NCBI GenBank assembly: GCA_964016885.1
Contig: OZ024766.1
Location: 16,926,001-16,990,000 of the forward strand
Source of the DNA: Eledone cirrhosa
Taxonomy: Eukaryota
Direction of reading: 5' to 3'
DNA length: 64,000 bases
Shown here one piece after another: positions 1 through 64,000 of this stretch. The notes beneath the pieces are model-generated. The model ran no database searches. It saw only the letters and a program-made list of their open reading frames with translations, and was not told the DNA's origin. The position numbers were made by a program, and so were the translations under genes. Every line of letters starts with the position of its first letter. Position 1 is the first letter of the stretch.

Positions 1-1797
1 AGGGGCTCAATGTGAGTGTACATCTTTTGGGGTCAGCCTGTATGAAGGGGCTCAATGTGAGTGTACATCTTTTGGAGACAGCCTGTATGAAGGGGCTCAA
101 TGTGAGTACATCTTTTGGGGTCAGCCTGTATGAAGGGGCTCAATGTGAGTGTACATCTTTAGGGGACAGCCTGTATGAAGGGGCTCAATGTGAGTACATC
201 TTTTGGGGACAGCCTGTATGAAGGGGCTCAATGTGAGTATACATCTTTAGGGGACAGCCTGTATGAAGGGGCTCAATGTGAGTGTACATCTTTTGGGGAC
301 AGCCTGTATGAAGGGGCTCAATGTGAGTGTACATCTTTTGGGGTCAGCCTGTATGAAGGGGCTCAATGTGAGTGTACATCTTTTGGGGACAGTCTGTATG
401 AAGGGGCTCAATGTGAGTGTACATCTTTTGGGGTCAGCCTGTATAAAGGGGCTCAATGTGAGTGTACATCTTTTGGGGACAGTCTGTATGAAGGGGCTCA
501 ATGTGAGTGTACATCTTTTGGGGTCAGCCTGTATGAAGGGGCTCAATGTGAGTGTACATCTTTTGGGGACAGCCTGTATAAAGGGGCTCAATGTTAGTGT
601 ACATCTTTTGGGGACAGCCTGTATGAAGGGGCTCAATGTGAGTGTACATCTTTTGGGGTCAGCCTGTATGAAGGGGCTCAATGTGAGTGTACATCTTTTG
701 GGGACAGCCTGTATGAAGGGGCTCAATGTGAGTGTACATCTTTTAGGGACAGCCTGTATGAAGGGGCTCAATGTGAGTGTACATCTTTTGGGGACAGCCT
801 GTATGAAGGGGCTCAATGTGAGTGTACACCTTTTGGCGACAGCCTGTATGAAGGGGCTCAATGTGAGTGTACATCTTTTGGGGACAGCCTGTATGAAGGG
901 GCTCAATGTGAGTGTACATCTTTTGGGGACAGCCTGTATGAAGGGGCTCAATGTGAGTGTACATCTTTTGGGGACAGCCTGTATGAAGGGGCTCAATGTG
1001 AGTGTACATCTTTTGGGGACAGCCTGTATGAAGGGGCTCAATGTGAGTGTACATCTTTTGGGGACAGCCTGTATGAAGGGGCTCAATGTGAGTGTACATC
1101 TTTTGGGGACAGCCTGTATGAAGGGGCTCAATGTGAGTGTACATCTTTTGGGGACAGCCTGTATGAAGGGGCTCAATGTGAGTGTACATCTTTTGGGGAC
1201 AGCCTGTATGAAGGGGCTCAATGTGAGTGTACATCTTTTGGGGACAGCCTGTATGAAGGGGCTCAATGTGAGTGTACATCTTTTGGGGTCAGCCTGTATG
1301 AAGGGGCTCAATGTGAGTGTACATCTTTTGGGGTCAGCCTGTATGAAGGGGCTCAATGTGAGTGTACATCTTTTGGGGACAGCCTGTATGAAGGGGCTCA
1401 ATGTGAGTACATCTTTTGGGGTCAGCCTGTATAAAGGGGCTCAATGTGAGTGTACATCTTTTGGGGTCAGCCTGTATGAAGGGGCTCAATGTGAGTGTAC
1501 ATCTTTTGAGGACAGCCTGTATGAAGGGGCTCATTGTGAGTGTACATCTTTTGGGGTCAGCCTGTATGAAGGGGCTCAATGTGAGTGTACATCTTTAGGG
1601 GACAGCCTGTATGAAGGGGCTCAATGTGAGTACATCTTTTGGGGACAGCCTGTATGAAGGGGCTCAATGTGAGTCTACATCTTTTGGGGTCAGCCTGTAC
1701 AGGTAATCAATGTGAGTGTACATCTTTTGGGGACAGCCTGTATGAAGGGGCTCAATGTGAGTGTACATCTTTTGGGGACAGCCTGTATGAAGGGGCT
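1..1797. repeat. 45-bp tandem minisatellite (~40 copies, runs off the window start); unit includes the first bases of the adjacent mariner TIR
   Basis: Unit aaggggctcaatgtgagtgtacatcttttggggacagcctgtatg repeated head-to-tail; the last copy runs into tatgaaggggcttgaaaaagtc. Confidence 0.97.
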
Positions 1798-2009
1798 TGA
1801 AAAAGTCTGTGGGAAAACGTAGATAGCTAAAAATCATTTGCAGGAATCTTGATCACTATGTACCAGAACATTCTCTTATTAATGTGTCATAGCATGTTCT
1901 AACTAGCACCCTTAAATACATGTTGCAACGTGGCATTGCCAGTCACAAGTAAGGACCGGCTCAAGCGACATGGACTCCACCAAAACATAAAATACACAGT
2001 GAGGCTAGG

Positions 2010-4800
2010 GTGGAAGGGCAGCTAAGTCGGTGACACCCTGGAGCAAGTTTAGGGGGACAAAGTCCCACAGAAATCAACAACCTACAGTGTATATACATTG
2101 CTTGGTTGTGGAAGGGCAGCTAAGTCAGTGATGCTCTGGAGCAAGTTTAGGGGGACAAAGTCCCACAGAAATCAACAACCTACAGTGTATATACATTGCT
2201 TGGTTGTGGAAGAGCAGCTAAGTCAGTGATGCTCTGGAGCAAGTTTAGGGGGACAAAGTCCCACAGAAATCAACAACCTACAGTGTATATACATTGCTTG
2301 GTTGTGGAAGAGCAGCTAAGCCAGTGACACCCTGCAGCAAGTTTAGGGGGACAAAGTCCCACAGAAATCAACAACCTACAGTGTATATACATTGCTTGGT
2401 TGTGGAAGAGCAGCTAAGTCAGTGACTCCCTGGAGCAAGTTTAGGGGGACAAAGTCCCACAGAAATCAACAACCTACAGTGTATATACATTGCTTGGTTG
2501 TGGAAGAGCAGCTAAGCCAGTGACACCCTGGAGCAAGTTTAGGGGGACAAAGTCCCACAGAAATCAACAACCTACAGTGTATATACATTGCTTGGTTGTG
2601 GAAGAGCAGCTAAGTCAGTGACTCCCTGGAGCAAGTTTAGGGGGACAAAGTCCCACAGAAATCAACAACCTACAGTGTATATACATTGCTTGGTTGTGGA
2701 AGAGCAGCTAAGCCAGTGACTCCCTGGAGCAAGTTTAGGGGGACAAAGTCCCACAGAAATCAACAACCTACAGTGTATATACATTGCTTGGTTGTGGAAG
2801 AGCAGCTAAGTCAGTGACTCCCTGGAGCAAGTTTAGGGGGGACAAAGTCCCACAGAAATCAACAACCTACAGTGTATATACATTGCTTGGTTGTGGAAGA
2901 GCAGCTAAGCCAGTGACTCCCTGGAGCAAGTTTAGGGGGGACAAAGTCCCACAGAAATCAACATTGCCTGGTTGTTGAAGCTAGGCTGAAAGGGCAGCTA
3001 AATCAGTGATGCTCTGGAGCAAGTTTAGGGGGACAAAGTCCCACAGAAATCAACATTGCCTGCTTGTTGAAGCTAGGCTGAAAGGGCAGCTAAATCAGTG
3101 ATGCTCTGGAGCAAGTTTAGGGGGACAAAGTCCCACAGAAATCAACATTGCCTGGTTGTTGAAGCTAGGCTGAAAGGGCAGCTAAATCAGTGATGCTCTG
3201 GAGCAAGTTTAGGGGGACAAAGTCCCACAGAAATCAACATTGCCTGGTTGTTGAAGCTAGGGTGAAAGAGCAGCTAAGTCAGTGATGCTCTGGAGCAAGT
3301 TTAGGGGGACAAAGTCCCACAGAAATCAACATTGCCTGGTTGTTGAAGCTAGGGTGAAAGAGCAGCTAAGTCAGTGATGCTCTGGAGCAAGTTTAGGGGG
3401 ACAAAGTCCCACAGAAATCAACATTGCCTGGTTGTTGAAGCTAGGCTGAAAGGGCAGCTAAATCAGTGATGCTCTGGAGCAAGTTTAGGGGGACAAAGTC
3501 CCACAGAAATCAACATTGCCTGGTTGTTGAAGCTAGGCTGAAAGGGCAGCTAAGTCAGTGATGCTCTGGAGCAAGTTTAGGGGGACAAAGTCCCACAGAA
3601 ATCAACATTGCCTGGTTGTTGAAGCTAGGATGAAAGAGCAGCTAAGTCAGTGATGCTCTGGAGCAAGTTTAGGGGGACAAAGTCCCACAGAAATCAACAT
3701 TGCCTGGTTGTTGAAGCTAGGCTGAAAGGGCAGCTAAATCAGTGATGCTCTGGAGCAAGTTTAGGGGGACAAAGTCCCACAGAAATCAACATTGCCTGGT
3801 TGTTGAAGATAGGATGAAAGAGCAGCTAAGTCAGTGATGCTCTGGAGCAAGTTTAGGGGGACAAAGTCCCACAGAAATCAACATTGCCTGGTTGTTGAAG
3901 CTAGGCTGAAAGGGCAGCTAAATCAGTGATGCTCTGGAGCAAGTTTAGGGGGACAAAGTCCCACAGAAATCAACATTGCCTGGTTGTTGAAGCTAGGCTG
4001 AAAGGGCAGCTAAATCAGTGATGCTCTGGAGCAAGTTTAGGGGGACAAAGTCCCACAGAAATCAACATTGCCTGGTTGTTGAAGCTAGGCTGAAAGGGCA
4101 GCTAAATCAGTGATGCTCTGGAGCAAGTTTAGGGGGACAAAGTCCCACAGAAATCAACATTGCCTGGTTGTTGAAGCTAGGCTGAAAGGGCAGCTAAGTC
4201 AGTGATGCTCTGGAGCAAGTTTAGGGGGACAAAGTCCCACAGAAATCAACATTGCCTGGTTGTTGAAGCTAGGCTGAAAGCGCAGCTAAATCAGTGATGC
4301 TCTGGAGCAAGTTTAGGGGGACAAAGTCCCACAGAAATCAACATTGCCTGGTTGTTGAAGCTAGGCTGAAAGGGCAGCTAAGCCAGTGACACCCTGGAGC
4401 AAGTTTAGGGGGACAAAGTCCCACAGAAATCAACATTGCCTGGTTGTTGAAGCTAGGCTGAAAGGGCAGCTAAGTCAGTGATGCTCTGGAGCAAGTTTAG
4501 GGGGACAAAGTCCCACAGAAATCAACATTGCCTGGTTGTTGAAGCTAGGGTGAAAGGGCAGCTAAATCAGTGATGCTCTGGAGCAAGTTTAGGGGGACAA
4601 AGTCCCACAGAAATCAACATTGCCTGGTTGTTGAAGCTAGGCTGAAAGGGCAGCTAAATCAGTGATGCTCTGGAGCAAGTTTAGGGGGACAAAGTCCCAC
4701 AGAAATCAACATTGCCTGGTTGTGGAAGCTAGGGTGGAAAGGCAGCTAAATCAGTGATGCTCTGGAGCAAGTTTAGGGGGACAAAGTCCCACAGAAATCA
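2010..4800 (+). repeat. Mariner-HTH-derived minisatellite: ~10 x 98-bp units followed by ~20 x 92-bp units
   Basis: Shared core gcagctaagtcagtgatgctctggagcaagtttagggggacaaagtcccacagaaatcaac; periods measured 2063->2161 and 3051->3143. Confidence 0.95.
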
Positions 4801-4889
4801 ACAACCTACAAATAGATAAGTTGTTTTAGAAGTGGAAGAGATGAGGTTTAAGATGATCCCCAGTTGAAGATGTAAAAATAAGCTGCTTT

Positions 4890-5620
4890 GACATGGTTTA
4901 AATCACACGGCCCTTAGTTTTACACAGATGGACTTAAAAGCTGGTATCAAGTCTTGTTTGACACGGTTTAAATCACATGGCCCTCAGTTTTACACAGATG
5001 GACTTAAAAGCTGGTATCAACTCTTGTTTGACATGGTTTAAATCACACGGCCCTCAGTTTTACACAGATGGACTTACAAGCTGGTATCAAGTCTTGTTTG
5101 ACACGGTTTAAATCACATGGCCCTCAGTTTTACACAGATGGACTTAAAAGCTGGTATCAACTCTTGTTTGACATGGTTTAAATCACACGGCCCTCAGTTT
5201 TACACAGATGGACTTAAAAGCTGGTATCAACTCTCGTTTGACATGGTTTAAATCACACGGCCCTCAGTTTTACACAGATGGACTTAAAAGCTAGTATCAA
5301 CTCTTGTTTGACATGGTTTAAATCACACGGCCCTCAGTTTTACACAGATGGACTTAAAAGCTAGTATCAACTCTTGTTTGACATGGTTTAAATCACACGG
5401 CCCTCAGTTTTACACAGATGGACTTAAAAGCTAGTATCAACTCTTGTCTGACATGGTTTAAATCACACGGCCCTTAGTTTTACACAGATGGACTTAAAAG
5501 CTGGTATCAAGTCTTGTTTGACATGGTTTAAATCACACGGCCCTCAGTTTTACACAGAACGACTTAAAAGCTGGTATCAAGTCTTGTCTGACATGGTTTA
5601 AATCACACGGCCCTCAATTT
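4890..5620 (+). repeat. 70-bp minisatellite from the mariner transposase C-terminus (~10 copies)
   Basis: Unit gacatggtttaaatcacacggccctcagttttacacagatggacttaaaagctggtatcaagtcttgttt. Confidence 0.95.
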
Positions 5621-5621
5621 T

Positions 5622-7110
5622 AAGCCTTTACTGTGACAATACAATAGTATATATAGAGTAATGTAAATGTTATGGGAGATATTATGTGAGGTAAAGCCTT
5701 TACTGTGACAATACAATAGTATATATAGAGTAATGTAAATGTTATGTGAGATATTATGTGAGGTAAAGCCTTTACTGTGACAATACAATAGTATATATAG
5801 AGTAATGTAAATGTTATGTGAGATATTATGTGAGGTAAAGCCTTTACTGTGACAATACAATAGTATATATAGAGTAATGTAAATGTTATGTGAGATATTA
5901 TGTGAGGTAAAGCCTTTACTGTGACAATACAATAGTATATATAGAGTAATGTAAATGTTATGTGAGATATTATGTGAGGTAAAGCCTTTACTGTGACAAT
6001 ACAATAGTATATATAGAGTAATGTAAATGTTATGTGAGATATTATGTGAGGTAAAGCCTTTACTGTGACAATACAATAGTATAAATAGAGTAATGTAAAT
6101 GTTATGTGAGATATTATGTGAGGTAAAGCCTTTACTGTGACAATACAATAGTATATATAGAGTAATGTAAATGTTATGTGAGGTAAAGACTTTACTGTGA
6201 CAATACAATAGTATATATAGAGTAATGTAAATGTTATGTGAGATATTATGTGAGGTAAAGCCTTTACTGTGACAATACAATAGTATATATAGAGTAATGT
6301 AAATGTTATGTGAGGTATTATGTGAGGTAAAGACTTTACTGTGACAATACAATAGTATATATAGAGTAATGTAAATGTTATGTGAGATATTATGTGAGGT
6401 AAAGCCTTTACTGTGACAATACAATAGTATATATAGAGTAATGTAAATGTTATGTGAGATATTATGTGAGGTAAAGCCTTCACTGTGACAATACAATAGT
6501 ATATATAGAGTAATGTAAATGTTATGTGAGATATTATGTGAGGTAAAGCCTTTACTGTGACAATACAATAGTATAAATAGAGTAATGTAAATGTTATGTG
6601 AGATATTATGTGAGGTAAAGCCTTTACTGTGACAATACAATAGTATATATAGAGTTATGTAAATGTTATGTGAGGTATTATGTGAGGTAAAGACTTTACT
6701 GTGACAATACAATAGTATATATAGAGTAATGTAAATGTTATGTGAGATATTATGTGAGGTAAAGCCTTTACTGTGACAATACAATAGTATATATAGAGTA
6801 ATGTAAATGTTATGTGAGATATTATGTGAGGTAAAGCCTTTACTGTGACAATACAATAGTATATATAGAGTAATGTAAATGTTATGTGAGATATTATGTG
6901 AGGTAAAGCCTTTACTGTGACAATACAATAGTATATATAGAGTAATGTAAATGTTATGTGAGATATTATGTGAGGTAAAGCCTTTACTGTGACAATACAA
7001 TAGTATATATAGAGTAATGTAAATGTTATGTGAGATATTATGTGAGGTAAAGCCTTTACTGTGACAATACAATAGTATATATAGAGTAATGTAAATGCTA
7101 AGGGGTTAAC
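5622..7110 (-). repeat. 72-bp satellite array ending in a piggyBac-like MITE terminus
   Basis: Unit tatgtgagatattatgtgaggtaaagcctttactgtgacaatacaatagtatatatagagtaatgtaaatgt; ends in aaatgctaagggg+ttaa. Confidence 0.93.
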
Positions 7111-7174
7111 ATGAGCCCTATGCTAAGGGTTTAATAAACTAACCATTACTATTTTTGTGATCCTGTCATTGCAG

Positions 7175-7314
7175 CCTTCCACGAAGTGTCGGTGTACCCT
7201 AAAAAGGAGTTGCCCTTTTTCATCCTATTCACAGCAGGGCTCTGCTCCTTCACAGCTCTCCTTGCTCTCCTCACACACCAATATCCTGAACCTATGGGGA
7301 CTGTTGCTAAAACG
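7175..7314 (+). CDS. ST7: ST7 (suppressor of tumorigenicity 7) penultimate coding exon
   Basis: ttgcag| ... |gtaagt; encodes [46 protein letters not shown], matching the conserved ST7 C-terminal TM region as I recall it ([38 protein letters not shown]). Confidence 0.95.
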
Positions 7315-7608
7315 GTAAGTGTCTGCGGTGGTGTGTCTGGTTGTGGTGGTGGTGATGTGTCTGTAGTGGCGGTGGTGTGTCTGGTGGTGGTGGTGGTGTG
7401 TCTGTGGTTGTGGTGGTGTCATTGGTGTCTATAGTGGCGGTGGTGTGTCTGGTGGTGGTGTGCCGGTTACGTTTGCTGCCTGCATACAACACGTCGTAAA
7501 GAGGGAGGAGTGGTCTGACTGCCTCATACCACTCCTCTCTGTTTAAGTCTGCTACCTAGGTGAATGTATGTCTGTGAGTGTGTATTTTTGTAAGTGTCTG
7601 TGTTTACA

Positions 7609-7651
<43 letters not shown>

Positions 7652-7655
<4 letters not shown>

Positions 7656-8388
7656 TCATCATCATTTTACGTCCGCTTTCCCCTGCTTGCAAGGGTGGGA
7701 CGGGTCCTATTCAGCACAGCATCTCTCCACTTGTCACGGTCCTTCATCCACTCCACCGTGAGCTTCAGCTATCTGAGGTTTGCTCTCACCACCTCCGCCC
7801 ATGTTTTTCGTGGTCTACCTCTACTGCGTCTTCCTTCAACTGGTGTTTCTTGGCACTTCTTTACCCAGGAGCATCCTCCATGGGCATCACATGTCCATAC
7901 CACCTTAGTCTTCTCTCCCCCACACTACAGCTTATTCCTCTTATACACAGTTTCTCTCTCAACGCATCACATGTCCATACCATCTCAGTCTTCTCTCCCA
8001 CACACCACAACTTATCCCTCTTATACACAGTTTCTCTCTCAACACATCACATGTCCATACCATCTCAGTCTTCTCTCCCACACACTACAACTTATCCCTC
8101 TTATACACAGTTTCTCTCTCAACACATCACATGTCCATACCATCTCAGTCTTCTCTCCCCCACACTACAGCTTATTCCTCTTATACACAGTTTCTCTCTC
8201 AACGCATCACATGTCCATACCATCTCAGTCTTCTCTCCCACACACCACAACTTATCCCTCTTATACACAGTTTCTCTCTCAACACATCACATGTCCATAC
8301 CATCTCAGTCTTCTCTCCCCCACACTACAGCTTATTCCTCTTATACCCAGTTTCTCTCTCAACACATCACATGTCCATACCATCTCAG
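7652..8388 (-). mobile_element. RTE-clade LINE 3' end with internally amplified 80-bp unit
   Basis: (gat)n tail, 3' end shared with 32800-33030; 80-bp unit encodes REKL.IRGISC.V.ERRLRWYGHVM. Confidence 0.88.
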
Positions 8389-8532
8389 TGCTTTGACGCA
8401 TTGAGTTACGGCCCTTGCCATTCTGAGTTCAAATCCCGCCGAGGTTAACTTTGCCTTTCATCCTTACGGGGTCGATAAAATAAAGTACCAGTAATAATTG
8501 CTGGCCTTGTGCCAAAAGTAGAAACAATTATT
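8389..8532 (+). mobile_element. tRNA-derived SINE (type B, Nin/Deu-like central domain), 5'-truncated
   Basis: B-box gagttcaaatc, then ttgcctttcatccttacggggtcgataaaataaagtaccag...ggccttgtgccaaaagtagaaacaattatt; recurs at 26700, 47133, 47337 and 48727. Confidence 0.8.
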
Positions 8533-8544
8533 TATTCAGATTAT

Positions 8545-10043
8545 GGAGGCACATGGCTTAGTGGTTAGAGCATTGGCCTTCCAATCGAAAGGTTGTGAGT
8601 TCAATTCTCAGACCGGGCGATGTGTTGTTTCCGTGGAGGTGCCACGGCAAAAAAGCACCCAGCACTCACTGTAAAGTGGTCGTGGAGGTGCCACAGCAAA
8701 AAAGCACCCAGCACTCACTGTAAAGTGGTCGTAGAGGTGCCACAGCAAATAAAAGCACCCAGCACTCACTGTAAAGTGGTCGTAGAGGTGCCACGGCAAA
8801 AAAAAAGCACCCAGCACTCACTGTAAAGTGGTCGTGGAGGTGCCACGGCAGATAAAAGCACCCAGCACTCACTGTAAAGTGGTCGTGGAGGTGCCACGGC
8901 AAAAAAAAAGCACCCAGCACTCACTGTAAAGTGGTCGTGGAGGTGCCATGGCAAAAAAGCACCCAGCACTCACTGTAAAGTGGTCGTGGAGGTGCCACGG
9001 CAAAAAAAAAGCACCCAGCACTCACTGTAAAGTGGTCGTGGAGGTGCCACGGCAAAAAAGCACCCAGCACTCACTGTAAAGTGGTCGTGGAGGTGCCACA
9101 GCAAAAAAGCACCCAGCACTCACTGTAAAGTGGTCGTAGAGGTGCCACGGCAAAAAAGCACCCAGCACTCACTGTAAAGTGGTTGTGGAGGTGCCACAGC
9201 AAAAAAGCACCCAGCACTCACTGTAAAGTGGTCGTGGAGGTGCCATGGCAAAAAAGCACCCAGCACTCACTGTAAAGTGGTCGTGGAGGTGCCACGGCAA
9301 AAAAGCACCCAGCACTCACTGTAAAGTGGTCGTGGAGGTGCCATGGCAAAAAAGCACCCAGCACTCACTGTAAAGTGGTCGTGGAGGTGCCACGGCAAAA
9401 AAGCACCCAGCACTCACTGTAAAGTGGTCGTAGAGGTGCCACGGCAAAAAAGCACCCAGCACTCACTGTAAAGTGGTCGTGGAGGTGCCACGGCAAAAAA
9501 GCACCCAGCACTCACTGTAAAGTGGTCGTGGAGGTGCCACGGCAAATAAAAGCACCCAGCACTCACTGTAAAGTGGTCGTGGAGGTGCCACGGCAAATAA
9601 AAGCACCCAGCACTCACTGTAAAGTGGTCGTGGAGGTGCCACAGCAAAAAAGCACCCAGCACTCACTGTAAAGTGGTCGTAGAGGTGCCACGGCAAAAAA
9701 GCACCCAGCACTCACTGTAAAGTGGTCGTAGAGGTGCCACGGCAAACAAAAAGCACCCAGCCCACACTGTAAAGTGGTCGTGGAGGTGCCACGGCAAAAA
9801 AGCACCCAGCCCACACTGTAAAGTGGTCGTGGAGGTGCCACGGCAAATAAAAGCACCCAGCACTCACTGTAAAGTGGTCATGGAGGTGCCACAGCAAAAA
9901 AAAGCACCCAGCACTCACTGTAAATGAGGTTGGTGTTAGGAAGGGCATCCAGCTGTAGAAATCAAGCCAGAATCAGTTCCCGTCCCACCCTTGCAAGCAG
10001 GGAAAAAAAGCGGACGTAAAATGAAATGATGATGATGATGATG
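8545..10043 (+). mobile_element. tRNA-derived SINE (type A) with ~26 x 49-bp internal array and RTE-type 3' tail
   Basis: A-box tggcttagtgg, B-box gagttcaattc; unit gtggaggtgccacggcaaaaaagcacccagcactcactgtaaagtggtc; tail cccacccttgcaagcaggg...ggacgtaaaatg(atg)n is shared with the RTE LINE. Confidence 0.88.
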
Positions 10044-10155
10044 AGTAATCCAACTTGTTTTACAAACGAGATAAAAATATATATTCTGGACGCAGTCCCG
10101 TGCTCCTTACTTTATTATAGTTAAGATTTGTTTGTCTGTTTGTCTCTTTCCGCAG

Positions 10156-10251
10156 GTCCTGGGCTGGATGTATCTTCCAATAAGCTGTCTCATAGAAAAC
10201 CTGGAAGCCATATTGCCATCAAACCTTCTACATCAGTTATCCAGGATATAA
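10156..10251 (+). CDS. ST7: ST7 terminal coding exon
   Basis: tctttccgcag| phase 0 matches the previous exon; VLGWMYLPISCLIENLEAILPSNLLHQLSRI* aligns to the vertebrate ST7 end (..EKVESILPSSLWHQLTRI*). Confidence 0.93.
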   Translation, partial: VLGWMYLPISCLIENLEAILPSNLLHQLSRI

Positions 10252-10399
10252 TCTCGCAACGGAAAAGCTGCTGTCATCCGCCTTCCACCATCTTCCACCG
10301 AGACCAACACCAACACCACCTTCTACATGAGTTATCCAGGATATAATCTCCGACCGGAAAAGCTGCTGTTATCCGCCTTCCACCATCTTCCACCAAGAC

Positions 10400-10996
10400 C
10401 ACATCCAACACCACCGACACTACCACCACCACCACCACACCAACAGCACCACGGACACCACCACCACCACATCAACACCACCACCACCACAACACCACCA
10501 ACACCACCACCAAAACTACCACCACCACCAACACATCACCACCACCACCAACACCAACACCACCACACCACCAACACTACCACCAACAACAACAACACCA
10601 CCACCACCCCACCACTACCACCAACACCACAACACCACCACCACAACACCATCACAACATCAACACCACCACCAACACTACCACCACCACCACATCAACA
10701 CCACCACCACATCAACACCACCACCACCAGCACCAGCACCACCACCAACACTACCACAACACCACCAACAACAACAACACCACCACCACCAACACCACAA
10801 CACCACCACACCACCAACACCACAACACCACCAACACTACCACCACCACCACATCAACACCACCACCAACACCACAACACCACCACAACATCAACACCAC
10901 CACCAACACTACCACCACCACCACCACATCAACACCACCAGCACCAGCACCACCACCAACACTACCACCACCAACAACAACAACACCACCACCACC
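10400..10996. repeat. Degenerate (CAC/CAA)n low-complexity tract
   Basis: Visible directly. Confidence 0.95.
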
Positions 10997-11031
10997 TTGT
11001 TGAATTACCAACAAACTGAATATCCCTTTTG

Positions 11032-11076
<45 letters not shown>

Positions 11077-11296
11077 TTAATATAGATGAGATTCTACAGG
11101 ACTAGAACTGTTTCATTCTTTAGAAATCATCAGGAATCAGACTATTTATGGTTATGTAAATACAAAAACCTTTTTGCAGTTATATGTATTTTTTATACAA
11201 ATGCTGTAATGAATGTTGACCCACAATATTTGCATATGTATCGGTATGTCTCTTGGCTGAAAAGGAGGTCATATAACTGTCCATTCATTAATAAAT

Positions 11297-11343
11297 TGCT
11301 CTGAAGAATCCAAACCTCAGTTTGGAGGAAACAGCTGTAAGCA
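11297..11343 (+). ncRNA. Minimal type I hammerhead ribozyme motif (predicted GUA cleavage after 11339)
   Basis: tgct-CTGAAGA-a-TCCAAAC-ctca-GTTTGGA-g-GAA-ACAGCTGT-A-agca: intact core, 7-bp helix II, perfect palindromic helix III, 4-bp helix I. Confidence 0.7.
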
Positions 11344-11699
11344 CAAAAATGTTTTGAACAGTTCTTTGATTCTTATATTTCATATGTATATATATATATA
11401 TGTGTGTGTATGTATGTATAAGGGATAACAAAATATCATTATAGGTAATACAGTTAGAGGTTGTGAATACTTCTTATTATGGATAGTTTTAGCGTACGCC
11501 ATTGTTTGACTCAACGAGGTTTATGTAGGTGACAAGTTTATGAGTTCTCTTGTATTCATATGTAAGTTTATCTTGGAGTAATAATATTGAAAGTCAACAG
11601 TACAAAAAAGGGGTTTTATTTACAGTCTTAACAATTGTTTCACTGATTAAGTTGTCTAAAAATTGCTGAACACTTCGAGCCGTGTCACTCAATTTTAAA

Positions 11700-11845
11700 T
11701 ACGTAAGATGACCTGGGATGAGGTGATAAAAGCCGACCTTACCCAATTACACCTCTCAAAGGCGATGACACACGACCGTGACCTCTGGCGTCACGCAGTA
11801 ATACAGAGTACCCGATCTCCCACGAGTACAAGCCGATGCTGAAGC
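11700..11845 (+). mobile_element. Diverged RTE LINE 3' ORF fragment
   Basis: Translates to TWDEVIKADL..L.LSKAMTHDRDLWRHAV, homologous to the RTE ends elsewhere in the window. Confidence 0.65.
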
Positions 11846-11865
11846 ATATAGACAATATGCCCCCA

Positions 11866-12146
11866 CACCCTCTCACTGCAAAGTGGTCGTGGAGGTGCCA
11901 CGGCAAAAAAGCACCCAGCCCTCACTGTAAAGTGGACGTGTAGGCGCCACAGTAAAAAAGCATCCAGCCCACACTGTAAAGTGGACATGTAGACACCGCG
12001 GAAAAAAAGCACCCAGCCCTCACTGTAAATGAGGTTGGTGTTAGGAAGGGCGTCCAGCTGTAGAAATCAAGCCACAATCAGTTCCCGTACCACCCTTGCA
12101 AGCAGGGAAAAAGCGGACATGAAATGAAATGATGATGAATGATGAT
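11866..12146 (+). mobile_element. Type A SINE 3' portion (about 3 units plus RTE tail)
   Basis: Same 49-bp unit and tail as 8545-10043. Confidence 0.85.
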
Positions 12147-12706
12147 GTCCCTCCCATTTTTTCAATAGGGTCACTTTAACGAATCAAAAGATATATAACA
12201 GAAAAACAGGCCCTAAAATATATTTTCCGTGCTATTTCCAACTTCACCTTTTCTCTATATATAGAGAGAGAGCGAGAGGACAATTTGTCATGTCTTCATT
12301 ACATTTATTGAGCAGTGAAGCACGTTTTGCTATCGATCAGCTCAAGGTTTGATCTGTATTGATCTAGCCTGACTCTGGAATCAAAAGCTTGTCAGACTTC
12401 TGTTGTGGTAATAATGTTACAATCCCTAGATATCATCATCATTGATTAATGCCTATCTTCCATGCTAGCATGGGTTGGACGGGTTTGTCGTAGAATGAAG
12501 CCAGAATCAGTTCCCCTATGAGCAAGACAAGGTCAGCCGACCAGACACTGCCCACAACAGGACAACCCGTCTAACCCATGCCAGCGTGGAAGAACGGACG
12601 TAAAACGGTGATGATGATGATGATGTTAGCTTAACCAGATCATCAGAAGAACTGATAAAAACTCTGACCACGTTATTCTTCACTCTTTCAATATTATATA
12701 TATATG

Positions 12707-12741
<35 letters not shown>

Positions 12742-12871
12742 GGAAAGTTATATTTAAAATTGTTGGGTTACAACTAGTAAATATCTATAACTGATATAAA
12801 AGCACTCGACAAATATTTGGAGTATATTTACAATATTAAATAAATGGAAACTATATTTATAAAACCATATT

Positions 12872-12937
12872 TATTTCATTATATATATTTCGGGGATATC
12901 ATATTAACAATATGCTATGCCTTCCTCAGACAAAATA
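12872..12937 (-). ncRNA. Minimal type I hammerhead ribozyme motif (left arm copy)
   Basis: Exact reverse complement of 13266-13331. Confidence 0.68.
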
Positions 12938-13265
12938 CAATATAAACAGTTTTATAGATAAATATATTCGACATACCGTTATAACACCGACTTCCATTTG
13001 GAGAGGTTTACGCTGGCAGTCTAAACGCGTAAACCTGCCAGCATAAAGTCTGCCAGCGTAAACCTCTCCAAATGGAGAGGTTTACGCTGGCAGTCTAAAC
13101 GCGTAAACCTGCCAGCGTAAAGTCTGCCAGCGTAAACCTCTCCAAATGGAGAGGTTTACGCTGGCAGTCTAAACGCGTAAACCTGCCAGCGTAAACCTCT
13201 CCAAATGGAAGTTGATGTTTATTACGGTATGTCGAATATATTTATCTATAAAACTGTTTATATTG

Positions 13266-13331
13266 TATTTTGTCTGAGGAAGGCATAGCATATTGTTAAT
13301 ATGATATCCCCGAAATATATATAATGAAATA
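13266..13331 (+). ncRNA. Minimal type I hammerhead ribozyme motif (predicted AUA cleavage after 13323)
   Basis: tattttgt-CTGAGGA-aggcatagCATATTgttAATATGatatcccc-GAA-ATATATAT-A-atgaaata: 8-bp helix I (2 G-U), imperfect long helix II, palindromic helix III. Confidence 0.68.
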
Positions 13332-13368
13332 AATATGGTTTTATAAATATAGTTTCCATTTATTTAAT

Positions 13369-13430
<62 letters not shown>

Positions 13431-13489
13431 AATATATTATACCAACAGCCAACAATGTCCCTGTCGGTCAACATCAACCAACTGTTATC

Positions 13490-15665
13490 ATACCACCACC
13501 ACCACCACCACCACAACCTCCATCACCACTACCACCACCAGCACCACCACCTCCATCACCACTACCACCACTAACACTACACTACACCACCACAACACCA
13601 CCACCACCACCACCACCACTAACACTACACCACACCACAACCACCACTACACCGCCACCACCACCACCACCACCACCACCTAACATTACACCACACCACA
13701 ACCACCACCACCACCACTAACACTACACCACCACCACTACACCACATCACTACCACACCACAACCACCACACCACCACCACCACTAACACTACACCACCA
13801 CAACCACCACCACCCCCACTAACACTACACCACTACACCACCACCACCACCACCCCCACTAACACTACACCACCACAACACCACCATCACCACCACACCA
13901 ACACCACTACACCACACCACCACTAACACTACACCACTACACCACCACCACTAACACTACACCACTACACCACCACACCAACACCACTACACCACACCAC
14001 CACCACCACTACACCACCACCACCACCACTACACCACACCACTACACCACCACTAACATACACCACACCACCACACCACCACCACACCACCACAACCACC
14101 ACCACACCACCACAACCACCACCAACCCCACTAACACTACACCACCACCACACCACCACCACTACACCACACCACCACCACTAACACTACACCACTACAC
14201 CACCACACCAACACCACTACACCACACCACCACCACTAACACTACACCACTACACCACCACCAACACCACTACACCACACCACCACCACCACTACACCAC
14301 CACCACCACCACTACACCACCACTAACATACACCACACCACCACCACCACAACCACCACCAACCCCACTAACACTACACCACCACCAAAACCACCACCAC
14401 CACCACCACCACCACCACCACCACACCACTACTCCAACACCACTACACCACCACCACCACACCAACACCACTACACCACCACCACCACTACACCACCACC
14501 ACTACACCACACCACTACACCACCACTAACATACACCACACCACCACACCACACCACCACAACCACCACCACCCCCACTAACACTACACCACTACAACAC
14601 CACCACCACTACACCACACTACAACACCATCACCACCACAACCACCACCACCCCCACTAACACTACACCACTACAACACCACCACCACTACACCACACTA
14701 CAACACCATCACCACCACACCAACACCACTACACCACACCACCACTAACACTACACCACACCACTACACCACCACCACCACCACCACTACACCACACCAC
14801 TACACCACCACCACACCACCACCACCACTACACCACCACACCACCACCACTACACCACCACACCACCACCACTACACCACCACCACCACCACCACCACTA
14901 CACCACACCACTACACCACCACCACACCACCACCACCACTACACCACCACACCACCACCACTACACCACACCACCACACCACCACACCACCACCACACCA
15001 CCACACCACCACACCACCACCACTACACCACCACACCACCACCACCACTACACCACCACCACCACCACACCACTACACCACCACTAACATACACCACACC
15101 ACCACACCACACCACCACAACCACCACCACCCCCACTAACACTACACCACTACACCACCACCACCCCCACTAACACTACACCACTACAACACCACCACCA
15201 CTACACCACACTACAACACCATCACCACCACACCAACACCACTACACCACACCACCACTAACACTACACCACACCACACCACTACACCACCACCACTACA
15301 CCACACCACTACACCACCACACCACCACCACTACACCACACCACCACACCACCACACCACCACCACTACACCACACCACCACCACTACACCACACCACCA
15401 CACCACCACACCACCACCACTACACCACCACACCACCACCACTACACCACCACACCACCACCACTACACCACCACCACCACCACCACTACACCACACCAC
15501 TACACCACCACCACACCACCACCACCACTACACCACCACACCACCACCACTACACCACACCACCACTACACCACACCACCACCACTACACCACACCACCA
15601 CCACTACACCACACCACCACACCACCACACCACCACCACTACACCACACCACCACCACCACCATT
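13490..15665. repeat. Degenerate (CAC/CACAC)n tract
   Basis: Visible directly. Confidence 0.95.
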
Positions 15666-16019
15666 ACAATTTGGACATCTCTGGCCTTTGCTACTTAATA
15701 ATAAAAAAAAGAATGGTTTCAATTCCAAAACTGATTATTTTCGTTGTTCTTATTTGTTGGAATGAGAGACAGACGCAGTCACTGCTTTAGCACTGGTGGG
15801 GTTATATTATATACACCTGAGGTCCTCAAACTTGTGGGGGCCACTGCTCCCCCCTCCTCACGGCCAGGTACCACCCTCAGCGCCCACCCCACCATCAGTC
15901 TGTGGTGACACATCCAAACCTTACTAGCAGAGAAGGTGGACATCAAACGGTGATGGTGATGATGTTAGGTTATCGTTAGTAACATAGATGTAAAATAATG
16001 TGATTTTGCCAATAAGAAT

Positions 16020-18308
16020 AAAGACATCTAGACATCTGTAATAAAGACATCTAGACATCTAGAATAAAGACATCTAGACATCTAGACATCTATAATAAAG
16101 ACATCCAGACATCTATAATAAAGACATATAGACATCTATAATATAGACATATAGACATCTATAATATAGACATATAGACATCTATAATATAGACATATAG
16201 ACATCTATAATAAAGACATCCAGACATCTATAATAAAGACATATAGACATCTATAATATAGACATATAGACATCTATAATAAAGACATCTAGACATCTAT
16301 AATAAAGACATATAAACATCTATAATAAAGACATATAGACATCTATAATATAGACATATAGACATCTATAATAAAGACATATAGACATCTATAATAAAGA
16401 CATCTAGACATCTATAATAAAGACATATAAACATCTATAATAAAGACATATAGACATCTATAATATAGACATATAGACATCTATAATAAAGACATATAGA
16501 CATCTATAATAAAGACATCTAGACATCTATAATAAAGACATATAAACATCTATAATAAAGACATATAGACATCTATAATATAGACATATAGACATCTATA
16601 ATAAAGACATATAGACATCTATAATTGTTTCTACTTTAGGCACAAGGCCAGCAATTACCCAGTGCATTACTAGTACTATAGACATCTATAATAAAGACAT
16701 ATAAACATCTATAATAAAGACATATAGACATCTATAATAAAGACATATAGACATCTATAATAAAGACATCTAGACATCTATAATAAAGACATATAGACAT
16801 CTATAATATAGACATCTAGACATCTATAATAAAGACATATAGACATCTATAATAAAGACATAAAGACATCTAGACATCTATAATAAAGACATATAGACAT
16901 CTATAATAAAGACATCTAGACATCTATAATAAAGACATCTAGACATCTATAATATAGACATCTAGACATCTATAATAAAGACATATAGACATCTATAATA
17001 TAGACATATAGACATCTATAATATAGACATATAGACATCTATAATAAAGACATATAGACATCTATAATAAAGACATCTAGACATCTATAATATAGACATA
17101 TAGACATATAGACATCTATAATAAAGACATATAGACATCTATAATATAGACATCTAGACATCTATAATATAGACATCTAGACATCTATAATAAAGACATC
17201 TAGACATCTATAATATAGACATCTAGACATCTATAATATAGACATCTATAATAAAGACATATAGACATCTATAATAAAGACATATAGACATCTATAATAA
17301 AGACATATAGACATCTATAATATAGACATCTAGACATCTATAATATAGACATCTAGACATCTAGACATCTATAATAAAGACATCTAGACATCTATAATAA
17401 AGACATCTAGACATCTATAATAAAGACATCTAGACATCTATAATAAAGACATCTAGACATCTATAATATAGACATCTAGACATCTATAATAAAGACATCT
17501 AGACATCTATAATAAAGACATCTAGACATCTATAATAAAGACATCTAGACATCTATAATAAAGACATCTAGACATCTATAATAAAGACATCTAGACATCT
17601 ATAATAAAGACATATAGACATCTATAATAAAGACATCTAGACATCTATAATATAGACATCTAGACATCTATAATATAGACATCTAGACATCTATAATATA
17701 GACATCTAGACATCTATAATATAGACATCTAGACATCTATAATATAGACATCTAGACATCTATAATATAGACATCTAGACATCTATAATAAAGACATCTA
17801 GACATCTATAATATAGACATATAGACATCTATAATAAAGACATCTAGATATCTATAACATAGACATCTAGACATCTATAATATAGACATCTAGACATCTA
17901 TAATATAGACATATAGACATCTATAATATAGACATCTAGACATCTATAATATAGACATATAGACATCTATAATAAAGACATATAGACATCTATAATATAG
18001 ACATATAGACATCTATAATATAGACATCTAGACATCTATAATAAAGACATATAGACATCTATAATATAGACATATAGACATCTATAATAAAGACATATAG
18101 ATGTCTATAATAAAGACATATAGACATCTATAATATAGACATATAGACATCTATAATATAGACATATAGACATCTATAATATAGACATATAGACATCTAT
18201 AATAAAGACATCTAGACATCTATAATAAAGACATCTAGACATCTATAATAAAGACATATAGACATCTATAATAAAGACATATATATGTCTTTATTATAGA
18301 TGTCTATA
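16020..18308. repeat. 23-bp AT-rich minisatellite (agacatctataataaagacatat), interrupted by a SINE-B tail fragment at ~16622-16678
   Basis: Visible directly. Confidence 0.95.
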
Positions 18309-18309
18309 G

Positions 18310-19757
18310 TATATACACTATATATACTATATATTATATACACTATATATACTATATATTATATACAATAGATATATTATATATACTATATATACTATAT
18401 ATTATATACACTATATATATTATATACACTATATATATATACACTATATATACTATATACACTATATATACTATATATTATATACACTATATATATTATA
18501 TACACTATATATACTATATATTATATACACTATATATACTATATATACTATATATTATATACACTATATATATTATATACACTATATATACTATATATTA
18601 TATACACTATATATACTATATATTATATACACTATATATACTATATATTATATACACTATATATACTATATATTATATACACTATATATATTATATACAC
18701 TATATATTATATACACTATATATACTATATATTATATATACTATATATACTATATACACTATATATATTATATACACTAGATATATTATATATTATATAC
18801 ACTATATATACTATATATTATATACACTATATATATTATATACACTATATATTATATACACTATATATACTATATACTATATATACTATATATTATATAC
18901 ACTATATATATTATATACACTAGATATATTATATACACTAGATATATTATATACACTATATATACTCTATATTATATACACTATATATATTATATACACT
19001 ATATACACTATATATTATATACACTATATATTATATACACTATATATTATATATACTATATATTATATACACTATATATTATATATACTATATATTATAT
19101 ACACTATATATACTAAATATTATATACACTATATATTATATACACTATATATACTATATATTATATACACTAGATATATTATATATTATATACACTAGAT
19201 ATATTATATATACACCATATATACTATATATTATATACACTATATATACTATATATATTATATATTATATACACTAGATATATTATATATTATATATACA
19301 CTAGATATATTATATATTATATATACACTAGATATATTATATATTATATATACACCATATATACTATATATTATATATACACCATATATACTATATATTA
19401 TATATACACCATATATACTATATATTATATATACACCATATATACTATATATTATATATACACCATATATACTATATATTATATACACTATATATACTAT
19501 ATATTATATATACTATATATTATATATACTATATATTATATACACTATATATACTATATATTATATATACTATATATTATATACACTATATATACTATAT
19601 ATTATATACACTATATATTATATACACTATATATACTATATATTATATACACTATATATACTATATATTATATACACTATATATACTATATATTATATAC
19701 ACTATATATACTATATATTATATACACTATATATACTATATATTATATACACTATAT
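18310..19757. repeat. AT-rich ~25-bp degenerate minisatellite (tatattatatacactatatatacta)
   Basis: Visible directly. Confidence 0.93.
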
Positions 19758-20117
19758 ATGTATATATATATATATATATTTATGTGTGTGTGTATATATA
19801 TATACAACAATTTCTATACTTTTCATTTATATATATATATATTTATATGTATATTTTTATATATATATATATATATACATATATATACATATATAAACAC
19901 TATTTATGTTACAGTATATTTTCACATATACAAGGGTGGGGCAGGGGTGTAGAACTCCCCCCTCGTCCCCACGATAGCGTGGGAGGGGTAGATGTGGAGG
20001 CTAGAGGTAAGTGGGGGGTCCCTCCAAAATCAGGGCCTCCTCACAGGAACTGATCTGACCCCCACCTAACCTTTAACCCTGGGCCAAGTTTTTTAAACAA
20101 AGTATCGCCTGATTATA

Positions 20118-20376
20118 AGTGTGTGTATATGTGTATATGTGTGTATGTATGTATGTGTGTGTATATATGTGTGTGTATATATATGTGTGTCTGTGTGTAT
20201 GTGTGTGTGTATATGTATGTGTGTGGTATATGTATATATGTGTGTATGTATGTGTGTGTGTATATATATATATATATATGTGTGTGTGTCTGTATATATG
20301 TGTATGTGTGTGTATGTATGTGTGTATATTTATATATATATGTGTGTGTCTGTATGTGTATATGTATATGTGTGTA

Positions 20377-20407
<31 letters not shown>

Positions 20408-20884
20408 GTGTGTCTGTATGTATATATGTGTATATGTGTGTATGTATGTGTGTATATATATATATGTGTATATATATATATATGTGTGTATGTATATATA
20501 TGTGTGTATGTGTATATATATATGTGTGTGTGTATATATATATGTGTGTGTATGTATATATATGTGTGTATGTGTATATATATATATGTGTGTATGTGTA
20601 TATATGTGTGTATATATATATATATGTGTGTATGTATATATATGTGTGTATGTGTATATATATATATATATGTGTATATATATATGTGTGTATGTGTATA
20701 TATATATATATATATATGTGTGTATATACATATATATATGTGTGTATGTGTGTATATATATATATATATATATGTGTATGTGTATATATATATATATATG
20801 TGTGTGTTTATGTATATATATGTGTGTATGTGTATATATATATATATATATGTGTATGTATATATATGTGTATATATATATATA

Positions 20885-20915
<31 letters not shown>

Positions 20916-21182
20916 GTGTGTATGTATATATATGTGTGTATGTGTATGTGTATATATATATGTGTGTATGTGTATATATATATATGTGTGTATATATATA
21001 TGTGTGTATGTATATATATATATATATGTGTGTGTGTATATATATATGTGTGTATGTATATATATATATATATATATGTGTATATATATATGTGTGTATA
21101 TATATATGTGTATATATATATGTGTGTATGTGTATATATATATATGTGTGTATATATATATATGTGTATATATATATATATA

Positions 21183-21215
<33 letters not shown>

Positions 21216-21330
21216 GCGTGTATGTGTATGTATATATATATATATGTGTGTATATATATATATGTGTATATATATATATATATATGTGTGTATGTGTATG
21301 TATATATATATATATATATGTGTGTGTGAG
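20118..21330. repeat. (TA/TG)n compound microsatellite
   Basis: Visible directly. Confidence 0.97.
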
Positions 21331-21452
21331 AGAGAAGCAGTAGTTTTTTTTACCCATATTTAAGAAATATTGAGAATGGTGTGTTGGTTACCAAGGAAAC
21401 AGGCTGGGTTTAGGTACAACAGTAACAACAACAACTATTATATCACATATAG

Positions 21453-23552
21453 ACCACACCACCACCACTACCACTCCACCACCACCACCACACCACCACT
21501 ACACCACCACCACCACCACCACCACCACACCACTACCACCACACCACCAACATTACACTGCCACCACCACCACCACACCACCACTACACCACCACCACTA
21601 CACCACCACAGCAACACTACCACCACCACTACTACCACCATCACACCACATCACCATTACACTGCCACCACTACCACCACACCACATCACCACCATCACA
21701 CCACCATCACACCACCACCAACACCACCATTACACTACCACTACCACCACCACACCACACCACACCACTACCACCACCATCACACCACCAGCATCACCAC
21801 ATTACCAACACCACCACCATCACACCACCACCATCACCACCACCATCACCACCACCACTACCACCATCACCACCACCATCACACCACACCACATCACCAC
21901 CACACCACCACCACACCACCAGCATCACCACATTACCAACACCACCACCACCACACCAACACTACCACCACCACACCACATCGCCACCACCACTACCACC
22001 ACCACCACCATCACACGACCATCACCACCACTACCACACCACATCACCACCATCACACCACATTACCAACACCACCACCAACACTACCACCACCACCACC
22101 ACCACTACCACCAGCATCACCACATCACACCACATCACCACCACCACCAATACCACCATCACCAACACACCACATCACCACCATCACACCACATCACCAC
22201 CACACCAACACTACCACCACCACTACTACCACCATCACCACCACCACTACCACCATCACACCAACACTACTACCACCATCACACCACACCACATCACACC
22301 ACCACACCAACACTACCACCACCACTACTACCACCATCACCACCACCACTACCACCATCACACCAACACTACTACCACCATCACACCACACCACATCACA
22401 CCACCACACCAACACTACCACCACCACTACTACCACCATCACACCACCAGCATCACACCAACACCGCCACCACCACCACCAATACCACCATCACCAACAC
22501 ACCACATCACCACCACCACCAATACCACCATCACCAACACACCACCATCACACCACATTACCAAGACACCACATTACCAACACACCACACCACCATCACA
22601 TCACACCGCAACCATCACCACCACTACTACCACCATCACCACCACCACTACTACCATCATCACCACCACCACTACCACCATCACACCAACACTACCACCA
22701 CCACCATCACCACCACCACTACCACCATCACACCACACCACATCACCACCACACCACCACTACCACCACCAACACCACCATCACACCAACACTACCACCA
22801 CCACCACTACCACCATCACACCACACCACATCACCACCACACCACCACTACCACCACCATCACACCACCAGCATCACCACATTACCAACACCACCACCAC
22901 CACACCAACACTACCACCACCACATCACACCACATCACCACCAACACACCACATCACCACCATCACACCACCACCACATCACACCACACCACCACCACAT
23001 CACCACCAATACCACCACCACCACCACTACTACCACCATCACCACCACCACTACCACCATCACACCAACACTACTACCACCATCACACCACACCACATCA
23101 CCACCACACCACCACTACCACCACCATCACACCACCAGCATCACCACATTACCAACACCACCACCACCACACCAACACTACCACCACCACACCACATCAC
23201 ACCACCACATCGCCACCACCACCACCACTACTACCACCATCACCACCACCACTACCACCATCACACCAACACTACTACCACCATCACACCACACCACATC
23301 ACACCACCATCACCACCACCACCACCACCACTACTACCACCATCACACCACACCACATCACACCACCATCACCACCAATACCACCATCACCAACACACCA
23401 CATCACCACCATCACACCACATTACCAACACACCACACCACCATCACATCACACCACAACCATCACCACCACTACTACCACCATCACCACCACCACCACT
23501 ACCACCATCACACCAACACTACTACCACCATCACACCACACCACATCACCAC
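21453..23552. repeat. Degenerate (CAC)n tract abutting the ATG of the membrane-protein gene
   Basis: Visible directly. Confidence 0.95.
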
Positions 23553-23553
23553 A

Positions 23554-23602
23554 ATGGAGTCAGTTATCAAAGTGACAATTTTTACCATAGTCTGCATTAC
23601 AG
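23554..23602 (+). CDS. Uncharacterised type I membrane protein, exon 1 (signal peptide)
   Basis: acaATGG Kozak context; MESVIKVTIFTIVCIT+G|gtcagt; phase 1 fits exon 2. Confidence 0.72.
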
Positions 23603-23939
23603 GTCAGTCAATGTGTTTTTGTTGTTGTTTATGTAAGAACCTTTGTTAAGTTATGTTCCAAACACCTGAGAAAGTTATATTACTATAAATCCTTCAAACT
23701 TTAGACAATATCTTTCTTTAGAAATATGTAAGAACCTTTGTTAAGTTATGTTCCATCAGAAATATGGTAATGAAAGTGTTAAAGTGTTTATATTTATCTA
23801 AAAACATTCCACCATAATTTTAGGAGAACCTTTGTTAAGTTATGTTCCATGAGAAATATGGTAATGAAAGGGTCAAAGTGTTTATATTTATCTAAAAACC
23901 TTCCATCATAATTTTATAGATTCAATATTATTTTAGATA

Positions 23940-26505
23940 ATTTTGTGAAGTAAAGCTTTTACCATGAAAATATAATAGTATATATAGAGTAATGTAAATG
24001 TTATGTGAGATATTATGTGAGGTAAAGCCTTTACTGTGACAATACAATAGTATATATAGAGTAATGTAAATGTTATGTGAGGTAAAGCCTTTACTGTGAC
24101 AATACAATAGTATATATAGAGTAATGTAAATGTTATGTGAGGTAAAGCCTTTACTGTGACAATACAATAGTATATATAGAGTAATGTAAATGTTATGTGA
24201 GATATTATGTGAGGTAAAGCCTTTACTGTGACAATACAATAGTATATATAGAGTAATGTAAATGTTATGTGAGGTATTATGTGAGGTAAAGCCTTTACTG
24301 TGACAATACAATAGTATATATAGAGTAATGTAAATGTTATGTGAGGTAAAGCCTTTACTGTGACAATACAATAGTATATATAGAGTAATGTAAATGTTAT
24401 GTGAGATATTATGTGAGGTAAAGCCTTTACTGTGACAATACAATAGTATATATAGAGTAATGTAAATGTTATGTGAGTTATTATGTGAGGTAAAGCCTTC
24501 ACTGTGACAATACAATAGTATATATATAGAGTAATGTAAATGTTATGTGAGGTATTATGTGAGGTAAAGCCTTTACTGTGACAATACAATAGTATATATA
24601 GAGTAATGTAAATGTTATGTGAGATATTATGTGAGGTAAAGCCTTTACTGTGAAAATACAATAGTATATATAGAGTAATGTAAATGTTATGTGAGATATT
24701 ATGTGAGGTAAAGCCTTTACTGTGACAATACAATAGTATATATAGAGTAATGTAAATGTTATGTGAGGTATTATGTGAGGTAAAGCCTTTACTGTGACAA
24801 TACAATAGTATATATAGAGTAATGTAAATGTTATGTGAGATATTATGTGAGGTAAAGCCTTTACTGTGACAATACAATAGTATATATAGAGTAATGTAAA
24901 TGTTATGTGAGGTATTATGTGAGGTAAAGCCTTTACTGTGACAATACAATAGTATATATAGAGTAATGTAAATGTTATGTGAGATATTATGTGAGGTAAA
25001 GCCTTTACTGTGACAATACAATAGTATATATAGAGTAATGTAAAGGTTATGTGAGATATTATGTGAGGTAAAGCCTTTACTGTGACAATACAATAGTATA
25101 TATAGAGTAATGTAAATGTTATGTGAGGTAAAGCCTTTACTGTGACAATACAATAGTATATTTAGAGCAATGTAGATGTTATGTGAGATATTATGTGAGG
25201 TAAAGCCTTTACTGTGAAAATACAATAGTATATATAGAGTAATGTAAATGTTATGTGAGGTAAAGTCTTTACTGTGACAATACAATAGTATATATAGAGT
25301 AATGTAAAGGTTATGTGAGATATTATGTGAGGTAAAGCCTTTACTGTGACAATACAATAGTATATATAGAGTAATGTAAAGGTTATGTGAGATATTATGT
25401 GAGGTAAAGCCTTTACTGTGACAATACAATAGTATATATAGAGTAATGTAAATGTTATGTGAGATATTATGTGAGGTAAAGCCTTTACTGTGACAATACA
25501 ATAGTATATATAGAGTAATGTAAATGTTATGTGAGATATTATGTGAGGTAAAGCCTTTACTGTGACAATACAATAGTATATATAGAGTAATGTAAATGTT
25601 ATGTGAGGTAAAGTCTTTACTGTGACAATACAATAGTATATATAGAGTAATGTAGATGTTATGTGAGATATTATGTGAGGTAAAGCCTTTACTATGACAA
25701 TACAATAGTATATATAGAGTAGTGTAAATGTTATGTGAGGTAAAGTCTTTACTGTGACAATACAATAGTATATATAGAGTAATGTAGATGTTATGTGAGA
25801 TATTATGTGAGGTAAAGCCTTTACTATGACAATACAATAGTATATATAGAGTAGTGTAAATGTTATGTGAGATATTATGTGAGGTAAAGCCTTTACTGTG
25901 ACAATATAATAGTATATATAGAGTAATGTAAATGTTATGTGAGGTATTATGTGAGGTAAAGCCTTTACTGTGACAATACAATAGTATATATAGAGTAATG
26001 TAAATGTTATGTGAGGTATTATGTGAGGTAAAGCCTTTACTGTGACAATACAATAGTATATATAGAGTAATGTAAATGTTATGTGAGGTATTATGTGAGG
26101 TAAAGCCTTTACTGTGACAATACAATAGTATATATAGAGTAATGTAAATGTTATGTGAGATATTATGTGAGGTAAAGCCTTTACTGTGACAATACAATAG
26201 TATATATAGAGTAATGTAAATGTTATGTGAGGTATTATGTGAGGTAAAGCCTTTACTGTGACAATACAATAGTATATATAGAGTAATGTAAATGTTATGA
26301 GATATTATGTGAGGTAAAGCCTTTATTGTGACAATACAATAGTATATATAGAGTAATGTAGATGTTATGTGAGATATTATGTGAGGTAAAGCCTTTACTG
26401 TGACAATACAATAGTATATATAGAGTAATGTAGATGTTATGTGAGATATTATGTGAGGTAAAGCCTTTATTGTGACAATACAATAGTATATATAGAGTAA
26501 TGTAA
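23940..26505 (-). repeat. 72-bp satellite array (with 60-bp variants) in a piggyBac-like MITE context
   Basis: Same unit as 5622-7110. Confidence 0.95.
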
Positions 26506-26699
26506 ATAATTTTAGTAAATCCCTTAAAATTCTTCATTAATTAATTGATCATTAATTCATTAATTGATCATTAATTCTTCATTAATTGATCATTAATTCT
26601 TCATTAATTGATCATTAATTCTTCATTAATTGATCATTAATTCTTCATTAATTCATTAATTGATCATTAATTCTTCATTAATTGATCATTAATTCTTCA

Positions 26700-26810
26700 T
26701 TAATCCCGCCGAGGTTGACTTTACCTTTCATCCTTACGGGGGTCGATAAAATAAAGTACCAGTAATACACTGGGTAATTGCTGGCCTTGTGCCTAAAGTA
26801 GAAACAATTA
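26700..26810 (+). mobile_element. Type B SINE 3' half
   Basis: aatcccgccgaggttgactttacctttcatccttacgggggtcgataaaataaagtaccag...gtagaaacaatta. Confidence 0.8.
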
Positions 26811-27093
26811 ATTAATTGAAATGCGTCATTAGTTAGAAGGGTGGTACGTAAATGGTTAAAATGTTTTGAAAGATTCACGCCACTCCCGAATCCTATAAAT
26901 TTCAGAAATCAGCTGATGCGGGGAGGGGAGGGGAGGGTAGCCCAGCTTCATCAAGTTGTGTCATCGTCCGTTGGACCAGCTGTCTGTCACTGTCGGCCGA
27001 CCACTCTTCCGAGCCCACATCCACTCACCCAGCCACTGGTGCTATATACCAGCGGTGGTCTGTTTCTGGTAGGTGGATGGGTGGATGTGGATT

Positions 27094-27125
<32 letters not shown>

Positions 27126-27129
27126 TATA

Positions 27130-28667
27130 TTTCTTTATTAGCCACAAGGGCGCACAAGAAAAGGGGACAAAACAAAGACAAGCCGGGGATTTTACATAGT
27201 CGTGTAAAAATATTATTAAAACAAACAAATATAACAATCGAAATCCCAAATAGGGGGGAGGCCCCACAAATGGGTTGTTTAATACCCCGTAGATAGAACA
27301 ACCCTCAACTCCAGGAGCGTGTTGTACAAGTGCCCCTTTCTTCCTTTTGCTCTCTTCTTCAACCCACAGGTTTATATACAGAGAAGGCCCAATCACTGGG
27401 GCCATTGTTGTCACATTCACCCACCTTTCAGTAAATTTACTGGGGTGCAGTGCCTCTCTCTCTCCACCCTGATTCTCCTTCTAAAGTGGTACCTAAAGAA
27501 GGGAATGGGTTGTTGTCCAGAGAGAAAGACAGATAGATAGATAAATAGAGAGTTGTGCAAGTACGCCTTTCTTCCTTTTGCTCTCTTCTTCAACCTACAG
27601 GTTTATATACAGAGAAGGCCCAATCACTCGGGCCATTGTTGTCACATTCACCCACCTTTCAGTAAATTTACTGGGGTCCAGTGCCTCTCTCTCTCCACCC
27701 TGATTCTCCTTCTAAAGTGGTACCTAAAGAATGGAATGAGTTGTTGTCCAGAGAGAAAGACAGATAGATAGATAAATAGATAGATAGACGCATAGAGAGT
27801 TGTGCAAGTGCTCCTTTCTTCCTTTTGCTCTCTTCTTCAATCTACAGGTTTATATACAGAGAAGGCCCAATCACTCGGGCCATTGTTGTCACATTCACCC
27901 ACCTTTCAGTAAATTTACTGGGGTCCAGTGCCTCTCTCTCTCCACCCTGATTCTCCTTCTAAAGTGGTACCTAAAGAAGGGAATGGGTTGTTGTCCAGAG
28001 AGAAAAACAGATAGATAGATAACTAGATAGATAGACGGATAGAGAGTTGTGCAAGTGCTCCTTTCTTCCTTTTGCTCTCTTCTTCAATCTACAGGTTTAT
28101 ATACAGAGAAGGCCCAATCACTCGGGCCATTGTTGTCACATTCACCCACCTTTCAGTAAATTTACTGGGGTCCAGTGCCTCTCTCTCTCCACCCTGATTC
28201 TCCTTCTAAAGTGGTACCTAAAGAAGGGAATGGGTTGTTGTCCAGAGAGAAAAACAGATAGATAGATAACTAGATAGATAGACGGATAGAGAGTTGTGCA
28301 AGTGCTCCTTTCTTCCTTTTGCTCTCTTCTTCAACCTACAGGTTTATATACAGAGAAGGCCCAATCACTGGGGCCATTGTTGTCACATTCACCCACCTTT
28401 CAGTAAATTTACTGGGGTGCAGTGCCTCTCTCTCTCCACCCTGATTCTCCTTCTAAAGTGGTACCTAAAGAAGGGAATGAGTTGTTGTCCGGAGAGAAAG
28501 GCATCTGTCCTCAGTCCTCTCAACCTCGTCCACCATATAACACCTTTCAGTAAATTTACTGGGGTGCAGTGCCTCTCTCTCTCTCCACCCTGATTCTCCT
28601 TCTAAAGTGGTACCTAAAGAAGGGAATGAGTTGTCCAGAGAGAAAGGCATCTCTCCTCAGTCCTCAA
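27130..28667 (-). mobile_element. Tx1/L1-like LINE 3' end with ~5 tandem 247-bp duplications, embedded in (GATA/GACA)n
   Basis: Minus strand reads (with a frameshift) WWTRLRGLRTDAFLSGQQLIPFFRYHFRRRIRVERE.LHPSKFTERWVNVTT...INL*, then a T-rich UTR, aataaa and a (tctg)n tail; period 27553/27800/28047/28294. Confidence 0.65.
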
Positions 28668-28992
28668 TAGAGACAGACAGACAAACAAACAAACAGACAG
28701 ACAGTCAAAGAAACAAACAGACAGACAGATAGACAGACAGACAGGCAGAGAGAGAGAGAGACAGAGACAGATAGAGAGACAGACAGACAGAGAGACAAAC
28801 AAACACACAGACAAACAGACAAACAGACAGACAGACAGAGAGACAGACAAACAGACAGACAGACAAACAAACACAGACAGACAGACAAACAGACAAACAA
28901 ACAAACAAACAGACAGACAGACAGACAAACAAACAGACAGAGAGACATACAGACAGACAGACAGACAGACAGAGAGACAGGCAGACAGACAA
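28668..28992. repeat. (GACA/CAAA)n microsatellite
   Basis: Visible directly. Confidence 0.95.
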
Positions 28993-29356
28993 ATAAGTAT
29001 ATGGGGGAGTAGGTGTGTGATATGTAGCCAGGGTGGGACCAGTCTTACAACAGGCTAACAGTCAAGCGCTGTAGAGAGTTGTGTTATTATTACAGTTCTA
29101 AAGACATGCTGTATCTTGGTCTGTAGAAAAACATGTGTAAACAAATGTAAACACATTCACACCATTCCATCTCTCTCTCTCTCTCTATCTATCTATTCCA
29201 TCTCTCTCTCGCTCTCCTGGCTTATTTATTTTCCAATGATGATGATATATATATATGTATATATATATAATCATCATCATATATATATATATATATATAT
29301 ACATATAAAATAAAGTTAAATAAAAGTCAAATGATTAAAATTTAGCTTCGTTTATT

Positions 29357-29411
29357 ACTGCTATATATATTTCAGTGACAGCCATCTTTGGCTGTGACCT
29401 CTTCAGGCAGT
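29357..29411 (-). ncRNA. Minimal type I hammerhead ribozyme motif (predicted AUA cleavage)
   Basis: Minus strand: actgc-CTGAAGA-ggtcACAGCCAaagaTGGCTGTcact-GAA-ATATATAT-A-gcagt; 5-bp helix I, ~10-bp helix II, palindromic helix III; flanked by (TA)n. Confidence 0.75.
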
Positions 29412-29612
29412 TTGAATTAGTATGGTATAGACAAGTACATATGTTGTTTAGATATATATATATATACATATATATATTTATATATATATACATATATATA
29501 AATATCATCATCATCATCATATATATATATATATATATACATATATATAAATATATATATATATATATAGATATATATATACATATATATAAATATATAT
29601 ATATATTTCATC

Positions 29613-29649
<37 letters not shown>

Positions 29650-29804
29650 TCACCATCATCATATATATATATATACTTACCAACACTTTAGTCTTACATA
29701 TATATATATTTTTTTTATTATATAAATATATATATATACATATATATAAATATATATATGTATATATATATATATATATATACATATATATAAATATATA
29801 TATA

Positions 29805-32800
29805 AGACAAAAGTGTTGATAAGTAGAAGACAGGACAAAACGCTGATTCCATCAGGGAAATGGCCATGTTCGATATGTAGGAAAGGAACTGGCATAAATT
29901 CTATAAAATGTAGGCAATGCAGATCCTGGGTACACAAGAGATGTAGCGGGGTAGCAGGCAAACTAACAGACAGGGAGAAATATGTATGCAGTAGATGTAC
30001 AGGGAAATTAGACAGTAGAAGTCGCATTGATAGACACATTTTTCAAATGCAGGCGGGTTCTATAGAAGTGGTGGATAGCTTCCAGTACCTAGGTGATTAG
30101 ATTAGCATGGGAGGGGGTGATCCGAGGCCATAGTATCTAGAATAAGGACAGGTTGGAAGAAGTTTAAGGAGCTGCTTCCTCTGTTGACAAACAAGGGTTT
30201 CTCCCTGCATACGAAAGGCTGGTTATATGATGCATGTGTGAGGTGCGCGATGCTGCATGGTAGTGAGACATGGGCAGCAACTGTAGACGGCTGGAGAGAA
30301 ATGAAGCAAGCATGCTCCGTTGGATGTGAAATGTCAATGTGTGTGAACGACTAAGCATAGATGAGCCGAGAGAGAAACTGTGTATAAGAGGGATAAGTTG
30401 TGGTGTGTGGGAGAGAAGACTGAGATGGTATGGACATGTAATGTGTTGAAAGAGAAACTGTGTATAAGAGGGATAAGTTGTGGTGTGTAGGAGAGAAGAC
30501 TGAGGTGGTATGGACATGTGATGTGTTGAGAGAGAAACTGTGTATAAGAGGGATAAGTTGTGGTGTGTGGGAGAGAAGACTGAGATGGTATGGACATGTG
30601 ATGAGTTGAGAGAGAAACTGGGTATAAGAGGGATAAGTTGTGGTGTGTAGGAGAGAAGACTGAGGTGGTATGGACATGTGATGTGTTGAGAGAGAAACTG
30701 TGTATAAGAGGGATAAGTTGTGGTGTGTGGGAGAGAAGACTGAGATGGTATGGACATGTGATGTGGTGGGAGAGAAGACTGAGGTGGTATGGACATGTGA
30801 TGTGTTGAGAGAGAAACTAGGTATAAGAGGGATAAGTTGTGGTGTGTGGGAGAGAAGACTGAGGTGGTATGGACATGTGATGTGTTGAGAGAGAAACTGT
30901 ATAAGAGGGATAAGGTGTGGTGTGTGGGAGAGAAGACTGAGATGGTATGGACATGTGATGTGTTGAGAGAGAAACTGTGTATAAGAGGGATAAGTTGTGG
31001 TGTGTGGGAGAGAAGACTGAGATGGTATGGACATGTGATGTGTTGAGAGAGAAACTAGGTATAAGAGGGATAAGTTGTGGTGTGTGGGAGAGAAGACTGA
31101 GGTGGTATGGACATGTGATGTGTTGAGAGAGAAACTGTATAAGAGGGATAAGGTGTGGTGTGTGGGAGAGAAGACTGAGATGGTATGGACATGTGATGTG
31201 TTGAGAGAGAAACTGTGTATAAGAGGGATAAGTTGTGGTGTGTGGGAGAGAAGACTGAGATGGTATGGACATGTGATGTGGTGAGAGAGAAACTGTGTAT
31301 AAGAGGGATAAGTTGTAGTGTGTGGGAGAGAAGACTGAGATGGTATGGACATGTGATGAGTTGAGAGAGAAACTGTGTATAAGAGGGATAAGTTGTGGTG
31401 TGTGGGAGAGAAGACTGAGATGGTATGGACATGTGATGTGTTGAGAGAGAAACTGGGTATAAGAGGGATAAGTTGTGGTGTGTGGGAGAGGAGACTGAGA
31501 TGGTATGGACATGTGATGTGTTGAGAGAGAAACTGTATAAGAGGGATAAGTTGTAGTGTGTGGGAGAGAAGACTGAGATGGTATGGACATGTGATGTGTT
31601 GAGAGAGAAACTGGGTATAAGAGGGATAAGTTGTAGTGTGTGGGAGAGAAGACTGAGATGGTATGGACATGTGATGTGTTGAGAGAGAAACTGGGTATAA
31701 GAAGGATAAGTTGTAGTGTGTGGGAGAGAAGACTGAGGTGGTATGGACATGTGATGTGGTGAGAGAGAAACTGTGTATAAGAGGGATAAGTTGTAGTGTG
31801 TGGGAGAGAAGACTGAGATGGTATGGACATGTGATGAGTTGAGAGAGAAACTGTGTATAAGAGGAATAAGTTGTGGTGTGTGGGAGAGAAGACTGAGATG
31901 GTATGGACATGTGATGTGTTGAGAGAGAAACAGGGTATAAGAGGTATAAGTTGTGGTGTGTGGGAGAGGAGACTGAGATGGTATGGACATGTGATGAGTT
32001 GAGAGAGAAACTGGGTATAAGAGGGATAAGTTGTAGTGTGTGGGAGAGAAGACTGAGATGGTATGGACATGTGATGTGTTGAGAGAGAAACTAGGTATGA
32101 GAGGGATAAGTTGTGGTGTCTGGGAGAGAAGACTGAGGTGGTATGGACATGTGATGTGGTGAGAGAGAAACTGGGTATAAGAGGGATAAGTTGTGGTGTG
32201 TGGGAGAGAAGATTGAGATGGTATGGACATGTGATGAGTTGAGAGAGAAACTGTGTATAAGAGGGATAAGTTGTGTTGTGTGGGAGAGAAGACTGAGATG
32301 GTATGGACATGTGATGAGTTGAGAGAGAAACTGTGTATAAGAGGGATAAGTTGTGGTGTGTGGGAGAGAAGACTGAGATGGTATGGACATGTGATGTGTT
32401 GAGAGAGAAACTGGGTATAAGAGGGATAAGTTGTAGTGTGTGGGAGAGAAGACTGAGATGGTATGGACATGTGATGTGGTGAGAGAGAAACTGTGTATAA
32501 GAGGGATAAGTTGTGGTGTGTGGGAGAGAAGACTGAGTTGGTATGGACATGTGATGTGGTGAGAGAGAAACTAGGTATAAGGGATAAGTTGTGGTGTGTG
32601 GGAGAGAAGACTGAGATGGTATGGACATGTGATGTGTTGAGAGAGAAACTGTGTATAAGAGGGATAAGTTGTGGTGTGTGGGAGAGAAGACTGAGATGGT
32701 ATGGACATGTGATGTGTTGAGAGAGAAACTGTGTATATGAGGGATAAGTTGTGGTGTGTGGGAGAGAAGACTGAGGTGGTATGGACATGTGATGCACATG

Positions 32801-33030
32801 GAGGATGACCGCTGGGTAAAGAAGTGCCAAGAAATCCCAGTAGAAAGGAAGACGTGGTAGAGGTAGACCACGTAAAACATGAGCAGAGGTGGTGAGAGCA
32901 GACCTCAGATTGCTGAAACTCACAGAGGAGATGACAAAGGACCGTGACAAATGGAGAGATGCCATGCTTAATAGGACCTGTCCCACCCTTGCAAGCAGGG
33001 AAAAGTGGACGTAAAATAATGATGATGATG
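29805..33030 (+). mobile_element. RTE-clade LINE 3' part (Cys/His-finger insert, C-terminal region) with ~30 x 80-bp internal array and (gat)n tail
   Basis: WPCSICRKGTGINSIKCRQCRSWVHKRCSG...YVCSRC; EVVDSFQYLGD; RRLRWYGHVM; DRDKWRDAML; multiple stops and frameshifts. Confidence 0.9.
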
Positions 33031-33039
33031 AATTTCTGA

Positions 33040-35651
33040 CATAATATTTACATTATTCTATATATACTATTGTATTGTCACAGTAAAGGCTTTACCTCAC
33101 ATAACATTTACATTACTCTATATATACTATTGTATTGTCACAGTAAAGGCTTTACCTCACATAATACCTCACATAACATTTACATTACTCTATATATACT
33201 ATTGTATTGTCACAGTAAAGGCTTTACCTCACATAATATCTCACATAACATTTACATTACTCTATATATACTATTGTATTGTCACAGTAACGGCTTTACC
33301 TCACATAATATCTCACATAACATTTACATTACGCTATATATACTATTGTATTGTCACAGTAAAGGCTTTACCTCACATAATACCTCACATAACATTTACA
33401 TTACTCTATATATACTATTGTATTGTCACAGTAAAGGCTTTACCTCACATAATACCTCACATAACATTTACATTACTCTATATATACTATTGTATTGTCA
33501 CAGTAAAGGCTTTACCTCACATAATATCTCACATAACATTTACATTACTCTATATATACTATTGTATTGTCACAGTAAAGGCTTTACCTCACATAATATC
33601 TCACATAACATTTACATTACTCTATATATACTATTGTATTGTCACAGTAAAGGCTTTACCTCACATAATATCTCACATAACATTTACATTACTCTATATA
33701 TACTATTGTATTGTCACAGTAAAGGCTTTACCTCACATAATATCTCACATAACATTTACATTACTCTATATATACTATTGTATTGTCACAGTAAAGGCTT
33801 TACCTCACATAATATCTCACATAACAGTTACATTACTCTATATATACTATTGTATTGTCACAGTAAAGGCTTTACCTCACATAACATTTACATTACTCTA
33901 TATATACTATTGTATTGTCACAGTAAAGGCTTTACCTCACATAATACCTCACATAACATTTACATTACTCTATATATACTATTGTATTGTCACAGTAAAG
34001 ACTTTACCTCACATAATACCTCACATAACATTTACATTACTCTATATATACTATTGTATTGTCACAGTAAAGGCTTTACCTCACATAATACCTCACATAA
34101 CATTTACATTACTCTATATATACTATTGTATTGTCACAGTAAAGACTTTACCTCACATAATACCTCACATAACATTTACATTACTCTATATATACTATTG
34201 TATTGTCACAGTAAAGACTTTACCTCACATAATACCTCACATAACATTTACATTACTCTATATATACTATTGTATTGTCACAGTAAAGGCTTTACCTCAC
34301 ATAATATCTCACATAACATTTACATTACTCTATATATACTATTGTATTGTCACAGTAAAGTCTTTACCTCACATAATATCTCACATAACATTTACATTAC
34401 TCTATATATACTATTGTATTTTCACAGTAAAGGCTTTACCTCACATAATATCTCACATAACATTTACATTACTCTATATATACTATTGTATTGTCACAGT
34501 AAAGGCTTTACCTCACATAATATCTCACATAACATTTACATTACTCTATATATACTATTGTATTGTCACAGTAAAGGCTTTACCTCACATAATATCTCAA
34601 ATAACATTTACATTACTCTATATATACTATTGTATTGTCACAGTAAAGGCTTTACCTCACATAATATCTCACATAACAATTACATTACTCTATATATACT
34701 ATTGTATTGTCACAGTAAAGTCTTTACCTCACATAATATCTCACATAACATTTACATTACTCTATATATACTATTGTATTGTCACAGTAAAGGCTTTACC
34801 TCACATAATATCTCACATAACATTTACATTACTCTATATATACTATTGTATTGTCACAGTAAAGGCTTTACCTCACATAATATCTCACATAACATTTACA
34901 TTACTCTATATATACTATTGTATTGTCACAGTAAAGGCTTTACCTCACATAATATCTCAAATAACATTTACATTACTCTATATATACTATTGTATTGTCA
35001 CAGTAAAGGCTTTACCTCACATAATATCTCACATAACATTTACATTACTCTATATATACTATTGTATTGTCACAGTAAAGGCTTTACCTCACATAATACC
35101 TCACATAACATTTACATTACTCTATATATACTATTGTATTGTCACAGTAAAGGCTTTACCTCACATAATATCTCACATAACATTTACATTACTCTATATA
35201 TACTATTGTATTGTCACAGTAAAGACTTTACCTCACATAATATCTCACATAACATTTACATTACTCTATATATACTATTGTATTGTCACAGTAAAGGCTT
35301 TACCTCACATAATATCTCACATAACATTTACATTACTCTATATATACTATTGTATTGTCACAGTAAAGACTTTACCTCACATAATATCTCACATAACATT
35401 TACATTACTCTATATATACTATTGTATTGTCACAGTAAAGGCTTTACCTCACATAATATCTCACATAACATTTATATTACTCTATATATACTATTGTATT
35501 GTCACAGTAAAGACTTTACCTCACATAATAACTCACATAATGTTGAATCTACGAGATTTTGGTATTATTTATTTTGAGAACAATACTCTAACATAAGTAT
35601 GAGCTGCCAGTTATGGGCGGTTTGAACAGAAAGTGGTGAGAGAATTCTGGC
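33040..35651 (+). repeat. 72-bp satellite array (opposite orientation to 23940-26505) plus MITE internal sequence
   Basis: Reverse complement of the unit; 35540-35651 is homologous to 61500-61611. Confidence 0.95.
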
Positions 35652-38118
35652 AAGTGACATGGTCTCCACCAAAACATTAAATTCATGGTGAGGCTAGGCT
35701 GAAAGAGCAGTTAAGTCAGTGATGCTCTGGAGGAAGTTTAGGGGGACAAAGTCCCACAGAAATCAACAACCTACAAATAGATAAGTTGTTTTAGAAGTGG
35801 AAGAGATGAGGTTTAAGATGATCCCCAGTTGAAGATGTGAAAATAAGCTGCTTTGACATGGTTTAAATCACACGGCCCTCAGTTTTACACAGATGGACTT
35901 AAAAGTTGGTATCAAGTCTTGTTTGACATGGTTTAAATCACATGGCCCTCAGTTTTACACAGATGGACTTAAAAGCTGGTATCAAGTCTTGTCTGACATG
36001 GTTTAAATCACACTGCCCTTAGTTTTACACAGATGGACTTAAAAGCTGGTATCAAGTCTTGTCTGACATGGTTTAAATCACATGGCCCTCAGTTTTACAC
36101 AGATGGACTTAAAAGCTGGTATCAAGTCTTGTCTGACATGGTTTAAATCACATGGCCCTCAGTTTTACACAGATGGACTTAAAAGCTGGTATCAACTCTT
36201 GTCTGACATGGTTTAAATCACACGGCCCTTAGTTTTACACAGATGGACTTAAAAGCTGGTATCAAGTCTTGTTTGACATGGTTTAAATCACACTGCCCTT
36301 AGTTTTACACAGATGGACTTAAAAGCTGGTATCAAGTCTTGTTTGACATGGTTTAAATCACATGGCCCTCAGTTTTACACAGATGGATTTAAAAGCTAGT
36401 ATCAAGTCTTGTTTGACATGGTTTAAATCACACAGCCCTCAGTTTTACACAGATGGACTTAAAAGCTAGTATCAACTCTTGTTTGACATGGTTTAAATCA
36501 CATGGCCCTCAGTTTTACACAGATGGACTTAAAAGCTAGTATCAAGTCTTGTCTGACATGGTTTAAATCACACGGCCCTCAGTTTTACACAGATGGACTT
36601 AAAAGCTGGTATCAAGTCTTGTTTGACATGGTTTAAATCACACGGCCCTCAGTTTTACACAGATGGACTTAAAAGCTGGTATCAACTCTTGTTTGACATG
36701 GTTTAAATCACACGGCCCTTAGTTTTACACAGATGGATTTAAAAGTTGGTATCAAGTCTTGTTTGACATGGTTTAAATCACACGGCCCTCAGTTTTACAC
36801 AGATGGGGTAAAAGCTAGTATCAACTCTTGTCTGACATGGTTTAAATCACATGGCCCTCAGTTTTACACAGATGGACTTAAAAGCTGGTATCAAGTCTTG
36901 TTTGATATGGTTTAAATCACACTGCCCTTAGTTTTACACAGATGGACTTAAAAGCTGGTATCAAGTCTTGTTTGACATGGTTTAAATCACACTGCCCTTA
37001 GTTTTACACAGATGGACTTAAAAGCTGGTATCAAGTCTTGTTTGACATGGTTTAAATCACACTGCCCTTAGTTTTACACAGATGGACTTAAAAGCTGGTA
37101 TCAAGTCTTGTTTGACATGGTTTAAATCACATGGCCCTCAGTTTTACACAGATGGATTTAAAAGCTAGTATCAACTCTTGTTTGACATGGTTTAAATCAC
37201 ACAGCCCTCAGTTTTACACAGATGGACTTAAAAGCTAGTATCAACTCTTGTTTGACATGGTTTAAATCACACGGCCCTCAGTTTTACACAGATGGGGTAA
37301 AAGCTAGTATCAACTCTTGTCTGACATGGTTTAAATCACACGGCCCTCAGTTTTACACAGATGGACTTAAAAGCTGGTATCAACTCTTGTTTGACATGGT
37401 TTAAATCACACGGCCCTCAGTTTTACACAGATGGGGTAAAAGCTAGTATCAACTCTTGTCTGACATGGTTTAAATCACACGGCCCTCAGTTTTACACAGA
37501 TGGACTTAAAAGCTAGTATCAAGTCTTGTTTGACACGGTTTAAATCACACGGCCCTCAGTTTTACACAGATGGACTTAAAAGCTGGTATCAAGTCTTGTC
37601 TGACATGGTTTAAATCACATGGCCCTCAGTTTTACACAGATGGACTTAAAAGCTGGTACCAACACTTGTTAACATGGTTTAAATCACATGGCTCTCAGTT
37701 TTACACAGATGGACTTACAAGCTGGTACCAACTCTTGCAGAAGTGTATTGACCTAGCTGGGGCATATTTTGTAAAATAAACATCATAACTATCTATCTAT
37801 CTATCTAAGGCGGGTAAAATTCCCGAGATCCATGGACGAGTTCTCTCCAACGGTCTCTGTCCCTCATTATCGCTGCCATATCCTGCATCTCCAACAGACC
37901 AGTGTCTGTCTTTAGGGCATCAACATATGTTAACCTTGGTCTTCTTTCTCTTCTAGTGTGTCCATGTAGGGGCTCCCAAAGGAGCACTGAGTGCAATGTC
38001 AACTCTGGATGTCGGTGAGCATGTCCAGCCAACCTCAGTCTTCTCTGTGTCACATCATAACTAAAACCTTTTTTTCCAGCTCCCCTTTTCCCCACAAACC
38101 TTTTGAAGGCCCCTTGTA
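35652..38118 (+). mobile_element. Second internally deleted mariner derivative with ~27 x 70-bp array and right TIR
   Basis: NIKFMVRLG.KS..VSDALEEV.GDKVPQKSTTYK.ISCFRSGRDEV.DDP fused to ...WFKSHGSQFYTDGLTSWYQLLQKCIDLAGAYFVK* (ends 37779); cccacaaaccttttgaaggccccttg+ta is the inverse of the TIR at 1786. Confidence 0.82.
37792..38051 (-). mobile_element. 5'-truncated RTE-like LINE (second family) with (TAGA)n tail and 12-bp TSD
   Basis: RRLRLAGHAHRHPEL...LLWEPLHG..R.RPRLTYVD.L..D; TSD acatcataacta at 37780-37791 and 38052-38063. Confidence 0.85.
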
Positions 38119-38239
38119 TAAATCTGAAGTCACGGTAGAGTATATGTAGCTATTTCAGGGGAGAGAAAACCCCAGACCCATGTATTGAATTGAGTCCTAC
38201 ATCTTATGTTTCTCAGTGTCTCTCTTTTTCTCTCTGCAG

Positions 38240-38360
38240 TCGACCAATCACAGTGCCAAGGTTTGGAGGCCCTTAAATGTCCTCTCACCTCTGACCTACA
38301 ATTCCGGCTGGAAGAAGGAACCCTATATTGGACGCAGACGCAAATTAGGAATTTCTGCAA
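38240..38360 (+). CDS. Membrane protein exon 2
   Basis: tctctgcag| (V)DQSQCQGLEALKCPLTSDLQFRLEEGTLYWTQTQIRNFC |gttagt; phase 1->2. Confidence 0.85.
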
Positions 38361-38375
38361 GTTAGTTGAGTTCTG

Positions 38376-39330
38376 TGTTGTTGTTGTTGTTGTTGTTGGT
38401 AGTGTTGGTGGTGGTGTTGGTGTTGGTGTTGGTGTTGGTAGTGGTGGTGGGGGTGTTGTTGTTGGTGGTGGTGTTGGTGGTGGTGTTGTTGGTGGGGGTG
38501 TTGTTGTTGGTGTTGGTGGTGGTGGTGTTGTTGGTGGTGGTGTTGTTGGTGGTGGTGTTGTTGGTGGTGGTGGTGGTGGTGGTGGTGTTGGTGGTAGTGG
38601 TGTTGTTGGTGGTGGTGTTGTTGGTGGTGGTGGTGTTGGTGGTGGTGTTGTTGGTGGTGGTGGTGTTGGTGGTGGTGTTGGTGGTGGTGTTGTTGGTGGT
38701 GGTGTTGGTGGTGGTGTTGTTGGTGCTGTTGTTGTTGTTGGTAGTGTTGGTGGTGGTGTTGGTGGTGTTGTTGTTGGTGTTGGTAGTGGTGGTGGGGGTG
38801 TTGTTGGTGGTGGTGGTGGTGTTGGTGGTGTTGGTGGTGGTGTTGGTAGTGGTGGTGGGGGTGTTGTTGTTGGTGGTGGTGGTGGTGATGTTGTTAGTGG
38901 TGGTGGTGGTGTTGGTGGTGTTGGTAGTGGTGGTGGTGGTGTTGGTGGTGTTGTTGTTGGTGTTGGTAGTGGTGGTGGGGGTGTTGTTGGTGGTGGTGGT
39001 GGTGGTGTTGGTGGTGGTGGTGTTAGTGGTGGTGGTGTTGGTGGTGTTGTTGTTGGTGGTGGTGTTGGTGGTGGTGTTGTTGGTGGTGGTGTTGGTGGTG
39101 GTGTTGTTGGTGGTGGTGTTGGTGGTGGTGTTGTTGGTGGTGGTGTTGGTGGTGGTGTTGTTGGTGGTGGTGTTGGTGGTGGTGTTGGCGTTGTGGTGTG
39201 GCGTTGGTGGTGGTGGTGGTGTTGGTGGTAGTGGTGTTGTTGTTGGTGGTGTTGTTGTCATTGGTGGTGTTGGTGGTGGTGTTGTTGTCGTTGCTGTTGT
39301 TGTTGGTGGTGTTGATGGAGTTGTTGTTGT
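38376..39330. repeat. (GGT/GTT)n tract filling intron 2
   Basis: Visible directly. Confidence 0.95.
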
Positions 39331-39394
39331 AAATGAAAAGGGGTTGAAAACATAAAACTTTGCTATCTTATAACTCCACTTTCTCCTCCTCCAG

Positions 39395-39519
39395 AAATTG
39401 GCAAACACTGATGCCCTGTCTCAGAACAGACCCAGAAAACCTGAATTTGACGAACATGTTGCATAAAGTTGAAGAAGAACTCGGTCGACTGGAAAATATT
39501 TGTGGAGACAAATACCACT
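39395..39519 (+). CDS. Membrane protein exon 3
   Basis: ctcctccag| (K)NWQTLMPCLRTDPENLNLTNMLHKVEEELGRLENICGDKYH |gtaagt; phase 2->1. Confidence 0.88.
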
Positions 39520-39713
39520 GTAAGTTAGGGTGTTTCTATTTCATGTTTGTTGTATCGTTGTAACACACAGTTTCCTGTAAGCCACAGTCTACAGCCTGGT
39601 GCAGCTATGCACAAAATTGCATTTCCTAGTGTGTGGCTGATGAGGAATTTAGCTGCTTTTGTTTGCTCGATCCCAAACGTGTTTTATTCTTTCATTCATG
39701 TGTAGCTCTGCTC

Positions 39714-39756
<43 letters not shown>

Positions 39757-39809
39757 ATGTATCTGTGTCAGTGTGTGTGTATATATGTGTGAGTGTGTTT
39801 ATATATTTT

Positions 39810-40600
39810 CTAGGGCGGGTAAAATTCCCGAGATCCATGGACGAGTTCTCTCCAGCGGTCTCTGTCCCTCATTATCGCTGCCATGTCCTGCGTCTCCAAC
39901 AGACCAGTGTCCGTCCTTAGGGCATCAACATATGTTAACCTTGGTCTTCCTCTTCTAGTGTGTCCATGTAGGGGCTCCCACAGGAGCACTGAGTGCAATG
40001 TTAACTCTGGATGTCGGTGAGCATGTCCAGCTAACCTCAGTCTCCCTCTTCCAGTGTGTCGATGTAGGGGCTCCCCACAGGAGCACTGAGTCCAGTGTCA
40101 ACTCTGGATGTCGGTGAGCATGTCCAGCTAACCTCAGTCTTCCTCTTCCAGTGTGTCCATGTAGGGGCTCCCACAGGAGCACTGAGTGCAGTGTCAACTC
40201 TGGATGTCGGCGAGTATGTCCAGCTAAACCCAGTCTTCTCTGTGTCACTTTTGAGCTGACTTTTGGGAGGCTCCCATACAGCTCTGAGTTCTTCATCCTC
40301 AGTGTATACTGATTAATGTTCAGAGCCATCCTCAGCATTCTCGTGTAGCACCCATCCACCATCTGAGTGAGTTTCTTGGTCAGTGTCCAAGTCTCAGACC
40401 TGTACAGCAGCGCAGACTCCACTACAGCAACGAAGAGGCAGATTTTCAGGTCTTTACGAAGGTCCGACTTCCACTCTGATCTCAAGCTGTGGCACGCCGC
40501 CCAGGCCTTGCTCTTCCTCTCAACCACATCATCTTCCGTATTCCCAATCTTTGCTCCCAAATACAGGAAGTCCTCAACCAATTCTAGCGGCTTCCCGCCT
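39810..40600 (-). mobile_element. RTE-like LINE fragment (same family as 37792-38051) with internal duplications
   Basis: VEDFLYLGAKI...RKSKAWAACHSL...VESALLY.SETWTLTK...DGCYTRMLRMALN...RRL.LAGH. Confidence 0.88.
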
Positions 40601-40607
40601 ACATTAG

Positions 40608-43430
40608 TTAGAGAGTTACAAATATCTTATAGGAACTCTCCTATCTTCTCCATTCAAAGCCTATATAGAGAGTTACAAATACCTTATAGGAACTCTCCTC
40701 TGTCTTGTCCATTCACAGCCTATATAGAGAGTTACAAGTATCTTATAGGAACTCTCCTGTCTTCTCCATTCACAGCCTATATTGAGAGTTACAAATATCT
40801 TATAGGAACTCTCCTGTCTTCTCCCTTCACAGCCTATATTGAGAGTTACAAATATCTTATAGGAACTCTCCTGTCTTCTCCCTTCACAGCCTATATAGAG
40901 AGTTACAAATACCTTATAGGAACTCTCCTCTGTCTTCTCCCTTCACAGCCTATATAGAGAGTTACAAATATCTTATAGGAACTCTGTCTTCTCCCTTCAC
41001 AGCCTATATTAAGAGTTACAAATATATTATAGGCACTCTCCTGTGTTTTGTCCATTCACAGCCTGTATTGTGAGTTACAAATATCATATGAGCTCTCCTC
41101 TGTCTTGTCCATTCACACCCTATATTGAGAGTTACAAATATCTTATAGGAACTCTCCTCTGTCTTCTCCATTCACAGCCTATATAGAGCGTTACAAATAT
41201 CTTATAGGAACTCTCCTGTCTTCTCCATTCACAGCCTATATAGAGCGTTACAAATATCTTATAGGAACTCTCCTGTCTTCTCCCTTCACAGCCTATATTA
41301 AGAGTTACAAATATATTATAGGAACTCTCCTGTCTTCTCCCTTCACAGCCTATATTGAGAGTTACAAATACCTTATAGGAACTCTCCTGTCTTCTCCCTT
41401 CACAGCCTATATAGAGAGTTACAAATATCTTATAGGAACTCTCCTGTCTTCTCCCTTCACAGCCTATATTGAGAGTTACAAATACCTTATAGGAACTCTC
41501 CTGTCTTCTCCCTTCACAGCCTATATAGAGAGTTACAAATATCTTATAGGAACTCTCCTGTCTTCTCCCTTCACAGCCTATATTGAGAGTTACAAATACC
41601 TTATAGGAACTCTCCTGTCTTCTCCCTTCACAGCCTATATAGAGAGTTACAAATATCTTATAGGAACTCTCCTGTCTTCTCCCTTCACAGCCTATATTGA
41701 GAGTTACAAATACCTTATAGGAACTCTCCTCTGTCTTGTCCATTCACAGCCTGTATTGAGAGTTACAAATATCATATGAGCTCTCCTCTGTCTTGTCCAT
41801 TCACAGCCTATATTGAGAGTTACAAATATCTTATAGGAACTCTCCTCTGTCTTCTCCATTCACAGCCTATATAGAGAGTTACAAATATCTTATAGGAACT
41901 CTCCTGTCTTCTCCCTTCACAGCCTATATAGAGAGTTACAAATATCTTATAGGAACTCTGTCTTCTCCCTTCACAGCCTATATTAAGAGTTACAAATATA
42001 TTATAGGCACTCTCCTGTGTTTTGTCCATTCACAGCCTGTATTGTGAGTTACAAATATCATATGAGCTCTCCTCTGTCTTGTCCATTCACACCCTATATT
42101 GAGAGTTACAAATATCTTATAGGAACTCTCCTCTGTCTTCTCCATTCACAGCCTATATAGAGCGTTACAAATATCTTATAGGAACTCTCCTGTCTTCTCC
42201 ATTCACAGCCTATATAGAGCGTTACAAATATCTTATAGGAACTCTCCTGTCTTCTCCCTTCACAGCCTATATTAAGAGTTACAAATATATTATAGGAACT
42301 CTCCTGTCTTCTCCCTTCACAGCCTATATTGAGAGTTACAAATACCTTATAGGAACTCTCCTGTCTTCTCCCTTCACAGCCTATATAGAGAGTTACAAAT
42401 ATCTTATAGGAACTCTCCTCTGTCTTCTCCATTCACAGCCTATATAGAGCATTACAAATATCTTATAGGAACTCTCCTGTCTTCTCCGTTCACAGCCTAT
42501 ATAGAGAGTTACAAATATCTTATAGGAACTCTCCTCTGTCTTCTCCATTCACAGCCTATATTGAGAGTTACAAATACCTTATAGGAACTCTCCTGTCTTC
42601 TCCGTTCACAGCCTATATTGAGTTACAAATACCTTATAGGAACTCTCCTGTCTTCTCCATTCACAGCCTATATTAAGAGTTACAAATATATTATAGGCAC
42701 TCTCCTGTGTTTTGTCCATTCACAGCCTGTATTGTGAGTTACAAATATCATATGAGCTCTCCTCTGTCTTGTCCATTCACAGCCTATATTGAGAGTTACA
42801 AATATCTTATAGGAACTCTCCTCTGTCTTCTCCATTCACAGCCTATATAAAGCGTTACAAATATCTTATAGGAACTTTCCTGTCTTCTCCCTTCACAGCC
42901 TATATAGAGAGTTACAAATATCTTATAGGAACTCTCCTGTCTTCTCCCTTCACAGCCTATATTGAGAGTTACAAATACCTTATAGGAACTCTCCTGTCTT
43001 CTCCCTTCACAGCCTATATTAAGAGTTACAAATATATTATAGGCACTCTGTGTTTTGTCCATTCACAGCCTGTATTGTGAGTTACAAATATCATATGAGC
43101 TCTCCTCTGTCTTGTCCATTCACAGCCTATATTGAGAGTTACAAATATATTATAGGAACTCTCCTGTCTTCTCCCTTCACAGCCTATATTGAGAGTTACA
43201 AATACCTTATAGGAACTCTCCTGTCTTCTCCATTCACAGCCTATATAGAGCGTTACAAATATCTTATAGGAACTCCCCTGTCTTCTCCATTCACAGCCTA
43301 TATAGAGCGTTACAAATATATTATAGGAACTCTCCTGTCTTCTCCATTCACAGCCTATATAGAGAGTTACAAATATCTTATAGGAACTCTCCTGTCTTCT
43401 CCCTTCACAGCCTATATAGAGAGTTACAAA
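40608..43430 (+). repeat. 57-bp minisatellite (~49 copies) whose unit spans the exon 4 splice acceptor
   Basis: Unit cctatatagagagttacaaatatcttataggaactctcctgtcttctcccttcacag; the last copy supplies the acceptor and first ~20 nt of exon 4. Confidence 0.95.
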
Positions 43431-43540
43431 TGCCTACAAGAAGAGCACATCAGTGATGGAATACAACGGTGTATCAAGATTGGTGTGAAGACTTCCAACG
43501 ATGTATTAGAGACAGATAAGTCTAAGAGGGACGCATGTAT
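43411..43540 (+). CDS. Membrane protein exon 4
   Basis: cccttcacag| (S)YIESYKCLQEEHISDGIQRCIKIGVKTSNDVLETDKSKRDAC |gtaagt; phase 1->2; homologous to exon 8. Confidence 0.85.
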
Positions 43541-43547
43541 GTAAGTA

Positions 43548-44412
43548 TTGGTGGTGGTGTGGTGTGGTGTGGTGTGGTGGTGTGGTGTGGTGTGGTGGTG
43601 TGGTGGTGGGGTGAGCTGTGGTGGTGAACAGTGGTGGTGTGGTGTGGTGTCGTGGTGGTGTTGTACACCACACTACACCACACCAAACCACCACTACACT
43701 ACACCACCACACCACACCAAACACCACCACACCACACCATACTACACTACACCACACTACACCAAACCACACTAAACACAACACTACACTACACTACACC
43801 ACACTACACCACACCACACTACACCATACACCACCACACCACACTACACTACACTACACTACACCACACCACACCACACTACACCACACCAAACAACACA
43901 ACACTACACCACACCACATCACACCACACTACACCACACCACACCACACCATACTACACCACACCACACCACACTACACCAAACAACACCACACCACACC
44001 ACACTACACCAAACAACACCACACCACACCACACCACACCACACAGCACCACACCACACTACACCAAACAACACCACACCACACCACACTACACCAAACA
44101 ACACAACACTACACCACACCACACAACACCACACCACACTACACCAAACAACACCACACCACACCACACTACACCAAACAACACAACACTACACCACACC
44201 ACACAACACCACACCACACCACACTACACCACACCACACCACACCACACCAAACAACACAACACCACACCACACCACACCAAACAACACAACACTACACT
44301 ACACCACACCACACCACACCACACCACACCAAACAACACCACACCACACCAAACAACACAACACTACACCACACCACACAACACTACACCACACCACACA
44401 ACACCACACCAC
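43548..44412. repeat. (GTGTG)n switching to (CACAC)n low-complexity tract
   Basis: Visible directly; strand switch near 43664. Confidence 0.93.
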
Positions 44413-44446
44413 ATACTTCAACCTATACTGCATTCTTTTCTTCCAG

Positions 44447-44637
44447 GAGAATGTTAAAGACATCAGACTGTGTCAACAAATACTCGGGACGGTGTGGACC
44501 CCTTGCTGTGACATTTGTAGGAGAGCTGGCCGAGAGGTTCCTGAAAAGCCCTCGCGGGGTGAAACTCGACTGTAAGAAGGTTAATGACTATGGCACCACG
44601 AGTGACAGTTCCCATCGCAGAAATGACAGCACCACAG
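44447..44637 (+). CDS. Membrane protein exon 5
   Basis: ttcttccag| (M)RMLKTSDCVNKYSGRCGPLAVTFVGELAERFLKSPRGVKLDCKKVNDYGTTSDSSHRRNDSTT |gtgagt; phase 2->1. Confidence 0.88.
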
Positions 44638-44643
44638 GTGAGT

Positions 44644-45453
44644 TACTACTACCACCACCACTGCTACTGTTACTACTGCTACTACTGTTGCTACTAATAC
44701 TGCTACTACCACCACCACCACTGCTACTACTGCTGCTACTACTACTGTTGCTACTACTACTACTACCACCACTGTTACTACTGTTACTGTTACTACTACC
44801 ACTCCCACCACCACGACTGCTACTACCACTACCACCACCACTGCTACTACCACTACTGCTACTACCACCACTACTGCTACTACCACTACTACTAATACTA
44901 CTACCACTACTAATAATAATAATACTACCACCACTACTACCACTACTAATAATAATAATACTACCACCACTACTACCACCACCACCACTATCACTACTAC
45001 CACTACCACTGCTACTACTACTGCTGCTACTACTACTACTGTTGCTACTAATACTGCTACTACCACCACCACCACTGCTACTACTGCTGCTACTACTACT
45101 GTTGCTACTACTACTACTACCACCACTGTTACTACTGTTACTGTTACTACTACCACTACTACTACCACCACCACGACTGCTACTACCACTACCACCACCA
45201 CTGCTACTACCACTACTGCTACTACCACCACTACTGCTACTACCACTACTACTAATACTACTACCACTACTAATAATAATAATACTACCACCACTACTAC
45301 CACTACTAATAATAATAATACTACCACCACTACTACCACCACCACCACCACTACTATCACTACTACCACTACTACTAATGTTGCTACTACTACTACCACC
45401 ACCACCACTATCACTACTACTACTGTCACTATCACTACTACTACTACTACTAC
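44644..45453. repeat. (CTA/CCA)n tract with an internal ~360-bp duplication
   Basis: Visible directly. Confidence 0.93.
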
Positions 45454-45587
45454 ATGGCTGAATACAATAAATGTAATCTGAGTTTTTCGAATATTAATAA
45501 TAACATTCGATTCGTTTGCAATTATGCAAACAAGCCTCATTTTTAAAGCCATGTCAGTAGAATGAACACTTCATTCTTGCTCTTGTG

Positions 45588-45668
45588 TTGGCATGTGAAC
45601 AGAACTGCAGACACTAATGTTTCTGGGTGATCACCCTTCATCAGTACAGCTCACTGTTCACCTGCCAA
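45588..45668 (-). ncRNA. Type I hammerhead ribozyme motif (left arm copy)
   Basis: Exact reverse complement of 46244-46324. Confidence 0.83.
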
Positions 45669-45937
45669 ACTGTCAGAGTAATTGAAAATATATGATATTT
45701 TCTAAAATATACAGTGACTGATTGGCCAGATTTGCATATTCTACTGACATGGCTTCTTTAAAAACGAGGCTTGTTTGCATAATTGCAAATGAATTGAATA
45801 TTATTATTTATATTCGAAAAACTCAGATTACATTTATTGTATTGAGCCATTGTAGAGCGATAACTATTTGTTAGTTATTTTAATTTGGCAAAGCCGGCCA
45901 TTTATCGCTTGTAGACAGGAAACTGACTGGCCTGTCT

Positions 45938-46195
45938 GCTGATATGCATATCTGGCTGATCAGGGGATCAGCTAATATGCAAATCTGGCTGATCAGTGGA
46001 TCAGCTAATATGCAAATCTGGCTGATCAGTGGATCAGCTGATATGCAAATCTGGCTGATCAGGGGATCAGCTAATATGCAAATCTGGCTGATCAGTGGAT
46101 CTGCTAATATGCAAATCTGGCTGATCAGGGGATCAGCTAATATGCAGATCTGACTGATCAGCCAGTCTGCTAATATGCAAATCTGGCTGATCAGC
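45938..46195 (+). repeat. 33-bp tandem repeat (~8 copies) carrying the octamer ATGCAAAT
   Basis: gctaatatgcaaatctggctgatcagtggatca. Confidence 0.9.
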
Positions 46196-46243
46196 CACTG
46201 TATATTTTAGAAAATATCATATATTTTCACTAGCTCTGACAGT

Positions 46244-46324
46244 TTGGCAGGTGAACAGTGAGCTGTACTGATGAAGGGTGATCACCCAGAAACATTAGTG
46301 TCTGCAGTTCTGTTCACATGCCAA
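46244..46324 (+). ncRNA. Type I hammerhead ribozyme motif (predicted GUC cleavage after 46302)
   Basis: ttggcag-gtgaacag-tg-agctgta-CTGATGA-a-GGGTGatCACCC-a-GAA-ACATTAGTGT-C-tgcagtt-ctgttcac-atgccaa: ~21-bp bulged helix I, near-palindromic helix III. Confidence 0.85.
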
Positions 46325-46535
46325 CACAAGAGCAAGAATGAAGGGTTCATTCTACTTACATGGCTTTAAAAATGAGGCTTGTTTGCATAATTGCAAATGA
46401 ATCGAATGTTGTTATTAATATTCGAAAAACTCAGATTTTTATTGTTACTGTTTTTGTTGTTGTTACTGTTGTTTTTACTGTTGTTGTTGCTACTGATGTT
46501 GTTGTTGTTATCTAACCCCCCACCCCACCCACCAG

Positions 46536-46677
46536 TGGTAAACCAGTGCACCGAGACCTACATTGAGAAAAAACTCCGTAAATGTGTGAAACTCCTACAT
46601 GCTGAGGCTGATCTGGGGCAAATTATCAACATCACGGGACCAATATGGACAGAGAAACAGATCAATATGATATGCAA
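46536..46677 (+). CDS. Membrane protein exon 6
   Basis: cccaccag| (V)VNQCTETYIEKKLRKCVKLLHAEADLGQIINITGPIWTEKQINMIC |gtaggt; phase 1->2; homologous to exon 2. Confidence 0.88.
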
Positions 46678-47132
46678 GTAGGTATATTTATTTATTGATA
46701 CATTGATTGATTTGTCAGTCTCTCAGAACTCCCTCAGTCAAACATTTCTCTGCAGTTACATATACTCCGAAAAGGGAATTTCATGTTCAAAATATTAGGA
46801 CAAAAGAAACCATAAAACAAATGGTTACCAAGTAACTTACTTCCCATGACCTTCATTCAAACGTTTCTCTGCAGTTACATATACTCCGAAAAGGGAATTT
46901 CATGTTCAAAATATTAGGACAAAAGAAACCATAAAACAAATGGTTACCAGGTAACTTACTTCCCATGACCTTCATTTTTCCGTCCATCTTGCATAGTTTA
47001 GCCTTATAGCACTTGGCACATTATAAATCTATAATATAATCTAAACTATAATAAAGTAAGGAGCGCGGGGCTGCATCCTAAATATATTTTTTTATCCCGT
47101 TAATAAAATAAGTTGGATTACTTTGAATAAAT

Positions 47133-47526
47133 AATTGTTTCTACTATTGGCACAAGGCCAGCAATTACCCCAGTGCATTACTGGTACTTTATTTTATCGA
47201 CCCCGTAAGGATGAAAGGCAAAGTTAACCTCGGCGGGATTTGAACTCAGATCATAAAGGGACATAACTATGCTGCAAAGCATGGCGTCCGACCCTCTACC
47301 GATACTGCCAATCCACCACCTTATAATCCTATATATAATTGTTTCTACTTTAGGCACAAGGCCAGCAATTACCCCAGTGCATTACTGGTACTTTATTTTA
47401 TCGACCCCGTAAGGATGAAAGGCAAAGTTAACCTCGGCGGGATTTGAACTCAGATCGTAAAGGGACGTAACTATGCGTCAAAGCATGGGGTCCGACCTTC
47501 TACCGATACTGCCAATCCACCACCAT
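47133..47526 (-). mobile_element. Two tandem full-length type B tRNA-SINE copies (~204-bp period)
   Basis: Minus-strand head ggtggattggcagtatcggtagag...gagttcaaatcccgccgaggttaac, same body as 8389. Confidence 0.82.
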
Positions 47527-47668
47527 ATAATCCTATATATAATGATTGCTTATTTTAAGATTCACTTCTTTTAAAATTTTCAAATGTCTAGACTTCCGGT
47601 TATGATATAATGGACGGTATATTGTAATGCTTATATAAATGTTCATATATTTGCATCGTTATAGGTGT

Positions 47669-48493
47669 GGAGGCACATGGCTTAGTGGTTAGAGCATTGG
47701 CCTTGCAATCGAAAGGTTGTGAGTTCAATTCTCAGACCGGGTGATGTGTTGTTTCCTTGAGCAAGACACTTTATTTCACATTGCTCCAGTTTACTCAGCT
47801 GTAGAAATGAGATGATAGGGACTGGGCTCCCTATCATTCCACTGCAAAGTGGTCGTGGAGGTGCCACGGCAAAAAAGCACCCAGCACTCACTGTAAAGTG
47901 GTCGTGGAGGTGCCACGTCAAAAAAGCACCCAGCACTCACTGTAAAGTGGTCGTGGAGGTGCCACGTCAAAAAAGCACCCAGCACTCACTGTAAAGTGGT
48001 CGTGGAGGTGCCACGGCAAAAAAGCACCCAGCACTCACTGTAAAGTGGTCGTGGAGGTGCCACAGCAAAAAAGCACCCAGCACTCACTGTAAAGTGGTCG
48101 TGGAGGCGCCACAGCAAAAAAGCACCCAGCACTCACTGTAAAGTGGTCGTGGAGGTGCTACGGCAAAAAAGCACCCAGCACTCACTGTAAAGTGGTCGTG
48201 GAGGTGCCACGGTAAAAAAGCCCCCAGCCCAGACTGTAAAGTGGTCGTGGAGGTGCCACGGCAAAAAAGCACCCAGCCCACACTGTAAAGTGGTCGTGGA
48301 GGTGCCACGGCAAAAAAGCACCCAGCACTCACTGTAAAGTGGTCGTGGAGGTGCCACGGCATAAAAGCACCCAGCACTCACTGTAAATGAGGTTGGCGTT
48401 AGGAAGGGCATCCAGCTGTAGAAATCAAGCCAGAATCAGTTCCCGTCCCACCCTTGCAAGCAGGGAAAAGCAGACGTAAAATGATGATGATGA
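47669..48493 (+). mobile_element. Type A SINE (tRNA head, CORE-like segment, ~11 x 49-bp array, RTE tail)
   Basis: A and B boxes; ccttgagcaagacacttt segment; array; (atg)n tail. Confidence 0.88.
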
Positions 48494-48519
48494 TATATAC
48501 ATATACATATAAATACATA

Positions 48520-48687
48520 TCATCATCATCATTATTTTACGTCCACGTTTCCCTGCTTGCAAGGGTGGGACGGGTCCTATTCAGCACAGCATCTCTCCAC
48601 TTGTCACGGTCCTCCGTCATCTCCACCGTGAGCTTCAGCGATCTGAGGCCAGCTCTCACCACCTCCACCCATGTTTTTCGTGGTCTA
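48520..48687 (-). mobile_element. RTE LINE 3' end fragment
   Basis: RPRKTWVEVVRAGLRSLKLTVEMTEDRDKWRDAVLNRTRPTLAS plus (gat)n. Confidence 0.85.
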
Positions 48688-48726
48688 TACATGTACATAT
48701 ATATATATATACACACACACACATAA

Positions 48727-49207
48727 CTTTCATTCTTACGGGGTTGATAAAATAAAGTACCAGTAATACACTGGGGTAATTGCTGGCCTTGTGCCTAAAG
48801 TAGAAACAATTATTACAGGGTTGATAAAATAAAGTACCAGTAATACACTGGGGTAATTGCTGGCCCTGTGCCTAAAGTAGAAACAATTATTACAGGGTTG
48901 ATAAAATAAAGTACCAGTAATACACTGGGGTAATTGCTGGCCTTGTGCCTCCAAAAGTAGAAACAATTATTACGGGGTTGATAAAATAAAGTACCAGTAA
49001 TACACTGGGGTTATTGCTGGCCTTGTGCCAAAAGTAGAAACAATTATTACAGGGTTGATAAAATAAAGTACCAGTAATACACTGGGGTAATTGCTGGCCT
49101 TGTGCCCCCAAAAGTAGAAACAGTTATTACGGGGTTGATAAAATAAAGTACCAGTAATACACTGGGGTAATTGCTGGCCTTGTGCCTAAAGTAGAAACAA
49201 TTATTAT
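48727..49207 (+). repeat. ~6 x 77-bp array of the type B SINE 3' half
   Basis: gggttgataaaataaagtaccagtaatacactggggtaattgctggccttgtgcctaaagtagaaacaattattac repeated. Confidence 0.9.
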
Positions 49208-49286
49208 AAATGATGATTAGTGGAAAATATTGTTGTTGCTGTTGTTAATGTTATTTATATATATATATATATTCCCCACCCCCCAG

Positions 49287-49411
49287 GAATCTACCCCTGT
49301 TCAAACCCTGTCCTGAGAGAATCTTCGAAAGCTGTGACATTCAAAAGATGAGGATGCTGGGCAAAGTCACCAATGCCATCTTGGATTATATTTGTCGGGA
49401 GGGTTATAGAG
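49287..49411 (+). CDS. Membrane protein exon 7
   Basis: cccccag| (K)NLPLFKPCPERIFESCDIQKMRMLGKVTNAILDYICREGYR |gtaagt; 125 nt, same length and phases as exon 3. Confidence 0.88.
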
Positions 49412-49480
49412 GTAAGTATCTTTAAATATACTGAGTGTGTGTTTATATATACATATTTTTTCATAATGGCACATTTCTAT

Positions 49481-50485
49481 GGAGGCACATGGCTTAGTGG
49501 TTAGAGCATTGGCCTTGCAATTGAAAGGTTGTGAGTTCAATTCTCAGACCGGGTGATGTGTTGTTTCCTTGAGCAAGACACTTTATTTCACATTGCTCCA
49601 GTTTACTCAGCTGTAGAAATGAGATGATAGGGACTGGGGTCCGTGGAGGTGCCACGGCAAAAAAACACCCAGCACTCACTGTAAAGTGGTCGTGGAGGTG
49701 CCACGGCAAAAAGGCACCCAGCACTCACTGTAAAGTGGTCGTGGAGGTGCCACGGCAAAAAGGCACCCAGCACCCACTGTAAAGTGGTCGTGGAGGTGCC
49801 ACGGCAAAAAGGCACCCAGCACTCACTGTAAAGTTTTTCGTGGAGGTGCCACGGCAAAAAAGCACCCAGCCCACACTGTAAAGTGGTCGTGGAGGTGCCA
49901 CGGCAAAAAAGCACCCAGCACTCACTGTAAAGTGGTCGTGGAGGTGTCACGGCAAAAAAGTACCCAGCACTCACTGTAAAGTGGTCGTGGAGGTGCCATG
50001 GCAAAAAGGCACCCAGCACTCACTGTAAAGTGGTCGTGGAGGTGCCATGGCAAAAAGGCACCCAGCACTCACTGTAAAGTGGTCGTGTAGGTGCCACAGC
50101 AAAGAAGCACCCAGCACTCACTGTAAAGTGGTCGTGGAGGTGCCACAGCAAAAAAGCACCCAGCACTCACTGTAAAGTTTTTCGTGGAGGTGCCACGGCA
50201 AAAAAGCACCCAGCACTCACTGTAAAGTGGTCGTGGAGGTGCCATGGCAAAAAGGCACCCAGCACTCACTGTAAAGTGGTCGTGTAGGTGCCACAGCAAA
50301 GAAGCACCCAGCACTCACTGTAAAGTGGTCGTGGAGGTGCCACAGCAAAACAAAGCACCCAGCACTCACTGTAAATGAGGTTGGTGTTAGGAAGGGCATC
50401 CAGCTGTAGAAATCAAGCCAGAATCAGTTCCTGTCCCACTCTTGCAAGCAGGGAAAAGCAGACGTAAAAAGAAATGATGATGATG
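49481..50485 (+). mobile_element. Type A SINE with ~15 x 49-bp array
   Basis: As 47669-48493. Confidence 0.88.
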
Positions 50486-50591
50486 AAGTCGATCGACTTC
50501 TGTTAAATCGGACCGAGGAAACAATGTTTCCATTGGTCTTTCCAGTTGTTAATACTATCTATCGGTCGCAACTCCAGATAGAAGGAGCAAC

Positions 50592-51895
50592 GTGGACTGG
50601 GTGCTTTTTTACCGTGGCACCTACATGTCCACTTTACAGTGTGGACTGGGTGCTTTTTGTTGTGACACCTACATGACCACTTTACAGTGTGGACTGGGTG
50701 TTTTTTGTTGTGACATCTACATGACCACTTTACAGTGTGGACTGGGTACCTTTTGTTGTGACACCTACATGACCACTTTACAGAGTGGACTGGGTACCTT
50801 TTGTTGTGACACCTACATGACCACTTTACAGTGTGGACTGGGTACCTTTTGTTGTGACACCTACATGACCATTTTACAGTGTGGACTGGGTACTTTTTGT
50901 TGTGACACCTACATGACCACTTTACAGTGTGGACTGGGTACTTTTTGTTGTGACACCTACATGACCACTTTACAGTGTGGACTGGGTGTTTTTCGTCATG
51001 ACACCTACATGACCACTTTACAGTGTGGACTGGGTACTTTTTGTCATGACACCTACATGACCACTTTACAGTGTGGACTGGGTGCTTCTTGTAGTGACAC
51101 CTACATGACCAGTTTACAGTGTGGACTGGGTATCTTTTGTCATGACACCTACATGACCACTTTACAGTGTGGACTGGGTATCTTTTGTCATGACACCTAC
51201 ATGACCACTTTACAGTGTGGACTGGGTGTTTTTTGTCATGACACCTACATGACCACTTTACAGTGTGGACTGGGTACTTTTTGTCATGACACCTACATGA
51301 CCACTTTACAGTGTGGACTGGGTACTTTTTGTTGTGACACCTACATGACCACTTTACAGTGTGGACTGGGTACTTTTTGTCGTGACACCTACATGACCAC
51401 TTTACAGTGTGGACTGGGTACTTTTTGTAGTGATACCCACATGATCACTTTACAGAGTGGACTGGGTACTTTTTGTCATGACACCTACATGACCACTTTA
51501 CAGTGTGGACTGGGTGCTTCTTGTAGTGACACCTACATGACCACTTTACAGAGTGGACTGGGTACTTTTTGTAGTGACACCTACATGACCACTTTACAGT
51601 GTGGACTGGGTGCTTCTTGTAGTGACACCTACATGACCAGTTTACAGTGTGGACTGGGTACTTTTTGTCATGACACCTACATGACCACTTTACAGTGTGG
51701 ACTGGGTGCTTCTTGTCATGACACCTACATGACCACTTTACAGTGTGGACTGGGTACTTTTTGTCATGACACCTACATGACCACTTTACAGTGTGGACTG
51801 GGTACTTTTTGTCATGACACCTACATGACCACTTTACAGCGTGGACTGGGTGCTTCTTGTTGTGACACCCACATGACCAGTTTACAGTGTGGACA
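50592..51895 (-). repeat. 48-bp diverged type A SINE-unit array (~27 copies), inverted orientation
   Basis: gtggactgggtactttttgtcatgacacctacatgaccactttacagt is a reverse-complement homolog of the 49-bp unit. Confidence 0.9.
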
Positions 51896-52091
51896 GGAGT
51901 CATGTTGTCTATACGCTTCAGCATTCCGCTTGTACCCGTGGGAAGTCGGCTCTGCAATGTCCTCCACAAAGTGAAGGTGGGTGAGTTATCTAGAAGGGTT
52001 TCTAGAGCTGATGCGGGGGTTTGATGGCTATTGATATAGTCACATGTCATTGGTATAGTCACCGTCACTCAACCTCCCCCTCTCTCTCCAG

Positions 52092-52230
52092 TCTACCTCA
52101 GGGTTTTCACCTGTCTTTACACTGACGACTCAACCCGATCCATCATACAACACTGCGTTAGACATGTCTCCAGTGTAAACACCAACCAGTTCTATTTCAA
52201 CGGACAATACAACGAAGAGAAGATTTGCAA
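52092..52230 (+). CDS. Membrane protein exon 8
   Basis: ctctccag| (V)YLRVFTCLYTDDSTRSIIQHCVRHVSSVNTNQFYFNGQYNEEKIC |gtaagt; phase 1->2. Confidence 0.88.
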
Positions 52231-52254
52231 GTAAGTATCTGGTGTGGGTGGGCC

Positions 52255-52990
52255 ACACATGACCGTTCGGTGGGGCAGATATGACCGTTGGGTGGGGCAG
52301 ATATGACCGTTGGGTGGGGCAGATATGACCCTTGGGTGGGGCAGATATGACCGTTGGGTGGGGCAGATATGACCGTTGGGTGGGACAGATATGACCCTTA
52401 GGTGGGACAGATATGACCCTTAGGTGGGGCAGATATGACCGTTGGGTGGGGCAGATATGACCGTTGGGTGGGGCAGATATGACTATTGGGTGGGGCAGAT
52501 ATGACCATTGGGTGGGGCAGATATGACCGTTGGGTGGGGCAGATATGACCGTTGGGTGGGACAGATATGACCATTGGGTGGGGGAGATATGACCCTTAGG
52601 TGGGGCAGATATGACCGTTGGGTGGGGCAGATATGACCGTTGGGTGGGGCAGATATGACCGTTGGGTGGGGCAGATATGACCATTGGGTGGGGCAGATAT
52701 GACCGTTAGGTGGGGCAGATATGTCCATTGGGTGGGGCAGATATGACCGTTGGGTGGGGCAGATATGACCGTTAGGTGGGGCAGATATGTCCGTTGGGTG
52801 GGGCAGATATGACCGTTGGGTGGGGCAGATATGACCGTTGGATGGGGCAGATATGACCGTTGGGTGGGGCAGATATAACCGTTGGGTGGGGCAGATATGA
52901 CCGTTGGGTGGGGCAGATATGACCCTTGGGTGAGACAGACATGACCCTTGGGTGGGGCAGATATAACCCTTGGGTGGGGCAGATATGACA
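52255..52990 (+). repeat. 22-bp G-rich minisatellite (gttgggtggggcagatatgacc), ~33 copies
   Basis: Visible directly. Confidence 0.95.
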
Positions 52991-53117
52991 CCTCCCTTCC
53001 TGGGGTGGAGGAGAGATTTGATCACCCCTTCCTGGTGTGGGGCAGATATGACCATCACCCTTCCTTGGGTGTGTTTGAGGGCAGATATGAGCCCCACACT
53101 TCCTGGGGTGGGGCAGA

Positions 53118-54845
53118 TATGTGAGGTATTATGTGAGGTAAAGCCTTTACTGTGACAATACAATAGTATATATAGAGTAATGTAAATGTTATGTGAGATA
53201 TTATGTGAGGTAAAGCCTTTACTGTGACAATACAATAGTATATATAGAGTAACGTAAATGTTATGTGAGATATTATGTGAGGTAAAGCCTTTACTGTGAC
53301 AATACAATAGTATATATAGAGTAATGTAAATGTTATGTGAGATATTATGTGAGGTAAAGCCTTTACTGTGACAATACAATAGTATATATAGAGTAATGTA
53401 AATGTTATGTGAGGTATTATGTGAGGTAAAGCCTTTACTGTGACAATACAATAGTATATATAGAGTAATGTAAATGTTATGTGAGATATTATGTGAGGTA
53501 AAGCCTTTACTGTGACAATACAATAGTATATATAGAGTAATGTAAATGTTATGTGAGATATTATGTGAGGTAAAGCCTTTACTGTGACAATACAATAGTA
53601 TATATAGAGTAATGTAAATGTTATGTGAGGTATTATGTGAGGTAAAGCCTTTACTGTGACAATACAATAGTATATATAGAGTAATGTAAATGTTATGTGA
53701 GATATTATGTGAGGTAAAGCCTTTACTGTGACAATACAATAGTATATATAGAGTAATGTAAATGTTATGTGAGATATTATGTGAGGTAAAGCCTTTACTG
53801 TGACAATACAATAGTATATATAGAGTAATGTAAATGTTATGTGAGGTATTATGTGAGGTAAAGCCTTTACTGTGACAATACAATGGTATATATAGAGTAA
53901 TGTAAATGTTATGTGAGGTATTATGTGAGGTAAAGCCTTTACTGTGACAATACAATAGTATATATAGAGTAATGTAAATGTTATGTGAGGTATTATGTGA
54001 GGTAAAGCCTTTACTGTGACAATACAATAGTATATATAGAGTAATGTAAATGTTATGTGAGGTATTATGTGAGGTAAAGCCTTTACTGTGACAATACAAT
54101 AGTATATATAGAGTAATGTAAATGTTATGTGAGATATTATGTGAGGTAAAGCCTTTACTGTGACAATACAATAGTATATATAGAGTAATGTAAATGTTAT
54201 GTGAGATATTATGTGAGGTAAAGCCTTTACTGTGACAATACAATAGTATATATAGAGTAATGTAAATGTTATGTGAGATATTATGTGAGGTAAAGCCTTT
54301 ACTGTGACAATACAATAGTATATATAGAGTAATGTAAATGTTATGTGAGGTATTATGTGAGGTAAAGCCTTTACTGTGACAATACAATAGTATATATAGA
54401 GTAATGTAAATGTTATGTGAGATATTATGTGAGGTAAAGCCTTTACTGTGACAATACAATAGTATATATAGAGTAATGTAAATGTTATGTGAGATATTAT
54501 GTGAGGTAAAGCCTTTACTGTGACAATACAATAGTATATATAGAGTAATGTAAATGTTATGTGAGGTATTATGTGAGGTAAAGCCTTTACTGTGACAATA
54601 CAATAGTATATATAGAGTAATGTAAATGTTATGTGAGATATTATGTGAGGTAAAGCCTTTACTGTGACAATACAATAGTATATATAGAGTAATGTAAATG
54701 TTATGTGAGATATTATGTGAGGTAAAGCCTTTACTGTGACAATACAATAGTATATATAGAGTAATGTAAATGTTATGTGAGGTATTATGTGAGGTAAAGC
54801 CTTTACTGTGACAATACAATAGTATATATAGAGTAATGTAAATGC
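53118..54845 (-). repeat. 72-bp satellite array
   Basis: Same unit and orientation as 5622-7110. Confidence 0.95.
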
Positions 54846-54925
54846 TCAAGAGTCAAACCTCTCTCTTCTCCATCACTGTTTACTATTGTCCACCTTTGAA
54901 CCACATTGCCACCTTTCTACTTCAG

Positions 54926-55065
54926 GTATAACAACGAAATGGCTTACTACACCAACCATGTAGCTCACATGTGCGGACACCAGGCAATGGAGTTTTTAAT
55001 TGAACTCGTTAGTAGAACAATCAACCCTTACAGAACTCTCGTTAAATGTAACAGTTACAACACAG
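54926..55065 (+). CDS. Membrane protein exon 9
   Basis: tacttcag| (K)YNNEMAYYTNHVAHMCGHQAMEFLIELVSRTINPYRTLVKCNSYNT |gtaaga; phase 2->1; homologous to exon 5. Confidence 0.88.
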
Positions 55066-55114
55066 GTAAGAATATCGGTCCCTTTTTTAAAAATATTTGT
55101 TCTTTTATGAGAGG

Positions 55115-55575
55115 TGTAGCTTCCATCAATTTCCATTGCCCTGCACTTTTTTTTATACAGCTGTCGTCCTTCATACACATCACATGTCCATACCAACGTA
55201 ATCTCCTCTCCAGAATACATTTGATACCTCTTATGCTTAGTCTCTTAATTTGTTTATGCGTTGCCATCCTCGCACACTATTACACATCCATCGGAGCATG
55301 CAGGCTTCATTTCTTTCTAATCTACGTAAGTCTTCAGCACACAATGCCCAGGCCTCACTACCAAGTAATATCACCGCTCGTATACAAGCATTATACAATC
55401 TGCCTTCCATTTTTAGAAAAAAACACCTTGTCGCCAACAGCGGTATTAGCTTTCTGAACTTTTTCCATCCCGTTCTAACTCTAGCTACTACACTTTCAGA
55501 GCACCCTCCTCCACTGCTGATTTTGTCACCCATGTACCGGAGAGTGTCTACTATTTCTATAGAAATAGTGGACAC
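55115..55575 (-). mobile_element. RTE LINE ORF fragment
   Basis: IEIVDTLRYMGDKISSGGGCSESVVARVRTGWKKFRKLIPLL...GRLYNACIRAVILLGSEAW...MLRWMCN; RRLRWYGHVM. Confidence 0.88.
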
Positions 55576-55576
55576 C

Positions 55577-57055
55577 TAGAGAGAAGACTGCGTTGATATA
55601 GCCATGTGATGCACATGGCGGAGAATTGCGAAGAAATGCCAGTTAAAGGACGACGCAGTAGAGGAAGACCCCGAAAAACATGGGCAGAGGTGGTGAGAGC
55701 AGACCTCAGATAGCTGAAGCTCACGGGGGAGATGACGAATGGAGAGGAGATGCTGTGCTGAATAGGACCCGTCCCACCGTTGCAAAGACCCCGAAAAAAC
55801 AGGGGTGGAGGTGGTGAAAGCAGATCTCAGATGGCTGAAGCTCATGGGGGAGATGACGAAGGACCGTGACGAATGGAGAGGAGATGCTGTGCTGAATAGG
55901 ACCCGTCCCACCGTTGCAAAGACCCCGAAAAAAACAGGGGTGGAGGTGGTGAAAGCAGATCTCAGATGGCTGAAGCTCATGGGGGAGATGACGAAGGACC
56001 GTGACGAATGGAGAGGAGATGCTGTGCTGAATAGGACCCGTCCCACCGTTGCAAAGACCCCGAAAAAAACAGGGGTGGAGGTGGTGAAAGCAGATCTCAG
56101 ATGGCTGAAGCTCACGGGGGAGATGACGAAGGACCGTGACGAATGGAGAGGAGATGCTGTGCTGAATAGGACCCGTCCCACCGTTGCAAAGACCCCGAAA
56201 AAACATGGGTGGAGGTGGTGAGAGCAAACCTCGGATGGCTGAAACTCATGGGGGAGATGACGAAGGACCGTGATGAATGGAGAGGAGATGCTGTGCTGAA
56301 TAGAACCTTTAGGAAATTAGTATCGGTGTACATACAACATAATATAAAAGACAGTAAATACCGGTGTGTGTGTTATAATAAAGTTTTTACTTCATGGAAG
56401 TCAAAGGCATTAAATATAAGGATTTGTTACCCGATGGTCATAATACAAGGCTGAAGTTGGTAGAGAAAAGAAGAGATCTTTTCTAGCTGGTATTGACATC
56501 TTAGGGTCTCATCTCAGGCTGCAAGTTGCATTGTTCTTGGTAACGAAAGGGTCATCAAGAAGGAATCATTGCCAGCTAAGGTCGAAGGTGTTACCACTTC
56601 AGGAATCAGGAGGCAAGAGAGAGATTTCGTGGTAAACTGCTCCTTTTATGTGAGTTGACCGGATGTGACCAACAGGGAATCTGTCAATCCCAAAGGGAAG
56701 CAGCTCCACCTACTTCCTGTCTAGAGAGCGGTGATGAGATTGTCATGGCAAGGGAGGCAACTCTTGCTACAGACCCGTCCCGCCGTTGCAAAGACCCCGA
56801 AAAAACAGGGGTGGAGGTGGTGAGAGCAGACCTCGGAGGGCCGAAACTCACGGCGGAGATGACGAATGGAGAGGAGATGCTGTGCTGAATAGGACCCGTC
56901 CCACCGTTGCAAAGACCCCGAAAAAACAGGGGTGGAGGTGGGGAGAGCAGACCTCGGAGGGCCGAAACTCACGGCGGAGATGACGAATGTAGAGGAGTTG
57001 CTGTGCTGAATAGGACCCGTCCCACCGTTGCAAGCTGGGAAAAGTGGACGTAAAG

Positions 57056-57086
<31 letters not shown>
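55577..57086 (+). mobile_element. RTE LINE 3' end amplified as ~135-bp units, ending in (gat)n
   Basis: Repeated EVVKADLRWLKL..EMTKDRDEWR.DAVLNRTRPT; unrelated insert at ~56310-56770. Confidence 0.85.
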
Positions 57087-57087
<1 letters not shown>

Positions 57088-57284
57088 CCCAATTACGATT
57101 TTATTTGATGTATCATATCTACATGTATATATACTTGTGTATAATATCAATATACACACTACACATGCTAGCAGAAAACTACTCAAATGGTGGTTTTTCT
57201 GCTAGTATGTGTAATAATAGAATTTTTTTCCATGCGTTGGCATGTATGTTTGTGTGTGTGTGTGTATATACATTTATATGTATG

Positions 57285-57580
57285 AGTTGAGAGAGAAACT
57301 GGGTATAAGAGGGTAGGTTGTGGTGTGTGGGAGAGAAGACTGAGATGGTATGGACATGTGATGTGTTGAGAGAGAAACCGTGTATAAGAGGGATAAGTTG
57401 TGGTGTGTGGGAGAGAAGACTGAGATGGTATGGACATGTGATGTGTTGAGAGAGAAACCGTGTATAAGAGGGATAAGTTGTGGTGTGTGGGAGAGAAGAC
57501 TGAGGTGGTATGGACATGTGATGTGTTGAGAGAGAAACCGTGTATAAGAGGGATAAGTTGTGGTGTGTGGGAGAGAAGAC
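57285..57580 (+). repeat. Isolated 80-bp RTE-derived array (~4 copies)
   Basis: Same unit as 30368-32795, without the rest of the LINE. Confidence 0.9.
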
Positions 57581-57840
57581 TTTTTCGTTTTCATTACATT
57601 TCACCATAATGCAGTTTATATATAACATCATCTTTTTTAAATGTATATACACCCGTGTATAACAACAATATACACACTACACATGCTAACAGAAAACTAC
57701 CCAAATGGTGGTTTTTCTGCTAGTATATTTAATGATTTGATAAAGTACCATTCATGCTGAGAGGTACTTTGCCATTCTGTCTATTTCCTCTCAAATCTAA
57801 GGAATAAATAAACCCTTTTTTTCTCTCGTATCTTCTTCAG

Positions 57841-57954
57841 GGGCCATAGCTGGTATCATAGTTGGCTGTTTGCTGTTGGTGGCACTGGGGTGCATTTTAC
57901 GCTATGCCCTCAGGAAACATCTGTTTCCCTGTCTACCCAGGGTCCGATGCTTCG
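57841..57954 (+). CDS. Membrane protein exon 10 (transmembrane helix)
   Basis: tcttcttcag| (G)AIAGIIVGCLLLVALGCILRYALRKHLFPCLPRVRCF |gtaagt; hydrophobic stretch followed by basic residues; phase 1->1. Confidence 0.87.
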
Positions 57955-58146
57955 GTAAGTAACACAGTACACATGGCCCTTAGTTGCTCCAGCATGGAAT
58001 CAAACAGGTGGAGAGGGAGGGTAGATAATAGAAGACGGTGTTTGGAACTTAACTTAACGAAGGTTTTTACATAAAATTATGGTGGACGGTTTTTTTTTTT
58101 TTTTTTTTTTTTTTTAGATAAATATAAACGCTTTAAGCCTTTCATT

Positions 58147-59137
58147 GATGGTGGTGATGATGATGGTAATGGTGGTGGTGTGGTGGTGTGGTGTTGGTGT
58201 GGTGGTGGTGTGGTGGCGGTGGTGTAGTGGTGGTGTGGTGGTGATGATGGTAGTGGTGGTGTAGTGGTGTGGTGTGGTGTTGGTGTAGTGGTGGTGGTGT
58301 GGTGGTGGTGGTGGTGTGGTGGTGGTGGTGGTGTGGTGGTGGTGGTGGTGGTGTGGTGGTGGTGGTGGTGGTGGTGGTGGTGTAGTGGTGGTATGGTGGT
58401 GGTAGTGGTGGTGGTGTAGTGGTGGTGTGGTGATGATGATGGTATTGGTGGTGGTGTTGGTGTAGTGGTGGTGTTGGTGTAGTGGTGGTGTAGTGGTGGT
58501 GGTGTGGTGGTGTGGTGTAGTAGTGGTGTGGTGGTGGTAGTGGTGGTGGTGTTGGTGTAGTGGTGGCGTGGTGGTGTGGTGATGATGATGGTAGTGGTGT
58601 GGTGGTGGTGTGGTGGCGGTGGTGGTAGTGGTGGTGGTGTAGTGGTGATGATGATGGTAGTGGTGGTGGTGTAGTGGTGGTGTAGTGGTGGTGGTGTGGT
58701 GGTGTGGTGGTATGGTGGTGTAGTGGTGGTAGTGGTGGTGGTGTGGTGGTGGTGTTGGTGTAGTGGTGGTGGTGGTGGTGGTGGTGGTGGTGTGGTGGTG
58801 TAGTGGTGGTGTGGTGTAGTGGTGGTGGTGTTGGTGTAGTGGTGGTGTGGTGGTGGCGGTGGTGGTAGTGGTGTGGTGGTGGTGTGGGTTTGATGGTGGT
58901 GGTGGTGTAGTGGTTGTGACGGTGGTGGTGGTGGTGCAGTGGTGGTGTGGTGGTGTGGTGATGGTTTGATGATGGTGGTGGTGGTGGTGGTGGTGATGGT
59001 AGTGGTGTGGTGGTGGTATGGTGATGGTGTAGTGGTGGTGTGGTGGTGTTGGTGTGGTGGTGTAGTGGTGGTAGTGGTGGTGAAGTGTGTTGGCAGTGGT
59101 GTGGTAGTGGTGGTGGTGATGATTGTGATGATGATGG
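58147..59137. repeat. (GGT)n degenerate tract
   Basis: Visible directly. Confidence 0.95.
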
Positions 59138-59181
59138 AGTACATTTCATATCACGGACTCTCTCCATCTTTTCCCTTGCAG

Positions 59182-59219
59182 AAATCAGCCGTACCCCAGT
59201 ACCAGGGACCAACCTGTAG
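59182..59219 (+). CDS. Membrane protein exon 11 (terminal)
   Basis: ttcccttgcag| (E)ISRTPVPGTNL*; phase 1 fits exon 10. Confidence 0.75.
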
Positions 59220-59303
59220 CCTTCAACATTATCTGTCTTTTCCCTGCCACTTCATGAAGAGAGACACAGGGCTGTCATTGGAACTGGATTGAAAATGAAT
59301 TAA

Positions 59304-61641
59304 CCCTTTAACATTTACATTACTCTATATATACTATTGTATTGTCACAGTAAAGGCTTTACCTCACATAATATCTCACATAACATTTACATTACTCTAT
59401 ATATACTATTGTATTGTCACAGTAAAGGCTTTACCTCACATAATATCTCACATAACATTTACATTATTCTATATATACTATTGTATTGTCACAGTAAAGG
59501 CTTTACCTCACATAATATCTCACATAACATTTACATTACTCTATATATACTATTGTATTGTCACAGTAAAGGCTTTACCTCACATAATATCTCACATAAC
59601 ATTTACATTACTCTATATATACTATTGTATTGTCACAGTAAAGGCTTTACCTCACATAATATCTCACATAACATTTACATTACTCTATATATACTATTGT
59701 ATTGTCACAGTAAAGGCTTTACCTCACATAATATCTCACATAACATTTACATTACTCTATATATACTATTGTATTGTCACAGTAAAGGCTTTACCTCACA
59801 TAATATTTCACATAACATTTACATTACTCTATATATACTATTGTATTGTCACAGTAAAGGCTTTACCTCACATAATATCTCACATAACATTTACATTACT
59901 CTATATATACTATTGTATTGTCACAGTAAAGGCTTTACCTCACATAATATCTCACATAACATTTACATTACTCTATATATACTATTGTATTGTCACAGTA
60001 AAGTCTTTACCTCACATAATACCTCACATAACATTTACATTACTCTATATATACTATTGTATTGTCACAGTAAAGGCTTTACCTCACATAATATCTCACA
60101 TAACATTTACATTACTCTATATATACTATTGTATTGTCACAGTAAAGGCTTTACCTCACATAACATTTACATTACTCTATATATACTATTGTATTGTCAC
60201 AGTAAAGGCTTTACCTCACATAATATCTCACATAACATTTACATTACTCTATATATACTATTGTATTGTCACAGTAAAGGCTTTACCTCACATAATACCT
60301 CACATAACATTTACATTACTCTATATATACTATTGTATTGTCACAGCAAAGGCTTTACCTCACATAATACCTCACATAACATTTACATTACTCTATATAT
60401 ACTATTGTATTGTCACAGTAAAGGCTTTACCTCACATAATACCTCATAACATTTACATTACTCTATATATACTATTGTATTGTCACAGTAAAGGCTTTAC
60501 CTCACATAATATCTCACATAACATTTACATTACTCTATATATACTATTGTATTGTCACAGTAAAGGCTTTACCTCACATAATATCTCACATAACATTTAC
60601 ATTACTCTATATATACTATTGTATTGTCACAGTAAAGGCTTTACCTCACATAACATTTACATTACTCTATATATACTATTGTATTGTCACAGTAAAGGCT
60701 TTACCTCACATAATATCTCATATAACATTTACATTACTCTATATATACTATTGTATTGTCACAGTAAAGGCTTTACCTCACATAATATCACATAACATTT
60801 ACATTACTCTATATATACTATTGTATTGTCACAGTAAAAGCTTTACCTCACATAATATCTCACATAACATTTACATTACTCTATATATACTATTGTATTG
60901 TCACAGTAAAGGCTTTACCTCACATAATACCTCACATAACATTTACATTACTCTATATATACTATTGTATTGTCACAGCAAAGGCTTTACCTCACATAAT
61001 ACCTCACATAACATTTACATTACTCTATATATACTATTGTATTGTCACAGTAAAGGCTTTACCTCACATAATATCTCATAACATTTACATTACTCTATAT
61101 ATACTATTGTATTGTCACAGTAAAGGCTTTACCTCACATAATATCTCACATAACATTTACATTACTCTATATATACTATTGTATTGTCACAGTAAAGGCT
61201 TTACCTCACATAATATCTCACATAACATTTACATTACTCTATATATACTATTGTATTGTCACAGTAAAGGCTTTACCTCACATAATATCTCACATAACAT
61301 TTACATTACTCTATATATACTATTGTATTGTCACAGTCAAGGCTTCACCTCACATAACATTTACATTACTCTATATATACTATTGTATTGTCACAGTAAA
61401 GGCTTTACCTCACATAATATCTCACATAACATTTACATTACTCTATATAAACTATTGTATTGTCACAGTAAAGGCTTTACCTCACATAATATCTCACATA
61501 ATATCGAATCTATGAGATTTTTATGTTATTTATTTCAAGAACAATACCTTAACATCAGTATGAGCGACCAGTTATGGTCAGTTTGAACTGAAAGAGGTGA
61601 GAGAATTCTGGCCGGATAAGGTTGGTTTAAATGCTACAGGG
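59304..61641 (+). mobile_element. piggyBac-like MITE carrying ~30 copies of the 72-bp satellite
   Basis: TTAA|ccctttaacattta ... taaatgctacaggg|ttac: 14-bp imperfect TIRs and a TTAA-type target site. Confidence 0.78.
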
Positions 61642-61949
61642 TTACACTGGATTCCAACTGGTTTCAACCGCATTCGACTGGATCAGGTGAAAAGACATAG
61701 TATTTTTGCAGCCTTCACAGAATCATGTGCGTTGTTGTATGCCGGAATGCTGAGTTACCACAACAAGAAAAGGCACCGATACTCCTCGTTTCCGTTAATT
61801 TAAAGTTCATATATTATAATTAGAATGTTAGAATGTAAAAAAAATCTTTTTTTTTTTATCTTCAATGTTGCTTGAAGTAAAGCTGCAGCAACGCATTTTT
61901 ATTTAACTATAAAACTGTTGAACTACATGGAACTTCTCGCTTCTATTGA

Positions 61950-62370
61950 CTACTACTACTGCTGCTACTGTTACTACCACCACTACTACTGCTGCTACAA
62001 CTACTACCACTACTGTTACTACTACTGTTACTGCTACTACCACCACTACTACTGCTGCTACTGTTACTACTACTACCACCACTACTACTGCTGCTGCTGC
62101 TGCTACTACTACTGTTACTACCACCACTACTGTTACTACCACCACTACTGTTACTACCACCACTACTACTACTACTAGTGTTGTTGCTACTACTACTACT
62201 ACTGCTACTACTACTACCACCACCACCACTGATGTTACTGCTACCACCACTACTACTGCCACCACCACTACTACCACCACCACCACAACTACTATTACTA
62301 CCACTACTATCACTACCACCACTACCACAATTAATACTACTGCTCCTGTCTATGATGATGATGATGATAA
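61950..62370. repeat. (CTA/CTG/CCA)n tract
   Basis: Visible directly. Confidence 0.93.
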
Positions 62371-62539
62371 GTGAACTAGTGTACTATAGTCATAGTAACT
62401 ATAAAAACTTAATCTAATACATACCATCATCTTGTCACCATGGTTTCATCAACAAAACAATATAGAGTTGATTTAACTGGGCTTTTGCTGCTATTTCTAG
62501 CGTCATTATAAGCCTGTCGTACTGTCCTGTTATATTATA

Positions 62540-63590
62540 CTAGCAATGGTACCCGGCGTTGCACGGTATAAGGTATTGAGAAATATATAACCGCCTTAGC
62601 TAAGCTTAGTATTGCCACAACCACGGCTGGCAAAGAAGTAAGGGTATGGTGGTACGTAAGTAAGCAACACTGTGGCTTAAAACGTGAGGAAGAAGTTGTG
62701 TGCACTTACCAACTGTTTGGGGAGTGAGTGTGAGATTTGTCTTGAGCAAGGGTGGCAGAATAACCGGAGGCAGCAGACAGCCAAATGTTATAAGCTTAGT
62801 ATTGCCACAACCACGGCTGGCAAAGAAGTAAGGGTCTGGTGGTACGTAAGTAAGCAACACTGTGGCTTAAAACGTGAGGAAGAAGTTGTGTGCACTCACC
62901 ATCTGTTTGGGGAATGAGTGTGAGATTTGTCTTGAGCAAGGGTGGCAGAATAACCGGAGGCAGCAGACAGCCAGACAGATATAAGCTTAGTATTGTCACA
63001 ACCTCGGCTAGCAAAGAAGTAAGGGTCTGGTGGTACGTAAGTAAGCAACACTGTGGCTTAAAACGTGAGGAAGAAGTTGTGTGCACTTACCAACTGTTTG
63101 GGGAATGAGTGTGAGATTTGTCTTGAGCAAGGGTGGCAGAATAACCGGAGGCAGCAGACAGCCAGACATACAGACAGATATTATAAGGGCGTGTTTTGGA
63201 CGCAGAGGGAATTGTGGGAAGTGATGTAATGCAGACAGCCAGACATACAGACAGATATTATAAGGGCGCGTTTTGGACGCAGAGGCAATTGTGGGAAGTG
63301 ACGTAATGCAGACAGCCAGACATACAGACAGATATTATAAGGGCTCGACGTTATATGTATGTATCTATCTAAAAAGAGAAAGACTAAGAATTATAGAGAG
63401 AGATCGCTAAATCGCCTAATGCGGTCCCTAGGGCATTGAAAATTTGAAATCTTTTTTGCTCATAACACTCCCTGAAATATAAGTATTACATGTGTAAAGT
63501 TTGAAAACAGTCGGTTGGGTGGTTCTCGAGTTTTAGGGATTCAAACTCACACACACACAGACAGACATCCTTAGTTTTATATATATATAT
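62540..63590 (-). mobile_element. Non-autonomous Helitron with 3 x ~190-bp and 3 x 77-bp internal repeats
   Basis: Minus-strand 3' end: GC hairpin ccgtgcaacgccgg, ~10 nt, then CTAG|T; other end tatatataaaac next to a (CA)/(GACA) microsatellite, as in Lep1-type Helitrons. Confidence 0.72.
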
Positions 63591-63659
63591 GGTGTGGTCA
63601 GCAATTCCTGCAGATTTCTTCCAGAGAGAGATAGAAAGTGAGAGAGGGGAAATGAGAAA

Positions 63660-64000
63660 GAGATATAGAGGAAGAATCTACCCCAGTACAACACTGGTAC
63701 TTTTTATATCTACCTCAAAAGATATAGAGGAAGAATCTACCCCAGTACAACACCGGTATTTTTTATATCTACCTCGAAAGATAGAGAGGAAATAAGAGAG
63801 AGATATAGAGAGAAGAATCTACCCCAGTACAACACTGGTACTTTTTATATCAACCTCGAAAGATAGAGAGGAAATAAGAAAGAGATATAGAGGAAGAATC
63901 TACCCCAGTACAACACTGGTACTTTTTATATCAACCTCGAAAGATAGAGAGGAAATGAGAGAGAGATATAGAGGAAGAATCTACCCCAGTACAACACTGG
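63660..64000 (-). repeat. 59-82-bp tandem repeat, probably from a type B SINE domain
   Basis: Reverse complement tctttcgaggttgatataaaaagtaccagtgttgtactggggtagat resembles the SINE segment ggggtcgataaaataaagtaccagt...ctgggg. Confidence 0.7.

Follow-up and report, generated by a model that had tools for sequence, protein, structure and literature searches.

Metazoan non-LTR retrozymes are described as short, low-GC, non-coding repeats that carry a type I hammerhead with a short, self-complementary helix III and occur in thousands of copies, as monomers as well as tandems (PMC7229834; 10.64898/2026.07.22.740005); in Xenopus, 42-44% of the retrozyme copies are reported to lie in introns (10.64898/2026.07.22.740005), and hammerheads are reported to be present in a squid genome (PMC6962438). 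For Penelope-like elements, partial tandems, inverted 5'-truncated copies and a one-sided tail (PMC8557442) as well as microsatellite targets have been documented (PMC8557442; PMC4209133); their hammerheads are stated to bear an extra nucleotide after A9, to form opposite-strand pairs 100-700 bp apart in Schistosoma and to depend on dimers for cleavage if helix III is short (PMC4209133). Sense-strand self-cleaving motifs of introns are represented by HH9/HH10 of amniotes (RECK, others) and by Cpeb3, which are described as single-copy and deeply conserved (PMC6155905, PMC10919898).

The locus analyzed here is an insertion in a stretch of 64,000 nucleotides of contig OZ024766.1 of Eledone cirrhosa (the window). 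Its repeat family shares with the non-LTR retrozymes the short non-coding unit of low GC content with a type I hammerhead, the copy number in the thousands, the occurrence of monomers and tandems and the short, self-complementary helix III. In contrast to the non-LTR retrozymes, the copies are mostly dispersed, 5'-truncated and often inverted instead of being organized in long arrays, the monomer of ~440 nt lies at the upper limit of the size range (150-450 nt), and the hammerhead is a variant with A-A at positions 10.1/11.1; two consecutive ribozyme units, as in active retrozymes, are lacking at the locus, which possesses one sense ribozyme. The partial tandem, the inverted 5'-truncated copy, the one-sided tail, the microsatellite targets, the spacing of the opposite-strand ribozymes and the extra nucleotide after A9 are shared with Penelope-like elements; differences are the absence of an ORF, the long, canonical-type helix I in place of a minimal motif, the G10.1-C11.1 closing pair that is not located directly beside the core, and the fact that no autonomous element with the repeat as pseudo-LTR was found at 44 GIY-YIG loci. 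With HH9/HH10 and Cpeb3, the locus has the (here predicted) sense-strand intronic self-cleaving motif in common, and a weak resemblance to HH9 was detected by Rfam (see below); unlike those ribozymes, it belongs as a young copy to a mobile family and is predicted to be masked by an antisense arm of its own, and the next exon follows after 234 nt instead of the ~10 kb reported for the Cpeb3-type ribozyme. The young age of the insertion argues against a domesticated intronic ribozyme. Most probably, the locus is a non-autonomous Penelope-type retrozyme copy that entered a microsatellite along with the customary inverted and tandem pieces, and that is silent in its host intron owing to its self-masking and to the lack of a second unit.

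Structure of the compound insertion

The insertion is situated within intron 5 of a protein gene (see Table 1). Its inverted arms (45475-45740 and 46172-46437) comprise 266 nt each and are 96% complementary; direct repeats are spaced by 608 and 611 nt. The initial annotation had proposed an inverted arm of ~266 bp containing an identical antisense ribozyme, a direct repeat with ~611-bp spacing (45738 versus 46349) and the inverted-plus-tandem layout of Penelope-type insertions, and all of these were recovered. A one-sided tail, 5' truncation and the microsatellite bias of Penelope-type insertions were observed in addition to the inverted copy and the partial tandem. The proposed monomer size of ~400 bp without the array was too low, as the family monomer amounts to about 440 nt. 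The 33-nt array comprises ~3 units in typical copies, with one or two ATGCAAAT motifs in 12 of them; ATGCAAAT is the POU octamer, and the array bearing it is a candidate internal promoter or enhancer.

Table 1. Coordinates (window positions) of the insertion, its hammerhead motifs and the adjacent exons.
Feature	Position	Strand	Remarks
Exon 5	44447-44637	+	
Microsatellite, (TAC)n-type	44644-45453	.	left flank, likely insertion target
Inverted element copy	45454-45740	-	5'-truncated
Extra tail	45454-45474		left end only
Hammerhead copy	45588-45668	-	antisense in host pre-mRNA; core at 45644, C17 at 45610
Partial tandem copy	45738-45850	+	element 3' end and tail, without ribozyme
Main element copy	45851-46437	+	larger than the ~440-nt family size owing to expanded array
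33-nt tandem array	45938-46194	+	7.8 units, 6 ATGCAAAT motifs
Hammerhead, type I variant	46244-46324	+	GUC, C17 = 46302
Microsatellite, (TTG)n-type	46442-46509	.	right flank
Exon 6	46536-46677	+	single copy in genome

The sense ribozyme displays the CTGATGA core at 46268-46274, GAAA from 46289 and GUC ending at C46302; CUGANGA, GAAA, NUH, three helices and an open helix I, i.e. the features of a type I hammerhead, are thus all present. Both ribozyme copies are identical (93/93 nt) and embedded in a perfect inverted block of 110 nt (46234-46343 versus 45569-45678). The canonical GUC noted initially was retrieved, and C17 is located 234 nt upstream of the exon 6 acceptor (~230 nt had been estimated), but the motif is not fully canonical: positions 10.1/11.1 (46275/46288) are occupied by A-A, so that the pair beside the core is absent, helix III has 3 bp, and helix I comprises 20 pairs in three segments (instead of ~21 bp); helix II has 4 bp. 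The 10-nt segment of helix III is self-complementary (-8.8 kcal/mol as duplex). A strict three-helix descriptor matched exactly two sites in the 64-kb window, one per strand, and none in 200 shuffles. Among the 51 Rfam matches of the whole window there was no hammerhead; local application yielded HH9 below threshold (12.8 bits versus a gathering score of 52). An extra C in loop II turns helix II into a perfect 12-nt palindrome (46276-46287), for which an inactive dimer is favored in the prediction.

Host gene

The host gene was modeled with 11 GT-AG exons on the + strand and a 437-aa frame without stop (window positions 23554-59292), exons 1, 2 and 11 being supported by splice signals and frame alone. 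When all proteins were searched exhaustively with exon 5 as query, a 369-aa protein was retrieved that belongs to a cluster annotated as "uncharacterised" in Octopus sinensis, O. vulgaris and O. bimaculoides; eight exon stretches matched the annotated Octopus protein in order, with 47-83% identity. The host gene is the orthologue of O. sinensis LOC115232070, an uncharacterised cysteine-rich protein that likely has a C-terminal membrane segment; LOC106879919 is a further octopod orthologue. The Octopus protein is continuous over the exon 5/6 junction, and hence the gene model does span the region of the insertion, as the earlier claim presupposed. The homologue search and the Atlas search with exon 5 gave no match, the orthologue being found by the exhaustive search only; the other match of the latter (P0001) was a repetitive protein and spurious. 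Pfam assigned no family to five host exons. The predicted host protein probably bears a signal peptide and contains four cysteine-rich units of two exons each (phases 1-2-1) as well as a membrane segment; the annotated orthologues begin later, at about exon 3. Nine RNA runs were listed, six of them with shares under 0.1, and four were compared with the locus: X1 and X5 cover just a simple repeat in intron 6, X2 covers nothing and X7 behaves like DNA. The ribozyme and exon 6 are thus not covered in these four runs, and such missing cover constitutes no evidence. Another gene on the + strand is indicated upstream by exon-like stretches at 7170-7315 and from 10158 onward, with a hydrophobic segment.

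Size, layout and age of the repeat family

The relaxed ribozyme core gave 2,834 matches in the genome (control: 1) and the commonest 34-nt core 1,104 exact matches (control: 0); the core version of the window, with one extra C in loop II, was matched six times. For the 3' part of the element 3,050 candidates were obtained, of which 40 were scored. Layouts were compared at 44 loci, merged from the first 30 listed loci each of the exact and relaxed core searches and therefore not random, all being derived from contig C1. A full inverted ribozyme pair was present at 7/44 loci, and in each of them the minus-strand copy preceded the plus-strand copy, as it does in the window; a partial inversion was seen at 13 loci and none at 24, and convergent pairs did not occur among the 44. 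Tandem pairs were found at six of these loci, with spacings of 320-444 nt (eight pairs; 437-444 nt in four of them); the monomer comprises 437 nt with a GC content of 37%. Free 3' ends adjoined a microsatellite in 40/45 cases and carried a tail in 19/45. The locus is ordinary within the hammerhead repeat family and likely one of several hundred similar insertions.

The arms of the window differ at 7/238 positions (3-4%), those of 11 other inverted pairs by about 5%, and copies at separate loci by 8-9%; because of this low divergence between arms and between loci, the family is young, each pair being likely the product of one event. Mismatches between the window arms were absent from the ribozyme (0/81) in comparison with 7/157 outside (p = 0.10), which hints weakly at homogenisation or constraint. 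The other inverted pairs showed no such contrast, and conversion between the arms would account for it simply, since both window arms carry an extra C that a sister copy (described below) lacks. Among the private changes of 53 copies, no A-to-G excess, as edited templates would leave, was found, A>G amounting to 6.7 and T>C to 10.0 per 1000. The 12 matches of a supposed subfamily with longer helix III proved to be ordinary copies.

A sister copy (L153/L009; G000:C27, about 17,060,970-17,061,830) is located 90 kb away and corresponds to window positions 45469-46231 with 96% identity. It has the same inversion junction (95/95 nt identical at 45851-45945), whose exact match in the genome is confined to the sister copy and the window; its flanks differ, it ends just before the sense ribozyme, which it does not include, and it lacks the extra C found in both window arms. 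Gene duplication was rejected as its source, as exon 6 is single-copy and the flanks differ. The sister copy may be a retrocopy, truncated at its 5' end, of a minus-strand transcript that had not been cut, its shape being as expected for this, or else a copy made at the DNA level. At a distance of 1.1 Mb, another copy (L003/L036; G000:C27:18093843) has the extra loop II C and the expanded 33-nt array in common with the window; by this likeness, the two appear as a local subfamily on the contig of the window.

The A-A mispair at positions 10.1/11.1

A-A at positions 10.1/11.1 was present in 87 of 88 distinct family copies and, among the copies found without using the ribozyme, at 22/23 and 23/23 of the respective positions. 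The mispair is fixed in the family and therefore does not reflect decay of the window copy; no family copy with the canonical C directly before GAAA was detected under the pattern tried. In the copies found independently of the ribozyme, the core was intact in 13/23 and differed at 16/276 positions (5.8%) versus 314/3382 in the flanks (9.3%). The frequent helix I variants (those in at least 10 copies) all retain pairing as G-U, G-C or A-U. In an alignment of 81 of the 88 copies and the window (rows with indels dropped), 93.5% of the cells were paired, a value reached in 22/500 shuffles, and covariation was not above the control (54/500 shuffles). Mispairs at 10.1/11.1 have served as a rejection criterion in a hammerhead search (PMC3088659). 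No publication on an octopus retrozyme, an A-A variant or an ADAR-ribozyme switch was found, although supplements might list such variants; by the fixed A-A, the family is new within a known kind of hammerhead repeat. Other repeated hammerhead-like motifs were observed near GIY-YIG elements (window position 11133 on the - strand, L096, L100, L101, L102, L104, L109, L110); several of them have U-U at 10.1/11.1. All these motifs represent additional families, which may escape standard descriptors.

Search for an autonomous partner

GIY-YIG sequences are abundant in the genome (10,597 candidates, 150 scored). An autonomous partner of the repeat was not found at the 44 GIY-YIG loci taken from the 150 scored: the repeat was twice a neighbor and never the end of the element itself. 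A broken Penelope-like element (L106:1321-5520) combines sequence resembling a reverse transcriptase with a GIY-YIG region, and its own 3' end recurs in inverted form at the 5' side; the hammerhead repeat is present as its neighbor only. Ends of this GIY-YIG family were located near 7/44 loci of the hammerhead element versus 2/60 control tiles (p = 0.034), a proximity that could be explained by common microsatellite targets.

According to the mechanism proposed, tandem source copies would be transcribed and cut into ~440-nt monomers by paired (dimeric) hammerheads; the monomers would be reinserted by a Penelope-like reverse transcriptase with a GIY-YIG nuclease, which would routinely leave an inverted, 5'-truncated copy. 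Upon transcription of the host gene, the antisense arm would be made first and capture the emerging ribozyme in a duplex of ~266 bp, upon which the intron would be spliced normally and the duplex maybe edited without consequence.

Predicted folding and timing of cleavage

In the best predicted fold of the lone ribozyme, the core is paired with helix III; this fold is superior to the active one by 6.6 kcal/mol at 37 °C (8.4 kcal/mol at 20 °C). A double-hammerhead of two copies came within 1.4 kcal/mol of two monomers; the dimer of lowest energy is an inactive fold (-86.2 versus -68.2). Tertiary contacts are not considered in nearest-neighbor energies, by which hammerhead folds tend to be placed at a disadvantage. 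With the arm present, the duplex is predicted to surpass the active fold by 74-87 kcal/mol. The masking of the ribozyme by a long dsRNA hairpin, as suggested initially, is supported by this predicted value, but the suggested choice of the pre-mRNA between ribozyme and hairpin is not, as the folds are far from balanced and a dimer partner in cis is absent. In terms of equilibrium energies, not kinetics, the growing transcript is predicted to fold best as arm duplex once its end reaches 46275, with 27 nt still to be transcribed until the cut site; up to 46268 no long-range pairing was predicted, nor was an early "toehold" pairing before emergence of the ribozyme. Upstream structures are reported to block ribozyme assembly, with fast exchange in cells (PMC2817708). 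Since the inverted pair is strand-symmetric, with the antisense copy first and the sense ribozyme second on either strand, its orientation in the gene is uninformative. The duplex ends 98 nt before the exon 6 acceptor, and the arms contain 169 adenosines; it would be a plausible ADAR substrate.

Published cleavage rates of 0.1-0.8 per min were used here (PMC7229834, PMC10919898); the half-life of the Cpeb3 intronic ribozyme, 2-3 min, is described as matched to the 9,931 nt before its next exon (PMC10919898). Transcription of the 234 nt to exon 6 takes about 4-14 s (at 3.8 or 1 kb/min; the speed of the host polymerase may differ), and the computed proportion of free ribozyme cut before exon 6 is 0.6-5% at 3.8 kb/min and 2-17% at 1 kb/min. 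Such timing speaks against a switch as well. Splicing may lag behind the polymerase, which would leave more time for a cut.

Alternative explanations

The fixed A-A would also be consistent with a catalytically dead family hammerhead, the repeat being spread without cleavage as a SINE-like or DNA-level passenger; with this reading, which we regard as unlikely, the silent intronic copy is compatible. Besides the near-universal mispair, the failure to find, with the pattern tried, a copy in which GAAA is directly preceded by the canonical C, the non-significant covariation and the report of U-U as the best-tolerated mispair at 10.1/11.1 (PMC3088659) point in this direction; against it stand the preserved pairing of the frequent helix I variants, the lower divergence of the core compared with the flanks and the extra nucleotide after A9, a described trait of Penelope hammerheads (PMC4209133). 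The family ribozyme is likely active, probably in need of two copies.

At the level of the host gene, a pre-mRNA that partitions between cleaving ribozyme and masking duplex, tuned by ADAR and thereby setting host expression, is highly improbable. The sense orientation and intact core of the ribozyme close to the acceptor, the identity of the arms throughout the ribozyme, their adenosine content and the splicing-tuning intronic ribozyme reported for Cpeb3 (PMC10919898) would suit such a switch, but the energy gap strongly favors the duplex, editing of the sense arm would presumably also strike the A-rich core, the monomer is predicted to be inactive with no second sense copy in cis in the window, and the distance to the next exon is 234 nt versus 9,931 nt in the reported Cpeb3 case. 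In addition, the layout is generic (7/44 loci) and strand-symmetric, and the insertion is lineage-young: its arms differ by 3-4%, versus 17-50% protein divergence between orthologues of the host gene. Effects without catalysis, i.e. a slowing or alteration of exon 6 splicing by the duplex, edited or small RNAs derived from it, or a ATGCAAAT array acting as DNA enhancer or internal promoter, are less remote and still improbable. The distance of 98 nt between the duplex and the 3' splice site, the six ATGCAAAT motifs versus one or two in 12 typical copies, and the sister copy, which could be a retrocopy and would then imply transcription of the locus, are in their favor; an octamer-type promoter is used by newt satellite 2. 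On the other hand, the last 98 nt of the intron, with the expected branch point and pyrimidine tract, are free of the duplex, and expanded tandem arrays occur throughout the window (99 rows). The insertion is probably carried along by the host gene as a passenger and does not serve as a switch.

Implications

A wider interpretation, put forward as tentative and rather doubtful, would be that of a recently amplified retrozyme family whose functional A-A hammerhead escapes standard searches, whose Penelope-type inverted copies act as built-in silencers sparing intronic sense ribozymes, and whose masked, uncut compound RNA may itself be retrocopied, as in the sister copy at a distance of 90 kb. 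If a hammerhead with natural A-A at the most conserved pair of helix II still cleaves, current hammerhead searches would miss whole families. The family also raises the question of whether inverted copies are over-represented in introns through neutralization of the ribozyme, and by such insertions, a considerable stock of long duplexes is indicated for the introns of an animal group in which A-to-I editing is known to be heavy.
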